Positions 1 through 64,000 of a stretch of 64,000 nt of DNA are shown here, piece after piece. Each line of letters opens with the position of its first letter. Position 1 is the first letter of the stretch. The translations under genes were made by a program, and so were the position numbers. The notes under the pieces were generated by a model. The model did not search any database. It saw only the letters and a list, made by a program, of their open reading frames with translations, and was not told where the DNA came from. The stretch is from Octopus vulgaris (Eukaryota). The stretch is from contig OX597815.1 in the NCBI GenBank assembly GCA_951406725.2, forward strand, positions 79,856,001-79,920,000, given 5' to 3'.

Positions 1-409
<409 letters not shown>

Positions 410-916
410 AGGACTTATGTAGGTAGAATTTTCCTACACCTACATAAACATTTCCCCCATACCTATAGTTATAAGAAAATTTTCAATAGACGCCTCTTGA
501 AAATTTTCTTACAGCTGCGGTTCTATTATGAAAGAGATAATTTTTACGAAATGTTCACTCCAGGAAATGCAGGAATCGTTTGTCCTGTAAAATAAAGGAA
601 CCGGCATATATAACTATATTGGACTGTTCAAAAGAGATTTTTTAATCTTACAGTATATATGCTAAACTATAATGGAAGGAGTTGTGGTTCTTCCTATTAT
701 TATCAGGTGGTCTAAATTTCTAAAGGCAGTTTTGGCAATTTATATTTAGTTTGTCACTGGTTATTCACTTTGTATTTATGCAGCGACAAAGTTTCCGATT
801 CCAACAAAATGTGCCTTAAAAATCATTATTTTTATTAAGCCTACGAAATGGTAGGTACTGAAAATTCCACCCTAAATACTTAACACTACTTTTTAGTCAT
901 CCTTATACTTTTTTTG

Positions 917-1165
917 TGGAGGCACGAGGCTTGGTTGTTAGGGTATAAGCATCATGATCGTAAGATTGTGGTTTCGATTCCTGGACCGGGCGACGCGATG
1001 TGCAAAACACTTCATTTCACATTGCTACGTCCCCTCAGCTGGCAAAAATGAGTAACGTTGCGATAGACCGGCGTCCTATCCAGCTGGGGAACACATACGC
1101 CATGGAAACCGGGAAACCGGGCTCATGAGCCTGGCTAGGCTTTAAAAAAAAGCGCATTTATTTAT
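917..1165 (+). mobile_element. tRNA-derived SINE, family C
   Basis: tRNA-like head (GGCTTGGTTGTTAGGG...GGTTTCGATTCC), core AAAACACTTCATTTCAC, (ATTT)n tail; similar to minus-strand copies at 10850-11090, 52745-52928 and 54759-55100. Confidence 0.75.
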
Positions 1166-1412
1166 TTTTTAAAAATATTTAATATTTTTTCTTAGTTCAT
1201 ATTCTGCGGTTACAAATATTTTAGGCATAATTTTTATTTGAATAGCTTTAGGCGGTGTATCCAGGATTTGCATGCATCAAGGACAAAGTGACTTTTGGTG
1301 CCCTCACCTCTGAAATATGACCTTTGTGACTCATTATTCAATGACAATAATATAAAGACTTTACTGCATTACACAATCCTAAAATGATGTCACTATATAA
1401 CAACACGTAATA

Positions 1413-1626
1413 TCGGTTTCACATTTTGGCACAAGCCCGGCAATTTCGAGGAAGGGGTAAGTCGATTACATCAGCCCCAGTGATCAACTGGCACTTATTT
1501 TATCGACCCCGAAAGGACGAAAAGCAAAGTCGACCTTGGTGGAATTTGAACTCAGAACGTAAAGATGGACGAAATGCCGCTAAGCATTGTGTCCGGCGTG
1601 CTAACGAACCAACCGGCTCGCCGCCT
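1413..1626 (-). mobile_element. SINE, family B (Deu/Nin-like core)
   Basis: Reverse complement of the recurrent GGCGGCGAGCTGGCAGAA...GAGTTCAAATTCC...GTCGACTTTGCCTTTCATCCTTTCGGGGTCGATAAA...GTACCAG consensus seen many times in the window. Confidence 0.85.
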
Positions 1627-4065
1627 CATAACAACACATCGCAACTGTAACTAAGGAAGCAGAAACTACTAAATGTACTTATAGCCATTTTCATATTTAT
1701 GTAATCCACTAGTCTTCAAAGTCACCTAGCTAAAGTAATCTAGTAGGCATGCAAAATAAATACTTTGTATTTAGCTAGTTTCGAAACTCAAGTTTTAAAT
1801 GAGAAGCCAATCACTTTTGGTGTACGTGGATTATGAAATAGATTGATAAAATGTTACTTATGTTTTCAAGTAACAGTTTCTTTTAGCTCACAAAACTTAA
1901 CAAATACTTATCTACATCTTGTATTGATAATATTCAAGTGCTTGTGATTACACTTTATATGAACTTTTCGTGCTTTTTCAACTACAAATATATACATCAA
2001 TTAATCTAATAAAACTTCATGACTTAAGTATGATTTTTTTTTCAATACTTAGTATTGCCAAGTGACTTAAGTCGTTATTGAGTGATTTATATCCTCAAGT
2101 ATATAAGAATTAATTTCAAGATGCCAAAGTCCTTTCCTCAATCAAATGGCAACAAAGAATGCATTCAACAAAATCAGCAACACTTTGAAAAGAAAAAGAA
2201 AAGAAAAAGAGAAAATATACCGCTTAAACTCGAGAAAGCATCTTCAAATATGAAATTATAAATGTTAGCAAATTAGTCGCAACAATTGGTTTAAAAATCG
2301 GTTTTTTACTTAACATGATGCAATCTTTAATTTCTCTGCACAATTTTGTTCTATCATTACTACCTTAATAACCATTTACTAATTCAAAAGATTTTAACAT
2401 TTTTTCTTCCAGTTTCCAGTCTTCGAGAGCTCTCAAAACAATACTTAGTGCATCGAGTAGATATCTTTATTGTGAATCTAAATCCCATGAGCAAGAAAAA
2501 TGTTTAGGTTATTTCTGTAACCAGGAAGTAAATAACATCCTTACTGATGCCACAAATTCCCTGATCAGTAGTCAAAGTAGCGTCAAATATACATTGCAAT
2601 GGGCAATCACCATGTTTCACATTGATTCTTACTTACATTTTGACATGACTTTCCTTCGTATTTAGGCACGACATTACAAATGCTTTTATGTAATTCTGTG
2701 AATTTCTCTTTCAAAGTTTCAAACTCAACGAATACTTCTCTGCAATTAACTAAAGATATTTCTGCACTTGGTAGAGGATAAAAGTTTTCTCCAAAAATAA
2801 AAAAAAAATTACAAGAACAATTGTAAACATGAGCTAAGAAATATTATGAACATAGTATTATGTTTTAGTTGTGTGATTATCCTCACTTGATTTTCTAAGA
2901 GTACTTGTAATTTCTCCAGTTTTAACAACGAATCGGTTGTGTATCGCACCACCACCACCACCACCACCACCACCACCACAAATATAACGATCAGTGTTTC
3001 CACTGTGGCTGTTGACAGCATCACCTCCAGCAGAAATAACAGTGTCGGCGAGGCGGCTGTTGAAGCAAGATCTACAACCGATTGGTTTGCAAAGGAGATA
3101 ACTAGGAGCAGAAAGGGAATTCGTAAAATTGGGGGTAGAAAAATCTGTTGGGCGTGATCATAACTGACGAATTATACGATAACGTGGAGATGCATCGGCG
3201 TTAAAGGCCAGCGCATCGGAAATCATTGAAATATCACTAGGTAGAGAAGTGATTCAAACATGCATTGAAGCAAAACACATGACATTTGAGGAAGGCGTTA
3301 TGAGACGGTAGACGATAGCTTCGTTTCTTAGAGGGCGAGAAAGAGAGAGAGAGACAGGAGAGAGGGAGAGAGAGAGGGTGGGGGAGAGAGTGAGATTGAG
3401 AGTGAGTTTGAGAGAGTGAGAGTGGGGGATAGAGAACAGTTTCATTGACGCAATCAAAAGTGAAGAATTCATATTCATCCCGTCGCATATGATACACCAA
3501 GTGGTATAGCGGAGCTTGATGGATGTGATGCAAAACAATCATCTGATAGTTGGTGTTAATGTATCTGAGTGAGCAGCTAAGGCATGATCAAGCAGCACCC
3601 AACCATTTGTGGCTGCGAAAAATAAGTCTTAACAGATACATATGTGATGATACAATAGAGCGAAAAACAGAAGCCATAGTTATAGTAACAACAAACATCA
3701 TAAGAAGTACACCAACATGAGCAGTAACAACATTAGAATGAATAACGACAACGAATGCCGAATCGACCGGTGGGTAAAATATGTTACAGTTGTATAAGCA
3801 TTTGTTGCTTTGCAATCACCTGAAGAAGAAGGTAACATAGAGATTGGCAAGTTAGATGTAGTCTTTGAAATGCAGAAAGAAGAAAAACAACAGCGGAAGC
3901 GAGGTAGAACGTTAAAACTTATAGCATATGCATAGTAGAGTTCAAGATCAGTTTCTGCCCAGCGACTTTACTCTACATCCTTTAGCTCTGTTACTATGGC
4001 AACAGTCCTGATATTTATTGATCAGATCTCGTGTGTGTGCATATATGAGTGTATATGTATATATA

Positions 4066-6352
4066 TTAAAAGTAATTAGGTACTCAGAAATCTGGATGGT
4101 TTTATATTTACAGATTTTTATTAATATATCACATGTTTTTATGAATCATATTGTAGCGCTTGCATCCACTCTAGTGGATTCGTCAGATTAAATTTTTTCA
4201 GGATTTTTGTCTCTTTTTATAGTATAATTGAGTGTGTAAGGGTGGAGAGAGATATAGGATAGTAAAAGTGTGTGTGTGTGAGAGAGAGAGATAGATAGAG
4301 AGAGAGAGAGAGTGTGTGTGTGTGTGTGCCTTTGTATCTGAAAGAAGTGTCAATGGAAAAGAAAAGAAAAAAAATGGAACATTAGTCCTTTACAGACAAG
4401 GAGAAATACTATTTATACAACTCAAGAACCAAAGAAAGCAACTTTTATGGATTACCTAAAGTTCATAAAAGCTATGAAATACAGATAGCCATAAAGGAAC
4501 AGAGGAACCATTATATAAGAATACAAAGGCCTGCAGACCTCACAATGAGACCAATAGTGGCAGGGCCCCGGGCGCCAACACAACAACTAAGTCACTTCAT
4601 AGATGTACTCCTCAAACCTTTATGCCCACTGATACCAAGCTACGTAAGGGATGACATTGACTTCCTCACACACATTCCAAATACGGTTCCGGAAAACACC
4701 ACACATGCAAGCTTCGATGTCACAAACTTATACACGAACATGCCACACACTCTGGGTCTGGAAGCGATAAAACAATGGGTAGAAAATACAAGGAACTCAT
4801 AGGTAAACGTTTCAAAACAGACTTTATCACCAAAGCCACCCAATTAATACTTGAAGAAAACATTCTCATTTAACAACAAGACATACCGACAGTTAAAGGG
4901 CACGGCTATGGGTACGAAATTCGCACATTCATATGCCAACCTGGTGATGGGTTTCTTTGAGAACAAACTATACGAGGAAATAGGTAAAGTCTTCGAACAC
5001 GACTTCAGAGAAGACATCAAGAAAATGTGGAAACGCTACCTCGATGACTATTTCATCTTTTGAAACAGATCAGAAGAAGATCTACGAACATTCCACAATA
5101 TCCTCAACACACTGCATCCATCAATCAACTTCCCGATAGATACCAGCCACAACGAACTTCCTTTCCTAGACATCAACATCAAGATGCACACCTCCATTGT
5201 CACAACAGACATCTACTACAAAAAACCGACACACACCAATATCTAAATTTCTACTCCTGCCACCCATCCTACATAAAAAGAAACATTCCATATAATATGG
5301 CAAGACGCATATGCAGCATAATAACCGATCACAAACACGCCAAATAAGACTAAATGAACTTAAAAACTTCCTACTAGAACAAAAACCCACTCAAATTAAT
5401 AAAAAACAGAATCTCAAAAGCAATGAAACTAGACATCACACAACTCAGAACTCCAAAAACGAAAAACAAAGAAAGCATCATCCCTTTCATAAACACACAC
5501 AACCCTGGAGTTACCAACATGTTTCAAATCATACATTCAAACTTACCAATAGTCCTACAAAGCTCCAAAATGGGAAACATATTAAACAAATATTGCATAA
5601 AAAATAGAAAACGCCAAGACAAAAACCTGAAGAATCAACTAACAAGAGCGAAATTCTCATCAGAGACTAAATCCGAATTCTTTGTAAAAGAGTGCGGAGA
5701 TGGTAGATGTGGAATCTGCAGTAACCCCATCTACAAATATGTAGCGGGAAACAAACAAATAACATTTAAGAGTGGTCACACTTTCAAAGTAAATGCAGAC
5801 ATGAATTCCAAGACGCAGAACGTAATATACTGCATAACCTGCCCCACATGCAAGAAGAATTATATAGGTGAAACTGGAAATTATTTATGCCAGCGAGCCA
5901 GAATTCACGGACAACATGTCCGACAGGAGGAACTGCGAAAGATTCCACTGAGTAATCACTTAGATACATGTGGAGAAGGAAAATTTAAGTTCTTTCCCTT
6001 CTATAAATGCCCAAGGAATAACACCGTCTTCAGGAAAAATATGGAAAAATACTTCATAACAAAGTTATCCCCCAAACTGAATGGCTGAAAATATTTCTGT
6101 AATGATTTGTACTGGATGAAGGACCAACTTTGTAAAATAAGTTGTATTAAAAACACACACACACATACACACACACATGCACACACACACACACACGCAC
6201 ACACACACACACTCTCTCTCTCCCCATTCCTCACCCACTTTTACTATCCTATATCTCTCTCCACCCCTACACACTCAATAATACTATAATAAGAGACAAA
6301 AATCCTGAAAAATTTCAATCTGACGAATCCACTTGAGTGGATGCAAGCGCTA
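4066..6352 (+). mobile_element. Penelope-like retroelement (Neptune-like), 5'-truncated, with inverted pseudo-LTR
   Basis: Broken RT+GIY-YIG ORF (4385-6088). The 3' non-coding segment ~6235-6352 recurs as its reverse complement at ~4154-4270, the inverted pLTR layout typical of PLEs. Confidence 0.9.
4385..6088 (+). pseudogene. PLE reverse transcriptase + GIY-YIG endonuclease, frameshifted
   Basis: Motifs FYGLPKVHK, RPIVAG, SFDVTNLYTNMP, YRQLKGTAMGT, KRYLDDYF, KTDTHQYLNFYSCHP; Cys linker CGDGRCGIC; NVIYCITCPTCKKNYIGETG...R...H; C-terminal E.YFITKLSPKLN. Several stops and frameshifts. Confidence 0.93.
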
Positions 6353-6356
6353 ATGT
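6314..6356 (+). ncRNA. Hammerhead-like motif in the PLE pLTR (variant core GCAA); second copy on minus strand at 4151-4189
   Basis: CTGACGA-ATCCAC(ttga)GTGGAT-GCAA-GCGC-TA. Stem II has 6 bp and stem III is palindromic, but GAAA is replaced by GCAA and stem I pairs poorly. Confidence 0.4.
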
Positions 6357-6523
6357 ATTTATAATAGTACAAAAATACAATTATATTTAAAGGCATAGAA
6401 GAGACTATGCCTATGCTGAAAATAGACGCCAAATCATCAAACCACTTAAAAATTATCACTTTTATATTATACAACGTGTTGAAATCGAGGGATTAGGCTC
6501 GCAGAAATTCATAAATTAGTTAG

Positions 6524-6576
6524 CCTTGGATTGATCAATTTCGGGATTAGTCCAAAAACTTTTCTTCATCAGCAGG
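6524..6576 (-). ncRNA. Type I hammerhead ribozyme candidate (canonical core)
   Basis: Minus strand: CCTG-CTGATGA-AG-AAAAGTTTTT-GGA(ctaa)TCC-C-GAAA-TTGATCAA-TC-CAAGG. Palindromic stem III ATTGATCAAT, AUC cleavage triplet, short bulged stem I. Confidence 0.65.
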
Positions 6577-6766
6577 ACAGACGTAGGGAAATAAATGAGA
6601 TATTTATACATGCCCACAGGAAAGCAAACGCAAAGGCTACGGTTGCATACAAATGCCACAAATACATCTACCACGAATTTCGTAGTCTACCTCATCACGT
6701 GTATATATGGCCAGAGTAGTACAGAAGTGACTAGACTGTACTGAAGTGAATGGAATTCTTTCAATG

Positions 6767-6816
<50 letters not shown>

Positions 6817-7082
6817 ATAATTATTAGTATTATAATTATTAATAGTAGGGAATATAAGATTCTAAGGCAATAGGAAAAAACAAACTCAATTTAGTATATA
6901 TATATATATACACGTATGTATATTTAGGATTTTATGTTTGTATAAATGTATAGTAAAACGCCTTTGCTCCTTGTTTTTAATATAACTTGTTTGTCTGTCT
7001 CCCCATGGTTTTGTAACTCTCTATGTATGAATGCGCCCTAGTGACAGATAAAGAAAGATATAGAAGGAATTATTAGCTTTAT

Positions 7083-7159
<77 letters not shown>

Positions 7160-7834
7160 ATAATAATAATTTACTATGCTGCTACTATTTAGCACCAAGT
7201 GTCAGAGATGTCGATCTATGTTAAGGGCAAACTAACTGTGGTCATTTCTCTTGAGATTTGTCATAAAGTATAATATCTTATTTAACTACAACAAACATAT
7301 TTACCGCTACCAATACGCAAACAACATTCTCATCATCATCATCATCATCGTCGTCGTCATCGTCATCGTCAGCAAATAAGAAATCTTGGTCTTATTTCTT
7401 TAAATTTAATATATCAAATATATTTTAAATATTTTTTCTACCATATAGAATCTGAAAAACAAAATAAAAAACAAAACAAAAACAAAAGAAAAAGAAAAAG
7501 AGAAAAGCAGCACCGAAATTCGTAAAAGAAGGATAAAGAACAGCAACAAATAGAGTTGAAATATCAACAACAGAGCAGGGTCATCATCATCCTCATCATC
7601 GCCTCATCATCGCCACCACCATCTCAGCATCACCTTCGTAATCATCCAACATTGTGATTAATAAGTATATTTCAGAATTTAAAAAATCGCTATGAAAATA
7701 AAGCTGAAATGTTATGCAGGTGTTATAAGTTTAAAGGAAATCAGCGTAGCTTATAGTGGTTGTGGTGATGATGATGATGACGACAACGACGCTGACAATA
7801 ACGATGATGATTATGATGATGATAATTCTTCTTT

Positions 7835-7902
<68 letters not shown>

Positions 7903-7976
7903 ATATCATGATCATGTTGATGGAAACAACAACAAAGAACAATAAAACGTAACGTCTCTTGGAGAATACTAAAAAC

Positions 7977-8355
7977 AGAACAAGTCACACGTACACGCAG
8001 TATAAGCGCTTATCTACAAACACATACATAGAAAGAGGGACGAACGAATAGAGAAATACAGAAACCCAGACATACGTGAACTTTCACACATAAGCACATA
8101 TTGTCACGGAGGCACATATTGACACAGAGACACATAAACACGCACTTACAGTTGTACACACAAAGATGCAGAAAGAACAAGTCACACGTACATGCAGCAT
8201 AAGCGCTTATCTACAAACAAACACATACATAGAAAGACAGACATACAAATAAAGAGATACAGAAACTTAGACATACGTGCACAGTCACACATAAGCACAT
8301 ATTGACAAAGAGGCACATAAACGTGCACTACAGTTGCACTCACACAGACGTAGAA
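7977..8355. repeat. Diverged ~197-bp tandem duplication
   Basis: AGAACAAGTCACACGTACA...TAAGCGCTTATCTACAAACA starts at both 7977 and 8174. Confidence 0.85.
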
Positions 8356-9103
8356 CATAGAGAGACATATAGTCATGCACTAGCATAAGTGCACATAGAG
8401 AGAGACGTGCATAGAGCTCCATATACACATGTATTAACACACCTGTGCTCATATAGACACAGAGACACAGATACACATGCGGTCTCATACATGCGCACAG
8501 ACACTGACATACAGACTAATAAGCATGCAGTCTTACCCGCGTGCACTTACACAGGAACAGAGACACACGCGCATGCACTTCTACTCATATATTGCATACT
8601 GACACGGACGCAGAGGCAATATATACATATTCATTCTCAGTCGTGCACGCATACAAATGTAGACACAAAAGGTACATACACAAATGCTCTCTTGTCTATG
8701 CACACACGCGCGCGCACACGCACCCAAATACACACACACACACAGAGTACTCTCAAACGTACTCCAACATACATAAAAATAAATGAAGCAAAAAAAAACC
8801 CCGTACTAATAGGTATTGTGAACATTTTTTTTTTCACATCTTTAAAGATGAGTTTGATTTCGAAATGAAAAACATGCAACATATTAAATAACGTTGGTAG
8901 TGATGATAGCGACAACGACGACAACGACGACAATTATGAAAATGATGTAAACGTTGAGGATGATGGTGTCAACGACGACAATGAAGATGACGACGATTAG
9001 AATGACGGGAAGGTTGATGACGATAAGGATGGTGGTAGAAAGTGTGATGATGTTGTTGCAAACTACTGAGGGAAACTGCAGCATCATTATACTAACTCTT
9101 ATG

Positions 9104-9274
<171 letters not shown>

Positions 9275-9631
9275 ATGATAATAATAACGATGATGATGAT
9301 CATAATAATAACTTTTTTTTTCCCGACAAATGCTTAGTTCTAGATCAAAGTAAAACTGAAACTCTGTTAAAAATTCAAAGTTGTTTATTTACAGTCAGGA
9401 ATTTATAATAATCGCCACTTTTAACTTTGCTTCTCTGCTGGAAGGATTCTTTCGTTTTATTTCATTTATATCATTTTGATTCTTTAAGGAAACCAATTAT
9501 AATATTACAAAATTTACAACAACACAATCAATTGATAGTTTATGAACGAGTGTTTCTTGTGTTGTCTGACATTTTTATTTGGTAGTAGAAGCAGTGTTTA
9601 TAGTCATTCAAGTCTTATGCAAATAAATAAA

Positions 9632-9668
<37 letters not shown>

Positions 9669-9868
9669 AGTCTATAAGGTTGAATTTGGGTTCCGCTGAG
9701 TGCTATAGAACTGCAGATGCTGAAATTGAACCGACGAGACGAGGAATTTAAGAAACTAAATCTGTTGTATGGCAGTTAGTTTTACAGTACTCCACCGTGT
9801 TTTTAAATGTATTTCAAAGAAAGAAATCTTATATATTTTCTTTTTCTTTTTATTATTAAACTTCATCA

Positions 9869-11190
9869 AAGCGACGAGCTGGCAGAAACGTTAGCACCCC
9901 GGGCGAAATGCGTAGGCGTATTTCGTCTGCCGTTACGTTCTGAGTTCAAATTCCTCCGAGGTCGATTTTGCCTTTCATCCTTTCAGGGTCGATTAAATAA
10001 GTACCAGTTACGCACTGGGGTCGATATAATCGACTTAATCCGTTTGTCCCTTGTGGGTAGTAAAGAAATAGAAATAGGTATCTCGCCTGTCGCTACGTTC
10101 TGGGTTCAAATTCCACCGAGGTCGACTTTGCCTTCCATCCTTTCAGGGTCGATAAATTAAGTTCCAGTTGTGTACTGAGGGTCAATATAATCGACTGGCT
10201 CCCTCCCTCCAAATTTCAGGCCTTGTGCCTATTACAGAAAGGATTTTTAAACTTCATCAAGTCAGCGAACTGACAGAATCTTTAGCACGTCGGGCTAGAG
10301 GTATGCTTAGAGGTATTTCGTCCATGAGTTGAAATGCCGCCCGGATCGACTTTGCCTTTCATCCATTTCAGGGTCGATAAAATAAGTACAAGTTGAGCAC
10401 TAGGGTCGATGTAATCGACTAACTCTCTCCCCGAAGTTGTTGGCTTTGTACCAAAATTTGAAACCAATATCAAACTTCATCACAGTGGTTGGTTGGCAAA
10501 ACGTTAGAGGGTGGGAAAAAATACATGGTGGAATTTTCTCAATCCTTTTACACTCTTTATGCGCTAATTCAAACCTCGCTGAGGTTAACTGATTTTCATA
10601 CCCCCTAAGATCGATAAAATAAAGTACCAGTCGAGCACTGGGATAGTTGGCATTGACTAACCGCTCTCTTTAAAATTGTTGGTCTTATGTCTAAATTAGA
10701 ACAGTTACTAAAGGCAGCGATCGGCCTTTGCAGTATTTCTTCTGGGGTTTTATGTTCCAAGTTCAACTTTCGCGGAGTTCAACTTTGTCATTCATCCTTC
10801 CAGGATGGATAAAATAAAGTATCACTCAAGTACTAGTAAATTAACGTTACCTTCTCGAGTTATACCGATTCACAAGGGCCGGTTTCTCGCTTTCCATGGC
10901 GTATAAATCCTCACCTGGACGGGACACTGGTGTGTCGCAGGATTATTTATTTTTTGCTGGCTGAATGGAGTGAAGCAACGTGAAATGAAGTGGTTTGTTC
11001 AAGAACACAATGTGTCGCCCTGTCCAGAAATCGAAACCATAAACTTACGATCATGAGTCCAACACCCTAATCACAAAGCCACGCGTCTCTACTATCAGTC
11101 AAGATGGAATAGAATACGCCTCCCCTCAATTTCAGTGCCTAAATTAGAAAACATCATCACGGTGTTGGACTGGCAGAATCGTTAGAATGT
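9869..11190 (+). mobile_element. Tandem stack of family B SINEs with a nested family C SINE (10850-11090, minus)
   Basis: Heads at ~9869, ~10261, ~10485, ~10712 and ~11161; most are preceded by AAACTTCATCA-like sequence. Confidence 0.8.
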
Positions 11191-11749
11191 GAGACAAAAT
11201 ATCTGTGTATATGTACAGAGAGGGGCGGAGAGAGGGAGAGAGAGAGAAAGAGAGGGAGAGAGAGAGAGAAAGAGAGAGAGAGAGCTTACGGGAAAATATC
11301 TATGTATATGTAGAGAGAGGGGCAGAGAGAGAGAGAGAGGGAAAGAGAGAGAGAGAGGAAGAGAGAGAGAGAGAGAGAGCTTACTACTAGAAAATATCTG
11401 TCCTCTTATTTAACTCTTCAACCCTACCAACACACATGCTCTACTCTCAATACAACTATACACGACCAATACGTAACCTCTATATAGTCACTCGACATGC
11501 TATATCTCCTTCAAAAATCATAACCTAATTCTCCTTCAAAATCTCCTTCAAAAATCAGCAGTTAAATCTCCTTCAAAAATTAGCAGCTACATCTTCAAAA
11601 ATCATATCCTAACATATTAAAAAAGTCTGGAGTAGAAACAATATCTGAGTAATGGTGGAAAGGTCATGGTTGGAGCTGTTTTATCTTAGATCTACTTGAT
11701 GAAATCTAACCAGGAGATGAGAGTTAAACCAAGAACAGTAGTCTTTACT

Positions 11750-11905
11750 CCTATAGGCGCAAGGTGTGAACTTTCTTTTCGTTGGGTGGAGTAGTCAATT
11801 TTATCGTCCCACATTGCTCAACTCTTACTTATTTTATCGGGTTCGGAAAGTTTGAAAGTCAAAATCGACCTCGACGGAATTTGGACTCAGAACATAAAGC
11901 CAAAT
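11750..11905 (-). mobile_element. Degenerate family B SINE
   Basis: TCGACCTCGACGGAATTTGGACTCAGAAC matches the reverse family B consensus. Confidence 0.65.
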
Positions 11906-11929
11906 GAAATAATAATAATAATGATGATG

Positions 11930-12023
<94 letters not shown>

Positions 12024-12037
12024 TAATAACAATAATA

Positions 12038-12107
<70 letters not shown>

Positions 12108-12109
<2 letters not shown>

Positions 12110-12653
12110 GCCCTGATGCAGTACCAGGCAGTGGCTCTCGTGGCTTCTGATTGGAAGTGTTATCATGTACATTGATCTGTCTTGGTATAAAAGATGAGCT
12201 ACAGTAAATAATCTGCTTAATACCACAGATTTGCTTGTCAGTTGTTTGACCTTAACCAGTTGAGCATGTGTCTTAGCGGTTGATGATATGTGCATTTCTG
12301 ATCTCTAGCAGTAGTAGTGGGGGAGCATCATAGCCATGTGTTGAGAGGGATTCTTTGCGGTTTGAATAATTCACCTCTGGAAACATGTGTGGTTCGTTCA
12401 ACATCCTTAAACAGCCCTTATTCAGGGACCTTTTGAGCAGGATGGGTTACTCAACAACAAGAAAATTCTAACTGGGCCCCACCTGCAAGGTCATGCGCTG
12501 TTTATCTTGATATGACATCACCATGTCGCGCACATATGGTTGTGATGCATGTGCCTAGTGTACCCTTATCAGACGAATAGTCATGATGGCTATATTGGGC
12601 TTCGTATATTTTACCCCAGTGTCACTTTGATGTCTTGCACTGTTCTCTGACTC
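12108..12653 (+). mobile_element. ~550-bp (TAA)n-associated non-coding repeat, full-length copy
   Basis: ATGCCCTGATGCAGTACCAGGCAG...GCACTGTTCTCTGACTC, flanked on both sides by (AAT)n; homologues at 13109, 18750, 20388 and 34240. Confidence 0.85.
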
Positions 12654-12666
12654 AATAATAATAATG

Positions 12667-12730
<64 letters not shown>

Positions 12731-12791
12731 TAACAATAACAACAAAAACAACAACAACAACGACAACGACAACGACAAAGATGACGAAGAC

Positions 12792-12823
<32 letters not shown>

Positions 12824-12828
12824 TGACT

Positions 12829-12863
<35 letters not shown>

Positions 12864-12870
12864 AATAATG

Positions 12871-12918
<48 letters not shown>

Positions 12919-12921
12919 CTA

Positions 12922-12973
<52 letters not shown>

Positions 12974-13005
12974 TGATGATGATAATAATAATGATAATGA
13001 TGATT

Positions 13006-13079
<74 letters not shown>

Positions 13080-13107
13080 AATGATGATAATAATGATAAT
13101 AATAATA
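12654..13107. repeat. Compound (AAT)/(ACA)/(ACG)/(ATG) trinucleotide array
   Basis: Direct reading. Confidence 0.95.
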
Positions 13108-13108
13108 C

Positions 13109-13635
13109 ATGCCTCGATGCAGTATCAGGCAGTGGCTCTCATGGCTTCTGGAAGTGGTATCATATACATATTTTGTCTTGGTGTAAAAGGTGGGCAACAG
13201 AAAATATTCAGATATTCTTCTCAGTACCACGGATTTATTAGTCAGTTGTTTGTTCGACCTTAAACCAGTTAAACATGTCCCTCAGTGGCTGACAATATAT
13301 ACATATCTGATCATGAGTAGGAGTTGTGAGAGAGCATCATAGCCAATGTGTTGAGAGTAATTTTGGGAGGGTTTGAATTATTCACCTTTGGAAACATGGG
13401 TGTTTCGTTCATCATCCTTAAGCAAACTTTATTCAGGGACCTTTTCAGCAGGATGGGCTATTCGATCTGAAGAAAATTCTAACTGGTCCTATTTGCAAGG
13501 TAATTTCCTGTTTATCTTGATATGAAATCACTATGTCGCATACAGATGGTTATGATGCATGTGCCTAGTGTACCCTCATCAGACGGTGTAGTCATGATGG
13601 GTATATTGAGCTTTGTATTTGTACCTCAATGTCAC
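13109..13635 (+). mobile_element. ~550-bp (TAA)n-associated repeat, diverged copy
   Basis: Colinear with 12108-12653. Confidence 0.85.
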
Positions 13636-14170
13636 AACAGCAATCATAACAACAACGACGACGACGACAACAACAACAACAACAACAATAATAATAAATA
13701 AATACATAAGATACTGTTATAGAAAATCCAAAAGCATTAACGAGGGAATTACTTTCAAGAAGTGAATGTATGTGTGCATGTTTGTATGCATGTATAGTAT
13801 GAATGGACGTGTATTCACAGTACATAACTGATGCAACACAAAAGAACCATTGGTATATTTCTATAGTTGTTTGTTTGCATATATGTGAGAATTGTGCATT
13901 TGAATATGCGCATATATGTTAACTTTAGGTAGTTTCAATATGCTACATTACTGATACTCAATTTCCGGTGTTTCATATCAAATAACATTTTGGTCTATCT
14001 TGTGTGACGTCTGTACATTACGTCATAAGACGCATTGAACCAATAAAAAGAAACAATTCAATATATATACAAATCAGATTATAATACACACAAATATAAT
14101 CGCGCTCGATTATGTATATACATACACACGAATATATACGCATACACTTTAGCAATATATACATTATGTA

Positions 14171-14592
14171 AGGCAGCAAGCTGGTAGAATCGTTAGCACG
14201 CCGTACAAAATGCGTCCATCTGCACGTTCCGGGTTTAAGGAGGTCAACTTTGCCTTTCATCCTTTCAGAGTCGATAAATTATGTACCAATTGAGCACTAG
14301 GGCCGATGTAATCGGCTTAACTCCTATCTCGAAATTGCTGGTTTTGTGCTAAAGTTTGAAACTAAGATATACTCTACGTAAGGCGACGACCTGGCTGAAT
14401 CGTTACAACGCCGGAAAAAATACTGAGCGACATTTTTCCAACTTTACGCTTTTAGTTCCAATGCCACCAGGGTCGACTTTGCCTTTCATTCTTTCGAGAT
14501 CAATGAAATAAGTACCACTTGAGCACATGGATCGATGTAACTGACTTTCACCCTTCCCTCCAATAGCTGGCCTTGTGCCAAAATTTGAAACC
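14171..14592 (+). mobile_element. Two tandem family B SINEs
   Basis: Heads at 14171 and 14381; similar ATATA...TA(C/T)GTA sequence before, between and after the copies. Confidence 0.8.
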
Positions 14593-14819
14593 AAAATATA
14601 TATTACGTACTATTCTTCGCAGTTTAAAGTCAAATGACACGTTGTATCTCCTGCACCATGACATACATAACGATTCGACGAAGAAACATCTGCGTATCCG
14701 CTCAACCACAAAGAAAATTAGCCGAAATGAGAGCTTTTGTTTTATTTGCTGAGTTAGAAAATGTTGAGCTTGATGCTGATAACGTTCCGATTTAACAACT
14801 GTTGGAGCATAAGGAGGGA

Positions 14820-15880
14820 GAAATTTCTAGAGAAACGATTGTCTGGGACGGAAGAACTAGACATAGCGATTAATTTACCTGTTGTGCTTGGACACAATTA
14901 GGGTGTCGAGAGATATAAAGATGTGTAAGTCGTGAGTTCCTAAACAGGAAGAGTACACAATAAGTCAGCTCAGATGACAAGGGCCACTGTAGCAACTGGG
15001 TACGTAACGTATATATAGAATAGTAGTTAGAAATAGAAGGCGGCACGTCTGGGGCGCAGTGACTAGAGCGAGTTCGTGAGTGACATAATGCTAATCATTC
15101 GACTAACTCTTCTCAATATGCGGTTCAAGATGTCGATGTGAATAGCAGCAGCACCGGACCAATGTGGCAACAATACTCTTAGACCTCATTTGAGCTGACA
15201 TTCAGAGAGTTAGAAGTTGATATATTTTCTAGTCCTGAAGAGAAATCCCAGTTTTGGGGATGTGTTCCTGTCTATGTTAAAGAGTGCGAGCGCCGCCTGT
15301 ATTTTGGAAAAGCAACGGTTTATTCTTGATATGAGTAGTGTTTTAGTTGCCTCGAGGGCTGCCATTAAAAGAGATACGATTGGCATCATTGTACTAGAGG
15401 AATTTTTTTGGGTTTTCGTTCATAGAATCAGTGCTGTCTAGGTTGCGTGTGGGTGATGCATGGTTGGAAATAGGTTAGGAAAGAATGAAGGGTAGTCTTT
15501 CCTATATAAGAGAAGGCGTTGTTTTTGTAGCCGCAAGCGGGGCATTGATGTACAGAAGGAAGAAAATACGGAATAAAACAGAATCCCGAGGCACACTGTG
15601 AGTTGTACAGTGCCAATAATTACAGTGAACGTCCGCAACCAATGCAAGAGATGTGAGATAGGTGCAGCCCCTACATTGGAAGTTTTGGTGAAAATTTACT
15701 TGGTTAGAAGCTAAAAGAGCAATACTGCTTATACTGACCTTCTCCAAAGTGAGAACCACTGGTAACTTAACAGATTAAATTTCCAGTGGCCAGGTTCTGT
15801 GGAAATCGAACTGGTGGCCACTAAGGAAAGATAGAGATTCAAGTTTCATCGTTAATGGTTGTCTCCATTATTCTAGAGAT
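14820..15880 (-). pseudogene. Heavily decayed CR1/L2/Jockey-group LINE RT fragment
   Basis: HSVPRDSVLFRIFFLLYINA resembles GVPQGSVL.P.LFLLYIND; NAFSYIGKTTLH resembles .SYADDTTL. Boundaries are approximate. Confidence 0.55.
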
Positions 15881-16095
15881 GGTAGAAGTGAGTGTAATGA
15901 GAGGAGAGTTGATTTCTACGTATACACAGAGGTGTTGCCTTCCACGTATATAAATTCACACACACGCGCGCGTGCGCGTACACATAGATATACATATTTA
16001 CAAGGATTGGTTGTCTGTGACAAGTTTCGCAATTTTCTTGTTTTCGTAATAGGGCGAAATTTCGAAATCACTGTCAAACATATATACATATATTC

Positions 16096-16126
<31 letters not shown>

Positions 16127-16338
16127 TACATACATAGATACATACATACATGCATGCAGACCGATAGACAGACAGACATACACAAACAGGCACATTCATA
16201 CACACATTCACATACATATATATATATATTTATTTATACACATGATGCACATGCACGCTCACACAAAACACAGACACACACACTACATAACTATACACAT
16301 ATGTAAGCGTATGTATAAATATGTGTGTGCATTTTGTA

Positions 16339-16372
<34 letters not shown>

Positions 16373-16385
16373 CATACATACATAC

Positions 16386-16441
<56 letters not shown>

Positions 16442-18354
16442 CACACCATGCCACTCATTCTAAGCATATGTTTTAAATATATTTAAATAAACTGGTAACA
16501 TAATGCAGTGGAATTATATTTTCTTCTCAGCATGATAGATCGTTCAATCAGCGTTCCAGCCGTAACCATCCTGTCTTCTTTTCTGACATGTTGTTTTTAG
16601 AAATAAATTCTTCAATATGTTGTTTATATTTTATGAATGTAGAGTGATATTCGAGGGAAATTTAGATGCTATATTCTTAAAAGAGTAAGCGCGTAGAACT
16701 GATTGAATCTTAACCGTGATCGTCTGTACAGGCAAGGTTTATCGCATGGGTTACGGTGGCTTATTCTGAATATGCTCATATTTTCTCTGTGTCTGATCCG
16801 CTAAGCTTATAGGTCCTTGTGATTACATCGGTGAAGGTCTGAGCATAATGGCTAATATTTTTCTGCACATATTTCTGTTGCTATACCCTCTGCACTGTCT
16901 TTGGGACTTATGAGACTTTGCGCGCGACAACGCTATAGCAATTTTTCTATGTGTGTATTTGCATTTGTGTCTGTAAGGACTGACTGCACTCGATAGAGTT
17001 CAGAGGATGGCGTCGGCGTAGTATTTTAGATTACTGTACATTTGTCAGGAAATTTTGACTGATTCAACATGTAGTGCAAGGACTGAGACACATGGGGTTC
17101 ATATATCGAAAAGGACCTTTCATCTTGAGTTTTAGGCACTGAGCAATCCCTCTCTTTACACTGTATGGATGGTGGGAATGGAAGTTGTTACCACATTGCC
17201 AGAAATCAACCTTTACTCCCCAACTGTATTTCATATTTATATATAAATTTCAATTAATGCAAATTTTGGCATTGTTACTTCTGCTTTTCTTCGACTAGAA
17301 TGAATCATTCAGATAATTATTTTTTCTCTTCATTACGGGCGTAATTGTAATTAATTAAAATTTCTTGACTACATTAAGTATGCTAGCACCGTTTTTGTTG
17401 CATGGTTTTCATGCAGCAATTGTCACTAGCTGTTTTCCCCAAGACATCAGTTTACATTTATTATATTAATTTGGTACGCACTGGGAATTCTCATCTTGAA
17501 TATTTGAATTAATATACGAGTGTCGTTTATGATATCCCTGTCATGGTAATGGAGCTGCAGTGTGTGATGATCAAGTTTTATTAGTCCATAAAGATTGTTG
17601 TTACTGTTCTTGTTATTGTTCTTATTGTGGTGATGTTGCCGGTGGTCGTGGCGGTGGTTTGAGTAGTATCTAAGACTAGAGTAGTCCGTAAATTCTTCCT
17701 TCTTTTAAATCGTTTTCAGGGAGATACTTAAAGTTGCTTTCTGGGAGATACTTAAATCTATGGTAACCAATAAGTCTTTTGGTGTTTTAAGAAATTAGGG
17801 GACACTTCGAGAAAAATATTTGAAGTTAATGGCTACGGGATTACTTTGGTTATAGCTGTGTATTTCCTAGAATATTAACGTTGCCGTATCATCATCATGT
17901 ACAGATGGAACGAAACAGATTTCACTATTTTGACAACGGACCAATTAGAATTATAGCAATGATGCGTAACCGCAACTGAGAGGTAAAGCCAGCAAAAGAA
18001 TAACAAAATATTTATACATGTATCTTTTCTGTCTGAATGTCTGTCTCTCATTCTTTCCGCCTCTGTCAGCCTTAATATATATCTATGTATATCAATGGTT
18101 TAGGTATGTCCGACACGTGTTTCTGCTGCGTAGAGAATTAGCAGTTGCATTTGCATTCAGTTATTTTCAACTATGCACCGATATTCAAGGTCTGCACAGT
18201 AAATCGATCCCAGAATTTACCCATCGAATGAATTACAGGGGAGTTTCAATAATACTCGATACGGTTAGCCTGAACCCGGAATGTACCTGAGTGCTCGTTC
18301 GCTACTCTCTTAGATAATTTATCCCTATATACTCATCGTATATATGTATCCGAA

Positions 18355-18688
18355 AGGTGGAATTTGAACTCAGAGCATAAAGACAGACGAAATGCCGCAT
18401 AGCATTTTTTCCGGCGGGCTAGAAATTCAGCTTGCGCGCCTCTTTTAACAACAACAACAACAACAACAACAACAACCCTTTCTGCTATAGGCACAAGGCC
18501 TGAAATTTTGGCGGAGGCGCTGTGCCGATTACATCGACCCCAGTACTCAGCTGGTACTTAATTTATCGACCCTCGAAAGGATGAAAGGCAAAGTCGACCT
18601 CGGCGGAATTTGAACTCAGATCCTAAGGACGGACAAAATGCCGCTAAGCATTTTGTTTAGCGTGCCAGCGATTCTGCTAGCTCGCCTC
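18355..18688 (-). mobile_element. Family B SINE (18477-18688) plus a partial copy (18355-18442)
   Basis: Reverse match to the family B consensus. Confidence 0.8.
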
Positions 18689-18749
18689 TTTTACTACTAC
18701 TACTACTACTACTACTGGTGCTGTTATTAATATCATTAATATGATTATT

Positions 18750-18974
18750 GAGTGAGAGAGCAATGCAAGCCATCAAAATGACACTGAAGTATAAATATAC
18801 GAATCCCAGTATACTCATCATTACTACTCGTATAATAAAGCTACACAAGGCACGTGCATCACAACCACATGTGCGCGACATGGTGATCTCATATCAAGAT
18901 AAACAGCGCATGACCTTGCAGGTGGGGTCCAGTTAAAATTTTCTTCAGGTCGAGAAACCCATCCCACTCAAAGG
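18750..18974 (-). mobile_element. 5'-truncated copy of the ~550-bp (TAA)n-associated repeat
   Basis: Reverse complement of the 3' part of 12108-12653. Confidence 0.8.
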
Positions 18975-18992
18975 ATAATGATGATGATGATG

Positions 18993-19055
<63 letters not shown>

Positions 19056-19059
19056 TATA

Positions 19060-19235
19060 TTTTCCTCTGTCTTCTCTTCTCTGGATCTTTCCTTCTCCTA
19101 TGTTTCCAACGAAGAGCTCCGCTCGAAACGTTAAACCGTCCTTCTTTCCTTCTTTCCTGAGCGTCCAATAATACTATATTTGTTCCACGTCCTCGCGTTG
19201 TTGTGTTTTTTTGTGCTTTCTTGTTTGGATTAACA
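19060..19235 (+). mobile_element. Short pLTR-like repeat with a degenerate hammerhead (19102-19136)
   Basis: GTTT-CCAACGA-A-GAGC(tcc)GCTC-GAAA-CG-TT-AAAC; downstream TTCCTGAGCGT...AATAC...CCAC is shared with 60785-60950 (minus) and partly with 49310-49370 (minus). Confidence 0.6.
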
Positions 19236-19536
19236 TATATATACTGATATTCACGTCGTTGAATTTTTGAATTTCTGAATTCAATTATGTTGCTGCAATA
19301 AAAGGTATGCTTACATATTTGGGTAGTTAGGGAGAAAAGAAAGATAAAAGTTTTACACAAAATTTGATATATTAAAGCTTTAAAGTTTTCTTGAGATGCT
19401 CGTTTGTCTTGTCTAGTTGGAGAATACAGTACGACTTTTGCAATGAAAAGGATGTTTACATTTTCGAATACTCAGGAAAAGAGAAAAGAAAAGAAAAGGG
19501 TAAAATTTTCACAGAAAGTTGTAGATATTAAAGTTT

Positions 19537-19612
<76 letters not shown>

Positions 19613-19616
19613 GTTA

Positions 19617-19684
<68 letters not shown>

Positions 19685-19686
<2 letters not shown>

Positions 19687-20023
19687 ACAGTTTTTTTTAA
19701 TAACGTGCTTTCACTTCACTACCGAGTGCAGCTCTGTGTGTCTTGGGTATGTGCTGTGGTTTGGTTTGATGCTCTTATGGTTACTGTATTGAAAGTGTTT
19801 TGCGTAGGATGTGTGCAGTGCCCAGTAGTGCAATTTTCTGTATGTTATATATATTTGTAAGTCCTGGTGTTTTTGTTATGTGTTTGTCTGAATATTTTTT
19901 ATAATACCTAATGCGTCTACTATGATGGGAATTGTTTCTGTTTTTAGATTCCACATTCGAGTTACCTCTATTTCTAGATTTTTGTATTTTGAAAATTGCT
20001 CCGTTTTCATCTGCCGGTATTGA
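19685..20023 (-). mobile_element. 5'-truncated R4/Dong LINE 3' end in (TTA)n
   Basis: Matches 20958-21310; encodes NIQKIALLGTAHILRKTL; (TTA)n on both sides. Confidence 0.9.
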
Positions 20024-20110
<87 letters not shown>

Positions 20111-20111
20111 G

Positions 20112-20320
20112 AGGTGGCGAGCTAGCAGAATCATTAGTATGCCGGTCAAAATACTTAGCGGTATTTCGTCCGTCTTTCCGTTCAAAATCCGCCAGGGTTG
20201 ACTTTGTCTTTCATCCATTTCAGGGTTGATAGAATAAGTACCAATTGTGTGCTGGGGTCGATGTGATCGACTAACCCCTTCCTCCAAAATTTCAGGCCTT
20301 GTGCCTATAGTGGAATGGAT
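20112..20320 (+). mobile_element. Family B SINE
   Basis: Consensus match. Confidence 0.85.
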
Positions 20321-20353
20321 TATTATTATTATCATCATCATCATCACCATCAC

Positions 20354-20387
<34 letters not shown>

Positions 20388-20865
20388 GAGTGAGAGAGCA
20401 GTGCATGCCATCAAAGTGACACTGGGGTAAAATATACGAAGCCCAATATACCCATCATGACTACCCGTCTGATAAAGGTACACTAAGCACATGCATCACA
20501 ACCATATGTGCACAACATGGTGATCTCATATCAAGATAAACAGCACATGACCTTGCAGGTGGGGCCCAGTTAGAATTTTCTTCAAGTCGAGGCATTTATT
20601 TTAGCCCATCCCGCTCAAAAGGTCCCTGAATAAGGGCTGTTTAAGGATGTTGAACGAACCACACATGTTTCCATAGGTGAATTATTAAAACCCCAAAGAA
20701 TCCATCTCAACACATGGCTATGATGCTCCCCCACTACTTCTGCTCATGATCAGAGATGCACACTAAGGGACATGCTCAACTGGTTAAGGTCAAACAACTG
20801 ACAAGCAAATCTGTAGTATTGAGCAGAATATTTGCTGTAACTCATCTCTTATACCAAGACAAAAC
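20388..20865 (-). mobile_element. 5'-truncated copy of the ~550-bp (TAA)n-associated repeat
   Basis: Reverse complement of most of 12108-12653, missing the 5' end; (TTA)n on both sides. Confidence 0.85.
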
Positions 20866-20957
<92 letters not shown>

Positions 20958-20960
<3 letters not shown>

Positions 20961-23900
20961 TAGCTTTATTTTTATAGCGTGCTGTCACTTCACTACCGAG
21001 CGCAGCTCTGTGTGCCTTGGGTATGTGCTGTGATTTGTTGTGATGCTCTGATGGTTATTGTATGGAAAGTGTTCTGCGTAGGATGTGTGCAGTGCCTAGT
21101 AGTTTTCTGTATGTTATATGTGTTTGTAAGTCCTGGTGTTTTTGTTATGTATTTGTCTGAATAGATTTTTATCATGCCTAATGCACCTATGATAGGAATT
21201 GTTTCTGTTTTCAGATTCCACATTCTAGTTACCTCTATTTCCAGGTCTTTGTATTTTGAGAGTTTCTCCATTTCTTTTAGAGACACGTTGTCATCTGCCG
21301 GTATTGATACATCAATTAAAAAGCATTTTTTTCTTCATCATCTCTGACAACTATATCTGGTCTGTTGGCCTTAATTTCTCTATCTGTGTGTATCGGCATA
21401 TCCCAGAGTATGGTTGCTTTCTCGTTTTCTGTGACCTTTTCTGGTGTGTGCCTATACCATCTTTTTTCTGTTGTTATTCCATAATGTTGGCATAGCTTCC
21501 AATGTTTGTAGGTTCCAACTCTGTCATGTCTGTGAATATATTCCTTCTTAGCCAGGACTGGGCAGCTAGAGATAATATGATTTATTGTTTCTTGTCCATC
21601 TCCACATATTCTGCAGTTACTTGTAATATTTCTTTTCATTACATGTTTTTGGTAATTTCTGGTGGGGAGGCTTTGGTCTTGTGCTGCAATTAAAAATCCC
21701 TCTGTTTCTGCTTTGAGTCCTGAGCTTCTCAATCATTGCTGGGATTTTTCTTTGTCTATTTCTTTTGCGTTTAGTTTAGCCCAGTATTTACCATGAAGGG
21801 GCTTTTCTTGCCATCGTTTTATCACGGTTCGTTGCTGTTCTATTTTTAGTTTGGATTTCATTTGTTTTATAGCTTTTGTTGTTTCTTCATCTTCTTCTTC
21901 TTCTTCATATTTATTAGGTGGTATGATTTCTTGTTTGTATTTGTCAGCTTCCTTAAATACTGAGAACAGTTTTTTGTTTTGCTCGTGTTTTGCCGCTATT
22001 TGTATCAGTTTTCCTTCCTTCTGAAGTAGATATTTTTGCAGTCCTATGGTGGTTATTTTATAGTAGTTTTCCAGCTGTATAAGGCCTCTACCACCTTCTA
22101 TACCTTGTATATATAGTCTTTCTATGTCAGATTTTGGGTGATGCATCCTAGATCCTGTCATTATTTTTCTTGTTTTCCTATCTATTTTGGTCAGTTCATT
22201 TCGTGTCCAGTTAAGGATATTGTAGCTGTAACTTATAACTGGGACAGCTAAAGTGTTAATACCTATAATCTTGTTTTTAGCATTGAGCTCTGTTTTTAGT
22301 ATTGATCTAACTCGTCTATAATATTCTTTTTTTATTTTCTTTTTCATTTGTGTGTGTTGTGTCTTATCTAGTTCATGGATTCCTAAGTATTTGTAAGTTT
22401 GGCTTTGGTCTAATTCTTTTATTTCATTGGTTTTATCTAGTGTGATGTTGCTACTCTTAACTAGTTTTCCTCTTTTCATGGTTACTTTGGCGCATTTTTC
22501 TAATCCAAATTTCATATCTATTTCTTTGGTAAATCCATGAACTGTCTTTAATAGTGTTTCCAGCAGTTTGTCATTTGCAGCGTATAGTTTTAGGTCTTCC
22601 ATATATAAAAGGTGACTGATCGTTTTGCCGTAACATTTATATCCGCATCCAGTTCTATTTAGTATATCAGATAGAGGTGACAGTGCCAAGCAGAAAAGGA
22701 GTGGAGAGAGCGTGTCTCCCTGGAATATTCCTCTTCTAATGGGGATGTCTTTGGTTTTCATGAGTCCCTCTTTTGTTTGGAGGTGTAGGACTGTTTGCCA
22801 TTTATTCATAGAGTGCTCTATGAATTTTATAATTGTTGGTGCTACTTTGTTAATGGCTAGTGTTTCGAGGATCCATGTGTGGGGGATGCTATCAAACGCC
22901 TTTTTGTAGTCAATCCAGGCCATACTGAGGCCTTTCTTCTTTCTGTGGCTGTCTTCAGTTATGGCTTTATTAATCATTAGTTGATCTTTACAGCCATATG
23001 AGCCTTTGCGGCATCCTTTCTGCTCTTCTGGGAACAGTTCGTTTTCGTCCAGGTGCTTGTTCAACCTTTGCGATATCACTGCAGTAAATGCCTTGAACAT
23101 TGTAGGGAGGCAGGTTATTGGTCTGTAGTTTTCTGGTTTTGCTGTCTCATTTGATTTGGGAATTAAGATGGTTTTCCCCTTCGTGAGCCATTCAGGCATT
23201 GTCTCTGGCTCTGCTAGTATGTTGTTAAAGTTTTCAGCCAGCTTTTCGTGCATTCCTGTTAGATATTTCAACCAGAAGTTGGGGATCTTGTCATGCCTAG
23301 GTGCCTTCCATTTGCTTAGTCTTTTCAGTGCCTGGGTGACTTCTTCAGTTGTTATGGGGGTCCAAATTTGTTTAGATGCCGAGTTTGTTATTTTGATACT
23401 CCTTTTTTTTTGGTTGTTCGTTCGCCGACCATATTTCTCTCCAGAATTCTTCCAATTCTTCTACCATTGGTGCTGCAGTGACTTCTATTTTATTTTTGCC
23501 AAGTTCTTGGTAGAACTTTTTGGGGTTGGAGTTGAACTTTTTGTTTTGTTCAAAGAAGCGTTGGCGTTTCTCGTACCGGCGGATCCTTTGAGCTTTGGCA
23601 AGGATATCTTGCTTCAGCTTTTCTTTTATCTCAGGTAAATCTTTCTCTGTGATGTTATATTTGCGGAGTATTTTTGTTTTCTTTTTGTTGCTCAGTAGCG
23701 TTGATTGTTTGCTGATTTCATTAAGAATCGACAAATCTTTTCTAATTTTTTGTAATTTGTTTTGGATGTTATTTATCCACAGGGTTTGTTTGGGTGGTGG
23801 TACTCCTGTTTGGACGGGTTTGAGTGAGTATCCAGCTTCTTTTGTGGCTGCAGTGGCTGCTGCGTATATTAAGTCATTTAGCTCAGTGATATCGCTTTTT

Positions 23901-24252
23901 GTTTCAGTGGCTATTAGTTCCGTGACGGTTAGGTTTATGCTGTTTATAATTGGTGTTGTTGTTTCGTCTATTTTGATTCTTGAGAGGTATGGTCGGTGGT
24001 CCATTTTGAGCTCTGTGGTTTTCAGTTCTTTGATTATTTTACTTTTTATATTATCATAATCATTAGGCTCCCCTTCGTTGTTTACATCATGTTTGTTGGG
24101 AATGTTGCGTTTGTCTTCGTGTTTTACAGTTTCAGTGTTTATATTATTGGGCATTGTTGTGTGGCTTCTATCTACATTTTCCTGGTGTATTTTTTCTTTT
24201 AGATGCTCTATTTCTATTTCTGATATTTTTTTTTTTGTGTTGAGAATGTATC
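20958..24252 (-). mobile_element. R4/Dong-clade non-LTR retrotransposon (RT + CCHC + restriction-like endonuclease), 5'-truncated, inactive
   Basis: RT motifs PENYRPITCL, WIDYKKAFDSIPH, GIFQGDTLSPLLF, HLLYMEDLKL; CRICGDGQETINHIISSC knuckle; RHD and NRPDIV...LIDVSIP...EKLSKYKDL endonuclease. Flanked by (TTA)n. Frameshifts near 23400 and 21325, stop at 21733. Confidence 0.93.
21733..23271 (-). pseudogene. Largest open segment of the R4/Dong RT ORF (512 aa)
   Basis: ORF track; the catalytic YMDD motif reads YMED and the segment ends at a premature stop. Confidence 0.9.
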
Positions 24253-24287
24253 TTTGCTGTAACTCATCTCTTATACCAAGACAAAAC

Positions 24288-24355
<68 letters not shown>

Positions 24356-24356
24356 G

Positions 24357-24420
<64 letters not shown>

Positions 24421-25103
24421 CCTTCTCCTCCTCCTCCTCATCATCATCATCGTCATCATCCACATCATTATTATTCTTGCTGTCGCTGTCTAATGTTTGT
24501 ATCATTCCTATATATTTTCATGCCGTCAGTTGATATAGTGTTAAATGTTATACAGTCAAGATATTGATATCGTTGCGCTATCTATTTCTGAACAGTGTAA
24601 TGTTGTCAGATTTCAAAGCTCAAATGTATATTTCTTTAAAAAAAGAATTAGTGATAGAATAAATTTCTAAAACAATAATAAAGAAACAGTGCTATAAAAC
24701 ATTCGTGTTATTTCTCTTAGACAATACTAGTCTTCACGATCTTCAAAGGTTATTTCATTATACTATTCTAATGGTTAATCACTTTACTGATTGAGCAGAG
24801 AAAAACATCTACCGCTTTATAACGTTTGAAACAGAATCACTGAAAAGAGATGTTAATTATTATTCTTACTTCAGTTCTAAGACAGATGAACATATGAATT
24901 CAAACTGAGGTTTTAACTCGATAAATTACTGTTTTCATAAAATAACATACAGGCCCAGGATGTCTGTTTGCATTTTATTATGCCCTAGTCCCTACCAATA
25001 CTCTGTGAGTAAATTTGGTTTACAGAAATCGTGTACCCGCTGCACACGCAGACACACACGCACAAACATACACACACATGTACGATATGTGTGTATGTGT
25101 GTG

Positions 25104-26108
<1,005 letters not shown>

Positions 26109-26324
26109 AGTATATATAAGAAGTAATTAAGATTCAGTTGAATTAGGTACTTAAGTTGAAGCACCAAGTCAGTCCGGTATTATCCGCACAACTCGAAGTA
26201 AGGTGAATAAAATATTTAAAATAAAATTATATTAATGTATCCTACCTGTTGAAGTTTCATATAAAAAATTTATGCGCAGCTGAAGATAGCGCTGTATTTA
26301 AATTGATGTAATGATTGCATTGCT

Positions 26325-26667
26325 CACTTAAAATGGTCGTACTGCATTACTACTTGATATTCCGTTGCTTATTTTGATTATACATACATATATATAAATA
26401 CACACGCACACACGCACATACACACACACGCACATACACACACACGCACATACACACACACGCACATATATATATATATATATATAATCAAAATAAGCAA
26501 CAGGATATCAAGTAGTAATACCGTACGATCGTTTCAAGTGGAACTATATTTTTGAGTAATGCAGATATCCTAGAAACAGCTGTAAGACTTTGATTTTTTT
26601 CCAATAATAATAATGTATAAGACTTGAGATGTTTGCCTTGTCTTAACGTTTGTTGTCCTCTTAAATA

Positions 26668-26714
<47 letters not shown>

Positions 26715-26860
26715 TAAACAGGACGGCAAACATTAAAGCAAGGCAAACATCTCAAGTCATATACAATATTATTATTAGAAGGAATTCCTATGATAATAAT
26801 ATTGTATACGACTTGAGATCATTGCCTTGCCTTAATGTGTGCTGTCCTGTTTAGCAATTA
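26325..26860. repeat. Cluster of nested inverted repeats around microsatellites
   Basis: 26325-26380 is inverted at 26486-26542; a ~70-bp unit occurs at ~26605 (+), ~26708 (-) and ~26793 (+). Confidence 0.75.
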
Positions 26861-26999
26861 TATATCCGCTGCATCGGAAATCTGCAATAACTCTATAACT
26901 ACCGTCTTGGCTATAACCTTGGAGCGCTAGGAATCACTTACAGCACCTACCTAGCGTACTTAATCGTTTCGATCACCTGTGAACTAAACCCCCTTAATT

Positions 27000-27059
<60 letters not shown>

Positions 27060-27248
27060 AGCATAAACCGTAAAATGTCAGGAGACATGAGAGGCTAATC
27101 TGTATTTAAGGATGATTATATTCTTCTCTAATACTTCATGAATTTTTTATGGTTTATATACTCATGAAACAATTTCATGGATTGGATCTCTTGGATTTCA
27201 GTTGCATGCAACACTGCATTACACTCCTCAGTATTCGATTGCTATGAA

Positions 27249-27480
27249 GGCGGCGAGCTGGCAGAAACGTTGGCACGCCGGGCGAAATGCATAGCCGTAT
27301 TTCGTCTGCCGTTACGTTCTGAGTTCAAATTCCGCCGAGGTCGACTTTGCCTTTCATCCTTTCGGGGTCGATAAATTAAGTACCAGTTACACACTGGGGT
27401 CGATATAATCGACTTAATCCGTTTGTCTGTCCTTGTTTGTCCTCTCTGTGTTTAGCCCCTTGTGGGTAGTAAAGAAATAG
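27249..27480 (+). mobile_element. Young family B SINE with 16-bp TSD
   Basis: GTATTCGATTGCTATG at 27231 and 27481. Confidence 0.9.
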
Positions 27481-28214
27481 GTATTCGATTGCTATGTGAT
27501 GGATAGCTAGTTCCTCGTTGGTGGATACTCGTCCAGTAGAGATACCAGTAGTTCACTCCAGCACGCAATACATAGAAATGAAGTAACACACAGTCACTGA
27601 ACTTGCAACAAGCAATGTATAGTAAAGTAAGTGACAACCAGTCACTGATCTGACAAGAGATGAAAGCAGTAACTATACTGAGAAGTAATGTTTACTGTCA
27701 CTTAAACATGGTTGTTCCGTAGGAATCGACGTTACTGCTATTTTTAACCGAACGTGATTTTTACTTATTTCAAAAAATATTTTATTTTACAAGAAATTCC
27801 TTTCTCTAAATGCATATTCACGATATTCTTTCATCATCATTAAATTAATTTCCATATAACTTACCTATAAAATTTCATGTCGTTGCTAATGTATGTATAA
27901 TTGTGCACGAAACCATTACTCTACACCAGCTTTTGGTTCATTCACAAGTTCCATTAAATTCTCAAAATTTCCAATTTGAATATATTTTCATATAAATGTT
28001 GCTAATATGTTCATTTTAAAAACTTTTTGCTAGAAGTCTCACCCATTCTCTACAACTGTCTTTTACTGTAATTACCACCTGTCCTACATCTTGTAGACAT
28101 CTTTCTACCTAAATACATCCCTTTGTCTGTTCCGGCCACCAATGAGCGTTGATTAGCTTACATTTTGCAATCTTACAACTTTCAAAGACTTTCAGAATGA
28201 TTACCACTCCAAAC

Positions 28215-28382
28215 AAAATGCTTAACAGCATTTCTTTCGTTTCTTTACGCTTTGAATCAAAATTTCACCGTGGTCGACTTTGTTTTTCAACCTTTCGTGA
28301 TCGATAAAATAAGTACCAGTTGAGCCCTGATATAATCGATTTACCCCTCACCTGAAAATTACTAGTTTTGTTCCAAAATTAA
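28215..28382 (+). mobile_element. Degenerate family B SINE
   Basis: GGTCGACTTTG...TCGATAAAATAAGTACCAGTTGAG core. Confidence 0.7.
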
Positions 28383-28649
28383 AAAGAAGTATTTTTAAAT
28401 AATTTTCCGATGTTTCAAAGTTATTTCAATTTTTTTTTTTGCTTTAGTTTGTTTCCTTTCATGAAGTCATTTCGCTATTTAAACTTTGTTTTTGTTATAA
28501 ATGTTTAAAAGTTACGGAGATGTACTTGCATAGCGAGTGACTTGATCTGAGATCGTGCGCTGGAACGAAAACAATTGCAGCGTGGAAGGTGTTTGTAAGC
28601 CATTTAAGAAACACAAAACCGTTAGATTCACTTCAACATTTAAATTTAA

Positions 28650-28700
28650 TTTGTCAAAATATTTTCGTCGCTTTGAGACCGCGACCTGTTCACTGACAAA
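28650..28700 (-). ncRNA. Hammerhead ribozyme candidate with G3:C8 core
   Basis: TTTGTCA-GTGAACA-G-GTCGC(ggtctcaaa)GCGAC-GAAA-ATAT-TT-TGACAAA; 7-bp stem I, 5-bp stem II, palindromic stem III. Confidence 0.7.
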
Positions 28701-28748
28701 ACTTCGTGCTGCATCTGAGCAGCATGGAATTTTGATGCGTCACGGAAT

Positions 28749-28799
28749 TTTGTTAGTGAACAGGTCGCGGTCTCAAAGCGACGAAAATATTTTGACAAA
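28749..28799 (+). ncRNA. Hammerhead ribozyme candidate with G3:C8 core (second arm)
   Basis: Same motif; a C-to-T change in stem I leaves a U-G pair. Confidence 0.7.
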
Positions 28800-29306
28800 T
28801 TAAATTTAAATGTTGAAGTGAATCTAACGGTTTTGCGTGTTTCTTAAATGGCTTATAAACACCTTCCACGCTGCAATTGTTTAAAAGTTATAATTTCATT
28901 AAAAAGTTCATTTACTTTTAGTCGAAACAAATTTAGAGGTGGGGAAAGGGGTTAAACGAATTAGTGCTCAGATTATACCCAACCGTCTTAAATTAGAAAG
29001 TACACATTAGACAATGTAGCTGTATAGAAAAAATAATTATATCAGCCAAAGATCATTACTTTCAGAGATCGAATACCCAAGGGGTTAACTTTGCCTTTCA
29101 TCCTTCCAGTTTCAGAAAAATGAGTTACTAGTGAAGTACGGTGATGAATTTGTGATCTCGCAAAACATCTTAAATGTGAATAGATATATACTATAACAAG
29201 ATATGATGTGTATCACCTAACACATTCTATCTCGTCTTGGGATGTGAAAGAAGTATGAAAGAATCTATTAGTCGAACGTACAAAAGCATACCTTCCTCTC
29301 TCTTTC

Positions 29307-29350
<44 letters not shown>

Positions 29351-30710
29351 GTGGGTAACCTTATTTTTGTGTTTAAATGCTAAAATGTATTGTAAGAGGA
29401 AATGTTTATGTCTGTTTATAAAGTTATCTGATTTTAACCCAATATGTCGGACGTAGTTGAATTATTTAAGATGGCTCTATAAGAATGCAGGTGATAGAGA
29501 TTAAAACAAATCTAATGCCATCTAAAATATAAATTTAATATTTATTGCTTATGGATCCTTGAGCATGTACGGGTAACGAGGCACACTGCTTCTGCTGCCC
29601 GCGTCACTATCGTTGTGTATGCGCATACTATGCTGTCTATGTCAAAAGTCTATGTGGGAAAAAAAGGCACAATATATCGATATAAAGAGGATGCATATAT
29701 GGTACTATGCTGTACTTTTTACTCGGTTTCGACACATCAATGTCTGAAGAATGAGGCAGAATCAGGCAACAGTTTCGTATGTGTGTGTGTGTGTGAAAGA
29801 GAGAGTATATGTACACACATCTGCATATAAGTGCACATGAATGTAAATACACACACTTATAAACATATATATACACACACGTGTGTGTGAGTGTGTATGT
29901 TTGTGTATGTTTGTGTATGTGTGTGTGAGTGCGCGCGCGCGTCTCTATGATACGTTCTGTCCACGAGGGATCGTTTTAAAGCGTAGGGAAAGAATTATGG
30001 GCACCGAATAAATGCTTGTAAATATAAAACAAAAATTTTCTCTCTCGGTGCCGGTTTGTATCCCGTCTACTTTGCCTGCCTGCTTACCTGCCTACCTACC
30101 AACCTATCTCTCTCTCGCTCTCTTTCTTTCTTTCGTTCTTTCTTTCTTTCTCACTCCCTCTATTTTCTTTTTAGTTCTTTAATTAGTTTTAGCTAATACA
30201 GCTAATGCCATAGCAGTGCACTGCCTTTACATTTGAACATTAATTGCCTTCTGTGTCATATTTGCGTATGTCCAATGGTTCAACATGTTTGTTTGGTTTC
30301 TCATTAAGATAACTTTAGCTGATGGATCAACGACTAGGTGGAATCTGCTCAACTCTGGCCGTAGCCTTATCGATTCTACTATTGAAAGATTGAAGAACAC
30401 TACACAAATCACACAAACAATTCTGTGGTAGCACTCCTTTCTCTTACATTAGCCATTTCTTTTAAAGAATGATGTTCTTCTTTCCTTGTAAATAGGTATC
30501 AGAAGCGATTAGTCAGAAATTCCGTTTCGAAGATATTTTAGGAACATTTTTGTAAGAATTTCTTTTTATTCTTTACATTTTTATTTAACTTACATTTGTA
30601 AAAACATACATCAAACTAAAAATGCTGCCACAAACTCTCAGACCTTCTGTGAAATATTTCCTTTGAAAGTCGTGCTCGAAAACGAGCAACACACACACAC
30701 ACACACACAG

Positions 30711-30741
<31 letters not shown>

Positions 30742-32139
30742 TATGTATATAATATATTCATGTCTACATGTATATATATGTGTGTGTATGTGTGTTTGTG
30801 TGTGTGTGTGTATCTCTGTATGTGTGTAGATATGTATGCATATATGTATGTATAATATAGTATATGTATATGCATAAGTTTTTGAAGTTATCCTTGTTTT
30901 GTGTTTGTACAAGGAACGAACGAGAACGATAAAGATTTACAGAATACCAACCAACCGTTCGCTGACGAGCCTACTCCATTTCTTTTTTACTTTACCGGTC
31001 TTCAGATAAAGCAGCACTGTTGTTTTATGTCTAATAGATTTATTCCAGCGTACTGAGCCTGGAGTGTGTATATAGCTTTTATTTTTATGTCGCTGATTTA
31101 TTTATTTATTTTGTTTTTCAAGCCGATTAAGCCTCTTCATGAATATAAAGATTCCAAGTTATGCAGTATTTTACTGCCGAATTCTGAAATTATTTTCGAA
31201 AGAAAGAATTCTATTTTGAAAGTCAATTTGTCATTCAGTCGACTAGAAGTAAGTTCCACATATATAAAACAAGGCAAGATAAAATAAAGAAACGAAAGAA
31301 AAATTACCTCAGACAGAGAAAAATTACAGCGTTTTTTTATTGCTTATTTTTTGTCGTGTTATATTATATAATTAGATGAATATATATAACTTTATCTTTA
31401 TTTTCATTGAGAAATGTTCCTTGCTGATAATTATCTATATATAAGGAAAATAACGAAACAAATAGAATCTCAAATATAAACATAGGAATGACGATGTCAC
31501 TAGCACTTACATACATACAAACATGCATACATACATGCATACATGTATACATGCATAAATACATACATACATGCATACATATATATGTAGGTATTTGTGC
31601 TTGTTTATGTCTGTGTGTAAGTCTGCATATATATATATATGTACATACCTACATGCATACACACACACACATATATGCTTGTAAGTATGTATATATTTCT
31701 GTGAGTATCCATTTGTGTTTGTATCTTGTTCATTGAGTGCATGTGTGGTGATTTGCCTACCTGTTAAATCTTAGAGTGTAAGACAAAACATAAGACAAAC
31801 TTCACTAATGTTAAAAGATCCTACAAAACATATATATTGAGATTCTTATTATTCAGAATTACGTGTGACTTTTGAGGATAGATAAATTCTGCAAAATTCT
31901 GTAGAGACGTCTATCCTAAGAACTGTGATTTACTCTAAAAATATGTTCACAGATGCAGCTATATACAAATAATTATGATACAAATTCCGTAACATCTATT
32001 TGTCTACCGAATGTACCCATGCAATTTCAGTATGTTCTGTCTACCTATTTTACATATTCCATTAGAATAATCCCATTTCTTCTTACTGTTGGCTTGTTGT
32101 CTATCTTCCATTTTATTTCATCCCTCTCTGTTATTTGTT

Positions 32140-33113
32140 TACTAGTTTCCCCAGTACTACTTGGTGATAGTGTGTCTATCAGTTTTATATATACCATTAG
32201 GTGATAGTGTATCTAACAGCAATATAGATACTTTTAGGTCCGGTTTGTCAAACATACGGCCTCTAGTTCAATTTTATACAAAAAATGTTACTTTAAATAT
32301 TCTGTAGAATATGTATCGACGGCATGCGTTCTGAGTCGCAGTCTGACTAAAGCCGTGCTTAATACTGGTTGAAATTAATCAAATAAATGCACTTTAGGCA
32401 ATATTTTGCTTTCTCAATCAACGGGCCAAACATGAGTGTTTCTCTTTCTAGATATATTTACATGTAAGGCGGCGAGCTGGCAGAAACGTTAGCACGCCGA
32501 GCGAAATGCGTAGCCGTATTTCGTCTGCCGTTACGTTCTGAGTTCAAATTCCGCCGAGGTCGACTTTGCCTTTCATCCTTTCGGGGTCGATAAATTAAGT
32601 ATCAGTTACGCATTGGGGTCAATGTAATCGATTTAATCCGTTTGTCTGTCCTTGTTTGTCCTCTCTGTGTTTAGCCCCTTGTGGGCAGTAAAGAAATAGG
32701 TATTTCGTCTGTCTTTATGTTCTGAGTTCAAATTCCAGCGAGGTCGACTTTGCCTTTCATCCTCTTCGAGTTGATAAATTAAATACCGGTTGCGTACTGG
32801 GGTGGATCTAATTGACTGGCCCCTTCCCCAAAAATTTAGGGCCTTGTGCCTAGAGTAGAAACGAGATGTATTACATGTTTGTTGTAATGGATTCTACTGA
32901 TATGAGCAATGCAGAGAGAATTTTGCTGTAGACACAGTATAAGTATTCTTTCAAGCATTGAAGCTAATTGTTTGCTTTCATTTGAACAATTTCTATCTTA
33001 GATCTCGTTCTAAAGACTCCTAAGATAGTCATAGCGTCGTGGTCATTCCCATGTTTCTATTTGAAGTTCTATTTATTTCGTTATTTTCTTTATAGAGCTA
33101 TATATATATATAC

Positions 33114-33158
<45 letters not shown>

Positions 33159-33760
33159 ATGTAGAAGAATTTTCCCACGCATCCTTGTGCACAAACTATA
33201 CTAACATCTCATAATCCTTGTTTTCTCTATTAAATTTAGCCATTTAATTTGAACTCTTTAAGAATATTTATTCCAATCCAGCCAAAGAAATTAAATTTAA
33301 ACTTTAATTCGGTCCACAAAATGACACATACCTATTTGATAATGATGTACGAGTTTCACATATACCAATTATAGTATGTCCACCAGTTTTATTAATATAT
33401 ATTAGGTGTATATACTAGTTTTATATTAGATGCCTACCAGTTTTATAGATATCATCAGGTGATAGAGTGTCTACCAGTTTTCTTGTAACCCTTAGATGAC
33501 AGAGTGCATGTCAGATTTAGAGATCAATAGGTGACTATGTTTGTCAATTTACCGACATTCTTAGAAAATGACGTGTTTCTCAGTTATACTGATATCATTA
33601 GGAGAAAGTGTGTTCACAATATTTTCCATTAAGTGATGTGTCGAACGGTTTAATAGATACCGTTTGGTAATAATATATCTACTAGTTTCATGATATAAAT
33701 TATATGATAGTGTGTTTGTCAGTTGAATGAACCATCAGCTGATAATGTATCTATTAGATT
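32140..33760. repeat. Decayed ~37-bp minisatellite interrupted by a SINE and other insertions
   Basis: Units resembling GGTGATAGTGTGTCTACCAGTTTTATAGATACCATTA at 32163-32240 and repeatedly at 33370-33755. Confidence 0.6.
32467..32860 (+). mobile_element. Dimeric family B SINE
   Basis: Full unit followed by a second unit starting GGTATTTCGTCTG; TSD-like AGAT(A/G)TATT(T)ACATGT. Confidence 0.88.
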
Positions 33761-34024
33761 TGTCCCTCTTCTCAGATTCTTTTGCTGTCTGAAAGTGTCA
33801 TTTCACTCATAATATGCAATTGCCCCGGTCACTTATACTGTAAGAAATTGCTGTTAAAACTCTTTTAAAACCCCTCTTTACAAACTTCTAATATAAGAAG
33901 ATATATTGGGAAATGTAGCCCCTGATATACTTTATAGCATGGCTGTCATAACTTGAATGCTTAGTAAAAGTTGGATCATGAGGGCAGTCCTAACTTACCA
34001 ACAACTGTAACCACAAAAACATGT

Positions 34025-34180
34025 CTCTAACTCACAATGTACATGGAACATCATCTTAAAAGTAAAACAGACAAGCTCAACCTATCAAGAAAGGAAGGAG
34101 GCAGAAGATTGCTAAAAGTAGAAGACACCATTAGTACAGCAATATTGAGTTTGAAAAACTATTTTGTATGTAGCAAAAAC
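34025..34180 (+). pseudogene. Old R4/Dong RT fragment
   Basis: HHLKSKTDKLNLSRKEGGRRLLKVE aligns to HHPKSDIERLYIQGIEGGRGLIQLE of the large copy. Confidence 0.7.
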
Positions 34181-34239
34181 AAAAATATTAATATCGGCGC
34201 TTAACAATTCTGTCAGCTCACTAGGTGTGGCTTATGGTT

Positions 34240-34789
34240 TGATGCAGTACCAAGCAGTGGCTTTCATGGCTTCTGATCTTAACTGATTGGAAGTGTTATC
34301 ATGTACATTGATTTGTCTTGGTATAAAAGATGGGCTACAGCAAATATTCTGCTCAATACCACAGATTTGCTTGTCAGTTGCTTGACCCTAGCCAGTTGAG
34401 TGTGTCACTTAGTGACCGATGACATGTGCATCGCTGATTTCGAGCAGGACTAGTGGGGGAGCATCAGATCCTTGTGTTTAGAGGAATTCTTTGGGGTTTG
34501 CACAATTCACCTCTTGAAACACGGATGCTTCGTTCATCATTCGTAAACAACCCTATTCAGGTACATTTTGAGCCGGATGGGCTACTCAACGTGAAGAAAA
34601 TTCTAACTGGACTCCAAATGCAGGGTCATGCATTGTTTATCTTGATATGAGATCACTATGTCGCGCACATATGGTTGTGATGCATGTACCTGGTGTACCC
34701 TTATCAGACAGGTAGTCATGGTATGTATACTGGGCTTCCAAAATTTGTAGTTCAGTGTCACTTTGACGGCGCCAGTTGCTTTCTCACTT
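34240..34789 (+). mobile_element. ~550-bp (TAA)n-associated repeat, near full length
   Basis: Colinear with 12108-12653; ends in (AAC/AAT)n. Confidence 0.85.
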
Positions 34790-35594
34790 AACAACAATAA
34801 CAACAACAGTAATTTCTATTATAGGTACTAAGACAAAAATTTAAAGAAGGGCAATAGCGGATTGTATCAACCCCAGTATTCTATGAGTACTTTAATTTGT
34901 TAACTTCGTCAAAATATGAACTCAAGACAAAAAAAAGAGCAGAAATAAATTCCGTAAGCTATTTTGTCCGACGCTCTAAGTTATTGCAGTACATTCAGTC
35001 GCTATATTTTCTTCATAAGTTGACATAAACTTAAATATTTTTAAGGAAACCTCTTAGCTGCTTCAATTTTCCGCCTTCTTTTACAACATATCAAGTAATT
35101 ATGTATTAGACTGATTCTAATACAAGGCAAAATTCACACCAAAATCAGTGGGATTTGAACTCAGAATATACTCGAGTGTAATCATCCTATGAAATGAAGA
35201 GCAAAACCAATTCCAGATGAATTCGAACCCAGAAAGTAGAAACAAGAAAACTGTATATTGTAAAGCGTTTAGTTTGCCGCGCTATTGTTTAGATATGTAT
35301 GTGTACCAATGTATTTCGTATCATAGTTATGTTATAGTTATATGATTAGAAGCCGCGTTAGTAGCAGAACCAACGACCACAACAACAGCAACAACAACAA
35401 TTATAGGAGCACTTTTAACAGCAAAATAAATTACTACATTACAGTAATTGTAGTAACAACGGTACAACAACAACAACAACGGTACAACAACAACGGTACA
35501 ACAACAACAACAACAACACTAGCAGCAGCAACAATAATTGAAGCATTTCCAACAATTAACGCTAAAAACAATAAGGACAAGAACAAAAATGACA

Positions 35595-35776
35595 TCCTCC
35601 TCGTCCTCACCATCATTATCATCATCATCGTCGTCGTCGTCGTCGTCGTTGTCGTCGTCGTCGTCGTTGTCGTCGTCGTCGTCGTTGTCGTCGTCGTCGT
35701 CGTCGTCGCCGTAGTCATCGCAGTCGTCGTCATCATCATGATCATCATCATCACCACCACCACCACCACCACCACC

Positions 35777-35860
<84 letters not shown>
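35595..35860. repeat. Compound (TCA)/(TCG)/(CCA)/(ACA) trinucleotide array
   Basis: Direct reading. Confidence 0.95.
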
Positions 35861-35861
<1 letters not shown>

Positions 35862-36289
35862 GAAACAATGTATGCAAGAACAACTAGAGCTATGCAACAA
35901 TACTAACTGCAGTAGCAGCAACAACAGCATCAGCAACGGCATCAGCAGCAGCAGCAGCGACAACAAATTCGACAATAATAAAAACCAGCAATTCCGGCCA
36001 CCGTAACAACAATTGGGTAACAAAAAGAGAAAAGAAATCACAGCCGTTCAAGTTATAATAACAACAACAACAAGAGCAAGAACATCAATAATAATAAGAA
36101 CAATAACAATAATAAGAACAACAACAACAATAACAAATAGGAAAAGCAATGGAAATAGCATCAACAAAGTGAAAAACATTTAATATTGCTATTCCAAATG
36201 CATTTGCATTGTCCTACATGTCCCTTGTTGCATAAAGTTATACACTGCAATTTCTATGCAATGTATATGCACATATACAATTAATACAC

Positions 36290-36297
36290 AAATAGAC

Positions 36298-36342
<45 letters not shown>

Positions 36343-36385
36343 CAAACACACGTTCACGTTTCAATATATATGTATGTACCTTTGA

Positions 36386-36416
<31 letters not shown>

Positions 36417-36871
36417 TATAATATATATATATGTGTGTGTGTGTATATACAAGTATATATGCATGTACATACGTTTATATGTATATACATATGCGTTCAT
36501 ATATAAATTTATATATATTTGTATATACATGTGTACATATATACATTTGAATACGCACATATATCATATATACATATATATTCACACACACACATATACA
36601 TATATGCATACATATACACATATACATACATATATACATACATAACATACACTCATACACATTCATATACATATATATATATGAATTTCTATATATATAT
36701 ATAAATATATATATATACATACATATATATATTTATATATACACTTGTATAATATATATCATATATGCATATATAATACATATTATACCAGTATATATAT
36801 ATACATATATACATAATACATACATACACTATATACATACATATATATATATATATATGCATATATGAGAC

Positions 36872-36903
<32 letters not shown>

Positions 36904-37525
36904 ATGTACACATACATATATATACGTATATTCTGATGCATATACAGACATAGAGTACTTATAGGAATAATATTTTAATATTCTAGAAATCAGTATAGAG
37001 GATCACATCAAACATTACAATTTAATATTAATAGCAATATCCCCCTCTCTCTTTACACTTTTCCCCTTCCTCTAGCTCACTCCTCACTCCTTTAGCCTTT
37101 TCCTTGCTCTCAGTCCCTCTCTCTTTCTTCTCAGTCTTTCTTTATATCTCTTCAACGATCCTCTGCAACCATTCAGTGCAACAATACGCGACCAGTAATG
37201 AGAATATTTGCTTCCGTCTTTGTTGCTTTCTAACGCATACACATGCTCGCTTTTCCATGCCTTCCAGCATCTCTCTCTACACTTCACTCGTTTCCGTTTT
37301 TATGCCATCCGTTCTCTCTCTCTCTCTCTCTCTCTCCCTCCCTCTTTCTCTCTCCCTCTATATATCTCTCTCTCTCTCTGCTATTTCTCTCGGCTCTCTC
37401 TATTATATCTCTTCTATCTTTCACTTGTCAGGTTTTTTTTTTCTACCTAGTCTCTGATTTTCTGATCCTCTCATCTCACCCGCATCTCGCTTTCTCTATG
37501 TCTATCTCTTTTCTCACCATTTCTC

Positions 37526-37558
<33 letters not shown>

Positions 37559-37651
37559 ACAGGCATTTGTACACGTACATACACACATGCGTGTGTGTGT
37601 ATATATATATATATATATGCTTGTATGTATATATATGGGTATATGTGCATA

Positions 37652-37713
<62 letters not shown>

Positions 37714-39257
37714 CACACACATATTTATTCGTTCATCTCATTGGATATATCATTACACAAACACACACACACATACGCGTATACTCTTAATAATGGCAGT
37801 ATTTTCTCTTTTTTTTTATCACTTTGTGTCTTCTCTTTATACTCTCTCTTTTCTCCTAGTATATCATCTATCTCTAACTTTTTGACACATCTGTTTCTTT
37901 ACGTTCATGCATCACCTTCTCTTGTAATCTCTCTGTGTCTAACTGTGAATCCTTTTGTCTCTCTCTCTCTCTCTCTCTCTCGTCTCTACCACCCCCTCAT
38001 TACATATACTCTCTCTTACTCCATATTTGCCGTCATATACCGACTGCAATATTAGACACCTATCCAATTATGAGAAAATTCTTTTCTACTCGAGGCACAA
38101 CGCCCGAAATTTTTGGGGGAAGAGGCCAGTCGATTAGATCCACCCCAGTACGCAACTGGTACTTAATCTATCGAGCCCAGAAGGATGAAAGGTAAAGTCA
38201 ACCTCGTCGGAATTTGAACTGAGAACGTAAAATCAGAGGAAATACCGCTAAGCATTTCGCCCGGCGTGCTAACGTTTCTGCCAGCTCGCCGCCTTCCAAT
38301 TATGAGAATATTATTTATCCTCATTTACAGTCCCTGCATCCTTCCCATCACTCAGTATTTTCCTTCCCCATCTCTGTCTGTCTGTCTGTCTGTTCGTCTC
38401 CATATCAGTTTCTTTGTTTATCGCACACCGTCCGTCCCCTATCTCTCCTCCTTTCCTGTTTGCTATTCTCTTTTTTTTTTTCTCACCCTCATCGCCCTGC
38501 TTTTATCTTTTCTCATTCATTGCAGCAATATCCACTCATACACATCTTAATTATGAGGTCGTATTCTATTTGTCTGTCTGTATATCCATTCGTCTCCCTC
38601 TTTCACACACACACACACACAGAGGCACACGCATGTACATATAAAGGTATAAGTCTATGTATGTATGTGTGTGTGTTTGTGTGTGTCTGTGTCTCTTTCT
38701 TCCTTTTCTCCTTTTTATCTTGTCGCACATGTCACTCTTTCATCTCATTACCTCATACGCTCTCCTACTCTCCCATGTCATTCACTTAAAACACACACGC
38801 ACACACAGACACACACACACATACACACACACGCACGCACACACACACATACACACACACACACACGCACGCACACACACACATACACACTCTCTCACAC
38901 TCATATTTAATAATATGAGGGTTATGTTTGAATGTCGTTACTATTTATTTGTCTGTCTCTCTTCTCTATGTACACACGCACACATACACACACACACGTA
39001 TATAAATGCATACATACGTACATACATACATATATATGCACACACATACACAAATATATGTATATGTATATATATTTGTGTGTTTATAGACACACACACA
39101 CATATCACGTCCATCACTTTCTATCTTTTTTCTCTTCTAACCATTCACGGCCGCGATGACGATGACGATGACGACGACACCAGGCACTACAGATAATCGC
39201 AAGCACATGCATACACATAACCACACAATCAAACACACACACACACACACACACACA

Positions 39258-39308
<51 letters not shown>

Positions 39309-39869
39309 ACACACACACACATACGTACAAACACACACACAAACAATCAAACAAAACAATTGCACACATGCAATTATGGCTTCTGTGTCTCATCATAATC
39401 ATCTTTCTTCGTTAATTTCTCTCTTCCATTCACAGCAGCAGCAACAACAACAACAACAGCAACACCACCACCACCACCACCACCACCACCAACAACAACA
39501 ACAGCACTAGCACAAATACAATAACAATATGCATTCATACCGAGGCACATACAAACATAAGTGCACACATATAAATATATATTCAAACATACACACATAA
39601 TAATCTCGGTGTTATACCTGTCTCTTACTCCCATATCTTTCTTTGTGCAGCTCAACAACAAAAACAACAACAGCGAAATCAACAAAACAACAATTACAAC
39701 TGCAACAACAGCAACAACAACGATAAACACACACACGCACACAATACCGGTTATATTCTCTCACTACCCCCGTCTTTCATTTTATAAATATACAAGTACA
39801 TAAATGCATAAATATGTATGCATGTTTATATGTATATGCGTGTATGTATAATATATATATGTATGTATC

Positions 39870-39963
<94 letters not shown>

Positions 39964-40013
39964 ATACATACATATGCATATATATTTATTTATAATCATA
40001 CATATGTATGTAT

Positions 40014-40058
<45 letters not shown>

Positions 40059-40132
40059 TATATGCATATATATTTATTTATAATCATACATATGTATGTA
40101 TCTATATATATATACATACATATATACATACA

Positions 40133-40165
<33 letters not shown>

Positions 40166-40200
40166 GTATATAAAACACACACATATTTATGCATACACAC
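36290..40200. repeat. Region dominated by degenerate (TA)/(CA)/(CT) microsatellites
   Basis: Direct reading; source of many spurious IYIY/HTHT/CVCV ORFs. Confidence 0.85.
38080..38294 (-). mobile_element. Family B SINE with 14-bp TSD
   Basis: TCCAATTATGAGAA on both sides. Confidence 0.9.
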
Positions 40201-40711
40201 GTGCATACAAACATGCATACAATTATGCATATTTGTCCCTGTCCTCTATCTTTCTCCACTCACTGTGAATACAACAATAAAACAACAACAGCCACAGCAT
40301 AAATCCACGTCACCGTCTCCATCGTCGACAACAACAATGGCGTCGACGACGACGATGACGACGATAACGACGATGACTACGACAACGACAACTTCAACAA
40401 CAAAAGCAATGATATTAACAATAGTAACACCAACAACAACAACAACATAAATATGCATACAGAAAATAATGGCGGGGATATTATTGGCCGAAAGATCGAT
40501 TTACTAAGCAGGTTTCAGAATCGATATTTCCATCTTGCTTAATCATCATACAACACAGTTAGTAACAAGCTTGACGGCAGCCATTAACAACAGGCAAAAT
40601 ACAACACCACACAAAGGGAGGAAAAAAAAAGAAGAAAAAACAACACAATGAAAAAGAAAACTATCTGAAAAATACTAAAATAATGAGCCAATGAGAAGGC
40701 GTCTTATATGA

Positions 40712-40900
40712 TCACTTGATCTTTTAGAAATAGCAGTCAAATCTGTCTCAAATCCCTCCCTGCTGTCATAAAAAATGACTTATTGGATAATGTGGTCCTA
40801 TATACATTATGATGAAAAAAATACAAAATAATAAGCCAAAATAAGCGGAATGGTTATGACTAGAAAGCCTTTGATCATTGGTCTGTGGGTCAAGGGCTGG
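40712..40900 (+). mobile_element. Ancient dispersed repeat (SINE-like family D)
   Basis: TAGAAATAGCAGTCAAATC...TTGGATAATGT...GGTTATGACTAGAA; decayed relatives near 11485-11720, 16540-16690 (minus), 33825-33970 and 53440-53560 (minus). Confidence 0.55.
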
Positions 40901-41578
40901 TCTGAAATATAGAAAAATGACAGCAATTAAAATCATTCTTGTCGGGGAAAGCCGCTTATCTTCACATGCAGGCGCGAATACACACGCACACACTGGCATA
41001 CACTCACACACACGCATACACACATACCAACTATAAACACGTACAGACTGGCTGTTACCAGCATCAGACATGAAACAACAACATTAAAAGCGCCGGTTCG
41101 GTTTGGATTGAACGGTTTAGGTAAAGTGCGTCGTACTAATTGCTTGATGATATTTATAGTTTCTGCCCCAAAACGTTATGAGTTGAAAATATGCCATAGG
41201 CTAAGTTCATCTTTCATCTCTACGATGATAATAAAATATACATCAGTAAGTATTCTTATAAAAAGTTACGTGCTGTCTAGTCAAAACAAACTATTATCGA
41301 TAATGATAAAATTCAGTGATTTCTAATAAATTAACTATTTTGATGAAGGAGTATGTAACCGATTCCATGAAATTGATCTGATTGCTTGACTGATGCTAAC
41401 AAAAAGTAAAGTATGGAAGATTTGAACTTGCAATCGAAGATGACGCAAATAAGGATTATAAGCCATTTTCCCATTGTTTTACAGATTGCTCACGCATCTG
41501 CTTTCATAATAAACCGTTTACTGTTCTTTTTATATTTTGTTTTATGAAGAAGCACAGACGATTACAAGTACTAGTATG

Positions 41579-41873
41579 ATTCAGGAGTGCCAGCTCAGAC
41601 TGTTTGGTCACATTGCTCGATTTTCCGAGTTAGATCTTGCTTACCATGTTCTCTTCAGTGAAGATCCGGTTGGATTGACAGTGACCACGTAGCATGTGGA
41701 TCGGCCACATGCTACATGGTCACGGCAGGTCAGGTGGTATCCCGCGCAGATAGGAACTGACTGGGATTTTGCTCGACAAGTCACCAGGGAGGACCTGGGA
41801 ATTTTATCGACAGATAGTGAATGCAGCAACGAGCTGCAACGGTGTATGGCACCGCATCTGACCTGACCTGATC
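41579..41873 (+). mobile_element. RTE-clade LINE 3' end
   Basis: IQECQLRLFGHIAR...DP.G....RPHATW..Q C-terminal RTE signature followed by a (TGACC)n tail. Confidence 0.75.
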
Positions 41874-41959
41874 TTGTTCATTTTCATTGATTTCAATATA
41901 TTACTGGCCTGACCATAGAGATTTGATCTTTTGTATTGGTTTTAATATTTTTCTTGTCA

Positions 41960-42115
41960 AAATGCTCAGCGACATTTTGTCCATCCTTACGTCTTGAGTT
42001 CAAATTCCGTCTAGGGGGTCGATAAAATAAGTTCCGACTGAGCACTGAGGTCGATTACACTGACCTACCCCGTCCCCAAGAGCTTGCTGGTCTTGTGCCA
42101 AAATTTGAAACTAAT
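41960..42115 (+). mobile_element. Degenerate family B SINE with internal deletion
   Basis: GAGTTCAAATTCC...GGGGTCGATAAAATAAG...CTTGTGCCAAAATTTGAAAC. Confidence 0.7.
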
Positions 42116-42657
42116 ATATTACTGCTATTTATTTAAATCAAATCACATAATTAATTATCATATAGTGGTACAATGAATGGTTGGATTGTTCGATGTGAAC
42201 AATACCAAAACTATAGTCGTTCTTGCTTTTGAATTCTACTATTTTATTCGTTGATCATATTTCCCTGCTGGCTAACCATTGCGCTCACTTGTATTCCGCA
42301 GAAAGTATGTTGGATGACTGCGAGTCAGCTGGTAAATACTTCTCAGCCATTTCACATATCGTGGGTCAACTTCCCAAAATTCTGTTAGTGGTATTTGGGG
42401 ATGGTGTTTGTCAATGTCAGTTCAGGTTAATTTACAAAGGCAGTGCAGTCAATTATTACAGTATTAGTATGCTAGTGTCACTGCTACAACTTGTACGTTA
42501 GTATAAGTGGTGCATACTTGGGTTGTAATGGGAAGAAAATTGAGAGTTATTCGAACAACTTAACTCGCGGTGAAAACTTTGAGCTTTACAATATAGAACT
42601 GAAATTGCTATAAAGTTGCTTTCATTACAATATACACAGTTTTGCTAACTGTTTTAA

Positions 42658-42678
42658 TCTATATATATAAAACTGAGA

Positions 42679-42713
<35 letters not shown>

Positions 42714-43115
42714 TGTCTGTGTGAATCCCTAAAACTTGAGAACTACACAACCAATTTCATTCAAATTTTAGACATGCCTTACTCAGGATCCATGTAGTGT
42801 CATGGGAAAACAACTTCTAACTTCTTGCCTAGGGCGAGCCCACAACAATATCATATCTTCTCTATTATTTCAGTATTACGTGTTAAAAGTGAAACAAAAA
42901 CATCTCTTTACTGTAATGTCAGATACTTTCACTTTAATACTGAAACTATTAAAGTCAAACTATTATATAAGAGGGATGAACTATTAACAGTGGACATCCA
43001 TTTTACTAGAAGATCCGCTATGGTCTTATATGCTACACCACTGGTTTTCAATTCATATTAATCAAATTAATATTCAATTTCTCACCCTTATTATTTTAAA
43101 TTTAAATTTAAACCC
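42658..43115 (+). mobile_element. Non-autonomous Helitron, 5' part
   Basis: A|TCTATATATATAAAA start, (GT)n/GTCT tract and ACCAATTTCATTCAAATTT motif typical of small Helitrons; no clear own CTAG end. Confidence 0.6.
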
Positions 43116-43267
43116 AGGACCATGTGTTCTGGAATGAAGTTTGTTACCATACAGCCACACCTGCACCTATGTATGTGTGTGTGTGTGCGTGTGTGTATAG
43201 CTGTATATGCATACATTTATTTCTATACATATAGATGTATATGTATACATGTATATGTGTATATATG

Positions 43268-43313
<46 letters not shown>

Positions 43314-43397
43314 TGTACATGTAATATGTACACATATATATTCACATATATACATGCATACATATATACACCCATACACACATACAAACACACACAC

Positions 43398-43812
43398 AGG
43401 TGCAGGTGTGGCTGTGTGGTAACAAACTTCGTTCCAAAACACATGGTCCTCAGTTCAGTCCCACTGTGTGGTGACTTGGCATGTGTCTTCTGCTATAGCC
43501 TCAGACCAACCAAAGCCTTGTCAGTGGATTTTGTAGACAGAAACTGAAAGAAATCAATCGTATATATATGTACGTATATATGTAAGTCTGTGTGTGTGTC
43601 TTTGTGTTTCTCCCTCATCACTGCCTCACAACTGGTGTTCGTTTATTTACATCCCCATAACTTACTGGTTTCATAAGAAGAAACTGATAGAATAAGTACC
43701 AGGCTTATCAAAATAAAAAAAAAACAACTAGGTAGTATCTCATATTTTTGTTTGCCCACACAATTTATCTTTGTGTGTGTGTGTGTACATACATACACAC
43801 ACACATACATAC

Positions 43813-43877
<65 letters not shown>

Positions 43878-44155
43878 TAGAGAGAGAGATTTTGTAGACA
43901 GAAACTTAAAGAAATCAATCGTATATATATGTATGTATATATTTAAGTGTATGTGTGTGACTTTGTTTCTGTATTTCACCCTCATCACTGCTTCACAACT
44001 GCTGTTCGTTTATTTACATCCCCATAACTTACTGGTTTCACAAGAAGAAACTGATAGAATAAGTATCAGGCTTATCAAAATAAAAAAAACAACTAAGTAG
44101 TATCTCATATTTTTGTTTGCCCACACAATTTATCGTTGTGTGTGTGTGTGTGTGT

Positions 44156-44206
<51 letters not shown>

Positions 44207-44470
44207 GATTTTGTAGACAGAAACTTAAAGAAATCAATCGTATATATATATATATGTATGTATATATGTAAGTGTATGTGTGTGACTTTGTTTCTGTATT
44301 TCATCCTCATCACTGCTTCACAACTGCTGTTCGTTTATTTACATCCCAATAACTTACTGGTTTCACAAGAAGAAACTAATAGAATAAGTACCAGGCTTAT
44401 CAACATAAAAACGCACTACGCTGTGTCTCATATTTTTGTTCGCCCACCCAGTTGTATCTATCAATTTATC
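43398..44470 (+). mobile_element. Family A SINE with tandem triplication of its 3' half and flank
   Basis: Head at 43398; GATTTTGTAGACAGAAACT...TTTGCCCAC unit starts at ~43527, ~43888 and ~44207. Confidence 0.85.
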
Positions 44471-44484
44471 TTTGTGTATATATA

Positions 44485-44518
<34 letters not shown>

Positions 44519-44523
44519 GCACG

Positions 44524-44589
<66 letters not shown>

Positions 44590-44607
44590 TGTATGTATAT
44601 GTGTACA

Positions 44608-46274
44608 TTCATATTTATTATATCAAAGACAATGTCTTTATGTGTTCGTGTACTATTCATGCATTCGAAAAGTGCTGCACCGATCATAATGAAATTTGGA
44701 ACACAAAATCGAAGCCCAGGCAGAAGGGTAATGCTGTGTGTTTCATACAATTTCATGGACCAAAATTTCTGAATGGATCCTTATGATATTAGAAACTTAG
44801 ATTCAATGCATAAGGGCGAGTATAACGCAATATGTTTGGTTTGAATTTCGGATGGTTTAAAGGGGGCAGAACCCCCCATGAAAATTCATAAATTTTCGAT
44901 GTTGATGAAATTTCAAGCATGGGTAATTGACACACATCAAGAAGTGTTCTCAAATTTTCCACTTCACATGAGGATTCTAAGACACCCTAATGGGGGCCTT
45001 AACTTCCAAATTTTAGTCATTTCTTTTATGATCCAAAACTAAGTCAAAAGTACTAAATGGATCTTTACGAAATTTGGAAATTATATTCTATGCATAAGGG
45101 CCACAACCCCCATGACAATTCATATATTTTTGGTGTTGATGAAATATTAGATACAAATGAAGTAATATTTATAAAATTTCATCTTCTTACAAGTTAGAAA
45201 GACCCCTTCATAGGGACTTAACACCCACAATTTTGTCATTTTATCGAAGCAAAGACGAATAGTTGTACTCTTGGAAGCTGTGCGGTCATCGGAGCATAGA
45301 AGATGAGCATTATTTGTAATTCAATGGTACAACAGTGTAAGCGTTTGCTTTGACATACACTTAGATTGTGATTTCTGCAATGTGCTGCATAATTTGTCAA
45401 GTAAATGAGAGGCATCTTTGCCTCCACTGATTCAGTTGCAAAGTGTTGAGTAAAGTTATTTGATTGCAGACCTCCTTTCAGTCTTTTTATTATCACTGGG
45501 TCACACATAGTCCCCACATGGTAACATTGATTTCAAGGCCTTCCCAGATGAGTGACTGGTTATTCAAAGACATTTATAGATTGTAAATTTATTCTGTCCA
45601 GTTACATATCAGTATAATGGTCACTTGCAAACTCCAACTTTCATTCCTCCTTAGCCCTCACGTCACACAGTTGTTAATGTTGATTTCAGTTGGGTCACGC
45701 TCTTCCAATTGCTATAGATTCGTAATGCATCTTACGGCTGTGCCTGTCACCTGGATGGTGAGGAATCCTACATTGGGAGTGGTAACGGCTAGGGTAGGGT
45801 AACTGACTGCTTATTGTGATCATTTGTCTTTTGCTTTCCTGTAGCTTTGCTCTCTTTTACAAACCCAGTGAACATATATTTCCTATTTCAAAGAAATTCA
45901 AACAATAGATATAAGACCCAAGTAAAAAAGATTCTCAACAATTCAACTTCTCTGGTTGACATTAAGATGCCCACCCCCAACAGGGGCGTTAACTCTCACA
46001 TTTTATAGCTCTATGACCTCCATTTTTCAGGAGCAAAATCTTTTTAACAGGTTCAATAAGACTGGAATTTTGGAATATGCGCATAAAAATCAGTAGTATG
46101 GGATATATGTGGCACGATTACAATTTTTGGGGGGTATGTAAAGAGGGAAATAACCCTCATCTGCGATTTTGATGAAATTCGAAACAGATATTCCAGTTCA
46201 TTAGAGAAAATATAACAGAAAAGTATAATTCTTCAATTGTATGTAACATGGGCAACGCCGGGTATCTCTGCTAG
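44608..46274 (+). mobile_element. Non-autonomous Helitron with canonical 3' end
   Basis: GGGCAACGCCGGG GC-rich motif then CTAG|T at 46271-46275; Helitron-like 5' region (CCGATCATAATGAAATTTGG); internal direct repeats at ~44770 and ~45056. 5' boundary uncertain. Confidence 0.7.
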
Positions 46275-46979
46275 TAATGTTATAAAGAAAAGACATAAAT
46301 ATGATATGAAAATAAAGATACAAAACACTAGAAATTAGAGAGAAAGAAAAACTAAGGAATGTGCTGAAAGACTCAAGGTAATAAAAACAATTTTTGAAAT
46401 TTTACTTCAAATTACTATAGATCGCATATCAAAAGCAACAAAAGCTGCTGCGGGATGTAAAGTAGAAATTTTAATAGCTTAATATAAAAGTGGAGACTGG
46501 AGGTAAAAACTGATATGGAACAAAGAATATTTGCTCCAAATATCAATAAATAAACAATATTTTGAATCATAAGAAACCATAAGTGGTCATGCAAGAATGA
46601 TTATAGAAAAAAATGATAGGTGTTAATATCGTTATAAGGTATGTTGAGACAGTAAAGTGCTTTAGTCTATTTAGTTTGTATATCTCACGTTTCTGCTTAA
46701 ATCTCAATGGGTTTCACTTTACTGTTTCATTCCTGATGACTCGACATTATAAACAAGCAGAAATAATATTTAGATCAATAGATTAACATTGAATTTCTCC
46801 CAACAAAAACATAAGTCAAAAGGAAGGAATATTTGAAGAAAACAATCTGAACAGTCGCTATTATATCTATTATATCAAAGAAAACCAGATGTTGTATGTG
46901 AAAAAGAATTAAAAGTTGATTTCTCTCCAATCCTAAAAAGCAAACCCAAGTCTATAGACAATGAGGATCAAAAGGAGAT

Positions 46980-47412
46980 AGCTTTCTGGTCTTACAATCA
47001 ATGTGTCTTAGATCTTCATTAGGCCAGTTCAGGAAAGTAGCAGAATATCGTATGAGAGAGACTGCCCATGTGTTTATCGCAGAGACACTTTTCCATCCAT
47101 TTAGTTTCTAGCCTAGCACCCTTCTTTACTCTCTTGAGATATTCGTTTCTCACTTTCTTTTTTTCCATTTCTTGACAGAGGATTCTATCTGTCTCCAATA
47201 CATCTAGGTACTTGTAACGGTCATCCTCATTCTTTGTTCGGATCGATTTGGAAGTTTAATCCCTTCTGACTTGGATATTTTCCCCTCGCTTCATCACTAG
47301 CATCACACATTTGTCTATTCTAAGTTGAATACTAATGTCATCACTCATAACCATAACAACCTGAACCAGAGTAGCAGTAGCAGTAACAGTACTTATGCCT
47401 TTAGTAGAAAGG

Positions 47413-47481
<69 letters not shown>

Positions 47482-47745
47482 GATGCTGCTGCTGCTGCTG
47501 CTGTTTTTGCTATTAAGGCGGTGAGCTGACAGAATCATTAGCATTTTTTTCTGTCTTATCTTCAACATCCCTATGAAACTGTTCTTGCATTCTTTTCTTT
47601 ATCCACCTATTTTCAGTTTCCTTCATTCTCAAGTGCTTGTGCAGCGCTTGTGCAGTGCTTGTGCAGTCTTTGCAATCTTCCATCCTACACAAGCATGACC
47701 TTCTTACTTCCAGTAATAGTGGTTCTGTTGCGTTTTTTTACATAC
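46980..47745 (-). pseudogene. Old R4/Dong RT fragments
   Basis: SDDISIQLRIDKCVMLVMKRG, YKYLDVLETD, AINTWAVSLIRYSATFLNW..EDLRHIDCKTRK parallel the large copy. Confidence 0.7.
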
Positions 47746-47747
47746 CA

Positions 47748-47817
<70 letters not shown>

Positions 47818-48499
47818 TCTCTTATTTAATGATCATAGTTAGATCAGGTATCTGATTAGAATGTACTTCACTGAAGAGACATTATTTGATTGGAATATGA
47901 CCGTTGCTAAAACCAGTTACATTTAAAGACTGAAATCTTTAAATACAACTGGTGACAGCAACAGTGTGTATGGCTAAAGATTTCGAGAGACTGATCTTAC
48001 AGAAGTATTTCCTTATCTTGGAATTGTTCTATTTTAAGCACACACCGAGACACATTTTACCAACAAATTCTTCGGTTAATTTCAGTTGACCAAATCCCTA
48101 TATATTAGACCCTACGGCATTTTTGTATTTAGTATGTAGAATTCTACGCTGCGCAGTTTCACCTTAGACGTATTGTTGACATTCTTCAATAATATATATA
48201 TTTTTTTTAAGAAACAGAACTAATTTAACCCCAGGTCTCATTATTCCCCATCATTCCACCATACGTTATTGCCTCTATTACGAAATTCTGTTTAGTAACC
48301 TTTTCATGTGCACGCGCGTGTGTGCGTGCGCGTGTTTGCATGTGTGTATATAAGTATGTATATCTATATATATATATATATATAGATGAAACGAAGTAGA
48401 TGAAACAGGGACAACTGATGAAGGGGAATATTCTTTATGTTGCATGGCTTGTTTCTTTGTTTTTTACGTTGTTCGAAAAAAAGTTCGTTTTCTATGTTC

Positions 48500-49254
48500 T
48501 TGTGTATTTTCAGATCATAAAAATGGAATGTCAAGTGGATAAAACTGAGCATTTTCGACACCATTTGCTCTTTGCATTTAATCGACGTGTTAAGCCCGCC
48601 AAAGCTGCTCGTGAAATTTGTGCTGTGTATGGAGAAGGAGCAATGCCTTAAAGTAGCGCCGGCCGTTGGTTTTCGCACTTCAAAATTGAGAATCTTGGTT
48701 TTAAGGATGGATCACACACCGGTCGACCAACTCAGTTCGATGAAGAGCGATTGAATCAGCTTTTTCACGAAGATCCATGTCAAGCGACCAGAGAATTGGC
48801 GGTGAAGATGGATTGTTATATAAAAAAGAAAAACTATGGTGAACCACTTTCACTCAGTGGGCAATGTTCATCGAACTAAATTGGTCGACCGGTGTGTGAT
48901 CCGTCCATGAGATCAAAATTCCTATCTTTGAAGTGCAAAAACTAGCGGCGGTACTTTGAGGCATTGCTCCTTCTCCATACACAGCACAAATCTCCCGAGC
49001 AGCTTCGGTGGGCTTAACACCTCGAGTAAATGCAAAAAGCAAATGGTGTCGAAAATGCGCAATTTTTCCAGTCGACATCCCATTTAAATGATCTGAAAAT
49101 ACACAAAAATCGATAAAATTAAAAACTCAAAACACAATTTTGTAGAGCAAAAACTTCTCTTTCAAATAACAAAACATTTTCCCAATACGCTTTATTTCTG
49201 CATGCATTTTTAAATTTGAAAGAAAAAAAGGAAGCTCATGAACTATTTCTCAAA

Positions 49255-49259
<5 letters not shown>
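48500..49259. mobile_element. Two mariner 5' halves in inverted orientation
   Basis: Plus strand MECQVDKTEHFRHHLLFAFN...AAREICAVYGEGAM..GRP..FDEERL; a minus-strand homologue starts near 49085; TIR-like TA|TGGTTTGAGAAATAGTTCATG at the right end. Confidence 0.85.
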
Positions 49260-49310
<51 letters not shown>

Positions 49311-49435
49311 AAACGGAGAAAAAGACAAGAAAAAACAACGTGAAGACGTGGTACATGCAAAGTATTAAGACAGTGTTTTCCGTTTCAAGGATACATACAT
49401 ACATACATACATACATACATACATACATACATACA

Positions 49436-49466
<31 letters not shown>

Positions 49467-49709
49467 GTATATATATATATATATTTAAAATGTGGGTGAG
49501 AAATTTGATATTAATTTCATTAACAACAATTTCACACCAGTGGTCTAGCATATAAATATCTGAAGGTTCAGTAAAGTTTCATTATGTATAAATGAGAGGG
49601 ATTGACCACTATGTGGATAACCCTTACGCTAGAAGTAGATCCGTGGTATGACCATAGCGGATCTACTTCTAGCATAATGATTGTCCACAGAGTTTGCAAG
49701 TCATCTATA

Positions 49710-49762
<53 letters not shown>

Positions 49763-50211
49763 ATAATGGAGCAGAAACGCAATAGAGGGCAATAATACAT
49801 CCGGACAGACAGACGATAGAAAGGCGGACAAGACAAACAACACTTAGAGGGACAGGAAAAAAAGAGATTCGTAGCTTTCTTTCGTCAGTCAAGTAATCAG
49901 ATGTCCTTACAGTTTCGAGCAGTTACACTTGAGACTGTTCAATCTGGTTGATCCTCCCCCACCTCCACCAAAAGTCTAAGCTAAGAGCAATCCATAACGT
50001 TGCTTTTTCAGAAAACGGAACAATAGTTTCACCATTCCATTTCTTTTTACATTAGCTTAACAATAATACTTTGTTGGGTGTATAAAATCGTAACTCCATG
50101 CATACATGATAATTTCAGTCAGAAATATTTTTGAAGAACTGTCGGTGCACTTACAACTTTAAAAAAAAATGCATTTGGGCAAATTTGGACATACGACAGC
50201 TTAACATAATA

Positions 50212-50252
<41 letters not shown>

Positions 50253-50498
50253 CATATATGGGTACAGGTCATCACCAACAGTAAACAACATGAAATACGA
50301 AAACAAATGAGTTCAATACGCATGAAACAAATGGAAAACAAGATAAGTAATATAAAGAACGAGCCTTCATCAGTTGCCCGCTGTCTATCTATTCCTCATT
50401 TCAATATATATTTATATATCGTTGTTTTGGTTTGTCTTCTTTTGCTTTTGTTGTTTACCTTCTCGCATTGCTCCGGCCTCACAGAACAAATCTCTTTA

Positions 50499-50537
<39 letters not shown>

Positions 50538-50549
50538 AGTGTGTGTATG

Positions 50550-50593
<44 letters not shown>

Positions 50594-50699
50594 TATATAC
50601 ACACATACATTTACATGCCTACACCCCATATGTATATATACATGCATATATGTGTAAAGGACGTAAAAAACGTGAGCAAAATGAGAAACATAAAATACA

Positions 50700-51180
50700 A
50701 AAGCATAGAAAACGAATCGATCATCGAAAGAAACAAACAGAGAAACGAGACATGCAACATAAAGAACATTCCCTTCATCAGTTGTCCCCTGTTTTATCTA
50801 CTCTGTGTTTCGCAGGCAGAGACAAGACGCGGCTTCGTTAAAACAATCCTTCCTGCCAAGCAAATTAAATAAAATTTGGGATTTTTTGCGGAGGGTTAAA
50901 TTGGTAACAAAAACAGGACAGTGAGACCAAAACAGTAAAAACAAACGGTGAGGACTGTTAAGCCATAACGAGGTGAAGTGGTGAACGCTGGAAAAACGAG
51001 GTTTGAGAAGAGACAGGCAAAAACACGCCTTGTCTTTAGGAAGGAAGTGGAAGAAAGATAGATAGCCGTTGGTCACGTGCGAGCAACGAGAGAGTCAAGG
51101 AGGAAGAGTGATAGAGAGAGAGAGAGAGAGAGGGGGAACGGTGAAAGAGAGAGGAGAAGAATTAGGGAAAGGGTGGGAGA
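50700..51180 (-). mobile_element. Short repeat family with CAACTGATGAAGG motif (possible PLE derivative)
   Basis: GTAGAT.AAACAGGG.ACAACTGATGAAGGG.AT.TTCTTTATGTTGCATG is shared with 48385-48495 (+), and partly with 60478-60600 (+) and 50270-50405 (-). Confidence 0.55.
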
Positions 51181-51205
51181 GAAAAACAGAAAGGAAGAAC
51201 AAGAG

Positions 51206-51253
<48 letters not shown>

Positions 51254-52744
51254 GTGTTCTTTTGTTTTTCTTAGAGAATGTTCTTTTACGTTCCTTTTAG
51301 TCTTTCTTTCACTCTTCTGAAGTTATTATTTAATAATTCCCATAACGACTCTTTTTTTCCCTTCTTTCTGACGGAAAGGAGCAATGGGGGATTGAGATAG
51401 TAACATTACAAGCCTCCCTTAAGAATTTGCTAATATGGAAGCTTCTAGAATTTCAAAGAAATTGTTTTTCCAACAGCAAACTTAAAATTTAAACTGTTCT
51501 TGTTATATTTAACACTGCATTGTTTATTAGGAATTTGTCTTTCTATCCATAGCTACTGCCTTCGAAAATTCCTTTGTTTCTATGATAATAATATATTGTT
51601 GTGTTCAAGGTGTACTACCAGCCGGTTTCTAAATAAGTGTGAGTTATAATGCTTCCTTTGCTGCTATAACAATTCTTGTTGTTAAACAAACACATTGAAG
51701 GTTACTTAATTTGTTATTTCGACCCAGCTTTAGAAATAAGAGTGCGTTGAATTCTACAGTATTGATATTTCATTTTTTTTAACGATCTTCAGAATAAATA
51801 ATTGCATTTAAAGTTTGACCTGTGCACTAGAGAAACGGAATATTTATGATAAGAAGTTGAGAGGCTTCGGATGAAAAGGCAGTCCCCCTTACCTCCTTGC
51901 GTACTCCTTGCTGAAAAAAGAAAGAGCGAGAGAGAGCGAGATAGAGAGAGAGAGGTTGGGAATAAAGAGAGTCATGACTCGATTGGTGCGGTAACGTAGA
52001 CGAGAGGCTCAGTTTATCAACGGCTGTTTTGGTTCATGATTATTCTCTAGGATCCTTGTGATCGAAAGAATTACGCTAACCTAAATATGTAAACACAACA
52101 CCATGTAAGCATTTATTTGAGCTTTGTAGAACGGCGGGGAGTAGTTTGAAAGAAATTTGGTTGATAATTCTAGCAGATCGGTGGCAGTATGGAACACTGG
52201 CTTGTGTTTTTATCTTTGATCATACATGTCTGAAATAGTTTTTGGCTCAAAACAAGGCCAAATCTTCGTGGTATGAGTTTCGAATGTTCACAGTATATAG
52301 CCTCTAAGGGAGATTTCTAGACATAGCTACTACTATCAGGTACAAAGAGTGCGAGAGAAATTTAAGTTTCAATTTGTTTATGAAAACTGCGCTGTATGAA
52401 GTTCTTTGTAATACCACCACCGCCTGTATTTATGTTGAACGATTCTAGCTCACCAGAACCAAGAATGCTATAAAATATGTCAATTGTTTAAGAGATGAAA
52501 ATTCAACATGTCATTATTTCTATAAAAGTGTCCAAGTATCGATATAAAAGGGTAGGTTTATGAACATACTCACCAGAAAACGAGGTTATGTAATTTAAGC
52601 AAAGACGTTAGAATACAAATAATTTTTTAAAAGTTAGTCTCTTGAGTTCAAGAGAGACGGTTCTGCAATTTTTTACTGAACAAACTGAACAGATCATTTG
52701 GTTATAGGTATTAAATGTTTGTGCTGTATATTAACTCGTTCCTT

Positions 52745-52928
52745 TCTATCAAATCGACCATACCTGTTCAGGTACACAATGAATCACACGTCAGATGTCG
52801 AAGTGATCGCTGAGCAAAGTAAGATGAAAAGTTTTGCTTAAGGACACAACGCACCAGGAACACAACGAACCGGGAACTGAATCCAGATCGTGAGTGCAAC
52901 ACCTTAACCAGAAAGCCACGCACTCTTA
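52745..52928 (-). mobile_element. Family C-related SINE
   Basis: Reverse tRNA-like head and TGCTTAAGGACACAAC core. Confidence 0.65.
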
Positions 52929-53748
52929 CAACAAATAAACAACTAACAAGATACATGCAGTGACTACACTATGTTCTAAACATGGCTGGTCATGACAAGA
53001 GAAAGGCAAATGCGACAAAGTAGGATAAATTAAACATCTAAAGCTTTTCAAAGGATTAATATTCACTAAATACACGGTAGTGCTTAGCGTGCGACCTGGA
53101 GTAAAAAGGATTCATCGTAGTACAATACAGTTCTTGTTTGTTGAATGTTGAGTTTAAAAAAATATATATACTTAGCGATATTTTTTTTAAGTTTCAAAAA
53201 TAGAAATAAGATTCTTTGATGATTAATCATTTAAATTATAATATATTAGGCTGAAAAGGAGGTGAAGTAGCTCTGTTTTATACGATTACAAGTGCTACTG
53301 TGATGCCAAATGCCTTGATGTTCATCTTGTACTTTTATGATGATCTATGACTGAATGGGAAAACGCGGGCAGGGAGTGAGTTCAGAGACTCTTGCTTAAT
53401 CCCGACCAGTATACTCTGAGATCACGTGCTGAAAGCACCCCAGCCATGACGATTGTTGAGTTAAATAAAACTAGGATTATCTTATTGATGTTTAGCTTTA
53501 GTAGATAGCGTAGTGTGATTTAATTGATATTTGACTGCTATTTTGTAGCGCTTTGAGCAACTCGAAGATGCTCTCCCAGTGGTCCTGGGTAAAGAAGATA
53601 GAGAGTGTTTAGTAAAGCATTTGAGATAATTTGAGACATAGGAAAGTGGAATGACGGAGAAGAAAAAGTATTTGTCTTAGGTTGAGTTTGTATGCAGTTT
53701 GAAGATTAGAAAATCAAAAGCATTTCTATTTGCAGGAGAGGAGGGAAT

Positions 53749-53780
<32 letters not shown>

Positions 53781-54758
53781 AAGAGAAAGACATGTGAGAG
53801 AGGGAATATGAGAAAGGTAGAGGAGAGCATTGTTCACCTTTCATTAAGTGGTTGGTTGTATTATACTCTTGTTACTTTTTAAATTTTTACTATTTTATTT
53901 TATAATATATTTATGTATATTTAGCATTTTGTAAACAACAGCATTTTTGGTTAAACGTTATCAACCCTGGTTCTCTGCATTTACCACGGCAACTTTGAGG
54001 GGATAGCCTTTGCAGCACAAGCAAACAAATATCAAAATGTGAAACGTTCAGCGTACCTAAAAAAGATTATGCGTGCACGTGTTTCCTATAGATTTGAAGA
54101 TGACAGTAATACCTTCATGAAGTACAGCCTTTCTTGGATACGTGACCCCTACATCACAACACACTTTGAAATGTTTGAAATCCAAGATTGTAACAAAATT
54201 CTTAATCAACAAAAGAGGTAATGAAGCCCTTGGAGCCTCCAACATGCAGCCGAAAATGTCGATTGTAAGACATTGCTATGGAAGGCATCACGCATGCGAT
54301 CAGTAACTGCCTAAAAAATGTCATCAAAGTACTATCTTCCAATGTCACTAAAGTAACTTACAATGCTATCTGTAAAAAAAAAAAGGCTGTCCTTGGATAA
54401 ATGTCGAATTTTCTCATGTTATTGAATGTATAAACATCAGTACACTCACCAAACCTTCTATCAAGGGCAAGCATAAAAGGCGGATACCATTGTTTCGGAC
54501 AGACAAGATAAGGTATATACCGTCACAGTGATCAACTGCTCAGGTGATGTGATTATCTATACCAAAATCAAAGAGAAAGAGGATAAATACAGACAAATGA
54601 TTCGAAACCTTTAACTTCTATATCCAGATTAAAAATTCCCAAAAAATTTTGATGCATTTGGTTTTTGTTAGTAAATGCTGAAATGACAATCTGGAAAAGT
54701 TTGGTTTTTAGAAAAATAATTTAACTAGCTAACACGAACATTAAAATTGCTATCTGTT

Positions 54759-55100
54759 AAAAGACCCCCTTCGGTTATGAGTGATCATGGGATTGAACCT
54801 AGAAAGTTACCTTCCCAGGCACAAGTCCTGGCAAGGTTGTTTTATGGAAGATCAGCAGTCACCCATGCGTACCAGTCTCCCCTTTCCATGCCTCCAATCT
54901 TATCCAAGAGAAAGGCAAAGGCTGATACAGCTTGGAACCAGTGACATCGAAAATTATTTCCACAGCTGAGTGAATTGGAGCAACGTGAAATAAAGTGTCT
55001 TCCTCAAGAACACAACACACAGAGCCCACTCCGGGAACCGAACTTACTACATCATAATTGTGAGCCAGACGCCCTAACCACTAAACCATGTACCTTCACA
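54759..55100 (-). mobile_element. Family C-related SINE with a different tail
   Basis: GAGCAACGTGAAATAAAGTGTCTT..TCAAGAACACAAC core; ATCTGTTA on both sides. Confidence 0.7.
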
Positions 55101-56165
55101 ATCTGTTAGCGGGACAGCAAAATTATGTAAGACAAATTCAACATCTAACTCAGTTTTGTTATCTACAGTCCAATGTTTCGAAACCTTCTTAAAGCAAATT
55201 GTTGAGCAAAGAATTACGAAAAGAACAATACCCCGATTATTTTAAAATTATCTTTTCCTGATAGCTTTTCCACCGAGCATAAATCAGGACGAATTAAACT
55301 CTAAAACTCCAACCGGGAAGAGAAAAATGTGGACATGTATCATGGACTTACATCGTACATATACAAAATTTTCTGGATAAAACGTTGGTCAACCCTAAGT
55401 TATCGAATGAGACGTTTATTGAACCCGCTGCTTGTAAGATCGAATCTAGAACGACATGGTTCCAAAACGAACTGTTGAGACATACAAACTTGCCTGCGCT
55501 CAAAATTATTTCTTTTTAGTGTTCATAAATAAAATTCAAGTGAAATACAGGCAGTGTCAAATAAAATACAAGGTTCTGAATATACTAACAACATTAAACT
55601 GACATAAATCAGAATTGAAAAGAATCAATAAAATTTCGTTTATTTTAAAACATCACTTGCACTCCACGGTTTACAATTATGGAAGTGTGAAAATCCATTG
55701 TTAACAACGGGGCATATTACATGTGAAATATTCTTCTTTTATATTTTAATAACAGAAAAAAAAGTAATAATAACGTTTATCGAGTTTTGTGTTCAGCAAA
55801 AACACGATAAAAATTTCAATTCCACAGTAAACAGGTTTAATTATATTTTAAGCATTTTAAAAAGCATGTTTAGATTTATTATTAATGCAAACCTTACAAA
55901 ATATCGAACCATTAATTTTATTGTGAAGATTAAAATAAAAACTACATTTAAGTTTAATTTTTATGAAACCCATCAGCAATAATCCTATAAGGATTTAAAT
56001 ATTTTAGAAGTAATCTCTTAATATATATATATATATATCTGTCGTTGACAAGTTTAAGAGTTTTACAAGAGAAAGCATTAAGGATCCTCTCGAGAGGCTA
56101 TCTACTGTATTAATATGACGATGATTATATATATATATAGACATATATATGCATAATATGCACGG

Positions 56166-56209
<44 letters not shown>

Positions 56210-56277
56210 GGTATATATATATATATTTTTGTGTGTATGTATACACACACAAACACATAGGCTTATATAGTATATAA

Positions 56278-56372
<95 letters not shown>

Positions 56373-56667
56373 AGTTGTATACGCACGCACACATAAACAC
56401 ACGTATATATGTAAACGAAAAAGCAGTGAGAAGGTTAAGAAATTTTATAGTAAAATATTATATTTGATATGAAAATATCGTTAATGCATCAATATCACTC
56501 AGTGGATATGCAAGAAGCGATATAGTTGCAATATAATTAAACGATAATCGAATCTATTCTGGAATGAACAAGTAGGAATTACAATTTATACTCATATACA
56601 TATTCACGCGTGAATATGAATTTATTCTTTCAATAAACATAATTTACGTCATTATTTCATTTCAAAA

Positions 56668-56879
56668 TGGTGACGAGCTGGCAAAATCATTATTACGCCA
56701 GGAAAAATGCGTAGCGGTATTTTGCCCGTTTCCTCGTTCTGAATTCAAATCCCGTCAAGGTCGACTTTACCTTTCAACCTTTCGGGATCGATAAATTAAG
56801 TACCAGCTGCGTACTGGGGTGGATCAAATCGATTGGCTCCTTCCCCCAAATTTCAGGATTTGTGTCTAAAGTAGAAAGG
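56668..56879 (+). mobile_element. Family B SINE with 16-bp TSD
   Basis: ATTATTTCATTTCAAA at 56651 and 56880. Confidence 0.88.
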
Positions 56880-57255
56880 ATTATTTCATTTCAAATAGAA
56901 ACTACTCAAACATAACCATATATTTATATCTATGACTATTTATGTGTGTGTGTATGAATGTATGCATATACACTTATATAGAGATACATGTGTATGTGCA
57001 TATACATACATATATATTTATATTTCGCTTTTGTATTTGTTTTGCAAGATTCTTTATATGAATTCGTGTGTTGAAGCAAATTTTGTTGTGTCTGGGGTGA
57101 GTCATTTTGTCTTTACGCCTTATTAGCTAACACACTCACCAGTTCGATTTCCACTTAATTTATTTATATATGTATACTTTTTCTTCCTGAATTTTCGTTG
57201 CTTCCTTTTGTTTGTTTGTGCGCATGTGTATGTTTCAGCGTGCACGTGTATACAC

Positions 57256-57286
<31 letters not shown>

Positions 57287-57559
57287 TGTATGTATGTATG
57301 TATGTATGTATGTATGTATGTATGTGTGGATGTGTGTGTATGCATATATGCATGCATGTGTGTGTGTGTACGTATGTATATATTCAGCATATTCAATTTT
57401 TTTGTGCGTGCGTGTTTGTATGTATGCGTGTGTGTGTGTGTGTGTGTGTATGTGTGCGTGTGCTTGTGTGTGTACCTCTGTCTCCTTATGTGTGAGTGTT
57501 TGAGCGTGTCTATGTGTATGAGTTTGTGTGACTATTTATATGTGGGACCACCTTTTTCG

Positions 57560-59380
57560 TGCACAATTCTTTTCCGGCTGAAGCAATGGACGTATTTACC
57601 AATGGCTACTGTTAAGCAGCTTCTGTGTATATTAAAACCAACAATTTAATAGTAATTGGGATCTATAGGCCACCCTTAACTCCTTTACTACGCTTCAAGG
57701 AATGCCTCAACAGTATTAAGTGTTTCATCCATCAGTGTCATGCTGACAACATATTAATGATGGGTACATCAACCTTCCCAGTGTTGATTGGTCGACAAAC
57801 AGCTTGAAACCAGGTTTTTCCACTTCAGCTCCTGATAAGGAAGCAATCGAATTGCTTTTTGATTTCATGGATGAGTTTTTCCTGACACAACTTTTTCTCG
57901 AACTAACAAGGTGTCACAAAAACAGTTTGGACCTAATGTTCAGTAACCACACTGACGCTATCCACAATATTGCAGTGGGAAAAAAACACTACTCTCAGAC
58001 CGTGACATGGTTCTCTCCGATCTGAGATTCTACCACCCAAAGATCAAATCTAATGACATCTCTCTAGCCCATCCATTTGACACTATGGATCTTTTTTTAA
58101 AAAAAAAACACTACTCTCAGACCGTGACATGGTTCTCTACGATCTGAGATTCTACCACCCAAAGATAAAATCCAATGACATCTCTCCAGCTCATCCAATG
58201 GACACTATGGACACTAACGCAGACTGGGATGCGATCAATCATGATCTTTCACAAGTTGATTGGGCATTCACGCACGCACGCACGCACACACCCACCAACA
58301 TAAACACATCATGGCAGACATTTTTAGATAATGTAACAAATATATGCGCAAAACATACTCCGTTAGGATCAGTATACAAATTTAAGTGCAGAATCCCTAG
58401 AAATAGAAGAGCAATTATCAGGAAAATAAAAAGATTTAATAAGAAAATCAACCAGCAATGCTCCTATTCGACTGCCATTGCATCACTAGAATCGAAAAAA
58501 CACAGCCTCCAAAAAAGCATGATAATCATCATTAACAAAGAGCAGCTGAGGAGAGTTGGGCCATTGAGAAAATAAAACTCAATCCCTAACCAAATGTGAC
58601 ATAACTTTTGGTTCTTCTGATATCCTAACAGGAATAAATAAGATCAAGCACAACTCGGCAGCAGGTCACGGTAAGTTCCCGGCCATTGTCCTGAAGATGT
58701 GTCGACATCAGATTGTACCCTCTCTAGCTGACCTCTGGAGAAACTCACTTAATGCAGGCTATATTCCTGATCATTTTCTTTCCCAGTTTTCAAAAAGGGA
58801 AACAAATCTCTTGCAGTGAACTACCGTCCGATCTTACTCACCTCTCATATCATTAAAGTATTTGAGGGGGTGGTGAGATCGCGAATAACTCACTTCCTCG
58901 AAGACAACAATCTGCTGAACTCCAACCAGCATGGTTTCTATGATGGTAGGACTGACTTTCGCAGTTTCTGCACCATTTTGATGACATCTTAAAAGCGTTG
59001 GGAGAAGGCTCCAACGCTTACGTCATATACCTTGATTTCAGCAAGGCATTTGACAGAGGGGACCACAAAATCCTGCTGAAGAAACTGTCCAGCATTGGTG
59101 TCCGTGGAAAGCTGTTCCTGACGAACAAAATCCAACATGTGTTTGAGGGAATACCATCCGGCTCAGCCAAAGTCAGTAGTAGTGTCCCACAAGGTCCTGT
59201 GAGGGGCCCATTCCTCTTCAATATCTGCATCAATGACATAGTAGACGTCATCAAACAATCTACATTGAAAATCTTTGCCGGTGATTCCAAACTCCAGAAA
59301 GCCATAAACGGTATGGGAGACCGAACATGCCTTCAGTCGGATCTGTTTGCTGTTGTCCGATGGGCGGAAAAAAAAACAAA
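57560..59380 (+). pseudogene. CR1-clade LINE ORF2 relic (APE endonuclease + RT)
   Basis: IGIYRPP, LDLMFSN, FKKGNKSLAVNYRPI.LTS, NQHGF, IYLDFSKAFD, VPQG.V.GP.LF.I.IND, FAGDSKL, LQSDL; many frameshifts and deletions. Confidence 0.9.
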
Positions 59381-59386
59381 AGAGGA

Positions 59387-59422
<36 letters not shown>

Positions 59423-59439
59423 AGAGAGAGAGTGGGGAG

Positions 59440-60060
59440 AGAATAATCGCTCATGGCCTAAACAACTGCACATAACAGCCAGCACCCAATCATCCCATTT
59501 CGTTTCGAAATAGTCCTCTTGGGCTCATACCCAGTGATTTCAGCTCATCTTCCTCTTTTCAAAAGGGCCGTAAACGTCTCCCTGAAAGATGCCCAGTACC
59601 GTCTACGATTCCTTTTCAGTTTCATTTACCATCTCGAAGAGGCGTACCTTCTGAAATTTCATTTTATAAAACATGTCGAAGTCGTGGTGCCGCTGCTTTT
59701 GATTAAACATCAAAAGCATAGTCACAGACCTCACAGTAACGTGATTGCATATTCAAGTTTCCATAAGAATCTCCTTGCAAAATCAGTAACTGATTTCTAT
59801 TATTTAAGAGAAGGCAGATGAATCGTTCGGTGACAGTCTTCACAAATTATTTAACAGATTTTCAAGCGTTTTGCCTATAATTGCTCGCCTTGAACACTTA
59901 TCACTGTCGATCGGTTTTGAAACATACGTACCACTGGAAAATCCGTAACAATTTGAAGAATGCATTTCGCGGATTTGAGTTGCAGATTTGCAGAACTTAA
60001 TGCAAGATTTGATGAAGGCGGGTTACTCGAATTCGTCAGCCATCGTAAAAATCATAGAGC
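59440..60060 (-). pseudogene. Decayed mariner transposase N-terminus
   Basis: KSCIKFC..KSATQIREM, IFQWY..FK, EDCHRTI resemble the mariner HTH region. Confidence 0.55.
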
Positions 60061-60442
60061 TGTTCTAAGAACCTGACAAAATCTCGCGTAATAAGTAAAC
60101 TGAGAGGAATGTAAATGTTAAAATAATATAGTTAACCGTCCTCAAGTAACAAATATAAAACGGAAGGTTACCATAGAAGGGCTACAATGTATTCAACCAA
60201 ATGGATTTTACGCAGAATCAGCAGCGCCAAATTGTCGGCGTCCAAACGCAGTCAGAACGAAGCCTATTTGTGGACCATCTCAGGAGGTTGGCTTTTAATG
60301 ATCATCAGATGAGCATGTATTCCTGTGAAACAGTAAAATCATACTATGTGCAGTTTGGAAACTTTTTGCTAATATATGCTCGCACGTTCAGATGTGCATA
60401 CACACACAAATGCTCGCATATGCAGTTGCGCATACGCCTGCA

Positions 60443-60478
<36 letters not shown>

Positions 60479-60741
60479 AATGTTCTTTATGTTGCATGTT
60501 TCGTTTTCTCTATTTTTTCGTTGTTCGAAAAAATCTGTTTTCTATGTTTCTGTTTTTATGTATTCGCTTCTCATTGTGTTCAACGTTTATTTTTTAATGT
60601 CCTATACCCATATATGTATGTATATATACATATATATGTAGGTATGTACATATATATATATATGTATATATGCATATATATATATTTATATATTATTTAT
60701 ATTATTATATGATCGAACGTCACGCATCCTTTTCAAGTAAG

Positions 60742-60777
<36 letters not shown>

Positions 60778-60784
60778 AAAGTTT

Positions 60785-60950
60785 ACGAAAAAAACAAAAG
60801 ACGAAGACAGGTGGTGTACAAAACAAACAGATGTATTAGTATAACGCTCAGGAATAGAAAAAGTCTTTTACGTTTCGAGCCTACGCTCTTCTACAGAAAG
60901 GTACACAGAAAAAAAAGAGAGAAACAAGGAGAGAAAAAAATGTGTGTTTT
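60785..60950 (-). mobile_element. Short pLTR-like repeat with a variant hammerhead (60865-60900)
   Basis: CTTT-CTGTAGA-A-GAGC(gtag)GCTC-GAAA-CG-TA-AAAG; sits next to (TA)n. Confidence 0.6.
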
Positions 60951-60977
60951 GGCTAACGATCTATGTATCATATATAT

Positions 60978-61110
60978 GCATTCAAATTCCGCCGAGGTCG
61001 ACTTTTCTCCTTTCGGGATTGATAAAATAGGATACCAGTTAATTTCTAGTGTCGATGTAAACGACCTGCCCACTCTACTAAAATTTGATGGCCTTGTTCC
61101 AAAGTTAAAA
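60978..61110 (+). mobile_element. Partial family B SINE
   Basis: TTCAAATTCCGCCGAGGTCGACTTT core. Confidence 0.7.
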
Positions 61111-61817
61111 GAATATTACAAATATGCATATACACACCCCGACACACCATTCTCATACATGATATTTTTTTTTGTTTTTGAAAATCTTGTTTTCTTAAAC
61201 TTCCACTGTTGGCGAAGAAATTTAAAGAAAAAATGAAATTTCAAAAATGAAATTTCTTCACGATGTAATAAATGGATTGTAAAAGAACTTTGATTCCTTG
61301 CACATTTATTATGTCTAGCTAAGAAACGAATATAGTGAAGTTAGTGTTAGTGAGAAGAAAGGTGTTTACGTCAGTAATATTTCGTGTACGGTGTTAGTGG
61401 GGGTTGTGTTATAGATGGTAGTATACGTTGCGTTGCGAGTAGTGGTGGCAGGAGTAATTATGATGCTGGTGTTGGTGGAAATAGTAGAGTGATGTTGGTG
61501 ATAGGTGTTGTGTTCGTGGTTGTTGTTATGATTAACTTCAGGCAATCCCCTATGAAGCATACCTATTATCAAAGGCCGTGACCATCCAGCTTTTGGCTGC
61601 TAATTTTAGCACGTCAGCGATGACCAACTTGTTTCTTCGTTGGGTTGAAGTTGTTATTGTATTTGATTTGTAATATAGATGATATAACAAATTGAAGGTG
61701 GAGATTTTGATGATAATGATGATGATGATGAGGAGGAGGAGGAGAAGGAGGAGATGGAGAAAGAGGATGAAGACGAAGATGAGGATGATAATATTGTTCT
61801 TGTAGAGACGACAACTC

Positions 61818-61975
61818 GTCGGACAAATGCTTAGCGGCATTTCTTGCGATACTACATTTTGCCTGTCTCCCTTTCAGGGCCCATAAAACAAAGTACCAGT
61901 AAAGTACTGGGGACGATGTAATCGACCAATCCATTTCTATTAAAACTGATGTGCTTGTGCCAAAATTTGAAACCA
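61818..61975 (+). mobile_element. Degenerate family B SINE
   Basis: AAATGCTTAGCGGCATTTC...GATGTAATCGAC...CTTGTGCCAAAATTTGAAACC. Confidence 0.65.
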
Positions 61976-62791
61976 TTATTATTGTTATGATGATCATGAT
62001 GATGATCATGACGAAGACGACGACGGCGACGACGATGGTTTTGATTAGCATTAAAATTGTCCATACATCCCAAAACTTTTCACAAATTGGGTGTTTTGCT
62101 TAGTGAGAAAACTTAAACCATTAGCATTACCATAATGGGGACAATGCCACAGAAACCAAAGGTACGTTTGAGACTACTGAATTTAGTTGATGTGGTTTCG
62201 CTTCTTGTCGTAATGACACTTCACTTTAATGCACTACATTTCAAAGAATTAATGCTCTTGGGAAACGCATGAATGCTGCAATCTCCAATACACCCATTTA
62301 ATTCCTACCTTCCTGCCTTCTTTAAAATACAAGACCTTTTATACTACATCAAGTCAAAAGAAATTCTTATGACTATCATTATGAACAGTTATTTTCTCTA
62401 TAAGCTGACACAGTTAAAAGAAGTAAGAGGGTATGGTGCACAAGAGGTAGTGGGGGTGGTGGTAAAATTGATCAATAAGCGAGGGAGACTCTTGACAAAA
62501 TCCAGATGTTTGTGGTGGAGTGTTGTACAAAGTAAAAGTAGTAATTTATTATTTTTTTGTTATTTTTTTCTCTCTAGTATATTGAAAGTTGTATCAGTTG
62601 TGGTTGTGGTTGTGGTTGTGAAAGTGTTAGTGATGGGGGTGAAGGATATGAAAATGATGATAAAGTGTTCACGTGAATAATTCCTCAAAATATGTGTAAA
62701 ACACTATTAGCAGCAGTAACAGCAGCAGCAGCAGTAGTAGCGGTGGTGGTGGTGGCGGTGGTGGTGGTAGTAGTTGTAGTAGTAGTAGTAT

Positions 62792-62835
<44 letters not shown>

Positions 62836-63663
62836 ACAGCAGCAGTATCGGAATCAATATGAGCGATAATTGATGTTTATGTGCGGCACATAGCAATTAC
62901 GACAGTTGTTAGAAGGAAAGTGACAAGGGAAGCCCAATATAATTATACCGGAGGAACAAAAACAACATCAACAATCAACAATAAGAAAGAAAAAGCTTCA
63001 ATAGCATCAAAAACAAACAGAAAAATACAAGGCAGCTAAAATAATTGACCTAGTTATTTCTCAGTGGTGATAGTGGTGGTGGCGAGGTATTCAAGGCCAA
63101 AGAGTTCAATCGGAAAATAAAATCGAGAAGTATCGCAGTTTAGACCAGATTTGTAATTGACGGAACACCGAGACATGTGTCTGTCATAATAACACTAAAA
63201 CAAATGTTCAAAATCAAACAGCTAAAGTCTGAATTTTATGTTTCGAAGTTGTTATTGCGTTTGTTGAAATAAGTGATTCTGAACAATTTTTACTCATGAT
63301 CATTTTCATTCCTTTTTTACTCGGCGTGTGTGTGTGGTGGGGACCCTCATAGCTATTCGATATCTAAAAACTGCAAATATATTTTTATGATTAAATGTTA
63401 TTAGGAACTGTAGGAAAAATTGTTTAAATATTTTTTGCATTGCAGAAATATAAGTTTATTGTGCATAAGTTTTAACAAAATCTTATGTGGATCCCAAAGG
63501 GCCATCTAGACCCCGACTGAGAACTAGTGGTTTTAAATCGAGGTCAACCTTCAATAAGCAGAACTACAAGCAGAGCCATCCCAATCATGACCATTCCGAG
63601 TTTTTTCCAACGTGCAGTGAACCCGCAACTATATTATTCTATATATGCTCTCTCAAGAGAGCA

Positions 63664-64000
63664 TACGAGGTCTGATCAATAAATATCCGGACTGTTGCCA
63701 TAGCAACGATGCTAAAGCACACAGAGTGAAACCGTTTTCTAAAAATTGATATTGAACTCTGCTGTGCATGCGCACTAAATTTTAACGTTCTTGCTCACTT
63801 CCACTGTTTACAGCAGTATTTGGAAGGAAGGTATCTAGGGTGTGATCATCGCATTGACGATGACAGAATGCTCCCATGGCTATACCTGCTCACAGGCCTA
63901 CGCAGAGTTGCAGAAAGTGTATGGAAAGGAGTGTATGAGCCGCACGCTACTGTACTAGTGGTTCACACGTTTCCAAGATGGCCGACAAAATGTCGATATC
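63664..64000 (+). mobile_element. Mariner element 5' end (runs off the window)
   Basis: TA|CGAGGTCTGATCAATAAATATCCGGAC TIR-like start; decayed ORF ..ELQKVYGKECMSRT..Y*WFTRFQDGRQNV. Confidence 0.75.

What the first reader, a model, noticed from the sequence alone, without database searches (positions are those of the whole stretch)
28515..28890. Head-to-head hammerheads with a swapped G3:C8 catalytic pair
Seen: both arms of a TSD-flanked foldback read stem I-GUGAACA-G-stem II-GAAA-AUAU-UU-stem I. Against CUGANGA, exactly positions 3 and 8 are exchanged. Known: C3-G8 is a tertiary Watson-Crick pair and the G3:C8 double change partly rescues cleavage; natural cases are uncommon. A precise compensatory swap with all three stems intact argues against decay. 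The UUU cleavage triplet is also unusual. The spacer holds a short re-primed duplicate (CA(T/C)GGAATTTTG), suggesting template switching.
Basis: partly seen in the sequence, partly recalled or inferred. Interest (0 to 1): 0.85.

Follow-up and report, generated by a model that had tools for sequence, protein, structure and literature searches.

The report
Swapped-core hammerhead in octopus retrotransposon
Thousands of copies of a Penelope-type jumping gene in a likely octopus genome carry a hammerhead RNA motif whose two paired core letters are swapped (G-C instead of C-G), probably a slow but working natural variant of the self-cutting RNA, while the mirror-image layout at this spot is a common by-product of how these elements insert.

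Summary
Observation confirmed. Both arms of a foldback with a 13-bp target duplication carry a minimal type I hammerhead motif with G3 and C8. It is the leader (pLTR) of a Penelope-like retrotransposon with RT, a CxxxCxxC linker and GIY-YIG (1025-codon open frame). 7,192 genomic matches exist; 94 of the first 100 are G3:C8 and the exact C3:G8 version has 0 matches. The sister family in the same genome (55% protein identity) has C3:G8 in register, and other relatives have C3:G8 or U3:A8, so the swap is a derived, pair-preserving change. Two subfamilies differ at 0 of 42 structured and 10 of 72 unstructured positions. Not special: the head-to-head layout (31 foldbacks seen, 30 with the tail on one arm only) and U17 (24 of 56 published examples). 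Copies do not start at the cut site (2 of 100) but about 60 nt upstream (45 of 100), so uncleaved RNA is likely what gets copied. Cleavage is untested. My searches found no natural G3:C8 in print, but the key 2017 survey was unreadable. This scan noted G3-C8 before in protist Penelope-like elements and phages.

The parts
28502..28514 (.). Left copy of the 13-bp target-site duplication
   Evidence: (D13)
28512..28718 (-). Left arm: leader of the PLE from about 60 nt upstream of the predicted cut to the distal reverse-transcription start (with tail)
   Evidence: ends -61 and +146
28512..28568 (-). About 55-nt PLE tail, present on this arm only; it encodes part of the ORF's first codons
28601..28603 (-). 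ATG of the PLE ORF (MAYKHLPR...) in the left arm
28650..28701 (-). Hammerhead motif 1, minimal type I, G3 at 28693 and C8 at 28688, predicted cut between 28657 and 28656
28719..28733 (+). 15-nt sense duplicate of the leader start at the inversion junction (likely re-priming or template switch)
   Evidence: mechanism inferred
28734..28882 (+). Right arm: leader from about 59 nt upstream of the predicted cut to the proximal reverse-transcription start (no tail)
   Evidence: ends -60 and +91
28748..28799 (+). Hammerhead motif 2, G3 at 28756 and C8 at 28761, extra G 28763, palindromic loop 3, predicted cut after U17 at 28792
28848..28850 (+). ATG of the PLE ORF, about 56 nt after the predicted cut, so the hammerhead lies in the non-coding leader
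28878..28890 (.). Right copy of the 13-bp target-site duplication

Best explanation
This is a foldback insertion of two short copies of the leader of a Penelope-like retrotransposon, each carrying a minimal type I hammerhead with a family-wide G3:C8 swap of the core pair, which likely leaves a slow self-cleaving ribozyme that would need dimerisation or the element's protein. SHOWN: the motif sits about 1 kb after the GIY-YIG stop and 56 nt before the ATG in tandem copies; G3:C8 is fixed; relatives carry C3:G8 or U3:A8. INFERRED: the swap arose on this family's branch and was kept because the 3:8 tertiary pair is under selection; U17 may have eased it by avoiding a G3-C17 mispair. INFERRED for the insertion: the element's protein nicks both DNA strands, primes at two internal sites (+91 and +146), copies uncleaved RNA back to its 5' end about 60 nt upstream of the cut site, and the two cDNAs join head to head. 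Rare cleavage would remove the 5' end of the mRNA or trim tandem read-through transcripts.
For: Fixation: 7,192 matches with positions 3, 7 and 8 free, 94 of the first 100 listed G3:C8; 65 of 72 in a sample picked by a 3' anchor; 0 matches for C3..G8 in this family's context; no variant of 4% or more listed at either position in 4 of 4 runs with four organism labels. Parent: 28 of 30 top EN loci carry the motif downstream in a regex scan (L099-L128; L115 counted, L105 has no arm in range); open frames of 1025, 839 and 755 codons; Pfam GIY-YIG E 2e-5. Covariation: sister family C3:G8 in register, grouped with this family at SH-aLRT 97 in a quick tree; metagenome relatives L179 C3:G8, L180 and L184 U3:A8 (scan) and L185, L186 C3:G8 (by eye); with 3 and 8 left free, all 7 other hammerhead families found in 945 kb had Watson-Crick 3:8 pairs, reversed control 0. 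Subfamilies A and B: 0 of 42 structured against 10 of 72 unstructured columns differ, Fisher p 0.013. Engineered C3G/G8C partly restores cleavage of a PLE hammerhead, which needs the PLE protein (PMC11167929). Foldbacks: 30 of 31 have the tail on exactly one arm.
Against: No cleavage data. Only 2 of 100 copies begin within 2 nt of the predicted cut, both explainable by a deletion or an inversion junction. The C3:G8 sister family is no different (1 of 30), so this test does not discriminate. Five of the ten A/B differences lie in loop II and may be one or two events, which would weaken the p value. Stem III is one A-U pair and the dimer helix would be A-U only; cofolding did not give the catalytic dimer. 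The young sister subfamily carries A9C, so core decay can spread in active families here. One G3:C8 lineage is one event. The tree is the quick one, midpoint-rooted, with few relatives whose hammerhead is known; 6 of 11 metagenome loci showed no readable hammerhead.
Confidence: 0.6

Rival explanations
1. The motif keeps the hammerhead fold, with the 3:8 pair, as a structural element of the leader (protein-binding site, translation or promoter element) but cleavage is negligible in vivo.
For: The copied RNA is uncleaved. In the anole PLE, hammerhead mutants do not affect insertion in vitro and no RNA-seq reads ended at the cut site (PMC11167929). Minimal PLE hammerheads cleave poorly in vitro (PMC4209133). 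A role of the fold in translation initiation is discussed for viral leaders (PMC13725137 passages).
Against: G12, G5, A6, A9, A13, A14 and H17 all stay canonical, which a purely structural role need not demand. In the viral case a catalytic G mutation abolished the translation effect.
Confidence: 0.27
2. The hammerhead is a dead relic: two substitutions that happen to be complementary were fixed in the master copy and hitch-hiked with a successful element.
For: Copy-level fixation only reflects the master sequence. PLE clades without canonical hammerheads amplify well (PMC8557442 passages). A9C spread in the sister family.
Against: Both changes are transversions that restore exactly the one tertiary pair, with all other core letters intact. 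Loop II changed in length and sequence between subfamilies while stems and core did not. No family-level 3:8 mismatch was seen among 7 other families.
Confidence: 0.12
3. The foldback is a MITE-like DNA element or the two hammerheads act together as a head-to-head unit.
For: Long inverted arms and a target duplication.
Against: The arms are of unequal, variable length, most copies are not symmetrical, the same sequence ends RT/GIY-YIG elements, and the two motifs lie on opposite strands, where a read-through RNA is predicted to pair them away.
Confidence: 0.01

Closest known systems
Minimal type I hammerheads (min-HHR) of metazoan Penelope-like elements (Cervera and de la Pena 2014, PMC4209133)
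   Same: Type I, in the pLTR, extra nucleotide between 9 and 10.1, G10.1-C11.1, palindromic loop 3, U-rich flank, many short copies, opposite-strand pairs 100-700 bp apart, U17 frequent.
   Different: Core pair G3:C8. The paper reports C3-G8 and a U3-A8 variant; none of the 56 rows of Fig. S3 begins its core with G.
Natural U3-A8 hammerheads (Perreault et al. 2011, PMC3088659; Schistosoma PLEs in PMC4209133)
   Same: Natural compensatory change at the 3:8 pair.
   Different: U3-A8 needs two transitions and keeps the pyrimidine-purine order; G3:C8 needs two transversions and inverts it.
Engineered C3G/G8C double mutant of the Anolis Poseidon PLE hammerhead (Frangieh et al. 2024, PMC11167929)
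   Same: Same core pair; hammerhead at the pLTR-ORF junction; tail from two internal RT starts; uncleaved RNA as template.
   Different: Engineered there, natural and family-wide here. Here the ATG lies 56 nt after the cut site rather than inside stem II, and the protein has a Zn-finger-like linker.
Neptune/Nematis-type EN+ PLEs (described in PMC8557442)
   Same: RT, then CxxxCxxC linker, then C-terminal GIY-YIG; (TA)n targets; partial tandems; inverted 5'-truncated copy; tail at one end.
   Different: No reference Neptune or Nematis protein was placed in my tree, so the clade is not fixed. The tail is about 55 nt against the 30-40 nt described.

Membership tests
PLE minimal type I hammerhead | Core CUGANGA...GAAA with a Watson-Crick 3:8 pair | tested here: met
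   The pair is kept as G3:C8; the literal C3 and G8 letters are not
PLE minimal type I hammerhead | Extra nucleotide between 9 and 10.1, G10.1-C11.1, stem II of 4 bp or more | tested here: met
   G at 28763; 5-bp stem II; features from PMC4209133
PLE minimal type I hammerhead | Minimal stem III with palindromic loop, NUH cleavage site, stem I | tested here: met
   A15.1 to U16.1 reads AAUAUU; U17; 7-8 bp stem I
PLE minimal type I hammerhead | Located in the pLTR of a PLE | tested here: met
PLE minimal type I hammerhead | Self-cleavage after H17 (as dimer or protein-assisted) | not testable with these tools
   Only contigs were available; copy ends do not cluster at the cut site
Rfam hammerhead families | Match to a covariance model | tested here: not met
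   No hammerhead family at E<=5 in 27500-30000
EN+ Penelope-like element | Single ORF with RT and C-terminal GIY-YIG | tested here: met
   1025-codon frame with YVDD motif and GIY-YIG; Pfam PF01541 E 2e-5, RVT_1 weak at E 0.05
EN+ Penelope-like element | pLTR-ORF tandem junction, inverted 5'-truncated copy, tail at one end | tested here: met
   L272 and L275 junctions; L094, L129 inversions; tail on one arm in 30 of 31 foldbacks
Neptune/Nematis PLE clades | Zn-finger-like CX2-5CxxC linker between RT and EN | tested here: met
   CQSNCAVC in P0001; feature from PMC8557442
Neptune/Nematis PLE clades | Phylogenetic placement with reference members | not tested
   No named reference PLE proteins were at hand for the tree
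Non-LTR retrozyme | Head-to-tail tandem repeats each with a hammerhead | tested here: not met
   Copies are dispersed, solo or head-to-head; definition from bioRxiv 10.64898/2026.07.22.740005

The most novel reading that the evidence does not exclude
A recently mobile animal retrotransposon has fixed, under selection for catalysis, an inverted G3:C8 core pair so far known to me only from engineered mutants, giving a tuned-down hammerhead in its mRNA leader. With C3:G8 and U3:A8 relatives it forms a natural series showing that the 3:8 pair, not its letters, is conserved, and implies a class of ribozymes that CUGANGA descriptors and Rfam miss.
Probability: 0.4. Interest if true: 0.68.

Novelty: new variant of a known kind. 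Interest (0 to 1): 0.52.

Why it matters
Hammerhead searches assume C3 and G8 (sometimes U3 and A8). A G3:C8 core in over 7,000 copies of a young element, with a C3:G8 sister family in the same genome, is a ready-made pair for asking what hammerheads do in Penelope-like elements and how a two-transversion swap is crossed. The family also gives genomic support for the in vitro PLE model: two internal RT starts used once each per foldback (30 of 31) and copying of uncleaved RNA.

Tried and rejected
Rfam scan: no hammerhead hit. Cleavage-site pile-up of 5' ends: absent here (2 of 100) and in the sister family (1 of 30), so uninformative about G3:C8. Coding constraint as the cause of G3:C8: rejected, as the ATG lies 56 nt downstream and subfamilies differ by 1-nt indels in the motif region. 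Spliced (intron-less) junction at the upstream AG: 0 of 26 copies matched upstream element sequence ending at a GT, so start site versus splice acceptor stays open. Arms from different subfamilies as a rule: only 1 of 26 comparable foldbacks, although the window's two arms carry different recurrent variants. Cofold of two motifs did not give the catalytic dimer. Sequencing runs: no RNA holder listed and only contigs, which cannot show ends. Related loci in prokaryote genomes and viral contigs: none. The careful tree did not finish; the quick tree was used. Literature: searches for G3C8 (0 papers), C3G+G8C (2), C3-G8+covariation+natural (1), G3-C8 (1), G3/C8 spellings or G8C (9 listed) and octopus+Penelope+hammerhead showed only engineered G3:C8. 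Lunse et al. 2017 and Przybilski and Hammann 2007 are not held and were not read; figures were not visible.

Full report
What is there. The window lies at G000:C2:79856001-79920000 in a 2.8-Gb genome. The host is likely an octopus: the closest named protein is labelled Octopus vulgaris and its contig length equals that of C18; this is inference. At 28512-28882 two arms face away from each other, flanked by a 13-bp direct repeat. Each reads stem I, GTGAACA, G, 5-bp stem II, GAAA, ATAT, TT, stem I. Against CUGANGA only positions 3 and 8 differ. Rfam does not see it. The other features match the hallmarks listed for PLE minimal hammerheads in PMC4209133 (parts 1-2 of 4 of the text read).

The family. 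A 15-mer over the core has 6,710 exact matches (control 1). With 3, 7 and 8 free there are 7,192 matches; 94 of the first 100 listed are G3:C8 and the other 6 are scattered changes, none C3:G8. The canonical version in this context has 0 matches. In the loci chosen by a 3' anchor, 65 of 72 whole motifs are G3:C8. Contigs of four runs with four organism labels list no variant at 4% or more at either position.

The parent. Longer copies extend 5' through a branch-point/acceptor-like stretch (526 exact matches) and about 1 kb of microsatellite-rich DNA into a GIY-YIG domain. Of the 30 best EN loci, 28 or more show the motif downstream (L105 has no arm within range). Open frames reach 1025 codons with RT, a CxxxCxxC linker and GIY-YIG, and many EN copies score identically, which suggests recent activity. 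At tandem junctions the ORF starts at an ATG 56 nt after the predicted cut and the tail is the start of the ORF. Many insertions end in (TA)n. This fits a Neptune/Nematis-type PLE as described in PMC8557442 (passages; supplement searched); the clade was not placed by a tree.

Is the swap compensatory? The nearest family in the same genome (55% identity over 512 residues) has a hammerhead in the same place and register with C3:G8; older copies read CTGATGA and the young ones carry A9C. In a quick tree the two families group at SH-aLRT 97. Of 11 metagenome relatives, 3 gave a hammerhead by scan (one C3:G8, two U3:A8; that scan required a 3:8 pair), 2 by eye (C3:G8, one with U4G), and 6 none readable. 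With 3 and 8 free, 945 kb of this genome's loci gave 7 other families, 4 C:G and 3 U:A, none mismatched, and 0 hits on reversed DNA. G3:C8 is therefore most simply a derived, pair-preserving change. Within the family, subfamilies A (25 copies) and B (52 copies; 15 of 92 leaders unclassified) differ at 0 of 42 stem and core columns and 10 of 72 other columns (p 0.013); five of the ten lie in loop II and may not be independent.

What is ordinary. U17 occurs in 24 of the 56 representatives of Fig. S3 of PMC4209133 (counted by eye; supplement parts 1-2 of 3). Inverted 5' copies are standard for PLEs. I found 31 short foldbacks (30 on C1 plus the window); 30 have the tail on exactly one arm, matching the two internal RT starts and two-strand nicking shown for the anole PLE (PMC11167929, parts 1-2 of 4). 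A transcript through the foldback is predicted to be one long hairpin (-245 kcal/mol), so the two motifs cannot partner each other in cis. The window's arms carry different recurrent variants (12 against 6 copies at one site, 19 against 185 at another), which suggests two source RNAs; arms of different subfamilies are otherwise rare (1 of 26).

Does it cut? Unknown. Among the first 100 anchor matches on C1, 45 copies begin 52-61 nt upstream of the cut, 13 further up, and 2 within 2 nt of it. One copy that runs on into the ORF also starts there (L285). So the copied RNA is likely uncleaved and likely begins at about -60. An initiator-like start is favoured over a splice acceptor because 0 of 26 copies showed an upstream exon, but Drosophila Penelope has an intron in this position (PMC2377424 passages), so this is open. 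The C3:G8 sister shows no pile-up at its cut either (1 of 30). Engineered G3:C8 is partly active (PMC11167929; PMC8495972 passage). PMC3884650 (passages) notes that G3-C8 does better with G17 than with C17, which suggests by inference that U17 is a tolerant background. Against catalysis: a one-pair stem III, poor in vitro rates of such motifs, and A9C spreading in the sister family.

Novelty. Natural U3-A8 is published (PMC3088659 passages; PMC4209133). Six searches showed G3:C8 only as an engineered change. Lunse et al. 2017, the largest survey of PLE hammerheads, could not be read, and figures were not visible, so prior report is not excluded. Also seen: PMC6765202, PMC13725137, PMC2920678 and PMC10085705 (passages), PMC11300833 (term search, no hits), bioRxiv 10.64898/2026.07.22.740005 (part 1 of 5). 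This scan holds seven unchecked notes of G3-C8 cores in protist PLEs and phages, none in this genome or on this sequence; I did not test them.

Verdict. A real, family-wide, probably selected G3:C8 variant of the known PLE hammerhead, in an ordinary PLE foldback. New variant of a known kind; interest 0.52.

Noticed in passing
L149-L178, L239-L270 (G000, e.g. C19:14370500-14380400): The sister PLE family (5,248 matches of a 25-mer; 1310-codon frames; 4.6-kb tandems) has a young subfamily with A9C in its hammerhead core, while older copies keep A9; both C17 and U17 forms occur.
   Followed up: partly
L129:7608-7687 (run X10): One run guessed to be RNA shows A>G changes at 13 places against 2-3 in the other three runs, as A-to-I editing of element RNA would give; there is no matched DNA, so alleles are not excluded.
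   Followed up: no
G000 copies, e.g. L194, L207, L217, L218, L285: 5' ends pile up at the AG or G just before the leader's first ATG-like triplet (45 of 100), inside a branch-point/acceptor-like stretch kept in both subfamilies; start site or splice acceptor is unresolved.
   Followed up: partly
L064, L083, L091, L114, L142, L221, L251, L276: Other dispersed hammerhead families in this genome, with C3:G8 or U3:A8 cores; their parent elements were not traced.
   Followed up: no
window 26592-26865: A second foldback with a third partial copy, in (TA)n-rich DNA (I2, I3, D7); possibly another PLE-type insertion; the hammerhead descriptor gave no hit there.
   Followed up: no
window 27312-27388, 28245-28321, 29056-29132: Three copies of a 77-nt dispersed repeat (D6), probably an abundant SINE-like element.
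   Followed up: no
L092:1373-2608: A mariner/Tc1-like transposase sequence inserted in the 3' untranslated part of a PLE copy (label from the translation, recalled, not searched).
   Followed up: no
L086: A foldback whose two arms carry different loop II types (9-nt and 8-nt), pointing to two RNA templates in one insertion.
   Followed up: partly
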